This document shows, piece after piece, positions 1-64,000 of a stretch of 64,000 nt of DNA (position 1 is its first letter; every line of letters begins with the position of its first letter). Location of the stretch: assembly GCA_965248805.1 (NCBI GenBank), contig CBDFKJ010000006.1, positions 205,473-269,472 of the forward strand, in the 5' to 3' direction. Source of the DNA: Alphaproteobacteria bacterium (GTDB lineage: Bacteria; Pseudomonadota; Alphaproteobacteria; UBA6615). The notes beneath the pieces are model-generated. The model did not search any database. It saw only the letters and a list, made by a program, of their open reading frames with translations, and was not told the DNA's origin. Position numbers and translations under genes: made by a program.

Positions 1-868
1 CGCGGCAGGTCTCGAGTGCACACTTGCCGCTGCACGCCGGAGCGCGATTATCGCGCTCGCCAACAAAGAGAGTCTGGTCTGCGGCGGGGCGCTCTTGATG
101 GCCGAGATTGCGCGCAGCGGGGCGACGCTGCTGCCGGTCGATTCCGAGCACAATGCCATTTTCCAGGTATTTGATTTCGACCAACCCGAGCGTGTCGAGC
201 GCTTGATCCTGACCGCATCGGGCGGTCCGTTTCGTGAGATGGACCCGGCACGGATGGCCCGTGCCACGGTGGCCGAGGCGGTCGCACATCCGGTATGGGA
301 CATGGGTGCAAAGATCTCGGTCGACTCTGCGACCATGATGAACAAGGGCCTTGAACTGATCGAGGCGCATCACCTATTCGGCATAGAAGAGGCGCGCATT
401 GAGGTGCTCGTGCACCCGCAGTCGGTCGTCCATTCGATGGTTGCCTATGAGGATGGATCGGTGCTGGCGCAATTGGGTACGCCGGACATGAGGACACCGA
501 TTGCCTATACACTGGCCTGGCCGGAGCGGATGAGGACGCCAACCGCCCGGCTTGATCTGGCGGCGCTCGGCACCCTATCGTTCGAGCCGCCCGATGTGCA
601 GCGATTTCCCGCACTGCGGCTGGCCCGCGCGGCCCTGCGCGCGGGCGGCAGTGCACCAACCGTCCTCAATGCCGCCAACGAGGTTGCGGTGCACGGGTTC
701 ATTAACGGCGCGATCGGGTTCCTCGACATCGCCCGCGTCGTCGAGGAGGCGCTTACTGCTGTTCCGGCGGTGAACCTGACCAGCCTGGGCGACGTTGCGG
801 ACACTGACCGGGCGGCGCGGCAACATGCCGAGACGCTCGTTAAGGGGATGCAACAGAAACGGGCGTAG
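1..868 (+). CDS. dxr: 1-deoxy-D-xylulose 5-phosphate reductoisomerase, C-terminal part (5' end lies outside the window)
   Basis: ORF 95..868 carries Dxr motifs ([30 protein letters not shown]) and the frame stays open back to the window start. Dxr-rseP-bamA is the conserved order. Confidence 0.9.
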
Positions 869-920
869 CATTCCTAAACGATCGCCAAGATGGCGAATAT
901 TGCGATTTGAGACGCGGCGA

Positions 921-2042
921 ATGGGTTCATTTCTAATCACACTGTTCTGGTTTGTGGCGGTCCTGACGCCGATCGTCTTCATCCATGAGTTCGGCCACTA
1001 CCTGGTGGCGCGCTGGAACCGCGTCCGTGTGGAGGTCTTCTCGATCGGTTTCGGACCGGAACTGTTCGGCTTCAACGACGGTGCGGGCACACGTTGGAAA
1101 TTCGCCGCGCTGCCGCTGGGCGGCTATGTGAAGATGCTGGGCCAGAGCGATTTGGGCCCCGACGATGCCGAAATGGTAACGATGAGCGAGGACGAGCGGC
1201 GCGATTCGTTTCACACCAAGTCGCTGCCGCGCAAGGCCGCGATCGTGGCCGCCGGACCGATCGCCAACCTCATTCTCGCAATGACGATCTTCGCCGGCGT
1301 CTTCATGACGGTCGGCCAGGCGTTCACGCCGGCAACCGTCATCGCCGTTATTGAAGGGTCGGCGGCGGAGCGCGCCGGCATCCGCGAAGGCGACGTCATC
1401 ACAGAGGTTGACGGATACTCGATCCATCGGTTCGAGGAAATCGTGCAGCTGGTCCCGCTGTTTCCCAATCAAACCATCGACCTCGAACTCGACCGCGCCG
1501 GCAGTCGGATTGCGCTCACCGTTACGCCCGATCTGACGACGCGGGAGTCGCCACTGGGCGACAACATCAACATCGGCGTCCTCGGCGTACGTGGGGAAAC
1601 GCCGCAAATCGTCCGGCACGGCCCGGCGAAGGCGGTATGGGAGGGCTGGCGGCAGACGCGTCGCCTGGTCTCGGTGTTATTCCTCGCCACCGGCCAGATG
1701 GTCAGTGGCGAGCGCGGCACGGAGGAGCTCGGCGGACCGGTGCGCATTGCACAGATGTCCGGAGCCGCCGCCGATAGCGGAATTTTTGGCCTGTTCTTCT
1801 TTGCCGCCTACCTGTCGGTCACGCTCGGCGTGATCAACTTGTTTCCAATACCCGTCCTGGATGGCGGTCATTTAGCATTCTACGCCTACGAAGCCATCCG
1901 CGGCCGCCCGCCGAGCCCAAGAATGCAGGAGTGCAGCCTGCGCATCGGCCTGGCGTTGCTCGTCTGCCTGATGATCTTCGCCACATACAATGACTTGGCG
2001 CGACTGCCCATTATTCGCTATGTTGTCGGCTTGGTCTCGTAA
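921..2042 (+). CDS. rseP: RIP zinc metalloprotease RseP (site-2 protease) with PDZ domain
   Basis: HEFGHY zinc motif, PDZ region, C-terminal LDGGH motif. Start placed at the internal ATG 921 (MGSFLITLFW) rather than the ORF-track start at 795. Confidence 0.85.
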   Translation: MGSFLITLFWFVAVLTPIVFIHEFGHYLVARWNRVRVEVFSIGFGPELFGFNDGAGTRWKFAALPLGGYVKMLGQSDLGPDDAEMVTMSEDERRDSFHTKSLPRKAAIVAAGPIANLILAMTIFAGVFMTVGQAFTPATVIAVIEGSAAERAGIREGDVITEVDGYSIHRFEEIVQLVPLFPNQTIDLELDRAGSRIALTVTPDLTTRESPLGDNINIGVLGVRGETPQIVRHGPAKAVWEGWRQTRRLVSVLFLATGQMVSGERGTEELGGPVRIAQMSGAAADSGIFGLFFFAAYLSVTLGVINLFPIPVLDGGHLAFYAYEAIRGRPPSPRMQECSLRIGLALLVCLMIFATYNDLARLPIIRYVVGLVS

Positions 2043-2071
2043 GGGGCACGGTTCACACACTATGGGGGGCT

Positions 2072-4357
2072 ATGGTGAGACCGGCCGTTTGCAAGCTGGT
2101 TGCGCTCGCGTGTCTTGGTTTGGGATTCGTCACGGCCGCTTCCAGTAGTGCACAGCCTGCGGGCGACGTCATCTCGGAGATCCGGGTGGCCGGCACGCGG
2201 CGCATCGAACCGGCGACCGTCATATCGCACATGGCGCTGACGCCTGGGCGAGCGTTCGACGCGGAACTGATGAATGAGTCGCTAAAGAGTCTCTTTGGCA
2301 CCGGCTTGTTCGCAGACGTGACGCTGCGCCGTGAGGGCGACGCGCTGATCGTGCAGGTGGTCGAGAATCCGATCATCAATCGCGTCGCTTTCGAGGGCAA
2401 TCGCCGCATCGACGATGAGATCCTCCAGTCCGAAGTGACGCTGCGCTCGCGCCGGGTCTACACCAGGACCCGGGTACAGAGTGACGTCCAACGTGTCCTC
2501 GACGTCTATCGACGCAGCGGCCGGTTCGCGGCGACGGTGGAACCCAAGGTTATCCAGTTGCCGCAGAACCGCGTCGATGTGGTGTTCGAAATCGACGAGG
2601 GACCGATGACGGGCGTGCGATCCATCGCCTTCATCGGCAATGAGGCGTTTAGCGACGGCACCTTGCGGGGTGCTATCCAGACGACCGAAAGCAAGTGGTG
2701 GCGCTTCCTGTCGCGCGGAGACACCTACGATCCCGACCGGCTAACCAACGACCGTGAGCTCTTGCGGCGGTTCTATCTCGCCGAGGGCTATGCCGACTTT
2801 CGCGTCATATCGGCGGTGGCCGAGCTCACGCCCGACCGCGGGGACTTCGTCATTACCTTCGCCGTCGAGGAAGGCGAGCGCTACCACTTCGGCACGATCG
2901 AGGTGAACAGTGAACTACGTGACCTCGAGCCCGAGCAGCTCGCTTCCCTGGTCACCACCCGGGAAGGCGATTGGTACAGTGTCCAGAAGCTCGAGCAATC
3001 TCGGGACTTGATCACGGACGCCGCCGGGCGATTGGGTTATGCCTTCGTCGACGTACGTGCGCGCGTGAACCGCGACCGCGACGCGCTGACCATCAACATT
3101 ACCTACGAAGTGCGCGAAGGCCCGCGGGTCTATGTTGAACGGATCGAGATCACCGGCAACGAACGGACCCATGACAAGGTCATCCGTCGCGAATTCTTGG
3201 TCGTGGAGGGCGACGCCTTCGACCCCGACGCACTGCGCCAATCGCAGACCGGCGTGCGCAACCTCGATTTCTTTGAACGGGTGGAGGTCGACAACGTTCC
3301 CGGCTCGGCGCCCGATCGGACGGTGGTGCGGGTCGATGTCAAGGAGAAGTCCACCGGCGAATTGAGCTTCGGCGCTGGCTACTCGACCACCGCCGGCTTC
3401 CTGGGTGATATCGAGGTGCGCGAGCGCAATCTCCTGGGGCGCGGCCAGGACGTGCGCGTCGGTTTCACGCTGGCCCAGGAGCAGCAGCAGGTCGACTTCA
3501 GCTTCACCGAGCCGTACTTCCTCGACCGTGAGCTATCGGCCGGGTTCGACCTCTTTCGGCGGGTGACCGACCGCGAGGACGAGAGTTCGTTCAAGGAGGA
3601 CAACTTCGGCGGTGCGCTACGCTTGGGCTATCAGATGACACCGGCATTGCGCCACAATGTTCGTTACAACCTGATCAACCAGGACATCACCGACGTCGAC
3701 GCGGATGCGTCGCGGGTCATCCAGTCACAGGCTGGCGAAACCATCATCTCGTCGATTACGAACGACTTTTTCCTGAACCGTCTCGACAGCCGCATCGACC
3801 CCAGCGAGGGTTATTTCGCGCGGTACAGCGTCGACGTCGCCGGCCTTGCCGGTGACGTCCATCATCTGCGCAACAGCATCAGCGCCGGGTACTTCCTGCC
3901 GTTTTTCGAGCGGCAATTCGTGCTTGGCCTCAACGGCGAGGTAGGGTACATCGTCGGTCTCGGCGAGGACGTACGGTTGGCCGATCGGTTCTTTGTCGGC
4001 GGCATGCGGCTTCGGGGCTTTGAAAACGCGGGCGTCGGGCCGCGCGATCTGGTGACCAACGACGCACTGGGCGGCAATCTGCTAGGACTGGTCACCGCCG
4101 AGATCAGCTTTCCGCTGGGGCTGCCCCGTGAGCTCGGTGTCACCGGCAAAGCCTTTGTTGATGCCGGCACGCTCACGGATATCGAGGAGTCGGGGCCGGG
4201 TCTTATCGATACGAGATCGATTCGCGCCGCTGCCGGCGTCGGTATCGCATGGCGGTCGCCGCTGGGGCCAATGAGATTGGACATTGCCGAGGCATTCGCC
4301 AAGGAAGACCATGATCAGACCGAATTGTTCCGCTTCAGCTTTGGCACACGGTTCTAA
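2072..4357 (+). CDS. bamA: outer membrane protein assembly factor BamA (Omp85)
   Basis: 761 aa with signal peptide, POTRA-like repeats and a C-terminal beta-barrel ending in an aromatic residue. Located between rseP and skp. Confidence 0.93.
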   Translation: MVRPAVCKLVALACLGLGFVTAASSSAQPAGDVISEIRVAGTRRIEPATVISHMALTPGRAFDAELMNESLKSLFGTGLFADVTLRREGDALIVQVVENPIINRVAFEGNRRIDDEILQSEVTLRSRRVYTRTRVQSDVQRVLDVYRRSGRFAATVEPKVIQLPQNRVDVVFEIDEGPMTGVRSIAFIGNEAFSDGTLRGAIQTTESKWWRFLSRGDTYDPDRLTNDRELLRRFYLAEGYADFRVISAVAELTPDRGDFVITFAVEEGERYHFGTIEVNSELRDLEPEQLASLVTTREGDWYSVQKLEQSRDLITDAAGRLGYAFVDVRARVNRDRDALTINITYEVREGPRVYVERIEITGNERTHDKVIRREFLVVEGDAFDPDALRQSQTGVRNLDFFERVEVDNVPGSAPDRTVVRVDVKEKSTGELSFGAGYSTTAGFLGDIEVRERNLLGRGQDVRVGFTLAQEQQQVDFSFTEPYFLDRELSAGFDLFRRVTDREDESSFKEDNFGGALRLGYQMTPALRHNVRYNLINQDITDVDADASRVIQSQAGETIISSITNDFFLNRLDSRIDPSEGYFARYSVDVAGLAGDVHHLRNSISAGYFLPFFERQFVLGLNGEVGYIVGLGEDVRLADRFFVGGMRLRGFENAGVGPRDLVTNDALGGNLLGLVTAEISFPLGLPRELGVTGKAFVDAGTLTDIEESGPGLIDTRSIRAAAGVGIAWRSPLGPMRLDIAEAFAKEDHDQTELFRFSFGTRF

Positions 4358-4933
4358 ATGAACGGAGTCGGCGGGTGCATGTGCCTGGGCATAGCGGTGA
4401 TTTGCGCGTCGTTGACGGCGGGTTCCGCTATTTCTCAGGAAGCCGGTACCGTCGCGGTCGTCAATGTCGAGGCGATCTTGCAGCAGTCCACCGCTGCAGT
4501 GTCCATCCGCGAGCAGCTGGACGAGATATCGGCCGGGTTCCAGGAAAGGATCGATCAGGAGGAGGAGGATATCCGCGCGCAGGAGCGTGATCTGCAACAA
4601 CAACAAGCGCTGCTTGCGCCGGAGGTGTTGCGCGAACGCCGCCAGGAGTGGCAGGAGCGCGCCGCCGACCTGCAACGGCGCGTTGCCACCGCCCGGCGCG
4701 CACTGGCGGAAACGGCAAATTCGGCGACCCGGCATGTGCAGAACATTCTGGTCGAGGAAGTTGCAAAGTTGGCCCAGGAACGAGGCATTGTCATTGTCGT
4801 GCCGAGCTCGCAAACCCTATATGCGGACGAGTCTTTGAACCTGACCGAGGAGGCGCTGGCCCGTCTCAATGAACGCCTGCCGAGGGTCCCGATCGAAATC
4901 ACGGATTCCGAACCCGCGGCCGCGGCCCCCTGA
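4358..4933 (+). CDS. skp: OmpH/Skp family periplasmic chaperone
   Basis: 191 aa with signal peptide and a coiled-coil Q/R/E-rich core. Canonical position between bamA and lpxD. Confidence 0.8.
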   Translation: MNGVGGCMCLGIAVICASLTAGSAISQEAGTVAVVNVEAILQQSTAAVSIREQLDEISAGFQERIDQEEEDIRAQERDLQQQQALLAPEVLRERRQEWQERAADLQRRVATARRALAETANSATRHVQNILVEEVAKLAQERGIVIVVPSSQTLYADESLNLTEEALARLNERLPRVPIEITDSEPAAAAP

Positions 4934-4948
4934 ATTTCGGGCGCGTTC

Positions 4949-5986
4949 ATGGCTGATCCCCGGTTTTTCGTCAATCGCGGGCCCCATCGCCTCGGCAGCC
5001 TGGCCGCAATAGCCGAAGCCGAACTGGCCCCGGATAGCGATCCCGATCTGCTGCTCCACGACGTTGCACCGATCGATGGCGCAAGCGCGCGCGATGTCAC
5101 ATTTCTGGACAACATGCGCTATGCGCAGGCCTTGGAGGCGAGCACGGCCGGCGCTTGCGTGCTGGTCGCCAGGATGGCGCCGCGGGCGCCGCCCGGCATG
5201 GCGCTGCTGCTATCCGACCGCCCGCTCAGCGCGTATGCCGCTATCGCCCGCGCGTTTTATCCGCAGCCCGAATTGGAGGCGAGCACGCATCCCAGCGCGG
5301 TTATCGATGATACCGCGTCCGTCAGCGCCGGCTGCCGGATCGAGGCTTGTTCGGTGATCGGTGCGCGTGCCGAGATTGGCGCCGGGGTTTGGATCGGGCC
5401 GCAGGTCGCCATCGGTCCGGGTGTGGTCGTCGGCGACCATACGCGCATTGCCGCCGGCGTCTCGCTCTATCACTGCTTGGTCGGCGCCAGTTGCCAGATC
5501 CATGCCGGCGCCCGCATCGGCGAGCGCGGTTTCGGCTTTGCGATGGAAGCCGACGGCTTCATCGACGTGCCGCAACTCGGTCGTGTCGTGATCGAGGACA
5601 ACGTGGAAATCGGCGCCAATACGACGATTGATCGCGGCGCCGGGCCGGATACCGTTATCGGCGCCGGGAGTAAGATCGATAACCAGGTTCAGCTGGGCCA
5701 CAATGTCCGGCTCGGCAAACACTGCGTCGTCGTTGCTCAGGCCGGAGTGGCCGGCAGCACAATCCTTGAGGATCAGGTGGTGCTGGCGGCCAAGGCCGGC
5801 GTCAGCGGTCACCTGCGGCTGGCGCGCGGCGCGCAGGTCGCCGCCGATGCCGGCGTCATGAAGAATGTCGGCCCGGGCGAGACCGTCGGCGGCTCGCCCG
5901 CCGTGCCGATTCGTCAGTGGTTGCGCCAGCACGCCGTTCTAGCCAAATTTGCAGGCGCGCGCACAAAGGGTCAGACCGATGACTAA
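4949..5986 (+). CDS. lpxD: UDP-3-O-(3-hydroxyacyl)glucosamine N-acyltransferase
   Basis: 345 aa left-handed beta-helix hexapeptide-repeat protein with an LpxD N-terminal domain. Conserved lpxD-fabZ-lpxA order. Confidence 0.92.
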
Positions 5987-6464
5987 CCCCATGGCGAAAC
6001 GGCAACCGTCCGACGCTGCCCCGTTCTCTATCGACATCTCCCGCATCATGGAGATGATCCCGCACCGCTATCCATTTCTGATGATCGACCGGGTTGTCGA
6101 TGTCAGGCTCGACGACAGCGCTGTCGGCATCAAGAACGTCACCGCCAGCGAGCCCCATTTCCAAGGCCATTTCCCGCAGCAAGCGGTCATGCCCGGCGTA
6201 TTGATTATCGAGGCGATGGCGCAAACCGCGGCGGTGCTGGTGGTGGCCACGCTGGGCTCGGGCGCTGAGGGCAAGCTGGTCTACTTCATGTCGATCGACA
6301 ATGCGCGATTTCGCAAGCCCGTAACACCGGGCGATACGCTGTGCATCTACGTCAACAAGGTGCGTAGCCGCGGCTCCGTATGGAAGTTCACCGCCGAGGC
6401 GCGGGTCGGCGACACGGTGGTCGCCGAAGCCACCTACGCGGCGATGATCCTGGATACTGAATGA
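5979..6464 (+). CDS. fabZ: 3-hydroxyacyl-ACP dehydratase FabZ
   Basis: Hot-dog fold with the HFxGHFP motif ([18 protein letters not shown]). Start at ATG 5979, overlapping the lpxD 3' end. Confidence 0.9.
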
Positions 6465-7264
6465 GCAACATCCACCCGACCGCGGTGATCGAGGCGGGCG
6501 CGGAACTCGGCGAAAATGTCGAGATCGGCCCCTACTGCGTCATCGGACCCCATGTCGTGCTGGGCGACGGCGTCCGGCTGAACTCGCATGTCGTGATCGG
6601 CGGACGCACCCGTGTCGGCGTGAACACGGCGATCTATCCATTCGCGGCGATCGGGCATATTCCGCAAGATTTGAAGTATGACAACGAGCCGTCAGAGCTG
6701 ATGATCGGCGCCAACAACGTCATTCGCGAGCATGCCACCCTGCACCCCGGCACTGCCGGCGGCGGCATGGCCACGCGCGTCGGCGACAATTGCCTGTTCA
6801 TGGTCGGCGCCCATGTCGCCCATGATTGCCGGATCGGCGATGGCGTCATTATGGCCAACAACGCCACCCTGGGCGGGCATGTGACGGTCGGCGAGTGCGC
6901 CATTATCGGCGGCTTGGCGGCCGTCCACCAGTATGTGCGTATCGGCAGGCACTCAATGATCGGCGGCATGTCGGGTGTCGAGCATGACGTCATTCCCTAT
7001 GGCTCGGCGATGGGCGACCGTGCGCGCCTGACCGGGCTGAATATCGTCGGCCTGAAGCGCCGCGGTTTCGACCGCGACGTCATCCACGCGCTGCGCACCG
7101 CCTACCGGTTGCTGTTCGCCAGCGAGGGCACGTTGGTCGAGCGGATCGAGGATGTCGTAAAGCTCTACGACGCCTATCCCTGCGTCACCGAGATCACCGA
7201 TTTCATGCGTGGCGCCAATTCCTCCCGCACTGTCCTGCAACCGCGGGTGCCAGATGGCGCCTAG
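6461..7264 (+). CDS. lpxA: acyl-ACP--UDP-N-acetylglucosamine O-acyltransferase
   Basis: 267 aa hexapeptide-repeat protein starting [11 protein letters not shown], typical of LpxA. Confidence 0.92.
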   Translation: MSNIHPTAVIEAGAELGENVEIGPYCVIGPHVVLGDGVRLNSHVVIGGRTRVGVNTAIYPFAAIGHIPQDLKYDNEPSELMIGANNVIREHATLHPGTAGGGMATRVGDNCLFMVGAHVAHDCRIGDGVIMANNATLGGHVTVGECAIIGGLAAVHQYVRIGRHSMIGGMSGVEHDVIPYGSAMGDRARLTGLNIVGLKRRGFDRDVIHALRTAYRLLFASEGTLVERIEDVVKLYDAYPCVTEITDFMRGANSSRTVLQPRVPDGA

Positions 7265-8072
7265 GCTCGGCATTCTTGCCGGGGGCGGGACATTGCCGAG
7301 GAGGCTGATCGATGCCTGCCGCTCCGCGGGCCGGGACGTGTTCGTACTCGCCTTTGAAAACCATGCCGATCCCTCTGTGATCGGAGACGCGCCGCATGGC
7401 TGGGTGCGACTGGGCGCGGTCGGTACGGCTTTGCGCATGCTGCGCGAGCACGACGTCGGAGAACTGGTGATGGCCGGCCCGGTCGGCAGACCCAGTCTCG
7501 GCGACCTGCGTCCCGACGCCAAGGCGCTCGCTTGGCTGTCGAAGGGCCTGCTGCGCAAGGGCGACGACCAGGTGCTACGGACGATTATTGGAATGTTGGA
7601 GGACGAAGGCTTTTCGGTTGTTGGCGCTCATGAAGTGCTCAACGGCGATATTGCCCCGGCTGGACGCATTGGCGCCTTGGCGCCCGACGATCTGGCCGCC
7701 GAGGACATTCGGCGCGGCGTTGAAGTTGCTCGGGCCCTGGGCGCCGTCGATGTTGGGCAGGCCGTTGTCGTGCAACAAGGCATAGTGCTGGGAGTCGAAG
7801 CTGCCGATGGCACCGACGCGCTTTTGCGGCGCTGCGGATCCTTGCGGCGCGAAGGGCTGGGCGGCGTGCTGGTGAAGCTCGCCAAGCCCGGACAGGATAC
7901 GCGCGCCGACTTGCCCACGATCGGACCCGGTACCGTGCGCGCGGCGGCGGCTTGCGGCCTGCGCGGCCTCGCCATGAGCGCCGGCCTGACCCTGCTGCTG
8001 TCGCGTGACGAGACGGTGGCGGCCGCGGATGCGGCCGGGCTGTTCCTGGTTGGCATCGACTCCAAAACGTGA
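7254..8072 (+). CDS. lpxI: UDP-2,3-diacylglucosamine pyrophosphatase LpxI (DUF1009)
   Basis: Starts MAPRLGILAGGGTLP and sits between lpxA and lpxB as in alphaproteobacteria. Start taken at ATG 7254. Confidence 0.85.
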   Translation: MAPRLGILAGGGTLPRRLIDACRSAGRDVFVLAFENHADPSVIGDAPHGWVRLGAVGTALRMLREHDVGELVMAGPVGRPSLGDLRPDAKALAWLSKGLLRKGDDQVLRTIIGMLEDEGFSVVGAHEVLNGDIAPAGRIGALAPDDLAAEDIRRGVEVARALGAVDVGQAVVVQQGIVLGVEAADGTDALLRRCGSLRREGLGGVLVKLAKPGQDTRADLPTIGPGTVRAAAACGLRGLAMSAGLTLLLSRDETVAAADAAGLFLVGIDSKT

Positions 8073-9286
8073 GCTCACCGCCCTTGATTTATCTCGTCGC
8101 CGGCGAGGCTTCCGGTGATGCGTTGGGCGCGCGTTTGATGGCGGCGCTCGAGCAGCGCACGGGCGGCGAGGTTCGATTCGCCGGCGTCGGTGGCGCGCAA
8201 ATGCGTCAGGCTGGGATGCAGAGCCTTTTTCCAATTTCCGACCTCGCGGTGATGGGCCTGGTGGAGGTTCTGCCGCGCGCACGGCTGCTATTGCGGCGCA
8301 TGCGCGAGGTCGCGGGCGCTATCGAACAGGCACGACCGGCCGCCGTAGTCACGATCGACGCTCCGTCCTTTGCCTACGGAATGCTCAAACGACTGCGCAA
8401 TCGGGATGCGCCGCGCATCCATTACGTCGCGCCCCAGGTTTGGGCCTGGCGGCCGTGGCGGGTGCGCAAGTACGCCCGTGTCTTCGACCACATTCTGGCG
8501 CTGCTGCCGTTCGAGCCGGCGTTCTTCGCCAGGGCCGGGCTGGGGTGCACGTTCGTTGGCCATCCGGCGGTCGACGCGCCACGGGACGTCCGCGCTGGCC
8601 AGCGCTTTCGCGCCGCGTATGACATCCCGCCAGACGCGCCGTTGATCGCCGTGCTGCCGGGCAGTCGCATGGGTGAGGTCACCCGGCTGCTGCCCGTGTT
8701 CGCGCAGAGCCTGGAGCGAGTGCGGGAGAGTGTCCCGGACATACGCGCCGTGTTGCCGAGTGTCCCGACGGTCGCCGACACGGTCGCGCGTGCCGTCGCC
8801 GAATGGCCGCTGCCGACCACGATGGTCGGCGCCGGTGAACGATCCGCCGCGTTCGCCGCCAGCGATGTCGCGCTGGCTGCTTCCGGCACCGTCTCGCTCG
8901 AGCTCGCCGCCGCCGGCGTGCCGCATCTGATCGCCTACCGCGTGAACGCCATCACCGCGGCAGTGGTGCGGGCATTGATGCGTGTCCCGTATGCCAACAT
9001 CAATAACCTGATCCTGGACCGGCCGGTTGTGCCGGAGCTGCTGCAACAGGACTGTACGCCCGCGCGGCTTGCCGAGACCGTGCTGCCCTTGCTGCAGGAT
9101 GGGGACGTCCGCGCGGCACAACGGCGCGCGTTTGAGGAGGTGGTTCAGCGGCTGGGCGCTGGTGGCGAAGCGCCGAGCGCGCGGGCAGCCGATGTTATTC
9201 TCGATATCGCTGGCATTCGCAGTGCCACGTCGCCGACGATCGTATCGAACAAGGTTAAGGACGGCCATGTCGAAGCCAATGGATAG
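8069..9286 (+). CDS. lpxB: lipid-A-disaccharide synthase
   Basis: 405 aa with the VAGEASGD N-terminal motif and a GT-B fold. GTG start. Confidence 0.9.
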   Translation: MSSPPLIYLVAGEASGDALGARLMAALEQRTGGEVRFAGVGGAQMRQAGMQSLFPISDLAVMGLVEVLPRARLLLRRMREVAGAIEQARPAAVVTIDAPSFAYGMLKRLRNRDAPRIHYVAPQVWAWRPWRVRKYARVFDHILALLPFEPAFFARAGLGCTFVGHPAVDAPRDVRAGQRFRAAYDIPPDAPLIAVLPGSRMGEVTRLLPVFAQSLERVRESVPDIRAVLPSVPTVADTVARAVAEWPLPTTMVGAGERSAAFAASDVALAASGTVSLELAAAGVPHLIAYRVNAITAAVVRALMRVPYANINNLILDRPVVPELLQQDCTPARLAETVLPLLQDGDVRAAQRRAFEEVVQRLGAGGEAPSARAADVILDIAGIRSATSPTIVSNKVKDGHVEANG

Positions 9287-9681
9287 CGGCAAGTTCCGCC
9301 TGCTACACACCATGATTCGAGTGAGAGACCTGGATCGATCGCTGGATTTCTATACCCGGCTTTTGGGAATGGCACTGCTGCGCCGCACGGACTATCCATC
9401 CGGCAAGTTCACGCTTGCCTTCGTCGGCTATGGCAACGAAGACAGTGCCGCCATGATGGAATTGACCCACAACTGGGATCAGGCCGAGCCGTATGACATT
9501 GGTAACGGCTTCGGCCATGTCGCGATCGGCGTGCCCGATATCTTTGGCACCTGTGAGGCGCTAGCCGCCGCCGGCACCTCGATCCCGCGACCGCCGGGTC
9601 CGATGAAACACGGAAGCACGGTCATTGCGTTTATCGAGGGATCCGGACGGCTACAAGATCGAGCTGATCCAGCGGGCGTGA
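9267..9681 (+). CDS. gloA: lactoylglutathione lyase (glyoxalase I) carrying an apparent +1 frameshift near the 3' end
   Basis: MSKPMDSGKFRLLHTMIRVRDLDRSLDFY matches GloA. The conserved C-terminus (DPDGYKIELIQRA*) resumes in the -1 frame after an extra G in 'gaggga' at about 9636-9641. The annotated end, 9681, is the stop in that shifted frame. Confidence 0.7.
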
Positions 9682-9693
9682 CGAACCGCTGCG

Positions 9694-11007
9694 TTAGGGT
9701 CTCTCGGCCAACGGGACGTACGGGCGCAGCGCCTGGCCGGTGTACAGCTGGCGCGGTCGTCCGATGCGCTGATCCTCGTCCTCGATCATTTCCATCCACT
9801 GGGCGATCCACCCTACCGTGCGCGCGACGGCGAACAGCACCGTGAACATGCTGGTGGGGAATCCGATCGCCTTGTAGATGATGCCGGAATAGAAATCGAC
9901 GTTAGGGAACAGCTTGCGCTCGACGAAGTATTCGTCCTCCAGTGCTATGCGTTCCAGCTCCATCGCCAGGCCCAGCAGCGGTTCTTCTCGGACGCCAAGC
10001 TCCTCCAAGACCTCCTGGCAGGACTCGCGTAGCACCGATGCGCGCGGGTCGTAGTTCTTGTAGACACGATGGCCGAAGCCCATGAGACGGAACGGATCAT
10101 CCTTGTCCTTGGCGCGCTTGATGAACTCTCCGAAGCGGTCCTTGCTGTTGATTTCCTGCAGCATGTTGAGCACGGCCTCGTTGGCGCCGCCGTGCGCCGG
10201 TCCCCACAGCGAGGCGATGCCGGCCGCGACACAGGCAAACGGATTGGCGTGCGACGATCCCGCCAAGCGGACGGTCGATGTGGACGCGTTCTGCTCGTGG
10301 TCAGCGTGCAGGATAAATATCCGATCCATCGCCCGGGCGATCGCCGGCCGGACCTTGTACTCCTCCGCCGGCACGGCGAAGCACATGTGCAGGAAGTCGG
10401 CTGCATAAGGCAGGTCATTGCGCGGATACATGATCGGCTGACCGAGCGAGTATTTGTACGCTGTGGCCGCCAGCGTCGGCATTTTGGCGATGAGCCGGCG
10501 CGCGGTGACGAACCGCTGCTCGGGTTCCTTGATGTCAGTCGATTCGTGATAGAAAGCGGACAAGGCGCCCACTGCGCCGACCATGATCGCCATGGGATGC
10601 GCGTCGCGGCGAAAACCGCGAAAGAAGTTCTGCAGTTGCTCGTGCAGCATCGTGTGATGGGTGATGTCTTCAACGAACACCTTTTTTTGCGCGGCGTTCG
10701 GCAGCTCCTCGTGGAGTAGTAGGTGACAGACCTCCATGAAGTCGCTGTGTTGCGCCAAGTCCTGGATCGCGTAGCCGCGGTGCTGTAGTATGCCCTCTTC
10801 GCCGTCGATATAGGTGATCTTCGATTCGCAACTCCCCGTCGACGCGTATCCCGGATCGAACGTGAACATACCGGTCGTGGCGTACAGGCGGCGCAGGTCG
10901 ATGACGCGTGGGCCCACCGTGCCGTCCAAGACCGGGAACTCGAAGCGGCGGCCGGTCTTGTTATCGATGAGCGTCACGGTGTTGGTTTGTGCTTCGTGCT
11001 GATCCAT
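9694..11007 (-). CDS. gltA: citrate synthase (type II)
   Basis: 437 aa citrate synthase with the HGGANE catalytic region. Confidence 0.95.
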
Positions 11008-11109
11008 GAGCGAGCCCTGCTGCCAAATTCGGGAGGCGCCGCCAGATCCTGGCCGCGCACAGTAATCTAATGTTCTACGAGGCCGCCGACAAATTGCCGA
11101 AGCGCCAAA

Positions 11110-12525
11110 TTAGTGCACCTCAGCGTCGGCAGTGACGGCGTCGATGCGCGCGAGCACCTCTTCCCTGCCGAGAATCTCCATGACCGAGAATATGCCCGGC
11201 GATGATGTGGAACCGGTCAACGCGGCCCGCAGTGGCTGTGCGATCGCACCCAGCTTCAGCCCGTGCTCGCCGACCCAATCCCGGACTTCCGCCTCGATAT
11301 GCGAGGCGGTCCATTGCCGTACCCCCGCCAGCCGAGGCCGAGACGCTGCCAACCGGGCGATCGCGTCATCGTTCAGGAGCTTCGCCGCGGCAGCGTTGAT
11401 AGGCAAGGGCACGAAGCGACAGTAAAATAATGCATTCTCAGCGAGTTCTATAAGTGTCTTCGCGCGCTGCTTTAGCTTCACCATGGCGGACACCAGGCGT
11501 GAGCGCGCACGTTCCGTGATCGGTCGACCCAGGGATTGCTCGACCATCGGGATGATCGCGTCGACTAGCACGGGGTCCTCGCACGCGCGCAGATAGATGC
11601 CGTTCAAGTTTTCCAGCTTGGCCATATCGAAGCGGGCAGGCGAACGGCCGACGCCATCGAGATCGAACCACTCGATGGCCTGCGCGGTCGAGATCACTTC
11701 GTCGTCGCCGTGACTCCAGCCGAGCCGCAGCAGGTAGTTACACAGTGCCGCCGGCAACAGCCCCATATCGCGGTAGGCCCCCACCCCCAACGCGCCATGG
11801 CGCTTGGACAGCTTGGCGCCGTCGGTGCCGTGCAGCAGCGGCATGTGGGCAAACTGCGGCCGCGGCCAGCCGCACGCGTCGAACAAGTGGTACTGGCGGA
11901 AGGCGTTCGTCAGATGGTCGTCGCCGCGAATGACGTGGGTGATGCCCATGTCGTGGTCGTCGACGACAACGGACAGCATGTAGGTCGGCGTGCCGTCGGC
12001 GCGCAGTAGGATGAAATCGTCCAATTGCTCGTTGGCAACGCTGACATCGCTCTGAATGCCGTCGACGATGCGCGTTTCGCCGTCCAGCGGCATCTTGATA
12101 CGCACAACCGGCGCGACGCCCGGCGGCGCCTCGGCCGGGTCGCGGTCGCGCCAGCGCCGATCGTAGAGCCGGGTGCGCCCGGCCTTGCGCGCCTCCTGGC
12201 GCATGATCTCCAACTCTTGCGCAGAGCAGTAGCACCGATACGCCTTGCCGGCCTCGATCAACTCATGCGCGACCTCCGAATGCCGGTCGGCACACGCCGA
12301 CTGGAAGACCATCTCGCCATCCCAATCGAGTTCGAGCCAACGCAGCCCGTCGACAATGGCGTCGATCGCTTCCGAGGTGGACCGCGCGCGGTCGGTGTCT
12401 TCGATGCGCAGGTGATAACGGCCGCCGTGGTGGCGGGCGTAGAGCCAGTTGAACAACGCCGTGCGCGCGCCGCCAATGTGTAGAAATCCGGTCGGGGAGG
12501 GGGCAAAGCGCGTGACGACGCTCAT
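11110..12525 (-). CDS. gltX: glutamyl-tRNA synthetase
   Basis: HIGG motif ([17 protein letters not shown]) and KMSKS-like KLSKR motif. Start set at MSVVTRF (12525), trimming the ORF-track N-terminal extension. Confidence 0.92.
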
Positions 12526-12689
12526 GGACACCTGCGGACTGCGAGCGCACTGTGTAGCACGCGTCGCCGCCGATGACACGTACGTGAACCGGCGCCCCTG
12601 GTGCTAACCGGCCCGTGTGCGTAGGCTGCCGCGCCGATCGGACAAGCAGGTTCGGTTTCATTGTGAACTTTGTAGTTTGGAGGCATCAG

Positions 12690-13108
12690 TGGCAAAGGCG
12701 AAGGCCAGCAAGACCATCAACGCACCGGCGAACCGGGTATGGGAAACCGTGAGCGCCTTTTCGGGCATCGAGCGCTTCCTGCCTTTGATCGCCAAATCCA
12801 CGGCAGTTGGTAGCGGCGTCGGCGCGACGCGTACGTGCGAGTTGCCCGACGGCGCGCAGTTGCACGAGCGACTAGAGAAATTGGATGATCAGTCGCGCTC
12901 CCTGACCTACTCGATCGTAGAATCGCCTCTGCCGATCGAAAACTATCTCAGCACCATCGAGGTGAGCGATGCCGGCGACGGCAAGTCCACCGTGACGTGG
13001 TCGAGTACGTTCGATGCCCCTGCCGACCAGGAACCGGCAATGCTCGAAATGCTCAGCGGCGCCTACGCGAGCGGGATCGACGGCCTGGAGAAGCTGCATC
13101 AGGGCTGA
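12690..13108 (+). CDS. SRPBCC (START/Bet v1-like, polyketide-cyclase-type) family protein
   Basis: About 139 aa beginning INAPANRVWETVSAF, typical of SRPBCC proteins. GTG start at 12690 preceded by GGAGG. Confidence 0.65.
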
Positions 13109-13213
13109 TCGAGCGCTTACACGCAGTGTTGCGCGCGCGCAAATGATCGGTGCAGACTAACCGGTTCGCCGTCATGCACATGACGGTGTGAGCGCCGAAC
13201 AGGCGGAACCGCC

Positions 13214-15328
13214 ATGCGCGCCCATGAGAGTTTGTCCATCACCGTTGCCATGCCAAGCTTCCGGGCTTGGCTGGGCTAATGGCTGTTCGCCGATCAGGAT
13301 CGCTGGGCACTGTGGCTGCCGGTTGGCATGGGGACCGGCGTCGCCGCCTACTTCGCCATGGCTACGGAGCCGGGCGCCTGGGTTGGGCCGGCAACTGTAG
13401 CCGCCGTTGTCCTGATCGGTCTCGCGCTGCGCCGGCAGCAGGGGGCAGTCTTCGTCGCGTTGGCGCTGGGCTCGATTGCGGTTGGGTTCGCCGCGGCGCA
13501 ATGGCGCACCGCTTGGGTGACCGCCCCGATCCTAAGCGAACGGCTCAACGCGGCGCCGGTGGAGGGCCGCGTCGTCGCGCTAGAGGCGCGCACGAATGGC
13601 GGCCGCGTGGTCCTCGAACCGCGGACCATCGCTGAGCTTGCGGCGGATCAGATGCCGGCGCTGGTACGCGTCAGCGTGCGCGGCGACACTGAGGCGCTGC
13701 GGTCGATCGCTGCACCCGGTAACTGGGTTTGGATGCGCGCGACGCTGTCGCCGCCGTCGGCGCCGGCGGCGCCCGGCGCGTTCGACTTTGCCCGTCAAGC
13801 GTGGTTCCAGCGCATCGGCGCGGTCGGGTTTTCGTTCGGCCTGCCGGAACGAGTGGACGCGCCGCCGGGCGAGGTCGACGGCGCCTCGGGCTGGCGGATC
13901 GGCGTCGAATCTCTGCGTCACGTCGGCACATTCGAATGATGGCGGCGCGATAGCCGCGGCGCTGATGATGGGTGAGCGCGGTGCCATCTCCGAGGCGGCG
14001 CTGACCGCGATGCGCGACGCTGGTCTGGCGCACTTGTTGGCGATATCCGGCCTGCACATAGGCTTGGTGGCCGGATTGGTGTTCTTCGCGGTGCGCGCCG
14101 GCTTGCCCCTGTCGCCGTCCATCGCTCTGCGCTACCCCATCAGGAAATGGGCTGCGTTGGCCGCCGCCCTGCATCGCTGGGCTATCTGACGATGGCCGGT
14201 GCGCCGGTGCCGACACAGCGGGCGTACCTGATGGCGGGGCTGGTCCTGATCGGGATCGCGCTGGATCGCCGCGCCCTGTCCATGCGCCTGGTCGCGTGGG
14301 CTGCTGCAGTTATTCTGCTCCTGCGGCCGGAAAGCCTACTGGGCGCCAGCTTCCAACTATCCTTCGCGGCCGTGATTGCGCTTATCGCCGCCTACGAGTG
14401 CATCGGCCCCCATTGGCGCGAGTGGCGTCGCGCCGCGCCGGCGCCGCGCAGGCTGCTGCTATATTTCGTGACGGTGGCATTCACGTCGGTGATCGCAGGG
14501 CTGGCGACGGGCGTCATCGGCCTGTTCATTTTTCACCGCGTCGTCGCCTATGGCTTGCTGGCCAACATGATCGCGGTGCCGCTGACCGCGTTCTGGGTCA
14601 TGCTGTGGCCCATGTTCGCCTATGCGCTGATGCCGTTCGGACTGGAGGGCTGGGCCTTGCAACCGATGGTCTGGGGCATCGACGGCATTCTGGCCGTGGC
14701 GCGGACCGTCAGCGCCTGGCCGGGCGCCGTCCACCTGTTGCCCGCGGCACCGTCCCTTGCGTTTGGTCTTTGTGTGCTCGGCGGACTGTGGCTGTGCCTG
14801 TGGCGCCAATCCTGGCGGCTCGCCGGGCTGGCGCTGATCGCGGTCGGGCTTGCCGCAGTTCCAACCGCGCCGCGGCCGCATGTCTTGATCTCCGAAGACG
14901 GACGGCTGGCTGCGGTGCGTGCGCACGATGGCGGACTATTGTTCTCCGACAAGCGCCGCGGGCGCTTCGAGCGCGAGATGTGGCTGCGCCGGGAGGGCAG
15001 CGCGACTTGGCGGACGATTGCCGAGGCGGGCGCGGCGAACGGTATCGCATGCGATCGGATCGGCTGTATCTACCGGGCCGCCGGCACGAGCGTCGCCATC
15101 GCCCGCGATGAGCGGGCTCTTGCGGAGGATTGCTTCGCGGTCGACGTATTGATCAGCGCGGTTCCGGTGCGCGGTGACTGCCCGCGCCCGCGACTAGTGA
15201 TCGATCGTTTCGACCTCTGGCGCGAAGGCGCGCATGCGGTTTGGCTGGATCGGGCCGGGCCCCGTGCGGTCTCGGTGGCGCAGGCACGCGGCGAACGCCC
15301 ATGGTCACCGCGACGCGGCTATCAGTAG
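13214..15328 (+). pseudogene. comEC: ComEC/Rec2 DNA internalization channel, disrupted by an in-frame TAA and two frameshifts
   Basis: ComEC signatures are spread over three frames (WLFADQDRWALWLPVGMG; LAHLLAISGLHIG; PVPTQRAYLMAGLVL). A TAA at 13277-13279 splits MPSFRAWLG from WLFADQDRW. Frameshifts lie at about 13925-13945 and 14160-14175. Confidence 0.8.
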
Positions 15329-16029
15329 CCGCGGATCAAGCCGACAAGCCGGCCCTGGATGGCGACCTGCTCGGGGCCGAATATCCGCGTCTCGTAGGCG
15401 CGATTGGCCGGCTCCAAGGCGATGGAATTGTGGCGTTTGCGCAGCTTCTTCAGCGTGACTTCTTCGCCTTCGACCAGCGCCACAACGACCGATCCCGGCT
15501 CGGCGTCGTCACACCGCTCGATCACGATCGTATCGCCGTCGTGGATGCCGGCATCGATCATCGAATCGCCTTCAACTTCCAGCGCATAGTATTTTCCTTT
15601 GCCGAGGAGCTGCGGCGGCACGCTAACGTGCCGGTTCTCTTCACGCAGCGCCTCGATGGGCGTGCCGGCCGCGATCTTGCCCATCATCGGCAAAGACACG
15701 CCGTTGGTCTCGTCGTTGCGGGCCTCGGCGGGCTCTGCGCGGCCGCGGGCAAAGTCCCCGCGTATGACCTTTGGGTCGAACCGCTTGCGGTCGTCCTTCG
15801 ACCCGGCAGCGGCATCCTCCGGCAGTCGGACCACCTTCAACGCGCGGGCACGGTGGGCAAGGCGTTGGATGAACCCGCGTTCCTCCAACCCGGTAATGAG
15901 GCGGTGGATGCCGGACTTGGAGCGCAGGTCGAGCGCATCCTTCATCTCTTCAAACGACGGCGACACGCCATGCGTGCGCAAGTGCCCGTTGATGAACAGA
16001 AGCAATTGATGCTGCTTGCGCGTCAGCAT
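15322..16029 (-). CDS. lexA: SOS repressor LexA
   Basis: 235 aa with an N-terminal winged-HTH ([12 protein letters not shown]) and a C-terminal S24 peptidase carrying the Ser/Lys dyad region. Confidence 0.93.
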
Positions 16030-16129
16030 GGTCGATCTCCTTTGCTCTTCCCTGCGTGGTCCGGCGGTGTGAACGGTTGGCAGCGCATGCCAGGACTACA
16101 TATCGAACAAAACAACAACAAACACACAT

Positions 16130-16144
16130 GTTCTAGTTTGGTTC
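16130..16144 (-). promoter_or_regulatory. alphaproteobacterial LexA operator GTTCtagtttgGTTC (GAAC-N7-GAAC on the lexA coding strand)
   Basis: Exact GTTC-N7-GTTC about 100 bp upstream of the lexA start. A degenerate second copy, GAACaaaacaaCAAC, lies at 16105-16119. Confidence 0.7.
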
Positions 16145-16179
16145 CCCGGAGTCGTCAAGACCCGTGGCCGCCTAATGCA

Positions 16180-17397
16180 TCATATTCTCGCCATCCCGGC
16201 GTATAGCGGTACTATCGTCACGCGTTCGCCGACGGACGCCGGCATAGCGTGAGGCGGTCGCATAATGAGGCAATCGGCGCGCGCCATGTTGGCAAACATC
16301 GAGCTGTCCTGCCGCTCGAAAGGCGTCGCGACCCACTCGCCGTCTCTGTCATGCGTCAGCGAGGCGCGGAGATAGTCCTGGCGCTGGTCGTTGGCGTCGA
16401 GATCGCCCCCTAGGATGGCCGAGGCCGCCGGTTCGTCGCCATCACCCCGTCCCAGCAGGCGTGCCAGTGCCGGCCGCAGAAATACGATGGCGCAGACCAT
16501 CGCCGACACCGGATTGCCGGGGAACCCAAGCATCGGCATCCCGTTCAACGCGCCGAAGATGAGCGGCTTGCCGGGCCGCATGGCCACGCGCCAGAAATCG
16601 ACCTTCAGGCCGACATCGCCCAGCGCCCGTTGCACTAGATCATGGTCGCCGACCGAAGCGCCGCCAGTGGTGATGAGGAAGTCGGCGCCGGCGGCCGCTT
16701 GCGCCGCGCTACGCAGGGAGGCGATGTCGTCCACGGCAATGCCGAGATCGACAGGTTCGCCGCCACAGGCACGCACCATGGCGCCGATCGCGATGTCATT
16801 CGAGCTGACGATCTGGCCGGGTGAAATCGGCTCCCCCGGCAGAACGATTTCGCTGCCGGTCGCCAGGATTGCGATCCGCGGGCGCCGGCGTACCGACAGC
16901 CACGGCACGTTCATCGCCGCCGCCAGACCCACGTCACGGGCGCTGATCACGCGCCCTGCCTTCAGCAACACGTCGCCTTCGCGGAAGTCCAATCCCGCCG
17001 GCCGCACAAATGTGCCGGCCGCAGCACCCTTGCGGACGGTGACGCTATCGGCGTTTTCGGCCTCGGTGTTTTCCTGAATGACGACGGCATCGGCGCCATC
17101 CGGCACCGGCCCACCGGTAAAAATGCGTATAGCCTCGCCCGGACCGACCGTGCCCAGCACCGCCGCACCTGCCGGGGCCTCGCCAACCACCGTCAGCGTC
17201 ACCGGCGTGTTTGCCACATCGGCGGCGCGCGCCGCATAGCCGTCCATTGCCGAGACACTGACCGGGGGTTGCGACCGGCGAGCGGCGACGTTCCGCGCCA
17301 ACACGCGTCCGAGCGCCTCGGTCAGACCAACGGTTTCGCCGGGGAGGGGGGTGAGATCGGCCAGGATGCGTCCGCGCGCATCCTCAACAGAGATCAC
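16180..17397 (-). CDS. moeA: molybdopterin molybdotransferase MoeA
   Basis: MoeA domains including the GGVSVG-like GGASVGDHD motif. GTG start at 17397 overlaps the moaC stop as GTGA. The upstream 85-codon open extension is rejected. Confidence 0.88.
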
Positions 17398-17873
17398 GAA
17401 GATGCCTCGTACGTGCCGGACTTTCCGCCACTCTTGTGCAGCAGTCGGATGTCGGTGATGCACATGCCGCGATCGACGGCCTTGCACATGTCGTAGACCG
17501 TCAGGCCCGCGACGGCGACCGCGGTGAGCGCCTCCATCTCGACGCCGGTCCGGCCGGCGACTTTCACCGTGGCCACGATGTCGATCGCGTTGCGCTCGGG
17601 ATCGGCGGTCAACTCCAGCGCCACCGACGACAGATTGAGCGGGTGGCACAGCGGGATCAGGTCGGGCGTGCGTTTGGCCCCCATGATCCCGGCCAGCCGC
17701 GCCACCGACAACACATCGCCCTTGGCGACGCCGCCGGAGCGGATCAGCGCCATCGTTTCCGGCTGCATGGTGACGGTCGCGCCGGCGCGGGCGATCCGCG
17801 TGGTCTCGCCCTTGGCGGAAACGTCGACCATGTGCGCGTTGCCGGAGTCGTCGAAGTGGGTGAGGCCGGACAT
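17394..17873 (-). CDS. moaC: cyclic pyranopterin monophosphate synthase accessory protein MoaC
   Basis: 159 aa with MoaC family motifs ([26 protein letters not shown]). Confidence 0.93.
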
Positions 17874-17876
17874 GGA

Positions 17877-18683
17877 TCAGGCCGGGACAGGGGCAGGGAC
17901 GAGCAACTCCCGCACGGCGGCGGTGACGTCGTCCTGACGCATCAGTGACTCGCCGATCAGGAAACAGCGCGCATCGACCTTTGCCATGCGGTTAAGGTCG
18001 GCGCGGGTGTGAAGACCGCTCTCGCACACCAGCGTGCGGTCGGCGGGGATCATCGGCGCCAAGCCTTCGGTTGTCGTCAGATCGACTGCCAGCGTCGTCA
18101 GGTCGCGGTTGTTGATGCCGACCAGCTTGGCGTCGAGCCGCAGCGCGCGCTCGACCTCGGCCGCGCTGTGGGCCTCGACCAGCACATCCAAACGCCAGAC
18201 CCGGGCAGCGTCGGCGAGTTCGGCGGCCAGGGTGTCGTCGAGTGCCGCCATGATCAGCAGCACGCAATCGGCGCCGAGGGAGCGCGATTCCGCAATCTGG
18301 TAGGGGTCGAGCATGAAGTCCTTGCGCAGCACCGGCAGTGACACGGCGGCCCGTGCCTCCGTCAAGTGGGCGTCGCGGCCCTGAAAGTAGGGGCCGTCGG
18401 TCAGCACCGACAGGCAAGTCGCGCCACCATCCTCGTAGGTGCGTGCCAGATCGGCCGGATCGAAGTCGGCGCGGATCAGGCCGCGGCTCGGCGAGGCCTT
18501 TTTGATCTCGGCGATCAACCCGTAGCCGCCGCTGGCGACGCGCACTGCCAATCTCTCGGCGAAACCGCGTGGCGGCGTGGCGCGCCGCGCTGCGTCCTCG
18601 ACGGCCGCCAATGGCCGGGCGGCCTTGCGCTCTCCGATGTGGTCACGTTTGTCGGCGCATATGCGTGCCAGAACATCGCTCAT
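17877..18683 (-). CDS. trpC: indole-3-glycerol phosphate synthase
   Basis: 268 aa TIM-barrel IGPS ([22 protein letters not shown]). Confidence 0.92.
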
Positions 18684-19717
18684 GACGCCACCGCGCGGTT
18701 GGTGATCTCGATCAGCCGATCCAGGGTTGCGCTGGCGCGGCCGGAATCGACCGCCTCGCGCGCCAAGCCGACGCCCTCTTTCAGATCCTGAACCTTGCCG
18801 GCGACGATCAGGACGCCGGCGCTGGTGTATAGCACCACATCGCGAAACGGACTCCGCTCGCCGCCCAGCATCGCGCGCATGGCGGCCGCGTTTTGCTGCG
18901 CATCGCCGCCCTTCAGGTCATCGAGCGTGGCCCTTTCCAGCCCCGCCTCCTCGGGCGTCACCTCGAACGTCGACACGGCTCCATCCTTCAGCTCAGCGAC
19001 ATAGGTCACGCCGGTCGTGGTCATCTCGTCGATGCCGCCCTCGCCATGCACGACCCAGGCGCGCTCCGATCCCAAATTGCCGAGCACCGCGGCCAGCGGC
19101 GCCACCCACTCCCGGGCGAACACGCCCATCAGCTGGCGCTTGACCGAGGCCGGGTTGGACAGCGGGCCAATGAGATTGAAGATGGTGCGCGTGCCGAGTT
19201 CGACGCGGGCGCCGGCGACGTTGCGCATGGCGCTGTGATGGCGCGGCGCCATCAGGAAGCCGATATTGTTCTCCCACAGCGATTCCTGAATCAGGGCGAA
19301 ATCGGCATCGATATCGACGCCCAGCGCGGCGAGCACGTCGGCGGCGCCGGTCTTCGAACTCAAGGCGCGGTTGCCGTGCTTGGCCACCGGCACGCCGCAG
19401 GCCGCGACCACCAGGCTGGCGCCGGTCGAGATGTTGAGAGTGCCCTTGGCGTCGCCGCCGGTGCCGCACGTGTCGATCGCGCCGGGCGGCGCCTCTATGC
19501 CGATCGCCTTCTGCCGCATGATACGGGCCGCGCCCGTCAATTCGTCGACGGTTTCGCCGCGGACCCTGAGCGCCATTAGGAAGCCGCCCATCTGGGCGGG
19601 TGTGGCATCACCCGACATCATCACGTCGAACGCGGCCTCGGCCTCCGCGGCGCTGAGGGCGCTGCCGTCGGCAACCTTGCCCAGAAGGGCCTTGAACGCC
19701 GGCATATCGCCGCTCAT
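18680..19717 (-). CDS. trpD: anthranilate phosphoribosyltransferase
   Basis: TrpD motifs ([18 protein letters not shown]). Start at M10 (19717), giving ATGA coupling with the trpG stop. Confidence 0.9.
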
Positions 19718-20328
19718 GCCGCTTCTTCTTGCTTTGGCGGCCACTCGGCGCGCCGGCCGGTCGCAAGCTCGACGAAATTCGCCAGCAGCTCGTGCCCGAG
19801 TTCCGTTGCAATGCTTTCGGGATGGAATTGCATGCCGTGCAGCGGCAGCTCGCGGTGCTGCAGACCCATGATCAGGCCGTCATCGGTCTCGGCAGTGATG
19901 ACCAGGGACGCCGGCAGGCTATCTCGGGTGACGATCAGCGAATGATAGCGCGTTGCCAGCAGGGGTGACGCCAGGCCCTTGAACACGCCGGTGCCGTCGT
20001 GGTTGATGGCGCCGACCTTGCCGTGCATGGGCATGTTCGCGCGTGCGATGTCGGCACCGAACCCCTGGCCGATGGTTTGGTGGCCGAGGCATACGCCCAG
20101 CAAGGGCAGCCCTGCCTGCGCGGCCAGTTCGACGAGATCGAGGCAGATCCCGGATCCCTCCGGCACGCCGGGACCCGGCGATATGACGATCGCCTCGGGC
20201 GACAGCGCCATCGCCTCGGCCGCGCTGAGCGCGTCGTTGCGCCGTACTTCGACGTTCACACCGAGCTCGCCCAGGAAGTGAACCAGGTTGTAGGTGAAGC
20301 TGTCGTAGTTGTCGATTAATAGAAACAT
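19714..20328 (-). CDS. trpG: anthranilate synthase component II (glutamine amidotransferase)
   Basis: 204 aa class-I glutamine amidotransferase with the catalytic Cys in GVCLGHQ. Confidence 0.9.
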
Positions 20329-20423
20329 TTCATAATGTTGAGATTAATGGTTAATTCTCGTTCTCAACCGGGTTCGAGGGTTTCTTATACCAGGGCACAC
20401 AACGCAGGCAAAGCGGTAGACCG

Positions 20424-20738
20424 ATGTCGGGGGGATGGATGCGCGGTCGACTGACGACGCTGTGGGGCACGGCGCTGGCGATCGTGCTGGCCGTGGTCCC
20501 CGTTTCATCGGCACTGGCCGGCGAGTTCCTGATCGACATCGGCGGCACGCCCGCGATTTCGGTTCGCGGCGAGTGTGCGGTCATGGTCGACGGCGAGCGC
20601 GAGCATGCGGAATTTCGCACCCTGATCCCAAAGCAGTATATTGTGGTAGGAAGTGCCGCATCGTGCACGGTTCAGAAAATGGACTCGTTCGGCAGGCTCG
20701 AAGTGGCACTGACCAGCGACGGTGCGTTGATCGCCTAG
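20424..20738 (+). CDS. hypothetical small secreted protein (signal peptide, mature about 75 aa with two Cys)
   Basis: Signal peptide with an ALA|GEF cleavage site. Divergently oriented from the trpG promoter region. No recognisable family. Confidence 0.45.
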   Translation: MSGGWMRGRLTTLWGTALAIVLAVVPVSSALAGEFLIDIGGTPAISVRGECAVMVDGEREHAEFRTLIPKQYIVVGSAASCTVQKMDSFGRLEVALTSDGALIA

Positions 20739-20886
20739 GCGGAGACGGCTGCGGCCTTCAATTGGTTGCGCATTCGCAGCGACGGCCCTTGCGGCACCCA
20801 GCGGGCGATCGAATTCGTTCGGCCGTCGCCGCATCCGCGAAGTCGGCCCGTTCCACACCTGACACCGCGATGATAAGGATGCGGCC

Positions 20887-21969
20887 GTGACGCAGGCGCG
20901 CATGGAGGAGCCGCCGCGCGGCGTTGCCCTGCGCCGATGGGCGCGGCACCTGATCGTCATCGCGCCCGCCGCCTTGCTGGTATTGCTTGCCGCCGGCGTT
21001 GCGGCGGTATGGACGAACGGCAACGAAATGCCGCAGATCGTCGTCGCGGCGACGATGGTGCTGCCTCCACTGGTGGTTCCCGAGCCGGCTCCGACGGTCC
21101 TAACCGATCCCGCCGCCGTACCGCGGGGCGCCTTCGCGCCGCCACTAGCGCCCGCTGCGGCCCAACCGCCGGCGACCACCCCTCCGCCCCGGTTCGTCCA
21201 GATCGAGCCGGCGGCGGGAGCGGCAGAGGCGCCGGACGACGCGCGTCCGGCATGGCAGCGCAACCGTGTCCAGGTGCCCCTTGCGCCTGACCGACCGGTG
21301 ATCGCCGTTGTTATGGACGATATGGGGCTCGACCGTCGCCGTTCGGCGCGTGTCGTTTCGCTGCCTGCGCCGCTAACGTTGGCCTATCTGCCTTACGCGA
21401 ACGATCTGCCGCGCCAGGCAGCCGATGCGGCCGCGGCCGGGCACGAGCTGATCGTGCACGTTCCGATGGAACCGCTGGACCCGGCCTTCGATCCGGGACC
21501 AAACGCGCTTCGCTCCAGTGACACGGTGCTGCAAATCCTCAACCACCTCCACCTCGATCTGGCGCAATTCGATGGCTACGGCGGAATCAGCAACCACATG
21601 GGGAGCCGCTTCTCCTCCGATCGTCTTGGCATGGCGCTGGTACTGGAGACGGTGCGCGACCGGGGCCTCCTGTATCTGGACAGCCTTACGACCCCGAACA
21701 ACGTCGCCGGTCAACTCGCCGCCGAGTTGGGCGTCACGATGATCGAACGCGATGTCTTTCTCGATGCCGATCGGACCAGTGTGGCGCTGCGCGAATCCAT
21801 CGGCAGGCTCGAAGAGCGCGCGCTCGCGCAAGGTTACGCCATCGGTATCGGACACCCTTACGACGTAACCATCGAGGTCTTGAGTGATTGGCTCGTCACG
21901 GCCGAGGAGCGGGGCTTCCAACTGGCTCCGATAAGCGCCATCAGCATGCTACGCAACGGTAACGGCTAG
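20887..21969 (+). CDS. divergent polysaccharide deacetylase family protein (YibQ-like, PF04748)
   Basis: N-terminal TM segment, Pro/Ala-rich linker, then a YibQ-type domain (VIAVVMDDMG, LAYLPYAND, HVPMEP, LDSLTT). GTG start. Confidence 0.75.
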   Translation: MTQARMEEPPRGVALRRWARHLIVIAPAALLVLLAAGVAAVWTNGNEMPQIVVAATMVLPPLVVPEPAPTVLTDPAAVPRGAFAPPLAPAAAQPPATTPPPRFVQIEPAAGAAEAPDDARPAWQRNRVQVPLAPDRPVIAVVMDDMGLDRRRSARVVSLPAPLTLAYLPYANDLPRQAADAAAAGHELIVHVPMEPLDPAFDPGPNALRSSDTVLQILNHLHLDLAQFDGYGGISNHMGSRFSSDRLGMALVLETVRDRGLLYLDSLTTPNNVAGQLAAELGVTMIERDVFLDADRTSVALRESIGRLEERALAQGYAIGIGHPYDVTIEVLSDWLVTAEERGFQLAPISAISMLRNGNG

Positions 21970-21972
21970 GGC

Positions 21973-23478
21973 CTAGGCGCCTGCGGCGAAAGTGAACGCT
22001 TCCTCGGCGGCGCGGATCAGCGCCTGCGCCTTGTTCAAGCTTTCCTGATACTCGGCCCCGGGATCGGAGTCGGCGACAACGCCGCCGCCGGCCTGGACAT
22101 ACAGCGTGCCGTCCTTGATTAGCGCCGTGCGCAGGGCGATGCAGGTATCCATGTCGCCGCCGGCGCCGATATAGCCGATCGCCCCCGCGTAAACGCCACG
22201 CCGTTCCGGCTCCAGCTCGTCGATGATCTCCATCGCCCGCACTTTGGGCGCGCCGGTGACCGTACCGGCGGGAAAGCCCGCGATCAGCGCGGCGAGCGCG
22301 TCATGCTTCGACGCCAACTTGCCCTCGACGTTGGAGACGATGTGCATGACGTGGCTGTAGTACTCGATAATGAATTGCTCGGTCACAGTTATCGATCCGA
22401 TTTCGGCAACCCGCCCGACGTCATTTCGCCCCAGATCGAGCAGCATCAGATGTTCGGCCCGCTCCTTCGGATCGGTGAGCAGCTCATCCGCCAGTGCCCG
22501 GTCCTCGGCCGGCGTGCGACCGCGCGGCCGGGTGCCGGCGATGGGTCTGATGGTGACCACGTCGCCGCGCAGACGCACCAGGATTTCCGGACTGGAACCG
22601 ACGATTGTGAATGCGCCCAAGTCGAGGAAGAACAGAAACGGCGATGGGTTCAGGCGCCGCAAGGCTCGATACAGCGATAGCGGCGGCAGGCGGAACGGCA
22701 ACCGGAACCGCTGGCTCGGCACAACCTGAAAGATGTCGCCGGCGCGAATGTACGCCTTCGCCTTTTCGACCATCGCGCAGTAGGCGTCGCGGCTTACGTT
22801 GGACTGCGGCGCGGGAGGCTTGTCGTGGGCACCCACCGGCTCGCGCCGGTAGGGCAGGTTGCGCTCGAAGTCCGTCAGAATATCGGCCAGGCGTTCGCGC
22901 GCGGCGTCGTATGCGGCCGTGGCGGTCATATCGGAACGCGGCCATACCGGCGTGACGACCGTGACGACGTCCTCGACATTGTCGAAAATGGCGACCACCG
23001 ATGGCCGCATGAACATGGCGTCGGGCACGTCCAACACGTCTGGGTTGGCGTCGGGCAGCCGTTCCATCATCCGTACCGCGTCATAGCCGACATAGCCGAA
23101 CAAGCCAGAGGCCATCGGCGGCAGGTGGTCGCAACCGGGGATGCACGATTCTGCAATCAGGCCCGCCAGCGATGCCAGCGACGGTTCGTCGCAGGGCGTG
23201 AAGGCCTCCGGATCGAAGCGGGCCGTGCGGTTGATCTCCGCGCGGTCGCCACGGCAGCGCCACAACAGATCGGGCTTCAGACCGATGATCGAGTAGCGCC
23301 CGCGCGTGGCGCCGCGCTCAACCGATTCAAAGAGGAAACTATAGGAGCGCCCGTCGGCCAGTTTCAGCATGGCCGAGACCGGGGTCTCCAGGTCGGCAAC
23401 CAGATCGGTGGAGACGAGCTGCGCCTGTCCGGCGCCGTAGCGTTGCGCGAAGGCGCTCAGCCTCGGCTCAACGTTCAC
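21973..23478 (-). CDS. trpE: anthranilate synthase component I
   Basis: 501 aa with the chorismate-binding domain and an N-terminal DLETPVSAMLKL region. Its start overlaps the ppiD stop. Confidence 0.93.
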   Translation of the reverse strand: MNVEPRLSAFAQRYGAGQAQLVSTDLVADLETPVSAMLKLADGRSYSFLFESVERGATRGRYSIIGLKPDLLWRCRGDRAEINRTARFDPEAFTPCDEPSLASLAGLIAESCIPGCDHLPPMASGLFGYVGYDAVRMMERLPDANPDVLDVPDAMFMRPSVVAIFDNVEDVVTVVTPVWPRSDMTATAAYDAARERLADILTDFERNLPYRREPVGAHDKPPAPQSNVSRDAYCAMVEKAKAYIRAGDIFQVVPSQRFRLPFRLPPLSLYRALRRLNPSPFLFFLDLGAFTIVGSSPEILVRLRGDVVTIRPIAGTRPRGRTPAEDRALADELLTDPKERAEHLMLLDLGRNDVGRVAEIGSITVTEQFIIEYYSHVMHIVSNVEGKLASKHDALAALIAGFPAGTVTGAPKVRAMEIIDELEPERRGVYAGAIGYIGAGGDMDTCIALRTALIKDGTLYVQAGGGVVADSDPGAEYQESLNKAQALIRAAEEAFTFAAGA

Positions 23479-25367
23479 GGCGCGTCAAACAAGTGATCGA
23501 TAGCGACGCGGTCGATCGTGATGCCGTAATCCTGGCGCAGCACTTCCGCCAGTTGCGCCTGCAGATCGCTGCTGATGGCACCGGCGAGATCGAGGCTCAA
23601 ATTGGCGCGCACGCCTTCCTGCCCGCTGGTAGCGGCGCGCACGTCGACGAGCTTGGCGACCTGGTACCCGCTCGCCGTCGGCTGCACGACTACGCCGTCC
23701 AGCGGCTGGTCGAACAGGGCCGCCGCCGTGGCGCCGTCGACGGCGCCTTGCGCACCGGCCGAGGACCGGGTGAACGGCTCTGTGGTAAGCGCGATGAGGG
23801 CAAATTTGTCGGCAATCGTCGACAGATCTTCGCCCGCCTTCGCACGGTCGGCGAGGACCGTGGCCTGCGCCTCAGCCAACCGGCGGCGCTCGTCGTTCTG
23901 CCAATCGGCCACGACATCTTCGCGCACCTCCTCAAGCGGGTGCAGGGCCGGCTCGATGCGGCCATCGACCCGCAGGACGAAAAAGCCGCCGTCTCCGGTC
24001 TCGATGACCTGGCTCTCGGTGCCTTCGGCGGAGGCGAAAGCGGTTGCCAGGATTTCGGACAACGCCGCCAGGTCCGGCAGGCTGTTGCCGTCCGGCACCT
24101 CGCCGGTGCGCGAAATCGCGGGTACCCTCGCCAGGCGCAAGCCTGTGGAGGCAGCCGCCTCCTCGACCCGCTCGCCGCCGCCGAGCGCATCGTCGAGCTC
24201 CTCCATCACTTCGAAGATGGCGTCATTGGCCCGCCGCAGCGCCAGCTCTCGGGACAGCGTATCCCGGACATCGTCGATCGTCTTGGTCTCGCCGGCGACG
24301 ACCTGGCTCACGAGGGCAACGTGCCAGCCGAACGGCGATTGCACCGGTCCGGCGATCTCGCCTTCGGTGGCGGCGAACACGGCGTCGGCGAGTTCCGATA
24401 TGAGCAGATCAGTGCGCGCGACGGTACCCAGATCGTCGGCGAAAACGCCTTCGATGGCCTCTACGGCGGCCGTGAAATCAGCGCCGCCGCGCACGGCGTC
24501 GATCAGTGCCTGCGCGTCCGCCTGACGGTCCGAGGTGAATACCGCCTGGCGGACGGTGCGCTGTTCGGCGGTCTCGTACCGTGCCCGACGCAGCTCGAAT
24601 TCTTCCTGGATTTCCTCTTCCGAGATGGAGATCTCGTCGGCCAGCAGGGCAGGCGTCAGATAGGCGACAACGAACGACCGATACTCCGGCGCCCGGAAGC
24701 GCGGCTCGTGATCCTTGTGGTAGCTCTCGATTGTCGCTTCGTTGGGGATGCCGACGTTTCCCATGGCGTCGGCGCGCACGTCTATGATTTCGGCCACCCG
24801 GCGTTCGGCCCGGTAGCGGTGCAGGGTGTCCACCAGGACATCGGGCGCCGCCGTACCGCCGAGCAGCGAGTCCAGAAACTGGGCACGCACCAGATCCCGG
24901 CGCAGGATCTCTGTGTAGTAGCCCTCGCTGTAGCCGAAAGAGCCCAAGTAGCCTTCAAACGTGAGCCGGTCGAAACGGCCGGTTACGCTTTGGAATTGGG
25001 GGTTGCCGCGGATTGTTTCGGCTACCTGCAGGTCGGTGACGACCAGCCCCAGGTCGCGTGCGGCGACATCGAACAGGGTGCGGGTGGCGATCACGTTGAT
25101 AGTCTCATCGAGCAGGCCGAGGTTGCGGGATTCCTCAACGGTGAGCACGCGGCCGAACAACTGCGACATCTCGCTGCGCGAACGGTCGAAATCGCGCAGC
25201 AGAGTCGTCGCATCGACGGCTTCGTCGCCGACCTCGATCAAGGCGGTTACCCGCTGTAAGGGGTTGCCGGTGACGCCGAAGAAGGCAGCGAAGGTCAGCG
25301 CCAACAGGATCAGCAAGCCCTTGAATAGCCAGGTCGAGGAGGCCTTGCGAAGCGACACCAACGCCAT
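23475..25367 (-). CDS. ppiD: periplasmic chaperone, peptidyl-prolyl isomerase PpiD/SurA-like (parvulin domain)
   Basis: 630 aa with an N-terminal TM anchor (WLFKGLLILLALTF), a SurA_N-like region and a rotamase domain. Start at ATG 25367; the 170-codon upstream extension in the ORF track is rejected. Confidence 0.8.
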   Translation of the reverse strand: MALVSLRKASSTWLFKGLLILLALTFAAFFGVTGNPLQRVTALIEVGDEAVDATTLLRDFDRSRSEMSQLFGRVLTVEESRNLGLLDETINVIATRTLFDVAARDLGLVVTDLQVAETIRGNPQFQSVTGRFDRLTFEGYLGSFGYSEGYYTEILRRDLVRAQFLDSLLGGTAAPDVLVDTLHRYRAERRVAEIIDVRADAMGNVGIPNEATIESYHKDHEPRFRAPEYRSFVVAYLTPALLADEISISEEEIQEEFELRRARYETAEQRTVRQAVFTSDRQADAQALIDAVRGGADFTAAVEAIEGVFADDLGTVARTDLLISELADAVFAATEGEIAGPVQSPFGWHVALVSQVVAGETKTIDDVRDTLSRELALRRANDAIFEVMEELDDALGGGERVEEAAASTGLRLARVPAISRTGEVPDGNSLPDLAALSEILATAFASAEGTESQVIETGDGGFFVLRVDGRIEPALHPLEEVREDVVADWQNDERRRLAEAQATVLADRAKAGEDLSTIADKFALIALTTEPFTRSSAGAQGAVDGATAAALFDQPLDGVVVQPTASGYQVAKLVDVRAATSGQEGVRANLSLDLAGAISSDLQAQLAEVLRQDYGITIDRVAIDHLFDAP

Positions 25368-25517
25368 AACGTGATCTCTCGAATACCACCGGTGAGAACC
25401 GTGTGCATGATAGTGACGGCGGCCCATCACAGCAAGACGGGACGCGCTGTGGCCTTGGCGGGGATCGTTCGGCTGTGATAGGGCTGTCGACCAACCCGCA
25501 ACAGGACGGATGTAGCG

Positions 25518-26282
25518 ATGACCCGCAGGCCGCTGATCGCCGGCAACTGGAAAATGAACGGTCTGCTCGCCGATGGGCTGGCGTTGGCCCGATCGCTTAA
25601 CCAGCGCATTGCCGCCACTGATCAGCGGCCGTTCGACATGCTGGTGTGCCCGCCTGCCACCCTGGTCCGCGCGGTTGCGGCGGAGCTTCAGCCCGGATTG
25701 ATCGCGGTCGGTGGCCAGGATTGCCATATGGCAAGCTCGGGCGCGCACACCGGTGACATCTCCGCTCCCATGCTCGCCGATGCCGGCGCTACACATATCA
25801 TCGTCGGGCACTCCGAACGCCGCCACAACCACGGCGAGGCCGACGAGGTCGTTCGCGTCAAGGCCGAAGCCGTTCACGCGGCGGGGTTGCTCGCCATCAT
25901 TTGCATCGGCGAAACCGAGCCGGAGCGCGATGCCGGCTCGACGCTGGACGTGCTATCGACGCAATTGAACGGCTCGCTGCCGCCGGGCGATGCCACAGAT
26001 GCCGCCACGACGGTCATCGCCTACGAACCGGTTTGGGCGATCGGCACCGGCCGCACGCCGACGATTGAGCAAGTCGACGAGGTGCACGCCCATGTGCGTG
26101 CACATTTGAGTACCCTCATCGGGGCCGAGAGCGACAGGATGCGCGTGCTGTACGGCGGCTCGGTCAAGCCGGACAATGCCGCCGAGTTGCTGTCGGTGCC
26201 GGACGTGGACGGCGCATTGGTCGGTGGCGCCAGCCTTGACGCCGACGGCTTCTGGGCGATCGCGCAATCCTGTCCCCAGTAG
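25518..26282 (+). CDS. tpiA: triose-phosphate isomerase
   Basis: 254 aa with IAGNWKMNG, the catalytic His/Glu and the [11 protein letters not shown] motif. Confidence 0.95.
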
Positions 26283-26386
26283 GCCCGGACAGGCCGGTTA
26301 TCACTGGCATCCAGGCGGCTGCGGGACTACATATGCGGTGACGGCGGAGATCCGACCGTTGCCGTTCGGCTAGCGAGATCATTGCC

Positions 26387-26731
26387 ATGAGCGCGATCGT
26401 TCTTGTGATCCATCTATTGATCGCATTGGCCCTTGTTGGGGTCGTGCTGCTGCAACGCTCCGAAGGCGGCGGACTCGGCATTGGCGGCGGCTCCGGCGGC
26501 GGCATGGGCGGTCTGATGGGCAATCGTTCGACCGCAAATCTCCTCACCCGAGCAACCGCGATCCTGGCCGGCGCGTTCTTCACCACCAGTATAGTCCTCG
26601 CACTTCTCGCCGGCACAAGCACGGCGCCGCGCTCGATACTCGACGAAGCGCCGGCGGCAATCGGAGCGCCGGCAGCAGATGAGGCGGCACCCGCCGAGCC
26701 GGCCGGGCCGGCGGTGCCGGTGGGTGATTGA
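26387..26731 (+). CDS. secG: preprotein translocase subunit SecG
   Basis: 114 aa with two TM segments and the LLQRSEGGGLG motif. Confidence 0.9.
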   Translation: MSAIVLVIHLLIALALVGVVLLQRSEGGGLGIGGGSGGGMGGLMGNRSTANLLTRATAILAGAFFTTSIVLALLAGTSTAPRSILDEAPAAIGAPAADEAAPAEPAGPAVPVGD

Positions 26732-26801
26732 TGCGCGGCTCCGAACGCATCGCTCCATTCGACGCAAGAGGCGGCACCCGTGCCGCCTCTTTCACATTTG
26801 A

Positions 26802-30655
<3,854 letters not shown>

Positions 30656-30692
30656 CACGACGCGCGGGTCATGGTGCTTTCGCCGCTGCGGA

Positions 30693-31007
30693 ATGAGGCG
30701 AGAACTTGGCAGATATGCGCGCCAGGCCATTTGGCCGGCGATCGGGGGATTGTTGGTCGCGTATTTCGCGTACCACATGGTGCAGGGCGAGCGCGGCATG
30801 ATCGCGTACTTGCGCCTGCAGTCGGAGATCCGTTCGGCGAGCGAGGTCCTGGCCACGACGACGGCCGAGCGCGCGTTGTGGCAACGCGAAGTCGACGCGC
30901 TGAGCCCGGAGCACCTGGACCGGGACACGCTGGAGGAACGCGCGCGCCTGATGCTCAACCATGTCCGCGACGACGAAGTGATCATTTTCGACCCGCCGCC
31001 GGAGTAG
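30693..31007 (+). CDS. ftsB: septum formation initiator family protein (FtsB-like)
   Basis: 104 aa with an N-terminal TM segment plus coiled coil. Conserved position between eno and pdhA. Confidence 0.7.
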   Translation: MRRELGRYARQAIWPAIGGLLVAYFAYHMVQGERGMIAYLRLQSEIRSASEVLATTTAERALWQREVDALSPEHLDRDTLEERARLMLNHVRDDEVIIFDPPPE

Positions 31008-31097
31008 GTGCGGCGCGGCGTCGCCGATTGCCTCGGTAGTGGCATTGCATTAAGCCTTCACGGTCATTCTCGAGCCCCTCGGGCCGGAGGAGTATGG

Positions 31098-32120
31098 ATG
31101 GCCACTTCGACCAGGCGAAAGTCCAATCGGAACGCGGCGAACGGCGCCAATGGCGCCGCCTTGCCGGAACACCTGCTCGACTTCTACCGAAAGATGCTGC
31201 TGATCCGCCGCTTTGAGGAAAAGGCCGGCCAGCTCTACGGAATGGGCCTGATCGGCGGCTTCTGCCACCTCTATATCGGCCAGGAGGCCGTGGTCACGGG
31301 AGTCCAGGCGGTGTTGGACAAACGCGACAGCGTTATCACGTCCTACCGCGATCACGGTCATATGCTCGCCAGTGAAATGGAACCGCGCGGTGTCATGGCC
31401 GAGTTGACGGGCCGACAGGACGGTTACTCGCGCGGCAAGGGCGGCTCGATGCATATGTTCTCGCGCGAGAAGAATTTTTACGGCGGCCACGGCATCGTTG
31501 GTGCCTGCGTGCCGCTCGGAACCGGCTTGGCCTTCGCCCATAAGTATCGTGAGGACGGCGGCATTTGCGTCACCTACCTCGGCGATGGTGCCGTCAACCA
31601 GGGCCAGGTGCATGAGGCGTTCAACATGGCCTCGTTGTGGACGCTGCCGGTGCTGTACATCATCGAAAACAACCGCTACGGCATGGGCACCTCGGTCGAG
31701 CGCGCCTCGGCGCGCACCGATCTGCACAACCGCGGCCACGCCTTCGGCATCGACGGTGAGCTGGTCGACGGCATGGATGTTCTGGCCGTGCAGGGGGCGG
31801 CGGCAAAGGCGGTCGCTGCGGTGCGCGGCGGCGAGGGGCCGCGCATCCTGGAGATGCAAACCTATCGCTATCGCGGCCATTCCATGTCGGACCCGGCCAA
31901 GTACCGCACCAAGGAAGAAGTGCAGAAGGTTCGGACCGAGCACGATCCGATCGAGTCTCTGAAGCAGCGCATCCTCGACGGCGGCGTGGCCGACGAAGCG
32001 ACGCTGAAGGAAACCGATCGCGAGGTGAGGGGGGTGGTCAATGACGCGGCGGAATTTGCCCAAGCCAGCCCCGAGCCGGACCCGTCGGAACTCTACACCA
32101 ACGTCCTGATCGAGGCATAG
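31098..32120 (+). CDS. pdhA: pyruvate dehydrogenase E1 component alpha subunit
   Basis: TPP-binding E1-alpha (GFCHLYIGQEA, YRYRGHSMSDP). Start at ATG 31098. Confidence 0.93.
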   Translation: MATSTRRKSNRNAANGANGAALPEHLLDFYRKMLLIRRFEEKAGQLYGMGLIGGFCHLYIGQEAVVTGVQAVLDKRDSVITSYRDHGHMLASEMEPRGVMAELTGRQDGYSRGKGGSMHMFSREKNFYGGHGIVGACVPLGTGLAFAHKYREDGGICVTYLGDGAVNQGQVHEAFNMASLWTLPVLYIIENNRYGMGTSVERASARTDLHNRGHAFGIDGELVDGMDVLAVQGAAAKAVAAVRGGEGPRILEMQTYRYRGHSMSDPAKYRTKEEVQKVRTEHDPIESLKQRILDGGVADEATLKETDREVRGVVNDAAEFAQASPEPDPSELYTNVLIEA

Positions 32121-32144
32121 CGGCGAGCGCTGGACGGAGGGACC

Positions 32145-33509
32145 ATGCCCATCCAGATTCTGATGCCGGCGCTGTCACCTACGATGACCGAAGGCACCGT
32201 CGCGCGCTGGCTGAAGTCCGAGGGCGATGCGGTCGCGATCGGCGATGTGATTGCTGAGATCGAAACCGACAAGGCGACCATGGAGATCGAATCAGCCGAC
32301 GAAGGCGTCCTAGCCAGAATCCTGGTGCCCGAAGGGGCGGAAAACATCGCCGTCAACACGCCCATCGCCACGATTCTGGAGGATGGCGAGGACGGCGCCG
32401 GCGCGGAGCCACCCGCGCCGCGGCCGGAGCCACGCGCGCCGCGCGCCGAGCCACGCCCGTCGCCGCGGCCCGCCACACCACCGCAGCCAGCGCCCCGGTC
32501 CGCGCCGCCGCGCACGGCCGGCGAAACGGTCACACAGACCGTGCGCGAGGCGCTGCGCGACGCAATGGCGGAAGAAATGCGCCGCGACGACAGCGTCTTT
32601 CTGATGGGTGAGGAGGTGGCGCAGTACGAGGGCGCTTACAAGGTCAGCCAAGGGCTGCTGGACGAGTTTGGCGACAAGCGGGTGATCGATACTCCGATCA
32701 CCGAGCACGGCTTCGCCGGCCTAGGTGTAGGCGCGGCGTTCGCGGGCCTGCGCCCCATCGTCGAGTTCATGACCTTCAACTTCGCCATGCAAGCCATCGA
32801 TCAACTGATCAATTCCGCCGCCAAGACGCACTACATGTCGGGTGGGCAGATGAGCGCGCCGATCGTGTTCCGCGGTCCCAATGGCGCGGCCTCTCGTGTA
32901 GCGGCTCAGCACTCGCAATGCTACGCGTCGTGGTACGCCCACTGTCCGGGACTGAAGGTGGTCACGCCCTATTCGGCCGCCGATGCCAAAGGGCTGTTGA
33001 AGGCGGCGATCCGCGATCCCAACCCTGTAATGTTCCTGGAGAACGAGATTCTCTATGGCGATAGCGGCGAGGTGCCTGGCGATCCTGATTACTTGGTGCC
33101 GATCGGCGAGGCGAAGGTCGTGCGCGCCGGCGCCGACGTTACCATCGCCGCGTTCTCGCTGATGGTGCGTACCGCCCTTGAGGCCGCCGAGATCTTGGCG
33201 CGCGAAGGGATCGATGCAGAAGTCATCGACTTGCGCACGCTCCGCCCGCTGGATACCGCGACGTTGGTGACGAGCGTCAAGAAGACCAATCGGCTGGTCA
33301 CGGTAGAGGAAGGCTGGCCGTTTGCCGGCATCGGCGCCGAGCTTGCCGCGGTGATGATGGATGCGGCCTTCGATTGGCTGGACGCGCCTGTGGCGCGCGT
33401 GGCGGGCGCGGACGTGCCCATGCCGTATGCCGCGAATTTGGAGAAATTGGCGCTGCCACAGACCGAGGCGATCGTCGCGGCGGCGAAGGCCGTGAGTTAT
33501 CGCGCCTGA
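32145..33509 (+). CDS. pdhB: pyruvate dehydrogenase E1 component beta subunit with N-terminal lipoyl domain
   Basis: N-terminal biotin/lipoyl domain ([13 protein letters not shown]), an Ala/Pro-rich linker, then a transketolase-like E1-beta. Confidence 0.93.
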
Positions 33510-33530
33510 CCGACCGGGAAACGCCGCACC

Positions 33531-34784
33531 ATGCCGATACCCATCCTGATGCCGGCGCTGTCGCCGACCATGACCGAGGGAACGCTGGCGCGCTGGCTCA
33601 AGCATGAGGGCGACCCTGTGACCCCGGGCGACGTCATCGCCGAAATTGAGACCGACAAGGCGACCATGGGGATCGAGTCCGTCGACGAAGGGGTGCTCGG
33701 CAAGATCCTGGTGCCCGACGGTGCCGAAGGCATTGCCGTCAACACGACAATCGGCGTGCTGCTCGAAGAAGGGGAGGACACGGGCTCCCTGGCCGACTTC
33801 AAACCGACGGCGCCGCCAGCCGCAGAACCGGCGGTTCAAGCAACAGCGGCCCCACCGTCGCCGGCAGCCACCCCGCTTGCCGCTGCTCCCGTCGAAAAGC
33901 CAACAGCCGGCCGCCTGATCGCCAGTCCGTTGGCCAAGCGCATGGCGGCGCAGGCCGGCATCAACCTGAGCCTACTCACCGGCAGTGGGCCGAATGGTCG
34001 TATCGTCAAGGCCGATATCGAGGCCTATCGCGCCAAGGCGCCCATGGAAGCACCAGCGGCGAAGGTACCTCCGTCGACGGCGGTGCCGTCCGTGGAAGGC
34101 GCGTACGAGTTGATCCCGCTCACCACCATGCGCCGGATCGTCGCCCGCCGCATGGTCGAATCGAAACAGCAAGTGCCGCACTTCTATTTGACGATAGATT
34201 GCGAGATCGACGACCTGCTCGACATGCGCCGGCGGCTGAACGACAAGGCCGACGGGCGCTATAGGCTCTCCGTCAACGACATGGTGATCAAGGCGGCGGC
34301 GATCGCCTTGCGTAGGGTGCCCGCCGCCAATGCCGCCTGGTCGGACGACGGCATCAAGCGCTACAAGTCCGTCGACATCGCCGTGGCGGTGGCGCTGGAC
34401 GACGGGCTGATCACGCCGGTCGTGCGTAACGCAGACGCCAAGGGACTGGAGACGATATCGACGGAGATGAAATCTCTGGCCGAGCGCGCACGCGCCGGCA
34501 AGCTGCTGCCGGAAGATTATCAGGGCGGCACGTTCTCCCTTTCCAACCTCGGCATGTATGGCATTAAGGACTTTGGCGCCGTCATCAATCCGCCGCAAGG
34601 TTGCATCCTGGCCGTCGGCGCCGGCGAACAGCGGCCGGTCGTGAAGAATGGCGCGCTCGCCATCGCCACGGTCATGTCCTGCACGCTATCGGTCGATCAC
34701 CGCTCGGTGGACGGCGCGGTCGGGGCGCAGTATCTCGCCGCTTTCAAGCAGCTGGCCGAGGACCCGCTCGCCATGCTGCTGTAG
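33531..34784 (+). CDS. pdhC: pyruvate dehydrogenase E2, dihydrolipoamide acetyltransferase
   Basis: Lipoyl domain, E3-binding domain and a catalytic 2-oxoacid dehydrogenase acyltransferase domain (DHRSVDGA). Confidence 0.93.
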   Translation: MPIPILMPALSPTMTEGTLARWLKHEGDPVTPGDVIAEIETDKATMGIESVDEGVLGKILVPDGAEGIAVNTTIGVLLEEGEDTGSLADFKPTAPPAAEPAVQATAAPPSPAATPLAAAPVEKPTAGRLIASPLAKRMAAQAGINLSLLTGSGPNGRIVKADIEAYRAKAPMEAPAAKVPPSTAVPSVEGAYELIPLTTMRRIVARRMVESKQQVPHFYLTIDCEIDDLLDMRRRLNDKADGRYRLSVNDMVIKAAAIALRRVPAANAAWSDDGIKRYKSVDIAVAVALDDGLITPVVRNADAKGLETISTEMKSLAERARAGKLLPEDYQGGTFSLSNLGMYGIKDFGAVINPPQGCILAVGAGEQRPVVKNGALAIATVMSCTLSVDHRSVDGAVGAQYLAAFKQLAEDPLAMLL

Positions 34785-34789
34785 CCGGG

Positions 34790-36187
34790 ATGGCGGCTGA
34801 CACCTTCGACGTCATTGTCATTGGCGGCGGACCGGGCGGCTACGTTGCCGCGATCCGCGCCGCGCAGCTTGGCTTGAACACGGCGGTCGTCGAGCGCGAG
34901 CATCTGGGCGGTATCTGCCTCAACTGGGGCTGCATCCCGACCAAGGCGCTGCTGCGGACGGCCGAACTTTATCACCAAATGCGCCACGCCGAAGCGTTCG
35001 GCCTCAAGGCCGACAACGTCTCGTTCGATTTCGACCAGGTCGTCAAGCGCTCGCGCAAGGTTGCGAAGCAGCTCTCCGCCGGGGTCGCGCATCTGTTGAA
35101 GAAGAACAAGGTCACGGTCTTCGACGGTCACGGCGCGCTCGCGGGCCACGGCAAGGTCGCGGTGAACAAGGACGGTGAGGCCATCGCGGCGCTCTCGGCC
35201 AAGCACATCATCCTGGCGACCGGAGCACGCGCCCGGACATTGCCGGGAATGGAACCGGACGGCAATCTGGTCTGGACCTACAAGGAGGCGATGGTGCCGG
35301 AGCACATGCCGGCCTCGCCCCTGGTGATCGGCTCCGGCGCCATCGGCATGGAATTCGCCTCGTTCTATCGCGACATGGGCGCCGAAGTGACCGTGGTCGA
35401 AACCCTGCCGCGCATACTGCCGGTCGAGGATGAAGAGATCTCCGCCTTCGCGCAGAAGACCTTCACCGAGCAGGGGATCACGTTGCTCACGGACGCTCAG
35501 GTTACGGCGCTTGAGAAGGGCGGCGATGGCGTCACGGCATCGATCGATCACGACGGCAAAGTGACGACGCTGCGGGTGGATCGGGTCATCGTCGCGGTCG
35601 GCATTGTCGGTAATGTCGAGGAGATCGGTCTCGAGGGCACCGGCGTTCAAGTCGATCGCGCGCATGTCGTGGTCGACGAGTGGTCGGCGACGGCCGAGCC
35701 CGGCGTGTACGCCATCGGCGATCTGACCGGCCCGCCGTGGCTGGCGCATAAGGCCATGCACGAAGGCGTCGTCTGCGTCGAGCGCATCGCCGGCGAGGTC
35801 ACCCACCCCATCGACGCCACCCTCATTCCCGGCTGCACCTATTGCCGGCCGCAAGTGGCCTCGGTCGGACTGACCGAGGCCGCCGCCACCGAGCAGGGCC
35901 ACAATGTGAAGGTCGGCCGGTTTCCATTCGTCGGCAACGGCAAGGCCATTGCGCTCGGCGAGCCCGACGGGCTGATCAAGACCGTGTTCGACGCCGACAC
36001 CGGCGAGTTATTGGGAGCGCATATGATCGGCGCCGAGGTCACCGAGTTGATCCAGGGTTACTGCATCGCTCGCACGCTGCAGACGACCGAAGCCGATCTC
36101 ATGCGCACGATATTCCCGCATCCTACCATCAGCGAGGCCATGCACGAGGCGGTTCTTGACGCCTACGGCCGCGCTCTCCACTTCTAA
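34790..36187 (+). CDS. lpdA: dihydrolipoyl dehydrogenase (E3)
   Basis: FAD-binding GGGPGGY motif and redox-active [10 protein letters not shown] disulfide. Start at ATG 34790. Confidence 0.93.
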
Positions 36188-36218
36188 ACTGCCGTTCCAA
36201 CCTCCGAGGCGCGAGTCA

Positions 36219-37151
36219 ATGTCAGCCCCGACCACATTGCGCCATCCGGAAAAGCGCAATCGGCCCGACAGCCCGCCGCTGCACAAGCCGGCATGGATCA
36301 GGGTCAAGGCGCCGACCTCGCCGGTCTATGGCGAGGTGCGAAAGCTGATGCGCGGGCTCAACTTGACGACCGTGTGCGAGGAGGCGGCGTGCCCCAACAT
36401 CGGCGAGTGTTGGGCCTTGAAGCACGCGACGCTGATGATCATGGGCGATACCTGCACGCGAGCTTGTGCGTTCTGCAATGTTGCCACCGGCAGGCCGATG
36501 CCACTCGACGCGGCGGAGCCGGCCAATGTGGCGATCGCGGTAGCGACCCTCGGTCTCGCCCACGTGGTGATCACGTCGGTCGACCGGGACGATCTGGCGG
36601 ATGGCGGGGCGGCGCACTTCGCCGATGTTGTGCAGCGTATTCGCGCGGCGGCGCCGGAGACCACGATCGAGATCCTGACGCCCGACTTCAAGGACAAGGC
36701 CGGTGCGGCCGACACCTTGTTGGCGGCGCCGCCGGATGTATTCAACCACAACCTGGAGACCGTGCCGCGCCTGTATCCGACCATCCGGCCGGGTGCGCGC
36801 TACTTCACCAGTCTCAATCTGTTGCATGGGATGAAGCAGCGCCTGCCGTCGCTGTTCACCAAGTCCGGCGTCATGGTCGGGCTCGGCGAGACGAAGGCGG
36901 AGATCATGCAGGTGATGGACGATCTGCGCGCGGCGGATGTCGATTTTTTGACCATCGGCCAGTATCTGCAACCGACGCCCAAGCATGCGCCGATCGATCG
37001 CTTCGTGACGCCCGACGAGTTCGCTGAATACGCCGCGATCGCACGGGCGAAGGGTTTCCTGATGGTATCCAGTTCGCCGTTGACGCGCTCGAGCTATCAC
37101 GCCGGCGACGATTTCGCGCGGCTCCGACAGGCGCGCGCCGCGCAGGCCTGA
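36219..37151 (+). CDS. lipA: lipoyl synthase
   Basis: Radical-SAM protein with both Cys clusters ([12 protein letters not shown] and CTRACAFC). Confidence 0.95.
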
Positions 37152-37615
37152 TGCCCATCCACGCCGAGCAGCGTGTGCTGCCGTACTCGCAAGCGCAGAT
37201 GTATCGCCTGGTCTCCGATATAGAAACCTATCCGGAGTTCCTGCCCTGGTGCCTGGCGGCGCGTATCAACCGGCGCAAGGAGGAAGTCATCTGGGCCGAC
37301 ATGGTGGTCGGCTTCCGGATGTTCCGCGAGACCTTCACCTCCAAGGTGACGCTCGACGCGCCGGAGCGGATCAACGTCGAATACATCTCCGGTCCGCTCA
37401 GCCACATGCGCAACGACTGGCGGTTTGCCGCGCTCGGCGACGGACAGTGCGAGATCGACTTCTATGTCGATTTCGATTTGCGCTCGAAGAACTTGCAGCG
37501 CATGGTCGGCGTACTGTTCCACGAGGCCGTCAAGCGCATGGTCACCGCCTTCGAGGTGCGTGCGACCGACCTCTACGGACGGCCGCCCTACGGTGCCCTG
37601 AGCACGGTGAAATAG
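37151..37615 (+). CDS. SRPBCC family protein, RatA/Coq10-like (annotated elsewhere as a type II TA RatA-family toxin)
   Basis: 154 aa; a lipA-adjacent START-domain protein conserved in alphaproteobacteria. Confidence 0.75.
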   Translation: MPIHAEQRVLPYSQAQMYRLVSDIETYPEFLPWCLAARINRRKEEVIWADMVVGFRMFRETFTSKVTLDAPERINVEYISGPLSHMRNDWRFAALGDGQCEIDFYVDFDLRSKNLQRMVGVLFHEAVKRMVTAFEVRATDLYGRPPYGALSTVK

Positions 37616-37699
37616 TCAGGGTGCCACCGTCTCGCCGGCGATCTTCGCGAACAGGCCGTCCAATTCCGCCGCCAACGCGGCCAAGTCGGCATTGTCGCC
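37616..37699 (-). pseudogene. C-terminal 27 codons of a DUF302 gene displaced by an IS insertion (GDNADLAALAAELDGLFAKIAGETVAP*)
   Basis: In-frame coding-like tail ending at TGA 37616-37618. It continues the DUF302 fragment at 39155-39440 across the IS element. Confidence 0.6.
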
Positions 37700-39152
37700 T
37701 TAGCAGCCCGGTGATGAAGTCGCGCTTTGATCAATCGGTTTCGGGGATGATGATAACGAGCATGGCTGGTTTGCCTTCGATGTTCGCCACGATGGCGATC
37801 GCCAGGGCAGCATCGAACTGAATAACGAACAAAAGGGTGCTCTTTGCACTCGCAGCCTCCCTCGGCGTGCCTGATCCGAACAGCGCGCGCGTCAGAATGC
37901 CGAGATTGAACCCGGCGACATGGATCAGGTAGCGTTTGTGGACGTTCTCGCGCGCCCGCAGCAACGCGCGGCGCATGCCGCCACGGTCGAGGACATGGGC
38001 GAAGCTGCGCTCGACCATCATCACCGCGCCTGCGCATGGCGTTCCGCGCGACGCCGGACTTCAATCGCGCCCGGTTGGCGTAGACAGCCTGACGTGCCGC
38101 CTGGTCGCCATGCCAGCGCAGATAGCCGTTGGCGGGCTCCGGCTCGGAGATCCGCGTTTTCCAGACGCCGCCGTCGAGGTCTTTCAGCCCCTCGCGTGAA
38201 TGATAGCCCTTGTCGCCAACGAGACTGCAGGGCTCTGCCCGTGTTGGAGCCAGGCCGACCTCGGCGAGGTTGCGCGCGGCCGCCTCCAGCGTCCCAGGCA
38301 AAGTCGTCGTGTCGCCTTCATCGGCTGGATAGATCGGTGCCGCAACGATGACGCCGGTGTCGAGATCGACCGCGTGCTCGGGCTTGTAGGCCAGATGCGT
38401 GGTGCCGTCCTTCATCCGCGCGATCTTCGCATCAGGATCGGTCGGGCTCGTCCAATCCTTGTTCGAAAGCTTCTTGCCCTTCCGCCGGCGATCGAGCCGG
38501 ACGAGGTCGTCGATCGTCGGCGTTTCGACGCCACTCTCCTTCGCCATTTGCGTCAGCATCTCGCGATAGGTCTCGCCGCTATCGCGCCGCACGATGGCTC
38601 GCAGGGCGGCGTTGGCTTCCATCGTCGAGCCGTCGACGCCGATCCGCTCGCCCTTCACCAGGCCGCGCGCGGCGACGAGAGCCAGAACCCAGTCGAAAAC
38701 CTTTTCATGGACCTCGTGCGGCAGCCGGCCGCGCGTCTTCGACAACCAGGAACGATCGGGAACCTTGTCCCGGTTCGCCAACCGCAGAAACGCGCGAAGC
38801 GACAGCGAATCCGAACAGCGCCAAGCGATGCCGCGCTCGCTGCCGATGCCCTCGAAATAGCCGATCATGTGCATCCGGAAATAACGCCCCGGCGGCAGCG
38901 AAGGAGCCCCCATCCGAGGTGCGTAGTATGGCTTGCACGTCGCCTCCACGAAGCCGTCAAAGCCAGACTCGGTCAGCAACTCATGCAGCCGGTCGGAAAA
39001 CGCGTGTCCAGGCGAACGCGGCATCTCCGCCCATGTCACCACGAGGTCACCCTGAACCTCGCTCTGTCGTCTCAATGCCATCGCACGACGCCCGTCTAAA
39101 TCTCTATGTTCAGACAGAATCAGACACGCCGGACTTCGTCAACGGGCTGGTA
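37700..39152 (-). mobile_element. IS5/IS1182-like insertion sequence, copy 1 (about 1.45 kb) with imperfect terminal inverted repeats
   Basis: Termini are TAGCAGCCCGGTGATGAAG (37701-37719) and CTTCGTCAACGGGCTGGTA (39134-39152), forming inverted repeats. Encodes a DDE transposase. Confidence 0.75.
37731..39081 (-). pseudogene. IS5/IS1182-family DDE transposase with a frameshift near 38025-38050
   Basis: N-terminal 350 aa in ORF 37588..39081. The C-terminal about 97 aa (FAHVLDRGGMRR...YLIHVAGFNLG) continues in another frame as ORF 37731..38024. Confidence 0.75.
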
Positions 39153-39154
39153 GG

Positions 39155-39440
39155 CGATGGCGAACACGGCGCTGGGCGTCTTGTAGCTAAGGCTGGCGGT
39201 GCCGTCGGCATTCTCGGTCACGTAGAAACGGATCGGCGCCTCGATGCCGGCCTCGACGCTGGCGGCGAGCATGCGCACCGCGAAGTCGTTCCGGAACACA
39301 CCGGCCACATAGTTGCCGGCGATGGCGACGCCGCGGCGCTGCGCGCCGGCGCTGGCGCTGGCTTGCGTCACGAGCCCCATGCCGTTGGCTTCGATCGCCT
39401 GTTTGAGCCTAGTGGAGGGATCGGAACGAAAGAGTCCGAA
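39155..39440 (-). pseudogene. DUF302 domain protein fragment, truncated at both ends by IS elements
   Basis: ANGMGLV...AGNYVAGVF...RFYVTENADGTASLSY matches the DUF302 core. The reading frame runs into the IS terminal repeat (AIAYQPVDE). Confidence 0.6.
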
Positions 39441-40330
39441 TTGGGGTTCCGTATTTTGCTGTGGTATGCGCCCGGCAAGGCGCCGGTCCCGCTCGATCGT
39501 GTCGCCGAGATCGTGCGCCTGACGCAGCAACCGCCGCCGTTTGAGGCGACCCACTGGACGTTGCGCGCGATGGCCAGGGCGGCCGGTATTGCCGCCTCGA
39601 CGGTGCAGGCGATCTGGAAGGCTCACGGTCTCAGCCCGCACCGCTGGCGCAACTTCAAGCTGTCGACCGACCCTGCCTTCGCCGAGAAACTCACCGATAT
39701 CGTCGGCCTGTATGTCGACCCGCCGGCCCATGCGGTGGTGTTGTCGATCGATGAGAAGTCACAGATCCAGGCGCTCGACCGCCGGTCTGCCGATGAAGAA
39801 GGGACGCGCCGGCACCATGACCCATGACTACAAACGGCACGGCACGACCACGCTGTTTGCGGCGCTCAACGTTCTGGACGGAACGGTGATCGGCCAGAAC
39901 ATGCAGCGCCACCGCCATCAGGAGTTCATCCGCTTCCTCAACCGCATCGAGCGCACGGTGCCGGCGGACAAGGCCATCCACGCGATCGTCGACAACTACG
40001 CGGCGCACAACAAGGACAAGGTCCGCGCCTGGCTCGCCCGCCATCCGCGCTGGACTTTCCACTTCACACCGACCTCCTGCTCGTGGCTCAATGCCGTCGA
40101 GGGCTTCTTCGCAAAACTCACCCGGCGGCGGCTCAAGCACGGCGTCTTCCATTCCGTCGTCGATCTCCAGGCCGCAATCAACCGCTTCGTCCGCGAATAC
40201 AATGCGGCCAACCCACAGCCGTTCATATCGAAAGCCGACCCCGACGACATCATCGCAGCCCGAAACCGAGGGTTCCAAACGTTGAAATCAATCCACTAGC
40301 CACCAACGGGTCGAAACCGTGCGGGGAGGG
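39440..40330 (+). mobile_element. IS630-family element remnant, 5'-truncated and internally deleted, with its transposase split over two frames
   Basis: RILLWYAPGK...[15 protein letters not shown]...[14 protein letters not shown] lies in frame A (to 39827). [27 protein letters not shown]...DNYAAHN...[13 protein letters not shown] (DDE) lies in frame B (39783..40299). The frame change is at about 39778-39790. Confidence 0.75.
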
Positions 40331-40450
40331 AAGGACCCGGGTTCCTTCCGGGGCGGCCAGCGCTGTGAACGCGACCACGCACATGGCGGTGATCGACAGG
40401 TATCGAGCGGATTGGCGGATCATTGCGGCCTCCAGTTCGCGACATTAGGC

Positions 40451-41879
40451 TTATCAGCCCGTTGAAAAAGTCGCGGCCATCTGACTCTGTGACGAGGGCA
40501 TGGTTCGAGTCGGGAGCTTCGTCATGGCGTTGGGACGACAAGGGGATCGACAGGTGGACTTGATGGTCAGTTGGGCAGAGATGCCTCGCTCGCCCGGCCA
40601 CGTGTTTTACGACCAGCTGGCTGGTCGATGCCGGTTTCGATGCGTTCGCCGAGGACCTGTGTGAGCCCTATTACGCGCCAGGGATCGGACGTCCGGGAAT
40701 CCCACCGGGGCGTTACTTCCGGATGCACCTGGTCGGCTACTTCGAAGGCCTCGACAGTGAGCGGGCGTTGGAGTGGCGGTGCGCCGACAGCTTGTCGCTG
40801 CGTGAGTTCTTGCGCCTGGAGGCGCGCGCACGTGTGCCTGACCACTCGTCGTTGAGCACGATCCGCAGCCGCACGCGGTGCATGAGGCAGTGTTAGCCTG
40901 GGTGCTGGACGTTCTTGGCGAGCACGGCCTGGTCAAGGGCGAGCGGATTGGGGTCGATGCTTCGACCATGGAGGCGAACGCGGCGCTGCGCTCGATCGTG
41001 CGCCGCGACAGCGGCGAAAGCTATCGCCAGATGCTGCAGCGCATGGCCGCCGACAGCGGGATCGAGACCGCGGCGAATGACTTGGCGCAGATGGATCGGC
41101 GGCGCAAGGGCAAGAAACTCTCCAATGCGGACTGGGTCTCGACGCGGAGGCCAAAATCGCCAGGATGAAGGACGGCACGACGCATCTGGCCTACAAGCCC
41201 GAACACGCGGTCGACCTCGACACCGGGGCGGTGATCGCGGCCGAGCTGTATCCGGCCGATCAGGGCGACACGACCACCCTGCCGACAACGTTGACGTCAG
41301 CCGAGGCCAAGCTGGCGGCTGTGGGCGCAGCGCCGACGGCCGACGAACCGGCGGAGCTGGTGACCGACAAAGGCTACTTCGGCCGCGAGGTGCTGAAGTC
41401 CCTTGCCGACGGCGCCTGGACGACCCGCATCGCCGAACCGAAGGGCAAGGGGCTCTCGCGCTGGCACGGCGACGACGCCGCTCGGCGGGCCGTTTACAAC
41501 AACCGCAACCGATTGCTGTCGGGCGTGGCGAAGGCCGCGTTCAAACTCCGCGCCGAAGTGGTCGAGCGGGGCTTCGCCCAGGTCCTCGATCGCGGCGGCA
41601 TGCGCCGCACTTGGCTGCGTGGGCGCGAGAACGTCGGCAAGCGCTATCTGATCCACGTCGCCGGACACAACCTGGGCGTCCTATTGCGCCAGTTGATCGG
41701 CGCCGGGACCCCGCGAGAGGCTGCGGCCAAGGGCTTGGCGGTCCTGCTGCTTGTCTTGCGACAGGAACAATCGCTGATCATTATCCTCGCCCTCAATAAC
41801 CCCCCGGCGCCGGGTCTCGCCGCCGCCATTGTTATCACGCCCGATGCTTCATCAACTCAGTCTTCTTCAACGGGCTGCT
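40451..41879 (+). mobile_element. IS5/IS1182-like insertion sequence, copy 2, heavily degraded
   Basis: Termini are TTATCAGCCCGTTGAAAAAG (40451-40470) and CTTCAACGGGCTGCTA (41864-41879). The transposase is about 65-70% identical to copy 1 and is broken by at least three frameshifts. Confidence 0.7.
40540..41790 (+). pseudogene. IS5/IS1182-family transposase fragmented by at least three frameshifts
   Basis: Homologous segments sit in different frames: VSWAEMPRSPGH; LVDAGFDAFAE...GRYFRMH; ORF 40878..41168 (GLVKGERIGVDASTMEANAALR); ORF 41165.. (MKDGTTHLAYKPEHAVDLDTG...RYLIHVAGHNLG). Confidence 0.7.
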
Positions 41880-41928
41880 ATGCTGTAGTCGATCGCGGGG
41901 CCGTTGCCGCGTCAATCGGCCGTGAGAC

Positions 41929-42417
41929 CTATGTGAGTTGCTGGCGCACTAGGTCGAAGCCGGCACGCACCGTCGCCTCGCGGATCGCGGCGCGGGTGCC
42001 GGGAAAGATTTCCACACGGTGCAATGTCGGCCGGTCGGTGCGCGCAGAGGCCAGATAGACCAAACCTACCGGCTTCGTCGGGGTCGCGCCGTCAGGCCCG
42101 GCGATGCCGGTGACTGCTACGCTGATGTCGACCCGCGCCCGCGCCAACGCGCCCTCGGCCATGGCGCAGGCGACGGCTTCGCTGACCGCGCCATGCTCGG
42201 CGATGAGTTCCATCGGAACCCCGAGAAGGTCGATCTTGGCCGCGTTGGCGTAGGTCACGAAGCCGCGCTCGACCACATCGGAGCTGCCGGGGATCTCCGT
42301 CAGGCAGGCGATGATGAGCCCGCCGGTGCATGACTCCGCCGTAGCGAGCTGCAATTGCGCCGCCCTCATGTCTTCGAGTAGACCCTCGGCCTTTTTCAAT
42401 AACGCATTGCCGAACAT
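41929..42417 (-). CDS. pncC: CinA C-terminal-domain protein (nicotinamide-nucleotide amidohydrolase PncC-like)
   Basis: 162 aa from MFGNALLKK with the TAESCTGGLI motif. The upstream 148-codon Arg/Gly-rich extension in the ORF track is rejected. Confidence 0.8.
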   Translation of the reverse strand: MFGNALLKKAEGLLEDMRAAQLQLATAESCTGGLIIACLTEIPGSSDVVERGFVTYANAAKIDLLGVPMELIAEHGAVSEAVACAMAEGALARARVDISVAVTGIAGPDGATPTKPVGLVYLASARTDRPTLHRVEIFPGTRAAIREATVRAGFDLVRQQLT

Positions 42418-42434
42418 TACTACTTCAGACTCTG

Positions 42435-42893
42435 CTAAGTGGCCCAGCGGGCAACGAGCCAAGCCGCGAGGCCGGCGTAGGCGCCGGCAACGAGATCGTC
42501 GGCCATGATCCCCGCCGCGCCCGGGATATGCCGCTCCGCCAAGTACACAGGCCATGGCTTGGCGATGTCGGCGATGCGGAACACGACGAATGCCACCGGC
42601 CACAGGCGCCAGTCCAACGCCACCGGGAGCAACGCCAGCCATTGCCCGGCGACCTCGTCGATAACGACCTGCCCCGGGTCCTTGACCCCGATGTCGGTTT
42701 CCATGCGGCCGCCGGCCCACAGTCCCACGGCCAGGACCGCGCCGGTGGCTATCGACAAGGCCCAGATGCCGCCCAGCCGAACGAGCCCATAGGCAAGCGG
42801 TAATGCCGACAAGGACGCCCACGTGCCGGGCGCGAAGGGCAGCAGCCCGAGGCCGAACCATGTCGCCAACACTCTTGATGCCACTAGCGACAT
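42435..42893 (-). CDS. pgpA: phosphatidylglycerophosphatase A
   Basis: 152 aa PgpA family membrane protein (WFGLGLLPFAPGTWASL). Confidence 0.88.
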   Translation of the reverse strand: MSLVASRVLATWFGLGLLPFAPGTWASLSALPLAYGLVRLGGIWALSIATGAVLAVGLWAGGRMETDIGVKDPGQVVIDEVAGQWLALLPVALDWRLWPVAFVVFRIADIAKPWPVYLAERHIPGAAGIMADDLVAGAYAGLAAWLVARWAT

Positions 42894-42899
42894 CGCGAT

Positions 42900-44084
42900 C
42901 TAGAGGGGGGGAAGGCGCACGGTCGCGACCGCCTGGCCCGCGATGCCTTCACCGCGTCCGGCAAAGCCCAGGCCATCTGTGGTTGTCGCCTTCACGCTGA
43001 TGCGCGTCGCCGGCACCGTCAGCAATTCCGCCAAGCGGGCAACCATCGCCGCACGATGCGGCGCGATGGCCGGACGCTGGCAGATTAGCGTGACATCGAG
43101 ATGGAGCAGCGCACCACCACGCTGTGCGAGCCGCTCGGATGCGAATCTGAGAAAGGCGTACGAGGGCGCGTCTTTCCACTGCGGGTCGCCCGATGGGAAG
43201 TGCGCGCCGATATCGCCGTCGCTCAGCGCTCCAAGGATGGCGTCGGTCGCCGCGTGCAGGCCGACATCGGCGTCCGAGTGCCCGATCAGTCCGTGGTCGT
43301 GGGCGATGGCGCCGCCACACAGCATCACGTGATCGCCCGGCCCGAACCGATGCACGTCGAAGCCGGATCCGACGCGGATGTCGCCGGGGTCGCTCAACAG
43401 GCGTTCCGCCCGCGCCAGGTCATCGGCCGTCGTAATTTTCAAATTGTCGGCTTCGCCCGACACCAGCGCGATGTCGATCCCAGCCGCCTCCGCGACAGCT
43501 GCGTCGTCGGTAAAGTCATCACCTGCCGCGGCGCGGTGCGCGTCCAGCAACTGCGCAAAATGAAAACCCTGTGGCGTTTGCGCCCGCCACAGCCCCGAAC
43601 GCGGTACGGTTGCGGCGATGCGCCCGTCAGCTTCGCGCTTCAACGTATCGGTAACGGGCAGCGCGGCGATGGCGCCGGACGCATCGTCCAGTGCCGCGAG
43701 CACGCGGCCGATCAGCGTCGCCGACGCCATCGGGCGCACCGCATCGTGGATCAACACCCGGTCGGGTCCGCGTCCCTCCCAGGCCTCGAGGCCGGCGCAC
43801 ACGGAGGCCTGGCGGCTTGCGCCCCCCATGACCGGCCTCGGCAACGCAAACGCCGCCGTTGCGCGCACATACATCTCCGCGTCATCGCGATGGATCACCA
43901 CTTGCACGTGGTCGACTGCGGCATGGTCTGCGAACCGGGCCACGGTGTGGGCGATAACGGGCCGGCCGGCGAGTGCGCGGTACTGTTTGGGCACGTCGCC
44001 GCCCAAGCGTTGGCCGCGCCCGCCGGCTACGATTAGCGCTAGGGTTTCGATCTGCGGACTCCTGAGACCAGTGCCCCGGGCCAC
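42900..44084 (-). CDS. ispDF: bifunctional 2-C-methyl-D-erythritol 4-phosphate cytidylyltransferase / 2,4-cyclodiphosphate synthase
   Basis: N-terminal IspD (IVAGGRGQRLG) and C-terminal IspF (GFDVHRF, GHSDADVGLHA) as one fusion, typical of alphaproteobacteria. Confidence 0.92.
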   Translation of the reverse strand: MARGTGLRSPQIETLALIVAGGRGQRLGGDVPKQYRALAGRPVIAHTVARFADHAAVDHVQVVIHRDDAEMYVRATAAFALPRPVMGGASRQASVCAGLEAWEGRGPDRVLIHDAVRPMASATLIGRVLAALDDASGAIAALPVTDTLKREADGRIAATVPRSGLWRAQTPQGFHFAQLLDAHRAAAGDDFTDDAAVAEAAGIDIALVSGEADNLKITTADDLARAERLLSDPGDIRVGSGFDVHRFGPGDHVMLCGGAIAHDHGLIGHSDADVGLHAATDAILGALSDGDIGAHFPSGDPQWKDAPSYAFLRFASERLAQRGGALLHLDVTLICQRPAIAPHRAAMVARLAELLTVPATRISVKATTTDGLGFAGRGEGIAGQAVATVRLPPL

Positions 44085-44287
44085 CGGTCGATGACCACGG
44101 GCGGGCGACAGAGTGGCCTTAACAAACTCACAACTTTACTGAAAGGCAAGATAATCGCCCGGGCTGTACCGCGATTGTTAACGAAATCTATACCGAGACT
44201 CTGCGACTATGGACACGTGGCATCGCGCCATGTTTGCGCCCGTTATGGGCGCCAGGCGCGGCATGTTTTAAGCAGGAGGGCAGGCCT

Positions 44288-44548
44288 GTGGATTGGTTTT
44301 GGCAACGCAAACCGGACTGCACATTTGACGCCGGCACGGTGTATCGATGCACCGATTCTAAGCTGGTGATCGAGACCGCAACCGTGCTGGAGCAGTTCAA
44401 CGACTACAACGGGATTCCCCACGTCCGGTATGCCCTGCGCCTAGACTCGCCATATGGCGAACCGGGCACCGAGGATTTGCGGGTGTTGTCGCAATCTGCC
44501 TTCGCGCGCCGCTACTCGGAGTACTGCGGACGGCACAAAGCCGCATAG
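44288..44548 (+). CDS. hypothetical small protein (86 aa; several Cys; GC3 clearly lower than neighbours)
   Basis: GTG 44288 is preceded by AGGAGGG at 44272-44278. Protein-like composition but no recognisable family. Sits where dusB/nifR3 normally lies. Confidence 0.4.
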   Translation: MDWFWQRKPDCTFDAGTVYRCTDSKLVIETATVLEQFNDYNGIPHVRYALRLDSPYGEPGTEDLRVLSQSAFARRYSEYCGRHKAA

Positions 44549-44677
44549 CGCGGCCGGCCTCGCGCCGGCCTTCCGATTGTCCGCGAACAACCCGTTGAGG
44601 CTTCCGATCTAGCTCTTTCCGCCGCCTGACGGCACGCGAATGGTGCTATGATCGCACCATGACGGCCGGCATCAGCA

Positions 44678-46725
44678 TTGAACATTACCGCCCTACTGGC
44701 GCTGCTCCCAGCCGCCGTGGTCGCCTATCGGCACCGGGGAGGGCGAAGCGGTGTCTACTGGCTGACGACCGGTGTGGCATTGGCCGGGCCCGTGCTGTGG
44801 CTGGTCGCGCGGTTGCATGCGACTTGGAACGCGGGGTTCGACGCCTCGATCTGGCTGATCATCGGCACCACGATGGCACTCTACGCGGTGTTGGCCATCG
44901 CCACGCGTCACACCTGGCGGTTGGCGCCGCTCCTGATGCCTTATGTGTTGGCGCTTGGACTGATCGCTACCGTATCGAGTTCGGCCGACAGCCGCCCCCT
45001 GGTGGGCATCGCGCCGAGCGGCTGGCTGCAGGCTCACATCTTGACCGCTTTGCTGGCCTACGGCGTCATCACGTTGGCCGCGATCGCGGCCCTGGCGGTG
45101 ACGGTGCAGGAGCGGGCGCTCAAGGCCAAGCGCGCAAGCCGGTTGGCGGAACTGCTGCCGTCGGTTGCCGATGGCGAGGCCCTGCAACTGGGCCTTCTCG
45201 CGGCCGGCCAGTTCGCTCTCGGCGTCAGCCTGCTCAGCGGCATGGCCATGCAGCGGTTCAGTACGCGTGATCTGCTGATAGTTGACCACAAGACCATCTT
45301 CGTCTTGCTCAGCTTCATCGCGATTGGGCTGCTGCTGTGGACCCATCACCGCAGCGGCGTCCGTGGCCGGCGGGCGGCGCGGGTGGTGCTGGTGGCCTAC
45401 CTCCTCCTCACTCTCGGCTATCCCGGCGTGAAGTTCGTCGCCGATGTGATCCTGGCCCAGGACACGAGCCGAAAAACACGACCGGATCATGGGTTCGGGG
45501 GCGGCTGCGTCGCCGATCTGGAGTTGCGCGGGCAACGCGCACGGCGTAGTCTGCCTAATTCGTGGTCAGTCGAGATACTTGCCCGGAAAATGAGCAGATT
45601 GGCGCGGCAAGCAACTGAATCCAATACAGTCCGGGTCGACTCCATGCCGGCAGCATCGGAACCGTCGGTCCTGGGCTCGTTGCCGCTGTCGGTCCTGACC
45701 TTGGGCCCGACCCTCGGCATCGTTGCCGTCAACCCGGCCGCCGAGCAGTTCTTTGCCACCGGCGCCAGCGCGGTGACGGGTCTGCCTTTGCGTGCCCTGG
45801 TGGCGCCGGACAGCCCGGTCATCGCGCTCGTCGAGCAGGTTCGCGCACATGGCGCCTCGGTATCGCAGTCAAACGTCCTGATTGCGGGCGCGCGAATTGG
45901 CCGCCGTCTGGCGACGGTAACGGCGGCGCCGTTGGGGGACGACGGCGCCGGATACGTCCTGACGCTGCATGAACAGACGATGGCGCGCCGCATCGAGCAG
46001 CAACTCACGCACCTCAATGCCGCGCGCTCGGTGTCCGCCATGGCCGCCGTCCTGGCGCATGAAGTCAAGAACCCCTTGTCCGGCATTCGCGGCGCGGCAC
46101 AGCTGTTGGAGCGCAATGCCGCCGAGAACGATCGCGATCTAGCGCGCCTTATTTGCGACGAGACCGACCGCATCGTAGCGCTGGTCGATCGCATGGGAGC
46201 GTTCGCCGAGGCCGACGCCTTGGATCGTGAGGCCGTCAATGTTCACAAGGTCCTCGAACACGTGCGCCGACTGGCGGAGTCGGGATTTGCCAGCCACGTT
46301 CACTTCGTCGAGGCCTACGACCCCTCGTTGCCGCCGGCGTTCGCCAACCGCGATATGTTGGTGCAGGCCACACTCAACTTGATCAAGAACGCCGCCGAGG
46401 CAGTGTCCCAATCGGGCGGTGAAATTAGGCTTGAAACGGCCTATCGCCATGGCATGCGCATGTCGGTCGCCGGTGGCGCCGGATCGGTGGATTTACCACT
46501 GGAGATTTCGGTCCAGGACAACGGCGTCGGCATTACCGATGCCGTGCGCATGCACATGTTCGATCCGTTCGTCACCAGCAAGCCGAGCGGCTCGGGCCTC
46601 GGACTGGCGTTGGTCGCTAAGATCGTCAATGATCATGGTGGCGTCATCGACGTCGAAAGTCGGCCGCGCCGAACCGTTTTCCGCATCATGCTGCCGCTCC
46701 ACCTCAATGATCGCCAGGAACAGTC

Positions 46726-46729
<4 letters not shown>
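44678..46729 (+). CDS. ntrB: single 683-codon open reading frame: YpjD-like 8-TM cytochrome-c-assembly-family membrane protein (aa 1-262) running without a stop into the nitrogen-regulation sensor kinase NtrB (from Met323, ATG 45644)
   Basis: N-terminal part aligns end-to-end with E. coli YpjD ([21 protein letters not shown]..., [29 protein letters not shown]...). C-terminal part has PAS, HisKA ([19 protein letters not shown]) and HATPase domains. The 60-codon linker is rich in A/T-ending codons. TTG start. Confidence 0.7.
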
Positions 46730-48156
<1,427 letters not shown>

Positions 48157-48189
48157 GCACCCAGTGATGCCCCGACCGGCGGCGCCGGC

Positions 48190-50496
48190 ATGACCCGCGG
48201 TACACCAGACTCTCTAATGGTGGGCCCACCGGCGCGCAAGCGAGCCGGGGCGAGGCTTGCCGGCCTCGACCGCGCACAGCTGACGCGCTGGGTGCGGCGC
48301 TGGCGATTGCCGCGCCGGCTGGCGGTCGTGCTGACCGTGGCCGCCATCGCGGCGGGCATAACGACGTTCCTCACGCTGTCGGGCTCCAGTGGTTTCACGA
48401 ATGATCCGAATGCCGTACTGGCGCTGCTGGTTCTCGATCTCGCCTTGCTGCTCGTCCTCGGCGGGATCGTCGTCTGGCGCGTGGCAAAGCTTTGGGCGGA
48501 GCGGCGAGCCGGCGCGGCGGGGTCGCGTCTACATGTGCGGCTGGCGTCGATGTTCGCCGTCTTGGCGGTGGCGCCGGCTATTGTGCTGGTGATCCTCGGC
48601 GCCGCCTTCTTCGCCTTGGAGGTGCAGACATGGTTCAGCGAGCGTGTGCGTACGGCGGTCAATGAATCGGTCGCGGTGGCGGAAGCGTATTTGCGCGAAC
48701 ACAAACAGGTCATCGCCAGTGATGCGTTCGCCATGGCTAACGACTTGTACCGTCAGTGGCCTACGCTCTACGCCGACCCGCGGCGTCTGGATCGCGCGGT
48801 GGAAGCGCAATCCCGCTTGCGCGCCCTCAATGAAGCCGTCGTTTTCGAAGAGAATGGACATCCGCTGGCGTCGGCCGGACTTAGCCTGTCACTGCGCTTC
48901 GAGACGCCGCCCGAATGGGCTCTGCGCGAAGCCGCCGGCGGTGAGCTGGTGGTTCTCGCCGGCGGCGGCGATGACCGCGTACGGGCGCTTGTGGGTCTGC
49001 AAACCGTGCCGCAAGCGTTTCTGTTCGTCGGCCGGTTCGTCGATCCGGCCGTACTGCGGCACATCGATTTGGCACGCTCTGCCGCCACTCTCTACGAACA
49101 GTTGGAGTCGCGCCGCTACGGGCTGCAGGCGACGTTCGCGCTGATTTTCCTTCTGGTCGCCTTACTGCTGGTGCTGGCCGCGGTCGGGGTCGGGCTCAAC
49201 TACGCAACGCGATTGTCGCGGCCGATATCGAGCCTGGTCACGGCGGCGGAACGCGTACGCGCCGGCGATTTCAGCGCCCGCGTCGAAGAGGCGCCCGAGG
49301 AGGACGAACTGGGCATGCTGACCCGGGCCTTCAATCGAATGACCGGGCAATTGACGCAGAACCAACGTGAACTGATACAAGCGAACCGGCAACTCGACGA
49401 CCGCCGCCGGTTTACCGAAGCGGTGCTGGCCGGTGTGTCGGCGGGGGTTATCGGACTCGATGGCGAAACACGCATCAACCTGCCGAACCGATCGGCGTCA
49501 ATCCTGCTGTCGACCGGCCTGGAACGCCTGATCGGCGTGCGGCTTGGCGATGCGGTGCCGGAAATGGCCCGCCTTATCGACGCGGCCGTGAGCCGACCGT
49601 CGCAGATCAACGAGGCGCAGCTAGCGATCGAGCGCGACGGACGCTCGCGCACGCTGCTGGCGCGCGTTACGGCCGAGCACGCGCCGGACGGCGGCATCAA
49701 GGGTTTCGTGGTTACGTTTGATGACGTAACCGATCTGCTCGCGGCTCAGCGCAAAGCCGCATGGGCCGACGTGGCCCGCCGCATCGCGCATGAGATCAAG
49801 AACCCTCTGACGCCGATTCAGCTGTCCGCCGAGCGCCTGAAGCGAAAGTATCTGTCGGAGGTCAAGTCCGACCCGCAGACTTTTCAGCAGTGCACCGACA
49901 CCATCGTGCGCCACGTCGGCGGCATCGGGCGCATGGTGGATGAGTTCTCGAACTTTGCTCGAATGCCGGCACCCGTCATGCGGGCCGCCAACGTGGCGCA
50001 GATCTGCCGCGATGCGCTCGCTCTGCAATGTGCGGCGAGAACGGACATCGACTTTCGGCTGGACCTGCCCGACGCGGCGACCGTATTTCGATGCGACGCC
50101 GAGCAGGTCACGCAGGCGCTAACAAACTTGCTGAAGAACGCAACGGAAGCAATTGATGGCCGCGACACGAGCGCTGATCAGACGCCAAATGATGCGGGTT
50201 TTGTCGTCGTTCGCGTTGCGCAACACGGTCAAGATGTGCGTATCATAGTCGAAGACAATGGAAAGGGCCTGCCGGTCAACGCGCAATCGCGCCTGACGGA
50301 ACCCTATGTCACGACGCGGTCAAAAGGCACGGGGCTCGGCTTGGCGATCGTCAAAAAGATCATGGAAGATCACGGCGGCGATTTGCTTCTAGAGGCCCGC
50401 AAGGGAGGCGGCGCGCGCGCGCAGCTCGTGTTCGAGCAGGTGGACGACATGGGCGGTGCAGCGGTGCTGGATCACAGCGACACTCATGGCGCATGA
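48190..50496 (+). CDS. ntrY: sensor histidine kinase NtrY
   Basis: 768 aa with N-terminal TM segments, HAMP and PAS domains, HisKA (IAHEIKNPLTPIQLS) and HATPase. Sits upstream of ntrX. Confidence 0.9.
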   Translation: MTRGTPDSLMVGPPARKRAGARLAGLDRAQLTRWVRRWRLPRRLAVVLTVAAIAAGITTFLTLSGSSGFTNDPNAVLALLVLDLALLLVLGGIVVWRVAKLWAERRAGAAGSRLHVRLASMFAVLAVAPAIVLVILGAAFFALEVQTWFSERVRTAVNESVAVAEAYLREHKQVIASDAFAMANDLYRQWPTLYADPRRLDRAVEAQSRLRALNEAVVFEENGHPLASAGLSLSLRFETPPEWALREAAGGELVVLAGGGDDRVRALVGLQTVPQAFLFVGRFVDPAVLRHIDLARSAATLYEQLESRRYGLQATFALIFLLVALLLVLAAVGVGLNYATRLSRPISSLVTAAERVRAGDFSARVEEAPEEDELGMLTRAFNRMTGQLTQNQRELIQANRQLDDRRRFTEAVLAGVSAGVIGLDGETRINLPNRSASILLSTGLERLIGVRLGDAVPEMARLIDAAVSRPSQINEAQLAIERDGRSRTLLARVTAEHAPDGGIKGFVVTFDDVTDLLAAQRKAAWADVARRIAHEIKNPLTPIQLSAERLKRKYLSEVKSDPQTFQQCTDTIVRHVGGIGRMVDEFSNFARMPAPVMRAANVAQICRDALALQCAARTDIDFRLDLPDAATVFRCDAEQVTQALTNLLKNATEAIDGRDTSADQTPNDAGFVVVRVAQHGQDVRIIVEDNGKGLPVNAQSRLTEPYVTTRSKGTGLGLAIVKKIMEDHGGDLLLEARKGGGARAQLVFEQVDDMGGAAVLDHSDTHGA

Positions 50497-51895
50497 CATT
50501 CTGATCGTCGATGACGAAGACGACATTCGGCTACTGATAGCCGGGATTCTTAAAGACGAAGGCTACGCGACGCGCGAAGCGCGAAGTGACGTCGAGGCCT
50601 TCGCGGCGGTCGATGCCCGCCAACCGACGCTGGTCATCCTCGACATCTGGCTGGAAGGGTCCAAACTCGACGGCCTGCAAATACTCGAGGGATTGTGCCG
50701 CGATCACGCTGACGTACCGACCATCATGATCAGCGGCCATGGCACCGTCGACAGCGCGGTGCAGGCGATAAAGGTCGGCGCCTACGAGTTCATAGAAAAG
50801 CCGTTTAAGGCCGACCGCTTGCTACTGACCGTTGCGCGCGCCATCGAAGCCGCGCGCTTGCGTCGAGAGAACACCGAGCTGCGCCTGTTGGCGGGCGGCG
50901 AGGTGGAGCTTGTCGGCGCATCGAGCGTTATGGCTCAGCTGCGCCAAGCCGTGCGCAAAGTAGCGCCAACCGGCAGCCGCGTGCTGATCGCCGGTCCGCC
51001 GGGCTCCGGCAAGGAAGTCATTGCGCGCATGCTGCACAGAAATTCTAAACGCGCCGAGGGGCCGTTTGTCGCCATCAATTGCGCCACGATGGCTCCGGAG
51101 CGCATGGAGATCGAGCTGTTCGGCGTCGAGAGCGGTCACGGCGATCAGCGGGCGCGCAAGGTTGGCGTGTTCGAGCAGGCGCATATGGGCACCTTGTTTT
51201 TCGACCAGGTCTCGGACATGCCGTTGGAGACCCAGGGCAAAATTGTGCGCGTGCTACAGGATCAGACCTTCGTTCGCGTCGGTGGCACGCACCCTGTCCA
51301 TGTCGACGTCAGGGTTATCGGCGCCACGTCGAAGGATTTGCAGGCGGCGATCGCGGAGGGGCAGTTCCGCGAAGATTTGTACTACCGGTTGAACGTCGTG
51401 CCGCTGAAAGTGCCGCCGCTGGCGGAGCGCCGCGTCGATATCCCGGCGTTGATCGCGCACTTCATGTCGCGAGCCGCCGAATCTTCGGGACTACCCGCGC
51501 GTCAACTCGGTTCCGACGCGTTGGCGGCGGTGCAAGCCTACCATTGGCCCGGCAACGTGCGGCAGCTGCGTAACTTTGTGGAATGGATGTTGATCATGGC
51601 GCCGGGCCAGGCTGATGAATCGGTCACGGCAGAGGCATTGCCCGTGCAGATCGGCGCCGAGACGCCAGCCATGGGCGGGCGCAACGGTTTCGAGATGATC
51701 GGCATGTCGTTGCGCGAAGCGCGCGAGGAATTCGAGCGCCAATATCTGAAGGCACAGATCGCCCGGTTCGGCGGCAACATTTCACGCACGGCCGCGTTCG
51801 TGCGCATGGAGCGTTCGGCGTTGCATCGCAAGCTCAAGGCGCTGGGCCTGCATGGCGGAAACAATGTGGCCGAGCACACGACGGCCGATCATTGA
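50486..51895 (+). CDS. ntrX: sigma-54-dependent response regulator NtrX
   Basis: REC (MAHDILIVDDEDDIR), AAA+ (GPPGSGKE) and HTH domains. Start at ATG 50486, overlapping the ntrY 3' end. Confidence 0.9.
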   Translation: MAHDILIVDDEDDIRLLIAGILKDEGYATREARSDVEAFAAVDARQPTLVILDIWLEGSKLDGLQILEGLCRDHADVPTIMISGHGTVDSAVQAIKVGAYEFIEKPFKADRLLLTVARAIEAARLRRENTELRLLAGGEVELVGASSVMAQLRQAVRKVAPTGSRVLIAGPPGSGKEVIARMLHRNSKRAEGPFVAINCATMAPERMEIELFGVESGHGDQRARKVGVFEQAHMGTLFFDQVSDMPLETQGKIVRVLQDQTFVRVGGTHPVHVDVRVIGATSKDLQAAIAEGQFREDLYYRLNVVPLKVPPLAERRVDIPALIAHFMSRAAESSGLPARQLGSDALAAVQAYHWPGNVRQLRNFVEWMLIMAPGQADESVTAEALPVQIGAETPAMGGRNGFEMIGMSLREAREEFERQYLKAQIARFGGNISRTAAFVRMERSALHRKLKALGLHGGNNVAEHTTADH

Positions 51896-51942
51896 CTCAC
51901 TCATTGCCGCCGTGCCCGTCCAGCGGCTAAGAGCATCATTCT

Positions 51943-53319
51943 ATGAGAGCGATTGTGTGTGGCGCCGGCCAGGTCGGCTCGAATATCGCCAGTGAGCTGG
52001 CCACAGAAAGCGTCGATGTCACCGTCATCGACCAGCGTGACGAGCTCATCCAGCGGCTCGGCGACCGCCTGGACGTGCGCGCCATCGTTGGCTACGCCTC
52101 GCAACCCGATGTGCTGAAAGGCGCCGGCGCCGCGGATGCCGATCTGATCATCGCCGTCACCCAGGCCGATGAAGTGAACATGGTTGCGTGCCAGGTCGCG
52201 CATACCCTGTTCGACGTGCCGAAGAAGATCGCCCGGGTGCGCGCGCGCAGCTACTTGCAGCCGGACTGGGCGACGCTGTTTGCCCGCGACCATCTGCCGA
52301 TCGATGTGATCATCTCGCCAGAGATCGAGGTCGCCCACGCCATCAACCGGCGGCTGAGCGTGCCGGGCGCCTTTGATGTCATTCCCCTGGCGCGCAATCA
52401 GCTGCGACTGATCGGCCTGCGCTGCACCGATGACTGCCCGATCGCCCACACGCCGCTGCGCCAGTTGACTGCGCTTTTCCCCGATCTGAACATCGTGGTC
52501 GTGGGGATCAGGCGCGACGACCGCCCCATCGTGCCCAGCGGCGACGACCAAATGCTGCCGGGCGACAACGTTTATTTCGTAGTCGAGACCTCGCAGACGG
52601 CGCGTGCGATGGCGGCGTTCGGCCATGAAGAACCGGAAGCGCGGCGGATCGTGTTGATAGGGGGCGGTAACATCGGTCAGGTGCTGGCCGAAGACCTCGA
52701 AGCCAACATGAGCGGCGTCAAGATCCGGTTGATCGAAATCGACAAGGCGCGCGCCGAATTGGTTGCGCAGGCCTGCGGCAAGACCATTGTCATTCACGGC
52801 GACGCCTTGGACCCGGAGATCTTGAGCGAGGCCGGCGTGGAGCGCGCCGATACGGTGGTCGCCGTCAGCAATGACGACGAGGTCAACATCCTGGCCTCAC
52901 TGCTCGCGAAGCGCTCCGGCAGCCAACGCGCGGTCACGCTGGTCAACAAGCTGAGCTACGGTCCGCTGATGCACCCGCTGGGGATCGACGTTGTGGTCAA
53001 CCCGCGCGCCATCACGGTGTCGACGATCCTTCAGCATATCCGGCGCGGCCGCATCCACTCGGTTCACCTGGTCAGTGACGATTTCGGCGAGATCATCGAG
53101 GCCGAGGCCCTCGATACGTCGAGCCTTATCGGCCGGCCACTGCGCGAGGCCAAGCTGCCGCAGGGCGTGATCGTCGGCGCCCTGGTGCGGAACGGCAAGG
53201 TCCTGATGGCGCGGCCCGCCACGACATTCCATGTCGGAGACCGGGTGATCGTGTTCGCGACGAAGGCCGCGGTGAAGAAGGTTGAAAAATTGTTCTCCGT
53301 CAGGCTGGAGTATTTCTAA
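51943..53319 (+). CDS. trkA: Trk potassium uptake system NAD-binding protein TrkA
   Basis: 458 aa with two RCK_N Rossmann domains (GAGQVG..., GGGNIGQ...). Confidence 0.9.
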   Translation: MRAIVCGAGQVGSNIASELATESVDVTVIDQRDELIQRLGDRLDVRAIVGYASQPDVLKGAGAADADLIIAVTQADEVNMVACQVAHTLFDVPKKIARVRARSYLQPDWATLFARDHLPIDVIISPEIEVAHAINRRLSVPGAFDVIPLARNQLRLIGLRCTDDCPIAHTPLRQLTALFPDLNIVVVGIRRDDRPIVPSGDDQMLPGDNVYFVVETSQTARAMAAFGHEEPEARRIVLIGGGNIGQVLAEDLEANMSGVKIRLIEIDKARAELVAQACGKTIVIHGDALDPEILSEAGVERADTVVAVSNDDEVNILASLLAKRSGSQRAVTLVNKLSYGPLMHPLGIDVVVNPRAITVSTILQHIRRGRIHSVHLVSDDFGEIIEAEALDTSSLIGRPLREAKLPQGVIVGALVRNGKVLMARPATTFHVGDRVIVFATKAAVKKVEKLFSVRLEYF

Positions 53320-53542
53320 ACTGGCGCCGCACACATGGCTGATCCGGCCAGAGGTTGGCAGCGTACGTGTGGCCATGGTTGCAGGCGTCTGCAATCCGAT
53401 TTATCAAGGGGCCTGCGTACCGGCATCCGCCCAAAGCGCATGCAACCCGCGTAGTAGGTGGCAATTGCTGGGGACGGGTGCCTCGTGCGTGCCGGTAACC
53501 GTCGGCTGAGGTTCGAAAATAGCATAATGATCGGGGGCTCCG

Positions 53543-53806
53543 ATGGCGGCAGAAAAGCCTCAAAACGTACAAGACGTATTCCTCAACCACATTCGCAAGA
53601 ACAAGACGCCGGTGACGGTGTTCTTGGTCAATGGCGTCAAGCTGCAGGGAGTGATCACGTGGTTCGACAACTTCTGCGTGCTTCTGCGCCGTGACGGGCA
53701 TTCGCAACTGGTCTACAAGCACGCCATATCGACGGTGATGCCGGCGGTTTCGATCCAGTTATTCGAGCCCAACGAGAAGGAAGAGGTTGCCGAAGCCGAA
53801 GCCTAA
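53543..53806 (+). CDS. hfq: RNA chaperone Hfq
   Basis: 87 aa with the Sm1/Sm2 motifs ([22 protein letters not shown]; YKHAIST). Confidence 0.95.
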
Positions 53807-53859
53807 TCCGGTTCGGGGCGGCCCCGTCGCGTTGGCCCTGTAATTCTCCAGGTGGTTCG

Positions 53860-55158
<1,299 letters not shown>

Positions 55159-55204
55159 AAATCGTGTTTGCTGAGCCGTTGATGAGAATAGGGGAGGGGC
55201 CGTC

Positions 55205-56083
55205 ATGACCGACCGCCATAGCGTCGCATTCCTCGGGCTCGGCGTCATGGGGAATCCGATGGCCGGCCATCTCAGCGCCGCCGGCCACGCGGTTACGGTC
55301 TACAACCGCACCTCGGCGAAGGCGCGCGCCTGGGTCGAACAGCACGGCGGGACGGCAGCGTCGGCGCCGCGTGAGGCGGCGGCGGGCGCGTCGATCGTGT
55401 TAATGTGCGTGGGCAATGACGACGACGTGCGTAGCGTCGCCTATGGCGATGACGGCGCGCTGGCAGGAATGGAGAGCGGCGCGGTCCTGGTCGATCACAC
55501 GACGGCATCGGCCGATCTGGCGCGCGAGCTCGACGCCACCGCCAAGGAGCGCGGTCTCGGATTTCTCGACGCCCCGGTGTCCGGCGGTCAGGCCGGCGCC
55601 GAAAACGGTGCCTTGACGGTCATGGTCGGCGGTGATCGGCCGGCGTTCGACACGGCGCGGCCGATCATCGACGCCTATGCCCGTAGTTGTGTGCTGCTGG
55701 GCCCGGCTGGGAGCGGGCAGTTGACCAAGATGGTCAACCAACTCTGCATCGCCGGGCTGGTGCAGGGTCTGGCCGAGGGCCTCAATTTCGGCGCTCGGGC
55801 CGGCCTCGACATGGCCAGCGTCGTCGACGTCATCTCGAAAGGCGCCGCACAATCGTGGCAGATGGACAACCGCGCCCCGACCATGCTCGAGAGCAAGTTC
55901 GACTCCGGCTTTGCCGTCGACTGGATGCGCAAGGATTTGGGCATCTGTCTCGCCGAGGCACGCCACAACGGCGCCCGCCTGCCGGTGGCGGCGCTGGTCG
56001 ATCAGTTCTACGCCCAGGTACAGGCGCGGGGCGGCAAGCGCTGGGATACGTCCTCGCTCATCCAGCTACTGACAAACGATTGA
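55205..56083 (+). CDS. NAD(P)-dependent oxidoreductase, 3-hydroxyisobutyrate/2-hydroxy-3-oxopropionate reductase family
   Basis: GLGVMGNPMAGHL Rossmann motif and a 6PGDH-like NAD-binding C-domain. Confidence 0.8.
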   Translation: MTDRHSVAFLGLGVMGNPMAGHLSAAGHAVTVYNRTSAKARAWVEQHGGTAASAPREAAAGASIVLMCVGNDDDVRSVAYGDDGALAGMESGAVLVDHTTASADLARELDATAKERGLGFLDAPVSGGQAGAENGALTVMVGGDRPAFDTARPIIDAYARSCVLLGPAGSGQLTKMVNQLCIAGLVQGLAEGLNFGARAGLDMASVVDVISKGAAQSWQMDNRAPTMLESKFDSGFAVDWMRKDLGICLAEARHNGARLPVAALVDQFYAQVQARGGKRWDTSSLIQLLTND

Positions 56084-56098
56084 GTATCAATCGCTTGT

Positions 56099-56899
56099 CT
56101 AAGGTTTCTCACGTTCGTCAACTTTTGCTTGCTGCCACAGCCGTTCGAGTTCGCCCAAACCAACGTCCTGCGGCTTCTGATCCAATGCCGCAAGAGCGGC
56201 TCCGATATAATTGAATCGCCTAACGAATTTGTGATTTGTCTGTCGCAAGGATTCCTCTGAATCGACGCCAAGGTGCCGCGCCAAATTGGCACAGGCAAAG
56301 AGCAGGTCGCCGATCTCTTCACCGACGCGGCGTGCGTCGACCGGCGCGACCAACTCGGCGCGCAGTTCGCCAATCTCCTCTTCGATCTTGTCGAGCACCT
56401 GACCCGCCTCCGGCCAATCGAAACCGACGCGCGCGGCCCGGCGCTGCAGCTTCTCGGCCCGCACCAGGGCCGGGAGGTTCTTCGGCACCCCGTCGAGGGC
56501 GCTCGCGCGCCCGTGCGGTGCGGCGGCGGCCCGCTCTTCGGCTTTGTGTTCCTCCCAACGCCCGCGCAGAGTCTCAGCGTCAGCGCGCTCATCGCCGAAC
56601 ACATGTGGATGGCGGCGCAGCGTCTTGGCCGCGATCGCGCCGGCAACGTCCTCGAAATCGAAATGTCCGGCCTCGTCCGCCATCTGGGCGTGGAACACGA
56701 CCTGCAGCAGCAGATCACCAAGCTCATCCATAAGTGACGGCAAGTCGGCCCGATCGATGGCGTCGGCGACTTCGTAGGCTTCCTCGATTGTGTAGGGCGC
56801 GATGGTGGCAAATGTCTGCGCTACATCCCACGGACAACCGCTGTCCGGGTCGCGCAGCTGCGCCATGATCTCAAGCAGGCGGGAAAGGTTGGGTGTCAT
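56099..56899 (-). CDS. mazG: nucleoside triphosphate pyrophosphohydrolase MazG
   Basis: Tandem MazG domains (EEAYEV, ELGDLLLQVVFHAQ). Start at ATG 56899, trimming the upstream extension. Confidence 0.88.
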   Translation of the reverse strand: MTPNLSRLLEIMAQLRDPDSGCPWDVAQTFATIAPYTIEEAYEVADAIDRADLPSLMDELGDLLLQVVFHAQMADEAGHFDFEDVAGAIAAKTLRRHPHVFGDERADAETLRGRWEEHKAEERAAAAPHGRASALDGVPKNLPALVRAEKLQRRAARVGFDWPEAGQVLDKIEEEIGELRAELVAPVDARRVGEEIGDLLFACANLARHLGVDSEESLRQTNHKFVRRFNYIGAALAALDQKPQDVGLGELERLWQQAKVDEREKP

Positions 56900-57099
56900 T
56901 GCCGATTTTGCTCTCGGATCCCGTGCCGGCCGTGAGTAGCACACGTCCGGTATTGCACAAGGCGCAGGGGTACCCATCGCGCCGCCCCAGTTAGCGCATA
57001 ATGTATATTATGGAAAATAATCGCACAGGAGGCAGGGGACATGGCCGTATCAATCCGCAGGGGCAACGGGCGTTTGTCGCCGGTGAAGGCTCACACCGG

Positions 57100-57885
57100 C
57101 TACCCTTCACACGTGACGACTAGGCCGTCATAGGCGGGTTCGACTCCCGGTGGACACTTCGCTTTCAACGCGTCGTAGTCCAACGTGTGGTTCATGTGCG
57201 TCAGCAAGGCGCGTTTCGGCCGCACGCGCGCAATCCATTCCAGTGATTGCGCCAGATGGCTATGGGTCGGATGCGGCCGGTCCGATACGCAGTCGACGAT
57301 CCAAACTTCGACGCCGGCCAACGCCGCGAACGCCGCTTCGTCGAGTGCCTTGGCATCGGTCGAATACGCCACCGGGCCAAAACGGAAGCCCAACGAGCCG
57401 CTGCGCCCGTGGGCTTGTTCAAAAGGTACGATGTCGATGTCGCCGACGCGGAATGGCCCGTCGATCTCGATAGCGCGCAAGGCAGGCTTGTACCATTCCT
57501 TGCGGTCCGGGGCGGGCTCGAAAAATACATAGGGGAACCGGTCGTGGATCTGTGCCAGCGTGTCCGTCGTGCCGTAGGCATCCAGCGCTCGCCGCAGATT
57601 GAAGTTGATCGAGCGGATGTCGTCTATGCCGTGTAGATGATCGGCATGGGCGTGCGTGTACAACACGGCGTCGAGCAGCCAGACGCCGGCATCCATGAGC
57701 TGCATTTTCAAGTCAGGTGACGTGTCAACCAAAAGCGTTGTGTCGCCGCGCTGCACCAAGATCGACACTCGCCGCCGCCAATTCTTCGGATTCTGCGGAT
57801 TGCACTCGCCCCAGCCCCTCGGCCCCAATAGCGGCACGCCACCGGAACTGCCACAACCCAGGATCGTGACGCGCGTTGCGCTCAT
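57100..57885 (-). CDS. MBL-fold metallo-hydrolase
   Basis: 261 aa with the HxHxDH motif (YTHAHADHLHG). Confidence 0.8.
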   Translation of the reverse strand: MSATRVTILGCGSSGGVPLLGPRGWGECNPQNPKNWRRRVSILVQRGDTTLLVDTSPDLKMQLMDAGVWLLDAVLYTHAHADHLHGIDDIRSINFNLRRALDAYGTTDTLAQIHDRFPYVFFEPAPDRKEWYKPALRAIEIDGPFRVGDIDIVPFEQAHGRSGSLGFRFGPVAYSTDAKALDEAAFAALAGVEVWIVDCVSDRPHPTHSHLAQSLEWIARVRPKRALLTHMNHTLDYDALKAKCPPGVEPAYDGLVVTCEG

Positions 57886-58664
57886 GCCGCGTGCAGCACG
57901 CTGCGGAACAGTGCGAAAAAGTTGTCCGTTGTGACCGACGCAATTTCTTCCGCTTTCAGTCCTTTGATCGCCGCCAATTGAGATGCCGTATGAACAACGA
58001 AAGAAGGCTCGTTGCGCTTGCCGCGGTGCGGCACCGGAGCGAGATAGGGCGCGTCGGTCTCGACCAACAGGCGGTCCAGCGGCAGCGTGCTCGCGAGCGC
58101 CCGCAGATCGTCGGCCTTCTTGAAGGTCACGATTCCGGAAAGGCTGACGTACATTCGTAATTCAATCGTCTTTTCAGCAAGTTGTTGGCTTGAGCTAAAG
58201 CAGTGCATGACGCCAGTGAAGGCACCGGCCCGCATTTCCTCGGCCAGGATCGCCGCCATCTCGTCATCGGCATCACGGCTATGGACGATCAACGGCAGGC
58301 CGGTTTCGCGCGCGGCCGCGATATGGACGCGGAAACTCTGCCGCTGCGCGTCGCGCGGGCTGTGATCGTAGAAATAGTCGAGCCCTGTCTCACCGATGCC
58401 GACCACTTTCGGATGCTCCGCACACCTGATCAGGATGTCGGGGTCGGTGAGCCCCTGCCCCGCCGCCTCGTGCGGATGCACGCCGACGGTGCAATAGACA
58501 TTCTCGAAGCGCTCGGCCACGGCCAACACTCGGTCGAACTGGTCGAGCCGGGTGCCGATGGTCACCATCACGCCGACACCCGCCGCGCCGGCGCGGGCCA
58601 CGACGTCATCCAGCTCGTCGGCGAAATCGGGGAAGTCCAAGTGGCAGTGGCTGTCGACTAACAT
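57882..58664 (-). CDS. tatD: TatD family deoxyribonuclease/hydrolase
   Basis: MLVDSHCHLDF start and TatD metal ligands. The ORF-track 121-codon upstream extension is rejected. Confidence 0.88.
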   Translation of the reverse strand: MLVDSHCHLDFPDFADELDDVVARAGAAGVGVMVTIGTRLDQFDRVLAVAERFENVYCTVGVHPHEAAGQGLTDPDILIRCAEHPKVVGIGETGLDYFYDHSPRDAQRQSFRVHIAAARETGLPLIVHSRDADDEMAAILAEEMRAGAFTGVMHCFSSSQQLAEKTIELRMYVSLSGIVTFKKADDLRALASTLPLDRLLVETDAPYLAPVPHRGKRNEPSFVVHTASQLAAIKGLKAEEIASVTTDNFFALFRSVLHAA

Positions 58665-58668
58665 GCGC

Positions 58669-60228
58669 TCAGCCTTGCTGCGCCTCGCTGATCTCCACAT
58701 GTCGCGGAAAGACCGGCGACGGCGCTGGCAGCTTGGCGCCCGACGACAGTGCATCCTGCGGCCCAAGCCGGGCGAAGTCCCGAGCATCTGCGGCCACACC
58801 CAACTGGTCGAGCAAATTGCCGCCGGCATCAGGCATGACCGGCTGCAGAAGGATCGCCAGATGCCGCACCGCTTCGATGACCACGTACAGCACGGTTGCC
58901 ATGCGCTCCGGGTCGGTCTTGCGTAGCGTCCACGGGGCTTGGTGGTCGACATATCGATTGGCGTCGTGCACGACCCGCCAAATCGCTTCCAAGGCGCGGT
59001 TAATCGATTGCTCGGCGACCAAATCACGCACGGGCGCCAGCAGTCCGTGTGCGGCGCCGAGCAGCGCCTGATCGTCGTTTGTGAAGGCGGCGGGCTGCGG
59101 CACCGACCCGGTGCAGTTGCGTGCGATCATGGTCAGAACGCGCTGCGCCAGATTGCCCAGATCGTTGGCGAGGTCGCCGTTGATACGCCCGACCAGCGAA
59201 CCATGACTGATATAGCCGTCTTGCCCGAACACGACCTCGCGCATGAGGTAGTAGCGCACCTGATCGAGGCCGTACTGTTCGACCAAATCGAACGGCGACA
59301 TGACGTTGCCGAGCGACTTGGACATCTTCTCGCCCTTGTTGAGCAGCCAGCCATGGGCGAATACGCGCTGCGGCGGGCTCAGACCCGCCGCCATCAGGAA
59401 GGCGGGCCAGTACACGGCGTGGAAGCGCAAGATATCCTTGCCGACCATGTGCAGGTCGGCAGGCCAGAACTTGGCGAACGTTTCGCTGTCGCCTTCGGGG
59501 TAGCCGACACCGGTGAGGTAGTTGGTCAGCGCATCCAGCCACACATACATGATGTGTCCGGGAGCCTCGGGCACCGGCATGCCCCAGGCGAAGCTGGTGC
59601 GACTGATCGACAGGTCGTGCAACCCACCCTTGACAAAACTCATGACCTCGTTGCGGCGCGCATCGGGGCCGATGAAGTCGCGCTCGCGCTCATAAAGTTC
59701 GAGCAGCCGATCCTGCCACGCCGAAAGCCGAAAAAAGTAGCTCGGTTCCTCGAGCCATTCGACCTCGGCGCCACTCGGCGCACGCTTCTTGCCATCGGCG
59801 CCCTCGGTGAGCTCGTCCTCGGCATAGAAGGCCTCGTCGCGCACGGCGTACCAGCCGGCATAGCTGCCCAGATAGATATCGCCGTTGGCCTCGATTGCGC
59901 GCCAAATCGCCTGCGACGCGGCGATGTGCCGCGGCTCGGTCGTGCGGATGAAGTCGTCGTTCGAGCAGTTCATGAACGACGCCAGGTGGCGAAAGTTCTG
60001 ACTGACCTCGTCGGTGAAGGTCTGCGGGTCCTTGCCGGCGGCGAGCGCCGACTTCTCGACCTTCTGGCCATGCTCGTCGGTGCCGGTGAGGAATTTCACC
60101 TCGTGGCCGTCGAGGCGCATGAACCGGGCCATGACATCGCACGCCAGCGTCGTGTAGGCGTGGCCGATATGCGGCCGATCGTTGACGTAGTAGATCGGCG
60201 ACGTCACGTAGTAGGTCGGGCGCGGCAT
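58669..60228 (-). CDS. metG: methionyl-tRNA synthetase
   Basis: 519 aa class-I synthetase with HIGHAYT and KMSKSLGN motifs. Confidence 0.95.
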   Translation of the reverse strand: MPRPTYYVTSPIYYVNDRPHIGHAYTTLACDVMARFMRLDGHEVKFLTGTDEHGQKVEKSALAAGKDPQTFTDEVSQNFRHLASFMNCSNDDFIRTTEPRHIAASQAIWRAIEANGDIYLGSYAGWYAVRDEAFYAEDELTEGADGKKRAPSGAEVEWLEEPSYFFRLSAWQDRLLELYERERDFIGPDARRNEVMSFVKGGLHDLSISRTSFAWGMPVPEAPGHIMYVWLDALTNYLTGVGYPEGDSETFAKFWPADLHMVGKDILRFHAVYWPAFLMAAGLSPPQRVFAHGWLLNKGEKMSKSLGNVMSPFDLVEQYGLDQVRYYLMREVVFGQDGYISHGSLVGRINGDLANDLGNLAQRVLTMIARNCTGSVPQPAAFTNDDQALLGAAHGLLAPVRDLVAEQSINRALEAIWRVVHDANRYVDHQAPWTLRKTDPERMATVLYVVIEAVRHLAILLQPVMPDAGGNLLDQLGVAADARDFARLGPQDALSSGAKLPAPSPVFPRHVEISEAQQG

Positions 60229-60246
60229 CTGAACCTCTGTCGGGCT

Positions 60247-61329
60247 TTACCGGGCTTGCGCCGCTTCGGCCAAGTCCAGAACCGCGTTCAGGAACACCTG
60301 CTTGCGGTCGAGGTTGAGGCTTTGTGCGCGGGCGAACAGGCGGCTGGTCTTTTCCCACACGGTCACCCACCCTTCAAGGGCGCGGCCATTCGCCAACCGC
60401 GCGTGAAGCGCCGCCTCGCCCGCGATGACCTCTTCCGCCGGCGCGACGCCGCGCGCCGCGGCTCCGACCAGCCGCTCCAGCCATCGCAGCAACAGATAGG
60501 ACGTGGTGCGAAACGCTTCCTCGCCGGTGGCGCCGCGTCCAAATCGGTCGGCACGCGTATGCAGCTTCTTGATGTCCAATTCCGGCAGAGGCTGCAGCAG
60601 GTCCATGAGCGTGCGAAATTCATCGATACCGCCGGCATCGGCCAGCGCCGCCGCCTGGCCCGGCGCGCCATTAGACAGGCGGGCCAGGACGTGCGCGTCC
60701 TCGGATGCAATATCCCCGCGCACGGTCGCCAATACCTCCAGCACCTGCTCCGTCGTTAGCGGCCGCAGCGCCAAACGATGGCATCGCGAGCGAATGGTTG
60801 GCAGCAGTTGCGACGGCGTATGGCAAACGAGCAGGAACACCGTTTGTGACGGCGGTTCCTCCAGCAGTTTCAGCAGGGCATTCGCGGCGCTGTTGGTCAT
60901 CTCGTCGGCCGCATCGATTACGACGGTGCGCCAGCCCCCCAGTGCGACGGTCTGGCGCAGAAACGGCGCCAGCGCCCGGATATCGTCGACGGCGATGTCC
61001 TGACGCAGGCGCGGCGGTGTGCTCGCGCTGCTCACCGTGCGGCGGACCAGTCGACAGGCCGGGTGCGTGCCGGCCGCAACCAAGCGGTAGGCACGTGATC
61101 CCGGATCGATGTCCAGGCCCTCGCCCTGCCCGCCTCCCTGCAGGACGAAGCGCGAGCAGCGCCAAGCGAAGGTCGCCTTGCCGGCACCCTTGAGCCCGCT
61201 GATAAGCCAGGCATGACCCAGGCGATTCGCGCGCCAGCAGCGCAGGAACACCTGCTCGGCATCCTCGTGACCGATCAGGCGCGTGGCGGTGCGCGGCGCT
61301 TCGATGGCTGCGATGGCGTCTTCACTCAT
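60247..61329 (-). CDS. holB: DNA polymerase III subunit delta-prime
   Basis: AAA+ clamp-loader fold (GLKGAGKATFA). Conserved position between tmk and metG. Start at M3, giving ATGA coupling with tmk. Confidence 0.85.
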   Translation of the reverse strand: MSEDAIAAIEAPRTATRLIGHEDAEQVFLRCWRANRLGHAWLISGLKGAGKATFAWRCSRFVLQGGGQGEGLDIDPGSRAYRLVAAGTHPACRLVRRTVSSASTPPRLRQDIAVDDIRALAPFLRQTVALGGWRTVVIDAADEMTNSAANALLKLLEEPPSQTVFLLVCHTPSQLLPTIRSRCHRLALRPLTTEQVLEVLATVRGDIASEDAHVLARLSNGAPGQAAALADAGGIDEFRTLMDLLQPLPELDIKKLHTRADRFGRGATGEEAFRTTSYLLLRWLERLVGAAARGVAPAEEVIAGEAALHARLANGRALEGWVTVWEKTSRLFARAQSLNLDRKQVFLNAVLDLAEAAQAR

Positions 61330-61964
61330 GGCCACGCCACGTCTAGCCGATCGCCGACGATTGTGCGAATGCGGGCGTGGAGATCCTCCGGCGCCAAAGT
61401 GGCATCGACCACCGCACAGCGCTGCGGCGCTCGGTCGGCAATCTCCAGGAAGCCTTGGCGCACGCGCCGGTGAAAATCGAGCGCCATGCGTTCATACCGT
61501 GTTTCCGCGTCTTCTCGGCCTTGCGCGCGCTCCAGCCCCAGCTCCGGCGGCAGATCCAGGACGACGGTCAGATCGGCGTGGAACTCACCGGCGACGATGC
61601 CGTGCAACATGGCGAGCGCGGCGCGATCCACGCCTTGGCCGTAGCCTTGATAGGCAAGCGTGGAATCGGCGAAGCGATCGCTCACCACCCACCGGCCGTC
61701 GGCTAACGCCGGCCAGACCGTGTCGATCAGGTGGGCTCGCCGTGCCGCGCAATGCAAGAGAGCCTCCGCCAAGCCATCCCATGGCTGGTCCCCATCGGCG
61801 AGCAGCAGCGCGCGGATAGCGTCGGCATTGGAGGAGCCGCCGGGCTCTCGCGTGGACAGAGGGTTCAGTCCGACGGTCGCCAGGGCGTCGACGAGCAGGC
61901 GCTGCTGTGTCGTCTTGCCGGCGCCGTCGCCGCCTTCGAGCGAAATGAACTTTCCTGGCGGCAC
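61326..61964 (-). CDS. tmk: thymidylate kinase
   Basis: 212 aa beginning FISLEGGDGAGKTTQ. Confidence 0.93.
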   Translation of the reverse strand: MPPGKFISLEGGDGAGKTTQQRLLVDALATVGLNPLSTREPGGSSNADAIRALLLADGDQPWDGLAEALLHCAARRAHLIDTVWPALADGRWVVSDRFADSTLAYQGYGQGVDRAALAMLHGIVAGEFHADLTVVLDLPPELGLERAQGREDAETRYERMALDFHRRVRQGFLEIADRAPQRCAVVDATLAPEDLHARIRTIVGDRLDVAWP

Positions 61965-61975
61965 GAAACGCGCGA

Positions 61976-63142
61976 CTAGCCGCCGGCGCCCCAGATCAAA
62001 AAGCTGATGGCTCCGGAGATGCGGCCGAACAGGTTCCTTTGCGGCACTGCCTGGGCGGCGTAAAGCGGCCGTTCGATGGGCTCCAGATCCGGCGCTTCGA
62101 CGACCAGGGTGGCAACTTGCGTACCCTCGGCGATGGGCGCCGGCACCGGCGCGTTGTAGATGACGACGACCTTCATTTCCTTGCGGGCACCGCGCGGCAT
62201 GGTCACGATCAGGTCGTCTTCGATGCGCAGCGGGACGTGGCTCGCCTCGCCGAGCCAGACCTCGGCCTCGTCGACGTGCTGACCACTCTCGAACAGGCGC
62301 GCGTTGTCGAATTCACGCATGCCCCACTGCATCAGGTTGACCGATTCCTCGCTGCGGGCACGCACGCTGTCCAGCCCATTCAGCACCATGATCAGGCGCC
62401 TCTCGCCACGTGTCATGGATGCGGTCAGCCCATAGCCGGAGGCCTCGGTGTGGCCGGTCTTCAGGCCGTCCGCCCCGATGTCGCGATAGAGAAGCGGATT
62501 TCGGTTGCCTTGCTTGATCTCACTGTAGGTGAATTCCTTCTCCGAGAAGTAGTGATAGTAGTCCGGAAATTCGGTGATCAGGCTCGCGGCAAGCGTGGCC
62601 AGATCGCGCGCCGTCGTCAGGTGCTTGGGATCTGGCCAGCCGGTCGAGTTACGAAATGTGCTATCGGCCAGGCCCAGTTCGCGCCCGCGGGCCGTCATTT
62701 CCTTGGCGAATGCGTCCTCGGTTCCGGCCAATCCCTCGGCCATGACGATGCAGGCATCGTTGCCGGATTGAACGATAATGCCGCGGAGAATATCCTCCAC
62801 GCGGACGCTCTTGCCGACCTCGACAAACATCTTGGAGCCGCCCATTCGCCAGGCCTTTTCCGAGACCGGCAAGCTGTCGTCGAGCGACAGCCGGCCATCG
62901 CGCAGGCTCTCGAAGGCCATGTACACGGTCATGATCTTGCTCATCGACGCCGGCGGCATAAGCTCGTCGGCGTTCTTCTCGAACAACACCGTGCCGGTCT
63001 CGTAGTCCAAGAGGATGGCGTTCGTGGCCGCGGTCTCGAAGTCCGCCGCGCTTGCGGCGCCGACGATGGCGGCCAATGCGGCCACTACGCCGACGGCACC
63101 CGCGCATCGGATGGTCGACACGATCATTGACATGCGCATCAA
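61976..63142 (-). CDS. dacC: D-alanyl-D-alanine carboxypeptidase (PBP5/6-like serine peptidase S11)
   Basis: Signal peptide plus SxxK (ASMSKIMT), SGN and KTG motifs. Confidence 0.88.
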   Translation of the reverse strand: MMRMSMIVSTIRCAGAVGVVAALAAIVGAASAADFETAATNAILLDYETGTVLFEKNADELMPPASMSKIMTVYMAFESLRDGRLSLDDSLPVSEKAWRMGGSKMFVEVGKSVRVEDILRGIIVQSGNDACIVMAEGLAGTEDAFAKEMTARGRELGLADSTFRNSTGWPDPKHLTTARDLATLAASLITEFPDYYHYFSEKEFTYSEIKQGNRNPLLYRDIGADGLKTGHTEASGYGLTASMTRGERRLIMVLNGLDSVRARSEESVNLMQWGMREFDNARLFESGQHVDEAEVWLGEASHVPLRIEDDLIVTMPRGARKEMKVVVIYNAPVPAPIAEGTQVATLVVEAPDLEPIERPLYAAQAVPQRNLFGRISGAISFLIWGAGG

Positions 63143-63179
63143 CAGTCTCCCGGCCGCGCCGTCAGCAACCGGCCGCGGC

Positions 63180-64000
63180 TCACTGGATGGCCATTACGAT
63201 TTGAGCGTCGGCTACGCCGGCATTTGCAACGCGGTTCAGCACCGATTGCGCTTCCGGTATCGTCGCCATCGGCCCCACGCGTACGCGATACAGCGTCGTC
63301 AGGTCGCGCTCGAACTGTGAGATTCGCGCGTATCCCAGATGTGACACCTTGTCGCGCATCGACAGTGCGTTGGAGAAGAAGGAGAACGCGCCGACTTGGA
63401 CGTAGATGTCCCCGTCGCCCGCCGCGGTTGCCGCGACCGTCGCGTTGGCCAGGGGATCGGCGGCTACCGGCCGAGGCGCAATCTGGGCTCCTCCAGCCGT
63501 CGCCGGCGCATAGGCTATTTGGGTTTGAGGGGCCTCGACGCGGCGCAGAGGCATGGTCTCGACCCGCGCCACGGCCAGGGCCTCGATTGGAGATAGGGGC
63601 GACGTCTCGACCGGCACCGTCGGTGCGGCGGCGACCCGGACTTGCTCGGTTTTGCCGATGGGCGAATTCAACGCGGCGAGCTTCAACTTCCGGCTCGGTT
63701 CCTCCAGATAACGAATGCGAACGCGCGCGGTGCCTTGCACCTCGAAGCCGAGCAATTCCGCGGCGCGGCGCGAGACGTCGATGATCCGGTCGTTGACGAA
63801 CGGGCCGCGGTCGTTCACCCGCAGTGTCAGGGTCCGGCCATTGTCGAGATTGCGGACCTCGACCGCACTCGGCATCGGCAGGGTCCGATGGGCGGCGGTC
63901 AGCGCTTCCATATCGTAAGTGTCGCCGTTGGCGGTCACCTTGTTGTGGAAATCCGCGCCGTACCAGGATGCGATACCTTCCTCGGCGTAGCCCTCAACCT
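63180..64000 (-). CDS. rlpA: septal ring lytic transglycosylase RlpA family protein with C-terminal SPOR domain (5' end outside window)
   Basis: DPBB domain (SWYG...ANGDTYDM...AAHRTLP...RVNDRGPF) continues past position 64000. SPOR domain at the C-terminus. Confidence 0.85.
   Translation of the reverse strand, partial: VEGYAEEGIASWYGADFHNKVTANGDTYDMEALTAAHRTLPMPSAVEVRNLDNGRTLTLRVNDRGPFVNDRIIDVSRRAAELLGFEVQGTARVRIRYLEEPSRKLKLAALNSPIGKTEQVRVAAAPTVPVETSPLSPIEALAVARVETMPLRRVEAPQTQIAYAPATAGGAQIAPRPVAADPLANATVAATAAGDGDIYVQVGAFSFFSNALSMRDKVSHLGYARISQFERDLTTLYRVRVGPMATIPEAQSVLNRVANAGVADAQIVMAIQ

Follow-up and report, generated by a model that had tools for sequence, protein, structure and literature searches.

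Does the reading frame next to lexA in this uncultured alphaproteobacterium still encode a ComEC DNA-import channel and, if not, how and how recently was the gene broken? The window (the whole stretch of DNA analysed, 64,000 nucleotides) carries recognizable ComEC sequence at 13214-15328 on the plus strand, which the first-pass annotation had read as a multiply lesioned pseudogene recording the decay of natural-competence DNA import in this lineage. We find that the locus is a comEC pseudogene, on the joint evidence of its lesions, its orthology, its intact relatives and neighbours, and the recent timing of the break, and that it is very probably orthologous to the ComEC-family inner-membrane protein of Alphaproteobacteria and was inactivated recently. 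Beyond this, we infer that the ancestral protein imported DNA and what its loss means for the phenotype.

Pfam matches to the locus are divided among reading frames. DUF4131 (PF13567, E 3.9e-16) lies in the first frame-1 piece, and the Competence domain (PF03772) is matched at profile positions 1-63 in a frame-2 ORF (E 7.7e-17) and at profile positions 63-269 in the last frame-1 ORF (E 4e-41). Since these profile coordinates are contiguous across the pieces, the pieces represent one gene cut by two frame changes; both this split and the lesions described below agree with the initial description of a broken comEC beside lexA. NCBIfam ComEC models matched the last two pieces below their cut-offs and left the first unmatched, and for TIGR00361 (ComEC_Rec2) the fragments reach 48 and 57 bits where the curated cut-off is 190 bits, as would be expected of pieces from a divergent subfamily that lacks the C-terminal domain. 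When the reconstructed protein was used as the query, more than 5,000 ComEC-family proteins were found, and those among the matches listed are typically 690-750 aa long and belong almost throughout to Alphaproteobacteria. The best full-length match is P0001, a protein of 715 aa with 73% amino-acid identity that is encoded on the contig L070 and carried on long ENA metagenome contigs.

Laid out against its homologues, the pseudogene falls into four segments on the plus strand. Codons 1-21, in frame 1 from the ancestral ATG start (13214-13276), encode an N-terminus kept in P0001/L070 and in the short contig L079; a second frame-1 segment (13280-13921) aligns with P0001 and encodes the N-terminal transmembrane helices and the DUF4131 OB fold; a frame-2 segment (13935-14171) opens the Competence domain and includes the conserved channel motif LAHLLAISGLHIG; and a last frame-1 segment (14174-15328) encodes the rest of the Competence domain from the PTQR motif onward and a degenerate β-lactamase-like C-terminal domain, with the final stop, TAG, at 15326-15328. 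A family profile built from 38 orthologues matched solved ComEC/Rec2 chains with E values from 2e-27 to 4.6e-20; the AISGLH and PTQR motifs both align with chains 9vc9, 9vcb, and 9vcf, and in chain 30bt PTQR alone was matched, and partly. The ancestral product thus shares the DUF4131 OB fold, PF03772, and both channel motifs with ComEC/Rec2 of naturally transformable bacteria (Bacillus subtilis, Legionella, and Neomoorella; PDB 9vc9, 9vcb, 9vcf, and 30bt). It would have been about 710 aa long, with an OB fold at the N-terminus, then a multi-helix "competence" channel domain, and at the end a short, degenerate tail of β-lactamase type. Judged by its homology to ComEC proteins that have been solved and tested, it would have carried single-stranded DNA out of the periplasm into the cytoplasm.

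Three disabling lesions lie within these 2.1 kb: a nonsense codon, a net 20-nt deletion, and a 1-nt deletion. The first is a TAA at codon 22 (13277-13279, plus strand), in frame with the ATG at 13214. The start and the first codons are conserved with P0001/L070 (MRAH.. versus MRAY..), and L079, a 730-bp ENA contig with 91.2% DNA identity to window positions 12589-13318, contains the preceding SRPBCC gene and the first 35 comEC codons in a frame that stays open to the contig end (MRALETLPLTVAVPSFRAWLGERLFADQDRWALWL). Codon 22 is GAA in L079 and TAA in the window, a single G>T change at 13277, and sense codons occupy this site in 25/25 aligned homologues. Since 20-45 residues precede the conserved ER(D/E)RWxLWLPV motif in all 25 of these homologues, the TAA falls inside the coding region. 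The view that this in-frame stop is not a homopolymer artefact therefore stands, as it is a substitution. Among the closest relatives compared, the gene is intact over its full length in P0001 and open at codon 22 in L079.

The second lesion is the scar of a net 20-nt deletion (13922-13934, plus strand), defined by DNA alignment with L070 and by the 25 homologues. Where L070 has 33 nt, the window has 13; frame-1 homology ends at a histidine codon (13919-13921), and frame-2 homology begins at an asparagine codon (13935), at a cost of about seven codons and a shift from frame 1 to frame 2. The surrounding segment, LRH-AVFTRVTRAQP-NDGGAIAA, has the same length in 25/25 homologues. Past the scar, frame 1 meets a TGA at 13937-13939, and frame 2 reads NDGGAIAAALMMGERGAISE...LAHLLAISGLHIG...RKWAALAAAL until it ends at a TGA at 14187-14189. 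A frameshift at about 13925-13945 had been annotated here; its position was right, but the DNA alignment with L070 replaces the one-base shift that it implied with the 20-nt deletion. The third lesion is a 1-nt deletion (14167-14173, plus strand) that brings the reading back to frame 1, again by the L070 alignment and the 25 homologues. Frame-2 homology stops at CTG 14169-14171 and frame 1 picks up at TCG 14174, beginning SLGYLTMAGAPVPTQRAYLM... and running to the TAG at 15326-15328. The 1-bp deletion annotated at about 14160-14175 is upheld by the one base missing from a segment whose length is invariant in the 25 homologues, with the CCC run at 14167-14169 and the junction CTG|CA equally possible as its site. 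Since the two indels total 21 nt, the 3' part of the gene is back in its original frame. Judging from GAA at codon 22 in L079 and from the position of both gaps in length-invariant segments of 25 homologues, the three lesions are derived changes.

The out-of-frame stretch between the second and third lesions encodes the start of the channel domain with the invariant AISGLH motif, and PTQR directly follows the third lesion. The 20-nt deletion just before the channel domain throws the AISGLH channel-helix segment out of frame, and three independent mutations, GAA>TAA, the net 20-nt deletion, and the 1-nt deletion 240 nt further on, abolish the gene. Structural and mutagenesis work on ComEC shows that conserved residues line the channel and that transformation is lost when a conserved arginine in it is mutated (PMC13539106); the channel residues of that study probably correspond to the AISGLH and PTQR motifs. 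Since no single reading frame of comEC encodes an intact channel protein, the cell would no longer be able to import DNA by the ComEC route.

Two long ORFs survive in the locus, a 203-aa N-terminal ORF (13328-13939; P0123) and a 393-aa C-terminal ORF (14147-15328; P0002), and the fact that public gene callers recorded both as proteins, together with the natural lack of one soluble domain in certain ComEC proteins (PMC8579336), could be taken to mean that the two act separately or together, or that readthrough and frame shifting restore a product, so that comEC still functions. We regard this as extremely improbable. The channel helices that bear AISGLH, at profile positions 1-63 of the Competence domain, are missing from both ORFs, and they are invariant in 38 homologues and conserved in the solved structures; no recoding can bring back the seven deleted codons, frame 1 holds two stops within the shifted segment, and none of the homologues is split likewise. 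TAA, moreover, is an ordinary stop here. Recoding of TAA was rejected because this codon terminates 10/50 genes in the window, and programmed frameshifting or a functional split gene was rejected on the physical absence of seven codons and on the position of the channel motif outside both long ORFs.

The comEC lesions could also be errors of sequencing or assembly, which we consider unlikely. The stronger form of this idea, that the gene is intact in the organism and that all three lesions are consensus errors or the chimeric consensus of co-existing strains, seems to us highly improbable. The window probably derives from a metagenome-assembled contig, indels do occur in long-read assemblies such as those that gave the related contigs, and the third lesion, a single nucleotide beside the CCC run, could by itself be a consensus error. 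Against this, all three lesions would have to be errors, and the G>T substitution that makes the TAA and the 20-nt deletion are atypical, non-homopolymer error types. Random placement would put all three in one 2.1-kb gene with a chance of about (2.1/64)^2, or about 0.001, and no break was found in the remaining non-IS genes checked across the 64 kb. By tblastn against the L070 locus, 19/19 syntenic neighbours gave single full-length matches, and the other window genes checked have essentially full-length Pfam matches, with the exception of a degraded IS5-like transposase at 40524-41670. The earlier count of about 55 intact neighbours was thus essentially right, on full-length syntenic matches for 19 of them and on Pfam for the others checked, the IS5-like remnant excepted.

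Independent assemblies of the same species point the same way over 2.4 kb and 5.2 kb. L076, a conspecific Logan contig with 99.6% identity, aligned to the window over 2358 bp with 0 gaps. L078, a conspecific "3x" long-read contig, also at 99.6%, has three single-base gaps against the window over 5.2 kb, two of them in its copies of trpG and trpD, which are broken there whereas the window has both genes intact, and the third just upstream of trpG. The two comparisons therefore leave no indel attributable to the window; both contigs end short of the comEC lesions. The alignment of L078 to the window also ends about 300 bp upstream of trpG (around 20638), and positions 1-999 of L078 hold different ORFs of 259 aa and 81 aa, a divergence due either to a rearrangement at strain level or to chimerism in this low-coverage contig.

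Look-ups and searches of GTDB representatives, JGI metagenomes, and proteins found no conspecific sequence spanning the lesions. GTDB representative genomes gave comEC matches of at best 56% identity, JGI metagenomes gave a single match at 46%, and exact-protein look-ups of the window's own ORFs returned no record. Two protein searches with the lesion region found nothing above 67% except P0002, in searches that were not exhaustive, as both missed P0001 and one missed P0123. Cluster look-ups of the neighbouring genes led to the contigs L076, L078, and L079, and comEC was reached in L079 alone, for its first 35 codons.

How long ago comEC was inactivated can be approached by comparing it with the nearest known relative. 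For the pair formed by the window and L070, dN/dS of comEC is 0.174, compared with 0.07-0.165 for 16 neighbours, at a dS of about 1, which is near saturation. Relative-rate tests with 11 outgroups revealed no significant excess on the window branch; the largest difference came from the closest outgroup, at 49 versus 35 (p = 0.16). Deviations at conserved columns number 13 in the window and 6 in P0001. With a dN/dS of 0.174 and no significant acceleration, comEC was under purifying selection for nearly all of the time since it parted from that relative and was inactivated recently. Long neutral decay of the gene was rejected on the same dN/dS and relative-rate tests.

A recent inactivation also raises the question of its spread. 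The lesions may be real and yet polymorphic or specific to one strain, with other members of the species keeping a working comEC, in which case there would be no lineage-wide decay. We regard this as possible though doubtful. The recent timing, the open codon 22 in the 91% relative L079, the intact nearest full-length orthologue, and the presence of the conspecific strains L076 and L078 in other samples all speak for it, but three accumulated lesions imply that this branch has for a while been able to do without comEC, and the look-ups and searches above found no intact conspecific allele. The wording "in this lineage" went too far in either case, as the break is shown in one genome alone, with the nearest full-length orthologue intact and L079 open at codon 22.

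The position of comEC beside lexA had been pointed out in the first-pass annotation. The window and L070 share the order lpxD-fabZ-lpxA-lpxI-lpxB-glyoxalase-gltA-gltX-SRPBCC-comEC-lexA-moeA-moaC-trpC-trpD-trpG, and since the order gltX-comEC-lexA recurs in about 40/65 alphaproteobacterial loci drawn from GTDB representatives, the lexA adjacency is ancestral synteny. Upstream of comEC lies an intact SRPBCC/Polyketide_cyc2 gene of 139 aa (12689-13108, plus strand, GTG start at 12689; PF10604, E 1.6e-25) with 81% identity to its syntenic L070 gene over its full length. Downstream, lexA is intact on the minus strand (15322-16029; Pfam LexA_DNA_bind and Peptidase_S24; NCBIfam TIGR00498, E 8e-47) and convergent with comEC; the two genes overlap tail to tail by 7 nt, as they also do in L070. 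The adjacency therefore has no special meaning, as the two genes converge, the arrangement is common, and an SOS box lies upstream of lexA alone.

That box, an alphaproteobacterial SOS-box-like direct repeat GTTC-N7-GTTC, is located at 16130-16144 (plus strand). The repeat occurs twice in the window (16130-16144 and 28098-28112) against 1.65 matches expected by chance, and since the count is near chance, the argument for the lexA box lies in its position and not in its number. Upstream of comEC (13109-13213) the repeat is absent, which speaks against a place for the gene in the SOS (LexA) regulon, and the CtrA box TTAA-N7-TTAA has zero matches anywhere in the window. Control of comEC by SOS or CtrA was rejected on these two results. 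No promoter-like site was found for comEC, and Rfam and tRNA scans of the window gave no matches. A short stretch at 13150-13175 upstream of comEC is conserved with L070 9930-9955 (GCAgACTAAccGGTTC versus GCAcACTAAggGGTTC) in an intergenic region that is otherwise unconserved between the two; it fits neither the SOS nor the CtrA consensus and may be a regulatory site.

We also examined the architecture of the subfamily to which the ancestral protein belonged. AlphaFold2 modelled the intact orthologue with confidence (pLDDT 89.9, pTM 0.87), and the best Foldseek match of this model is the ComEC OB domain 9iew, a weak one (E 0.44). Pfam Lactamase_B has no match in comEC, and the motif HxHxD[HC] occurs in the C-terminal part of 0/183 full-length homologues, so that the ancestral comEC shows no C-terminal metallo-β-lactamase nuclease domain with HxHxDH. 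Members of the alphaproteobacterial subfamily thus combine the OB fold and the channel with a degenerate, short tail of β-lactamase type, in line with a report that the canonical nuclease domain is missing from almost half of ComEC proteins (PMC8579336). The C-terminal region of about 150 aa (window 14870-15325) contains cysteines that are invariant in the 38-homologue alignment (C619, C624, C646, and C662 in P0001 numbering), and D645, H680, and W703 are invariant there too in P0001 and the 38 homologues. The four cysteines could form disulfides or a periplasmic metal site.

Elsewhere in the window, an apparently intact IS5-like transposase of 497 aa with DUF772 and DDE_Tnp_1 domains (37588-39081, minus strand) is inserted with the lipA and SRPBCC (ratA-like) genes on one side and a DUF302 gene on the other. 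Imperfect inverted repeats of 27 nt at 37695-37721 and 39132-39157 are candidates, the left one inside the transposase ORF, so the ends of the element are tentative. The degraded copy at 40524-41670 (plus strand) has 63-69% amino-acid identity to the intact one, is broken into five pieces in three frames, is truncated past residue 392, and is the only multiply frameshifted gene in the window besides comEC. A histidine kinase with PAS, HisKA, and HATPase domains (44678-46726, plus strand) lies upstream of an NtrC-like regulator; its N-terminal membrane region matches Cytochrom_C_asm (PF01578, E 7e-14), an unusual sensor module.

What the ancestral protein did in its host can be approached through its alphaproteobacterial relatives. 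In Rhodobacter, ComEC, ComF, and ComM are required for the entry of GTA DNA (PMC10883770, PMC6473078), and comEC is nearly universal among GTA-bearing Alphaproteobacteria, being found in 280/293 genomes (PMC10883770). Uptake of GTA DNA is the sole alphaproteobacterial ComEC role shown experimentally in these cited papers (PMC10883770, PMC6473078). ComEC of Rhodobacter capsulatus and Dinoroseobacter, which acts with ComF and ComM in GTA DNA uptake, belongs to the same alphaproteobacterial ComEC family, and Rhodobacterales proteins are found among the homologues of our pseudogene at about 54% identity (P0211), a likeness at the level of the family. Unlike the R. capsulatus GTA system, the window shows no GTA, comF, comM, or dprA gene and no CtrA box; comEA, a type IV pilus, and a GTA cluster are likewise absent within the 64 kb. 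The proposed decay of natural-competence DNA import was therefore an extrapolation, since the tail of this subfamily is motif-less and the role cited for it is GTA DNA uptake. What has been lost would be a ComEC-type DNA-import channel, with a role in import that is predicted for this clade.

Pseudogenes of comEC have also been reported elsewhere, for example in Francisella tularensis subsp. holarctica, endosymbionts, and Piscirickettsia, where the gene was likewise lost through frameshift or nonsense mutations. Those cases belong to widespread pseudogenization, whereas here the surrounding 64 kb is intact bar one IS remnant. An isolated recent loss of comEC is an ordinary pseudogene, a new example of a familiar phenomenon. 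For annotation, the result means that the 203-aa and 393-aa database proteins are fragments of one dead gene and that the locus should be labelled a comEC pseudogene. For the organism, it describes how an uncultured alphaproteobacterium with intact core genes around the locus recently suffered an isolated loss of its DNA-import channel. If comF, comM, dprA, and a GTA cluster were also decaying, the locus would document that a free-living lineage is losing a route of horizontal gene transfer. A further reading, that this is a natural knockout of a near-universal ComEC subfamily, which has its fixed place between gltX and lexA, in an otherwise undecayed free-living genome whose lineage has stopped taking up DNA, appears improbable to us at present. 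If true, DNA uptake would have stopped, for example, after the loss of GTA or under selection against incoming DNA, and the natural knockout would offer a comparative handle on the purpose of the ComEC subfamily with a motif-less tail.

Follow-up and report, generated by a model that had tools for sequence, protein, structure and literature searches.

The window analysed here is a stretch of 64,000 nucleotides from an alphaproteobacterium of the lineage UBA6615, and it contains a nitrogen regulation cluster in the order ntrB, ntrC, ntrY and ntrX. Upstream of ntrB lies a YpjD/CcsA-like gene, and the two are spanned on the forward strand by a single frame of 683 codons (44678 to 46729), which starts with TTG and has no in-frame stop. 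The features of the locus are:

42900 to 44084, reverse strand: ispDF, the divergent upstream neighbour, which anchors the synteny with L009 and Stella.
44644 to 44652, forward strand: extended -10-like promoter box TGcTATGAT, 6 nt before ATG 44659, a leaderless-type layout.
44659 to 44661, forward strand: orthologous (native) ypjD start ATG, aligned with the ATG of L009, L007 and L020.
44659 to 45270, forward strand: out-of-frame ORF read from the native ATG, 203 aa, a nonsense product (ORF listing).
44662 to 44677, forward strand: 1-nt insertion (frameshift) relative to all homologues, exact base ambiguous (MAFFT gap).
44678 to 45457, forward strand: body of the YpjD/CcsA-like gene (residues 1-260, eight TM helices), whose first possible in-frame start is TTG.
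45458 to 45460, forward strand: CAG at the stop-codon position of the family, a lost stop (DNA alignment).
45461 to 45589, forward strand: former ypjD-ntrB intergenic spacer, now open, 43 codons (129 nt; composition and alignment).
45552 to 45568, forward strand: conserved non-coding motif TGCCTAATTCGTGGTCA upstream of ntrB, kept in relatives.
45590 to 46729, forward strand: ntrB (glnL), a predicted soluble PAS-HisKA-HATPase_c kinase of 379 aa with its own start codon (alignment with relatives).
46726 to 48156, forward strand: ntrC, sigma-54 activator response regulator, whose start overlaps the ntrB stop (ATGA).
48190 to 50496, forward strand: ntrY, membrane-anchored NtrB-like kinase of 768 aa (ORF listing).

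The initial annotation had described a YpjD-like part and NtrB in one stop-free frame, and the ORF listing confirmed this (683 aa). In the conceptual product, Pfam places Cytochrom_C_asm at residues 66-255, PAS at 334-438, HisKA at 453-513 and HATPase_c at 558-675, while the NCBIfam NtrB model NF008293 aligns to residues 328-674. An exact look-up found no record of the 683-aa product or of the NtrC of the window. Frameshifts had been suspected from long ORF overlaps elsewhere in the window, and these proved to be merely over-extended starts of complete genes.

The upstream part belongs to YpjD/COG4137 of the CcsA-CcmC-CcmF family, scoring 52.4 bits against PF01578 (residues 66-255), above the gathering cutoff of 29.9. 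It has 917 homologues; all of the 120 matches listed are stand-alone proteins of approximately 260-290 aa, and the best identity is 57%. With the family it shares a length of about 260 residues, eight TM helices, W116/H120, H204-K205, the C-terminal motif and the same end position as E. coli YpjD. The AF2 model of the domain shows the eight helices with a mean pLDDT of 81.7, and its top match in the PDB by Foldseek is CcsBA (7s9z, probability 1.00, E 1.9e-3). A profile search of PDB sequences with YpjD gave no match, so that the similarity holds at the level of the fold alone and topology cannot be transferred residue by residue from CcsBA; a literature search on YpjD returned nothing on its topology or function. 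BLASTP against E. coli K-12 YpjD aligned residues 85-258 with YpjD 91-262 of 263 (E 1e-9), at merely 24% identity. The match along the whole length of residues 1-262 that was first proposed was thus generous, although the shared C-terminal end point stands; the YpjD part ends at residue 260, and codon 261 occupies the stop position of the family.

The gene body is open for 260 codons with a coding-like GC3 of 0.85, and it retains all 25 invariant residues. It nevertheless differs from YpjD/COG4137 genes in three respects: the native start is out of frame, CAG replaces the stop, and changes at conserved positions are in excess. Among 74 columns conserved in at least 90% of homologues, the window ypjD departs from the consensus at eight (W100S, P104D and G184S included), a number reached by only 3 of 74 homologues, whose mean is 3.0; this excess carries an ascertainment bias, because the homologues were chosen as matches to the window sequence. 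We recognised an intact gene by an in-frame orthologous start and a stop after ...DV(I/L)(L/M)x, and the window ypjD has neither.

The downstream part shares with NtrB (GlnL, NRII), the soluble histidine kinase of the NtrBC two-component system, the PAS-HisKA-HATPase_c architecture, the invariant kinase motifs, and the overlap with ntrC, beyond which lie ntrY and ntrX. Its PAS_4, HisKA and HATPase_c domains score above their Pfam cutoffs, and the invariant columns of the H-, N- and G-boxes are all kept (alignment A1). NF008293 is the best-scoring family and is covered from model position 10 to 347 of 349, with a score (196.8 bits) below the cutoff of 240, as expected for an alphaproteobacterial NtrB, since this equivalog model was built on enterobacterial NtrB. 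The sole hydrophobic stretch of the NtrB part (residues 331-349, KD19 1.71) falls within the PAS fold. The closest relatives, P0001 and P0002, are stand-alone proteins of 381 aa with 77-79% identity, and their ATG/GTG start aligns with ATG 45590 (Met305). This is therefore the probable start of ntrB, rather than Met323 (ATG 45644), where the initial annotation had placed it and which we now regard as a less likely alternative; its other suggestion, that NtrB is translated independently, gains support from the conservation of this start. A clear Shine-Dalgarno was sought before both starts (45590 and 45644) and none was found; Shine-Dalgarno strength is weak at all candidate starts and does not discriminate between them.

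Regarding gene order, ntrB followed by an ntrC with Response_reg, Sigma54_activat and HTH_8 is also found in L001-L006 and L009, and the NtrY orthologues of L001 and L006 carry NtrY_N, HAMP, PAS, HisKA and HATPase_c. The window departs from the usual ntrB locus in having a YpjD-like gene upstream instead of dusB/nifR3, with no intervening stop; in S. meliloti, dusB-ntrB-ntrC has been described as one operon (PMC10746234). No remnant of dusB was detectable in the window.

The codon at which the two genes run together can be located exactly. In the DNA alignment, the column of CAG 45458-45460 is TAG in L006 and L009; the corresponding codon is TAG in the remnant of L088 and TAA in L007, and YpjD ends in ...DVLLS before its stop in L009 and in ...DVLLA in L007. 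Termination falls at this column in 22 of 25 aligned homologues, E. coli YpjD ends at most 1-2 residues from it, and in a few homologues (P0167, P0174 and L020) a displaced stop yields a short C-terminal extension. L088, an independent assembly, carries the same ypjD remnant as L006, TAG included. A recently lost stop, one of the options raised at first, is thus supported, as relatives have TAG or TAA at the very codon that reads CAG here. The junctions in relatives, proposed at that stage as an informative comparison, point the same way: in L009 and L007 the two are separate genes, with ypjD ending in TAG or TAA.

Between the former stop and ntrB, the connector had been described as 60 codons that look like former intergenic DNA. 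Its length proved to be 44 codons, because the NtrB start shared with relatives is Met305, while its intergenic origin was upheld by composition and homology. G+C content is flat over the three codon positions (GC1/2/3 of 0.68/0.57/0.61, against a GC3 of 0.85 in the ypjD part and 0.78 in ntrB). Its alignment to the L006, L001 and L009 spacers contains indels (4 and 29 nt) whose lengths are not multiples of three, and the AF2 pLDDT of the connector is approximately 50. A run of 43 intergenic-like codons free of stops is not unusual (P = 0.22 to 0.29 in simulations), and the connector is stop-free in another frame too.

The match of the connector to the intergenic spacer of relatives includes the motif TGCCTAATTCGTRGTCA, and TGCCTAATTCGTAGTCA is present in L001, L006 and L088. 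TGG 45563-45565 within the window motif corresponds to a TAG in relatives, which is in frame there: L006 read in the ypjD frame gives ...LPNS-stop-S..., and BLASTN finds 89% identity to L006 over 28 nt here. We infer that the motif at 45552-45568 is a promoter-proximal or 5'UTR element. A sigma-54 promoter at this motif was considered and dropped, because the GG-N10-GC spacing is lost in the window. L006 has a good -10-like element before ntrB (TATAGT), which reads CGTAGT in the window, so that ntrB may depend here on transcription from the ypjD promoter. The consensus scan of the connector gave no terminator and no consensus promoter, its RNA folding is not unusual (z -1.17), and Rfam has no match between positions 40000 and 50000 of the window; on these grounds we rejected the idea that the spacer holds an attenuator, a riboswitch or a terminator. 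Pattern scans of metagenome DNA with the ypjD 3' end and with the spacer motif gave 0 matches each, and hence no closer relatives were found.

A second lesion lies at the 5' end of ypjD. The native start, ATG 44659, sits 19 nt from TTG 44678 and is thus one frame off the long ORF. From this ATG to a conserved proline codon (44708) there are 16 codons plus 1 nt, and in 12 of 14 homologues this proline falls at residue 17. The offset implies an insertion of 1 nt within the first six codons of ypjD, and in the MAFFT DNA alignment L009, L007 and L020 show a gap of 1 nt against the window. Removing any single base in 44662-44677 yields an N-terminus MTA(A/G)(S/T)... in register with the homologues. 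The inserted base lies outside any homopolymer. The 203-aa product read from ATG 44659 as it stands is unlike YpjD N-termini (as-is scores of -10 to +2). That the native start is out of frame had been missed in the initial annotation. A TATAGT/TATAAG/TATAGA-type box precedes the ypjD ATG or GTG in approximately 19 alphaproteobacterial loci, mostly at a spacing of 5-7 nt and up to 9. This recurrence suggests that the box at 44644-44652 is a promoter and that the ypjD mRNA is leaderless. The consensus promoter scan did not call this box, since it has no good -35 element.

Comparison with relatives suggests a loss of ypjD in this clade. L009 is fully syntenic (ispDF, a small ORF, ypjD, ntrB and ntrC), with ypjD and ntrB as separate genes 61 nt apart; ispDF is the upstream neighbour in L020 as well. 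The adjacency of ypjD to the ntr cluster is conserved in about 20 of 80 loci, and in L006 the frames of ypjD and ntrB already coincide. At this locus ypjD is lost from the sister lineages L001-L006; a 45-nt remnant of it still precedes ntrB in L006 and L088. The search of genome contigs used exact peptide words and probably missed the clade at 77-79% identity. Taken together, the comparisons suggest that the clade first lost dusB/nifR3 from a ypjD-dusB-ntrBC arrangement and that ypjD then decayed, through stages represented by a frameshifted and stop-less gene (the window), a 45-nt remnant (L006 and L088) and complete absence (L001).

The predicted topology of YpjD bears on what a joined protein could do. 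Over 26 aligned sequences, the mean number of K+R is 3.1/1.9/5.2/4.5 in the odd loops of the domain and 0.15/0.4/1.1/1.6/0.08 in the N-terminus, the even loops and the C-tail. With eight helices, the positive-inside rule therefore predicts N-out and C-out, with the YpjD C-terminus periplasmic. By this prediction, the last TM helix would not deliver a fused kinase to the cytoplasm. No additional TM helix was found in the connector, which holds 12 K/R residues.

We favour, with a probability of about three in four (0.74), the explanation that the locus holds two genes: a decaying ypjD pseudogene, with a shifted start and a mutated stop, and an ordinary, independently translated ntrB. Under this explanation an insertion of 1 nt in the first six codons would have shifted the native start, ATG 44659, which is probably leaderless, out of frame, the stop TAG at 45458-45460 would have changed to CAG, and the surplus substitutions at conserved positions would be a further sign of decay. 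NtrB would be a cytoplasmic kinase translated from its own conserved ATG (45590-46729). The ORF finder joins the ypjD frame, entered at the incidental TTG 44678, to ntrB because the 129-nt spacer is free of stops and the two genes ancestrally share a frame. Little or no 683-aa product would be expected, and any that was made would have its kinase half attached to a C-terminus facing the periplasm and would be non-functional as NtrB. Given the open body, the coding-like GC3 and the invariant residues kept, any decay must be very recent, or else the gene may still be used from TTG 44678. That ypjD is a pseudogene, and that both lesions are true mutations and not base-call errors, is what the comparative evidence suggests.

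The main rival, which we judge improbable, is a sequencing or assembly error: in the real genome ypjD, starting at ATG 44659 without the additional base and ending in TAG at 45458, would be intact and separate from ntrB, and at least one of the two lesions would be a consensus error. One substitution and one 1-nt indel suffice to repair ypjD, which in other respects looks intact, and fused ORFs of this kind are familiar at pseudogenes and in draft and MAG assemblies, where a one-base change of a stop merges neighbours of the same strand and frame. Related long-read metagenome assemblies contain clear frameshift artefacts (ABC_sub_bind is split in L001 and L002 and intact in L003-L005), and L010 has a comparable fused ORF, NtrB-NtrC of 852 aa, in the same operon. 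Inspection of the sequence also shows that CAG 45458 sits in CCAGG, a Dcm-type motif, and methylation motifs can give systematic nanopore miscalls. Against this, the assembly would need to contain two independent errors in a span of 800 nt, the insertion does not fall in a homopolymer, and errors would not produce the surplus of conserved-site substitutions in the ypjD body. A Pfam scan of ten other ORFs of the window met no frameshift (eight essentially full-length domain matches, one partial and transposase-like, one without a match), so that the assembly does not look error-ridden. The second lesion and the true loss of ypjD from sister lineages set the window apart from typical fused-ORF artefacts and suggest real decay.

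A further alternative, which we think quite unlikely, is that YpjD is still made from TTG 44678 or another non-canonical start, each chain dragging an NtrB domain that is tolerated, non-functional or degraded, while working NtrB comes from ATG 45590. The frame is open from TTG 44678, all eight helices and the invariant residues are retained, no terminator separates ypjD from ntrB, and the extensions in P0167, P0174 and L020 are precedents for a displaced stop. However, this TTG has no Shine-Dalgarno and lies 19 nt downstream of the AUG with which the transcript probably begins, and the 5'-terminal AUG would take initiation in the wrong frame. Moreover, a 420-aa domain and a linker with 12 K/R would have to cross the membrane, or else the insertion of TM8 would fail, and either would probably inactivate YpjD.

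A selected fusion, a membrane-tethered NtrB with the YpjD-like domain as anchor or sensor, was the headline of the initial annotation, and we now consider it very unlikely. In its favour are the continuous frame with both domains complete, the conserved adjacency of ypjD to the ntr genes in about 20 of 80 loci, and the two in-frame TAG codons of relatives (45458 and 45563) that are both sense codons here, a pattern open to interpretation as selection for read-through, although this second site lies in unconstrained spacer. The architecture would be unique: no protein with both halves was found among the matches listed from word-indexed searches of 5.8 billion protein clusters, nor in the top 150 of an exhaustive search of 1.84 billion representatives, where a fusion would rank first, and the 120 listed NtrB homologues are all stand-alone (375-398 aa) except one NtrB-NtrC fusion. 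The non-coding composition of the linker and its homology to intergenic DNA also argue against a selected fusion, as do the out-of-frame native start of ypjD and the start that NtrB keeps for itself, and the predicted C-out topology would leave the kinase periplasmic, separated from ATP, PII and NtrC. The normal form of a membrane-tethered NtrB-like kinase is the paralogue NtrY, whose gene the cluster already contains 1.5 kb downstream; NtrY has a dedicated membrane domain, NtrY_N, and a HAMP linker, which put the kinase in the cytoplasm. The long ORF, in contrast, lacks HAMP, has a non-coding linker and is predicted to exit to the periplasm with its last helix. Least credible of all is a newborn tethered NtrB, in which the bases are correct, translation starts at TTG 44678, TM8 or the basic linker is rearranged so that the kinase is cytoplasmic, and free NtrB is made alongside from ATG 45590, the fusion having only just arisen; if true, it would be a rare view of a sensor kinase gaining a membrane anchor.

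With the two-gene reading, the biological weight of the apparent fusion is small: NtrB is ordinary, and the long frame is a by-product of an upstream gene that is broken or miscalled. The locus carries a warning for annotation, as automatic gene calling could yield a 683-aa "CcsA-domain histidine kinase" and so spread a false domain architecture. It also offers a small evolutionary snapshot of the loss of ypjD, reconstructed by comparison.

The long ORF is best read, at a probability of about 0.74, as an ordinary, independently translated ntrB lying behind a recently decaying ypjD-like gene that carries a 5' frameshift and a TAG-to-CAG change. The stop-free frame shared by the YpjD-like part and NtrB, as described in the initial annotation, was recovered over its full length. 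Pfam assigns residues 66-255 to Cytochrom_C_asm and residues 334-675 to PAS, HisKA and HATPase_c, and residues 328-674 align end to end with the NCBIfam NtrB model. Residue 260 is the last of the YpjD-like part. The reported alignment with E. coli YpjD holds for the common end point and not for the whole length: BLASTP pairs only residues 85-258, with residues 91-262 of the 263 of the K-12 protein (24% identity). NtrB had been assigned to Met323 (ATG 45644); the window and its closest relatives share ATG 45590 (Met305) instead, and the connector is therefore 44 codons, not 60.

Features of the window
39541-40299, + strand: transposase-like ORF (DDE_3), just 5' of pgpA-ispDF
41165-42058, + strand: transposase-like ORF (DDE_Tnp_1), just 5' of pgpA-ispDF
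44644-44652, + strand: -10-like box TGcTATGAT, then 6 nt and ATG 44659, the layout of approximately 19 ypjD loci
44659-45270, + strand: nonsense frame from the native ATG, 203 codons, as assembled
44678-46729, + strand: long ORF, TTG 44678 to TGA 46729, 683 codons, no internal stop
48190-50496: ntrY, the proper membrane paralogue, in the same cluster

Among the 120 matches listed, whole-ORF homologues are stand-alone NtrB proteins of approximately 375-398 aa, with the exception of one NtrB-NtrC fusion; the closest NtrB listed are P0001 and P0002 (79% and 77% identity). Homologues of the N-terminal half, again among 120 matches listed, are YpjD-like proteins of approximately 260-290 aa, with a few longer calls. 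When 1.84 billion representatives were searched exhaustively with HMMER, no protein among the matches listed, which cover either residues 316-681 or 2-259, matched both halves; a true fusion would have come first in this ranking. Regarding gene order in 80 species-representative genomes, dusB(nifR3)-ntrB-ntrC is usual, consistent with the published dusB-ntrBC operon (PMC10746234), and ypjD-dusB-ntrB occurs in approximately 19, for instance Stella sp. ATCC 35155. When the window is added to these genomes, ypjD immediately adjoins ntrB only there and in two relatives' loci, L009 and L007. L009 is syntenic with the window (ispDF, a small conserved ORF, ypjD, ntrB, ntrC), with 61 nt between ypjD and ntrB; L007 has its ypjD stop (TAA) 114 nt before ntrB. 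ypjD has been lost from the loci that encode the closest NtrB relatives. Immediately upstream of ntrB, dusB/nifR3 is present in approximately 70 of the 80 species-representative loci (L007-L086); it was not found in the 64-kb window, nor in L001-L007 and L009.

The loci L006 and L088, which were assembled independently, retain a 45-nt ypjD remnant 5' of ntrB, GGCTACCCCGGCGTCAAGTTCGTCGCCAATGTCCTGCTCGCC-TAG. In the DNA alignment the TAG of the L006 remnant and that of L009 ypjD fall on CAG 45458-45460 of the window, the column at which 22 of 25 aligned family members terminate. Relative to the ancestral two-gene state, the window thus carries a T-to-C change in the ypjD stop codon. The suggestion that a stop had been lost or miscalled is thus borne out by TAG in L006, L009 and L088 and TAA in L007, versus CAG in the window.

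The connector is compositionally non-coding (GC1/2/3 of 0.68/0.57/0.61); GC3 is higher in ntrB (0.78) and in the YpjD-like part (0.85). An alignment to the L006, L001 and L009 spacers, with indels of 4 and 29 nt, bears out the proposal that the connector is the former ypjD-ntrB intergenic spacer. A conserved non-coding motif, TGCCTAATTCGTRGTCA, lies within it at 45552-45568. L006 already has its ypjD remnant in frame with ntrB; read-through there meets TAG twice, as the ypjD stop and again within the motif (LPNS*S), where the window carries CAG and TGG, respectively. At connector composition, 22-29% of simulations give a 43-codon stop-free run, and a second reading frame is also open; therefore the open frame requires no selective explanation. 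Scanning, folding and Rfam found no terminator, consensus promoter, unusual RNA structure or Rfam family in the connector. The motif is also present at 5963-5979 in L001 and L006 and at 2963-2979 in L088, approximately 20-25 nt 5' of the ntrB start in all four. A promoter-like pair, TTGCAT-N17-TAAATT or TATAGT, precedes it in L001, L006 and L088; the window counterpart of that -10 is CGTAGT, and the -35 is displaced by the 29-nt insertion.

The single-frame account of ypjD overlooked a 5' lesion. In approximately 19 alphaproteobacterial loci, among L007-L084, a -10-like box (TATAGT, TATAAG, TATAGA and similar) lies mostly 5-7 nt, and up to 9 nt, 5' of the ypjD start, which is ATG (GTG in L015), a layout suggesting that ypjD-like genes may be expressed from leaderless mRNA. 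The native ATG 44659 is 19 nt 5' of TTG 44678 and thereby shifted by one frame. In the MAFFT alignment, L009, L007 and L020 (Stella) show a 1-nt gap near the ypjD start relative to the window. Any single-base deletion in 44662-44677 yields a protein starting MTA(A/G)(S/T) and puts a conserved Pro at residue 17, its position in 12 of 14 homologues. The ypjD body departs from the family consensus at 8 of 74 columns of at least 90% conservation (W100S, P104D, D24S and G184S included), against a mean of 3.0 in homologues, only 3/74 of which reach 8, a comparison that carries ascertainment bias. Given the high GC3 and intact 260-codon frame, any decay is recent.

That the lesions are consensus errors in these two genes is unlikely. 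Frameshift artefacts are obvious in related long-read assemblies, and in another MAG the single-frame 852-aa ntrB plus ntrC ORF P0009 (L010, CAWFOW010000013.1, 5846-8404) shows that fused ORFs of the ntr operon also arise outside the window, via error or mutation. However, the window does not look error-ridden: among ten other ORFs scanned with Pfam, several picked for suspicious long overlaps, MoeA, MoaC, E2 and E3 dehydrogenase subunits, TatD, MetRS and PgpA gave full-length domain matches. An ABC substrate-binding gene 5' of ntrB is in two pieces in L001 (4805-5837) and L002 (4839-5837) and intact (332 aa) in three other assemblies with the same NtrB, for instance L003 (4838-5836); the splits are probably frameshift errors of long-read metagenome assemblies.

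The two transposase-like ORFs indicate a rearrangement-prone neighbourhood, and L006 likewise has IS transposases 5' of the ntr cluster. Between ispDF and ypjD, a small ORF (44234-44548, + strand, 104 aa as listed, residues 21-100 conserved) has 46% identity to its syntenic L009 counterpart (3602-3841; E 1e-21) and no Pfam family; it is missing in Stella, where ispDF and ypjD abut.

It is improbable that YpjD is still produced from TTG 44678 with a useless fused tail, despite the open frame. No Shine-Dalgarno sequence was found at this TTG, which would fall inside the predicted leaderless transcript; both points cast doubt on whether the long ORF is translated.

AlphaFold2 (75-sequence alignment) models the YpjD-like domain as eight TM helices (mean pLDDT 81.7) and the connector at low confidence; the best PDB fold match of the domain is CcsBA. 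Over 26 aligned sequences, mean K+R is 3.1, 1.9, 5.2 and 4.5 in loops 1, 3, 5 and 7, and 0.15 at the N-terminus, 0.4, 1.1 and 1.6 in loops 2, 4 and 6, and 0.08 in the C-tail, so that the positive-inside rule predicts both termini to be periplasmic. The connector carries 12 K/R residues, and no further TM segment was found in it. A C-terminal NtrB would be exported out of reach of ATP, PII and NtrC, or would block TM8 insertion. A selected membrane-anchored NtrB, as first envisaged, is very improbable given this predicted C-terminus, the non-coding connector and the lack of a both-halves match among those listed; the cluster's proper membrane-bound paralogue of NtrB is NtrY. Whether ypjD is decaying, the lesions are consensus errors or YpjD is made from the TTG, NtrB would be a normal soluble kinase, and the 683-codon fusion is best recorded as an ORF artefact and an annotation caveat.
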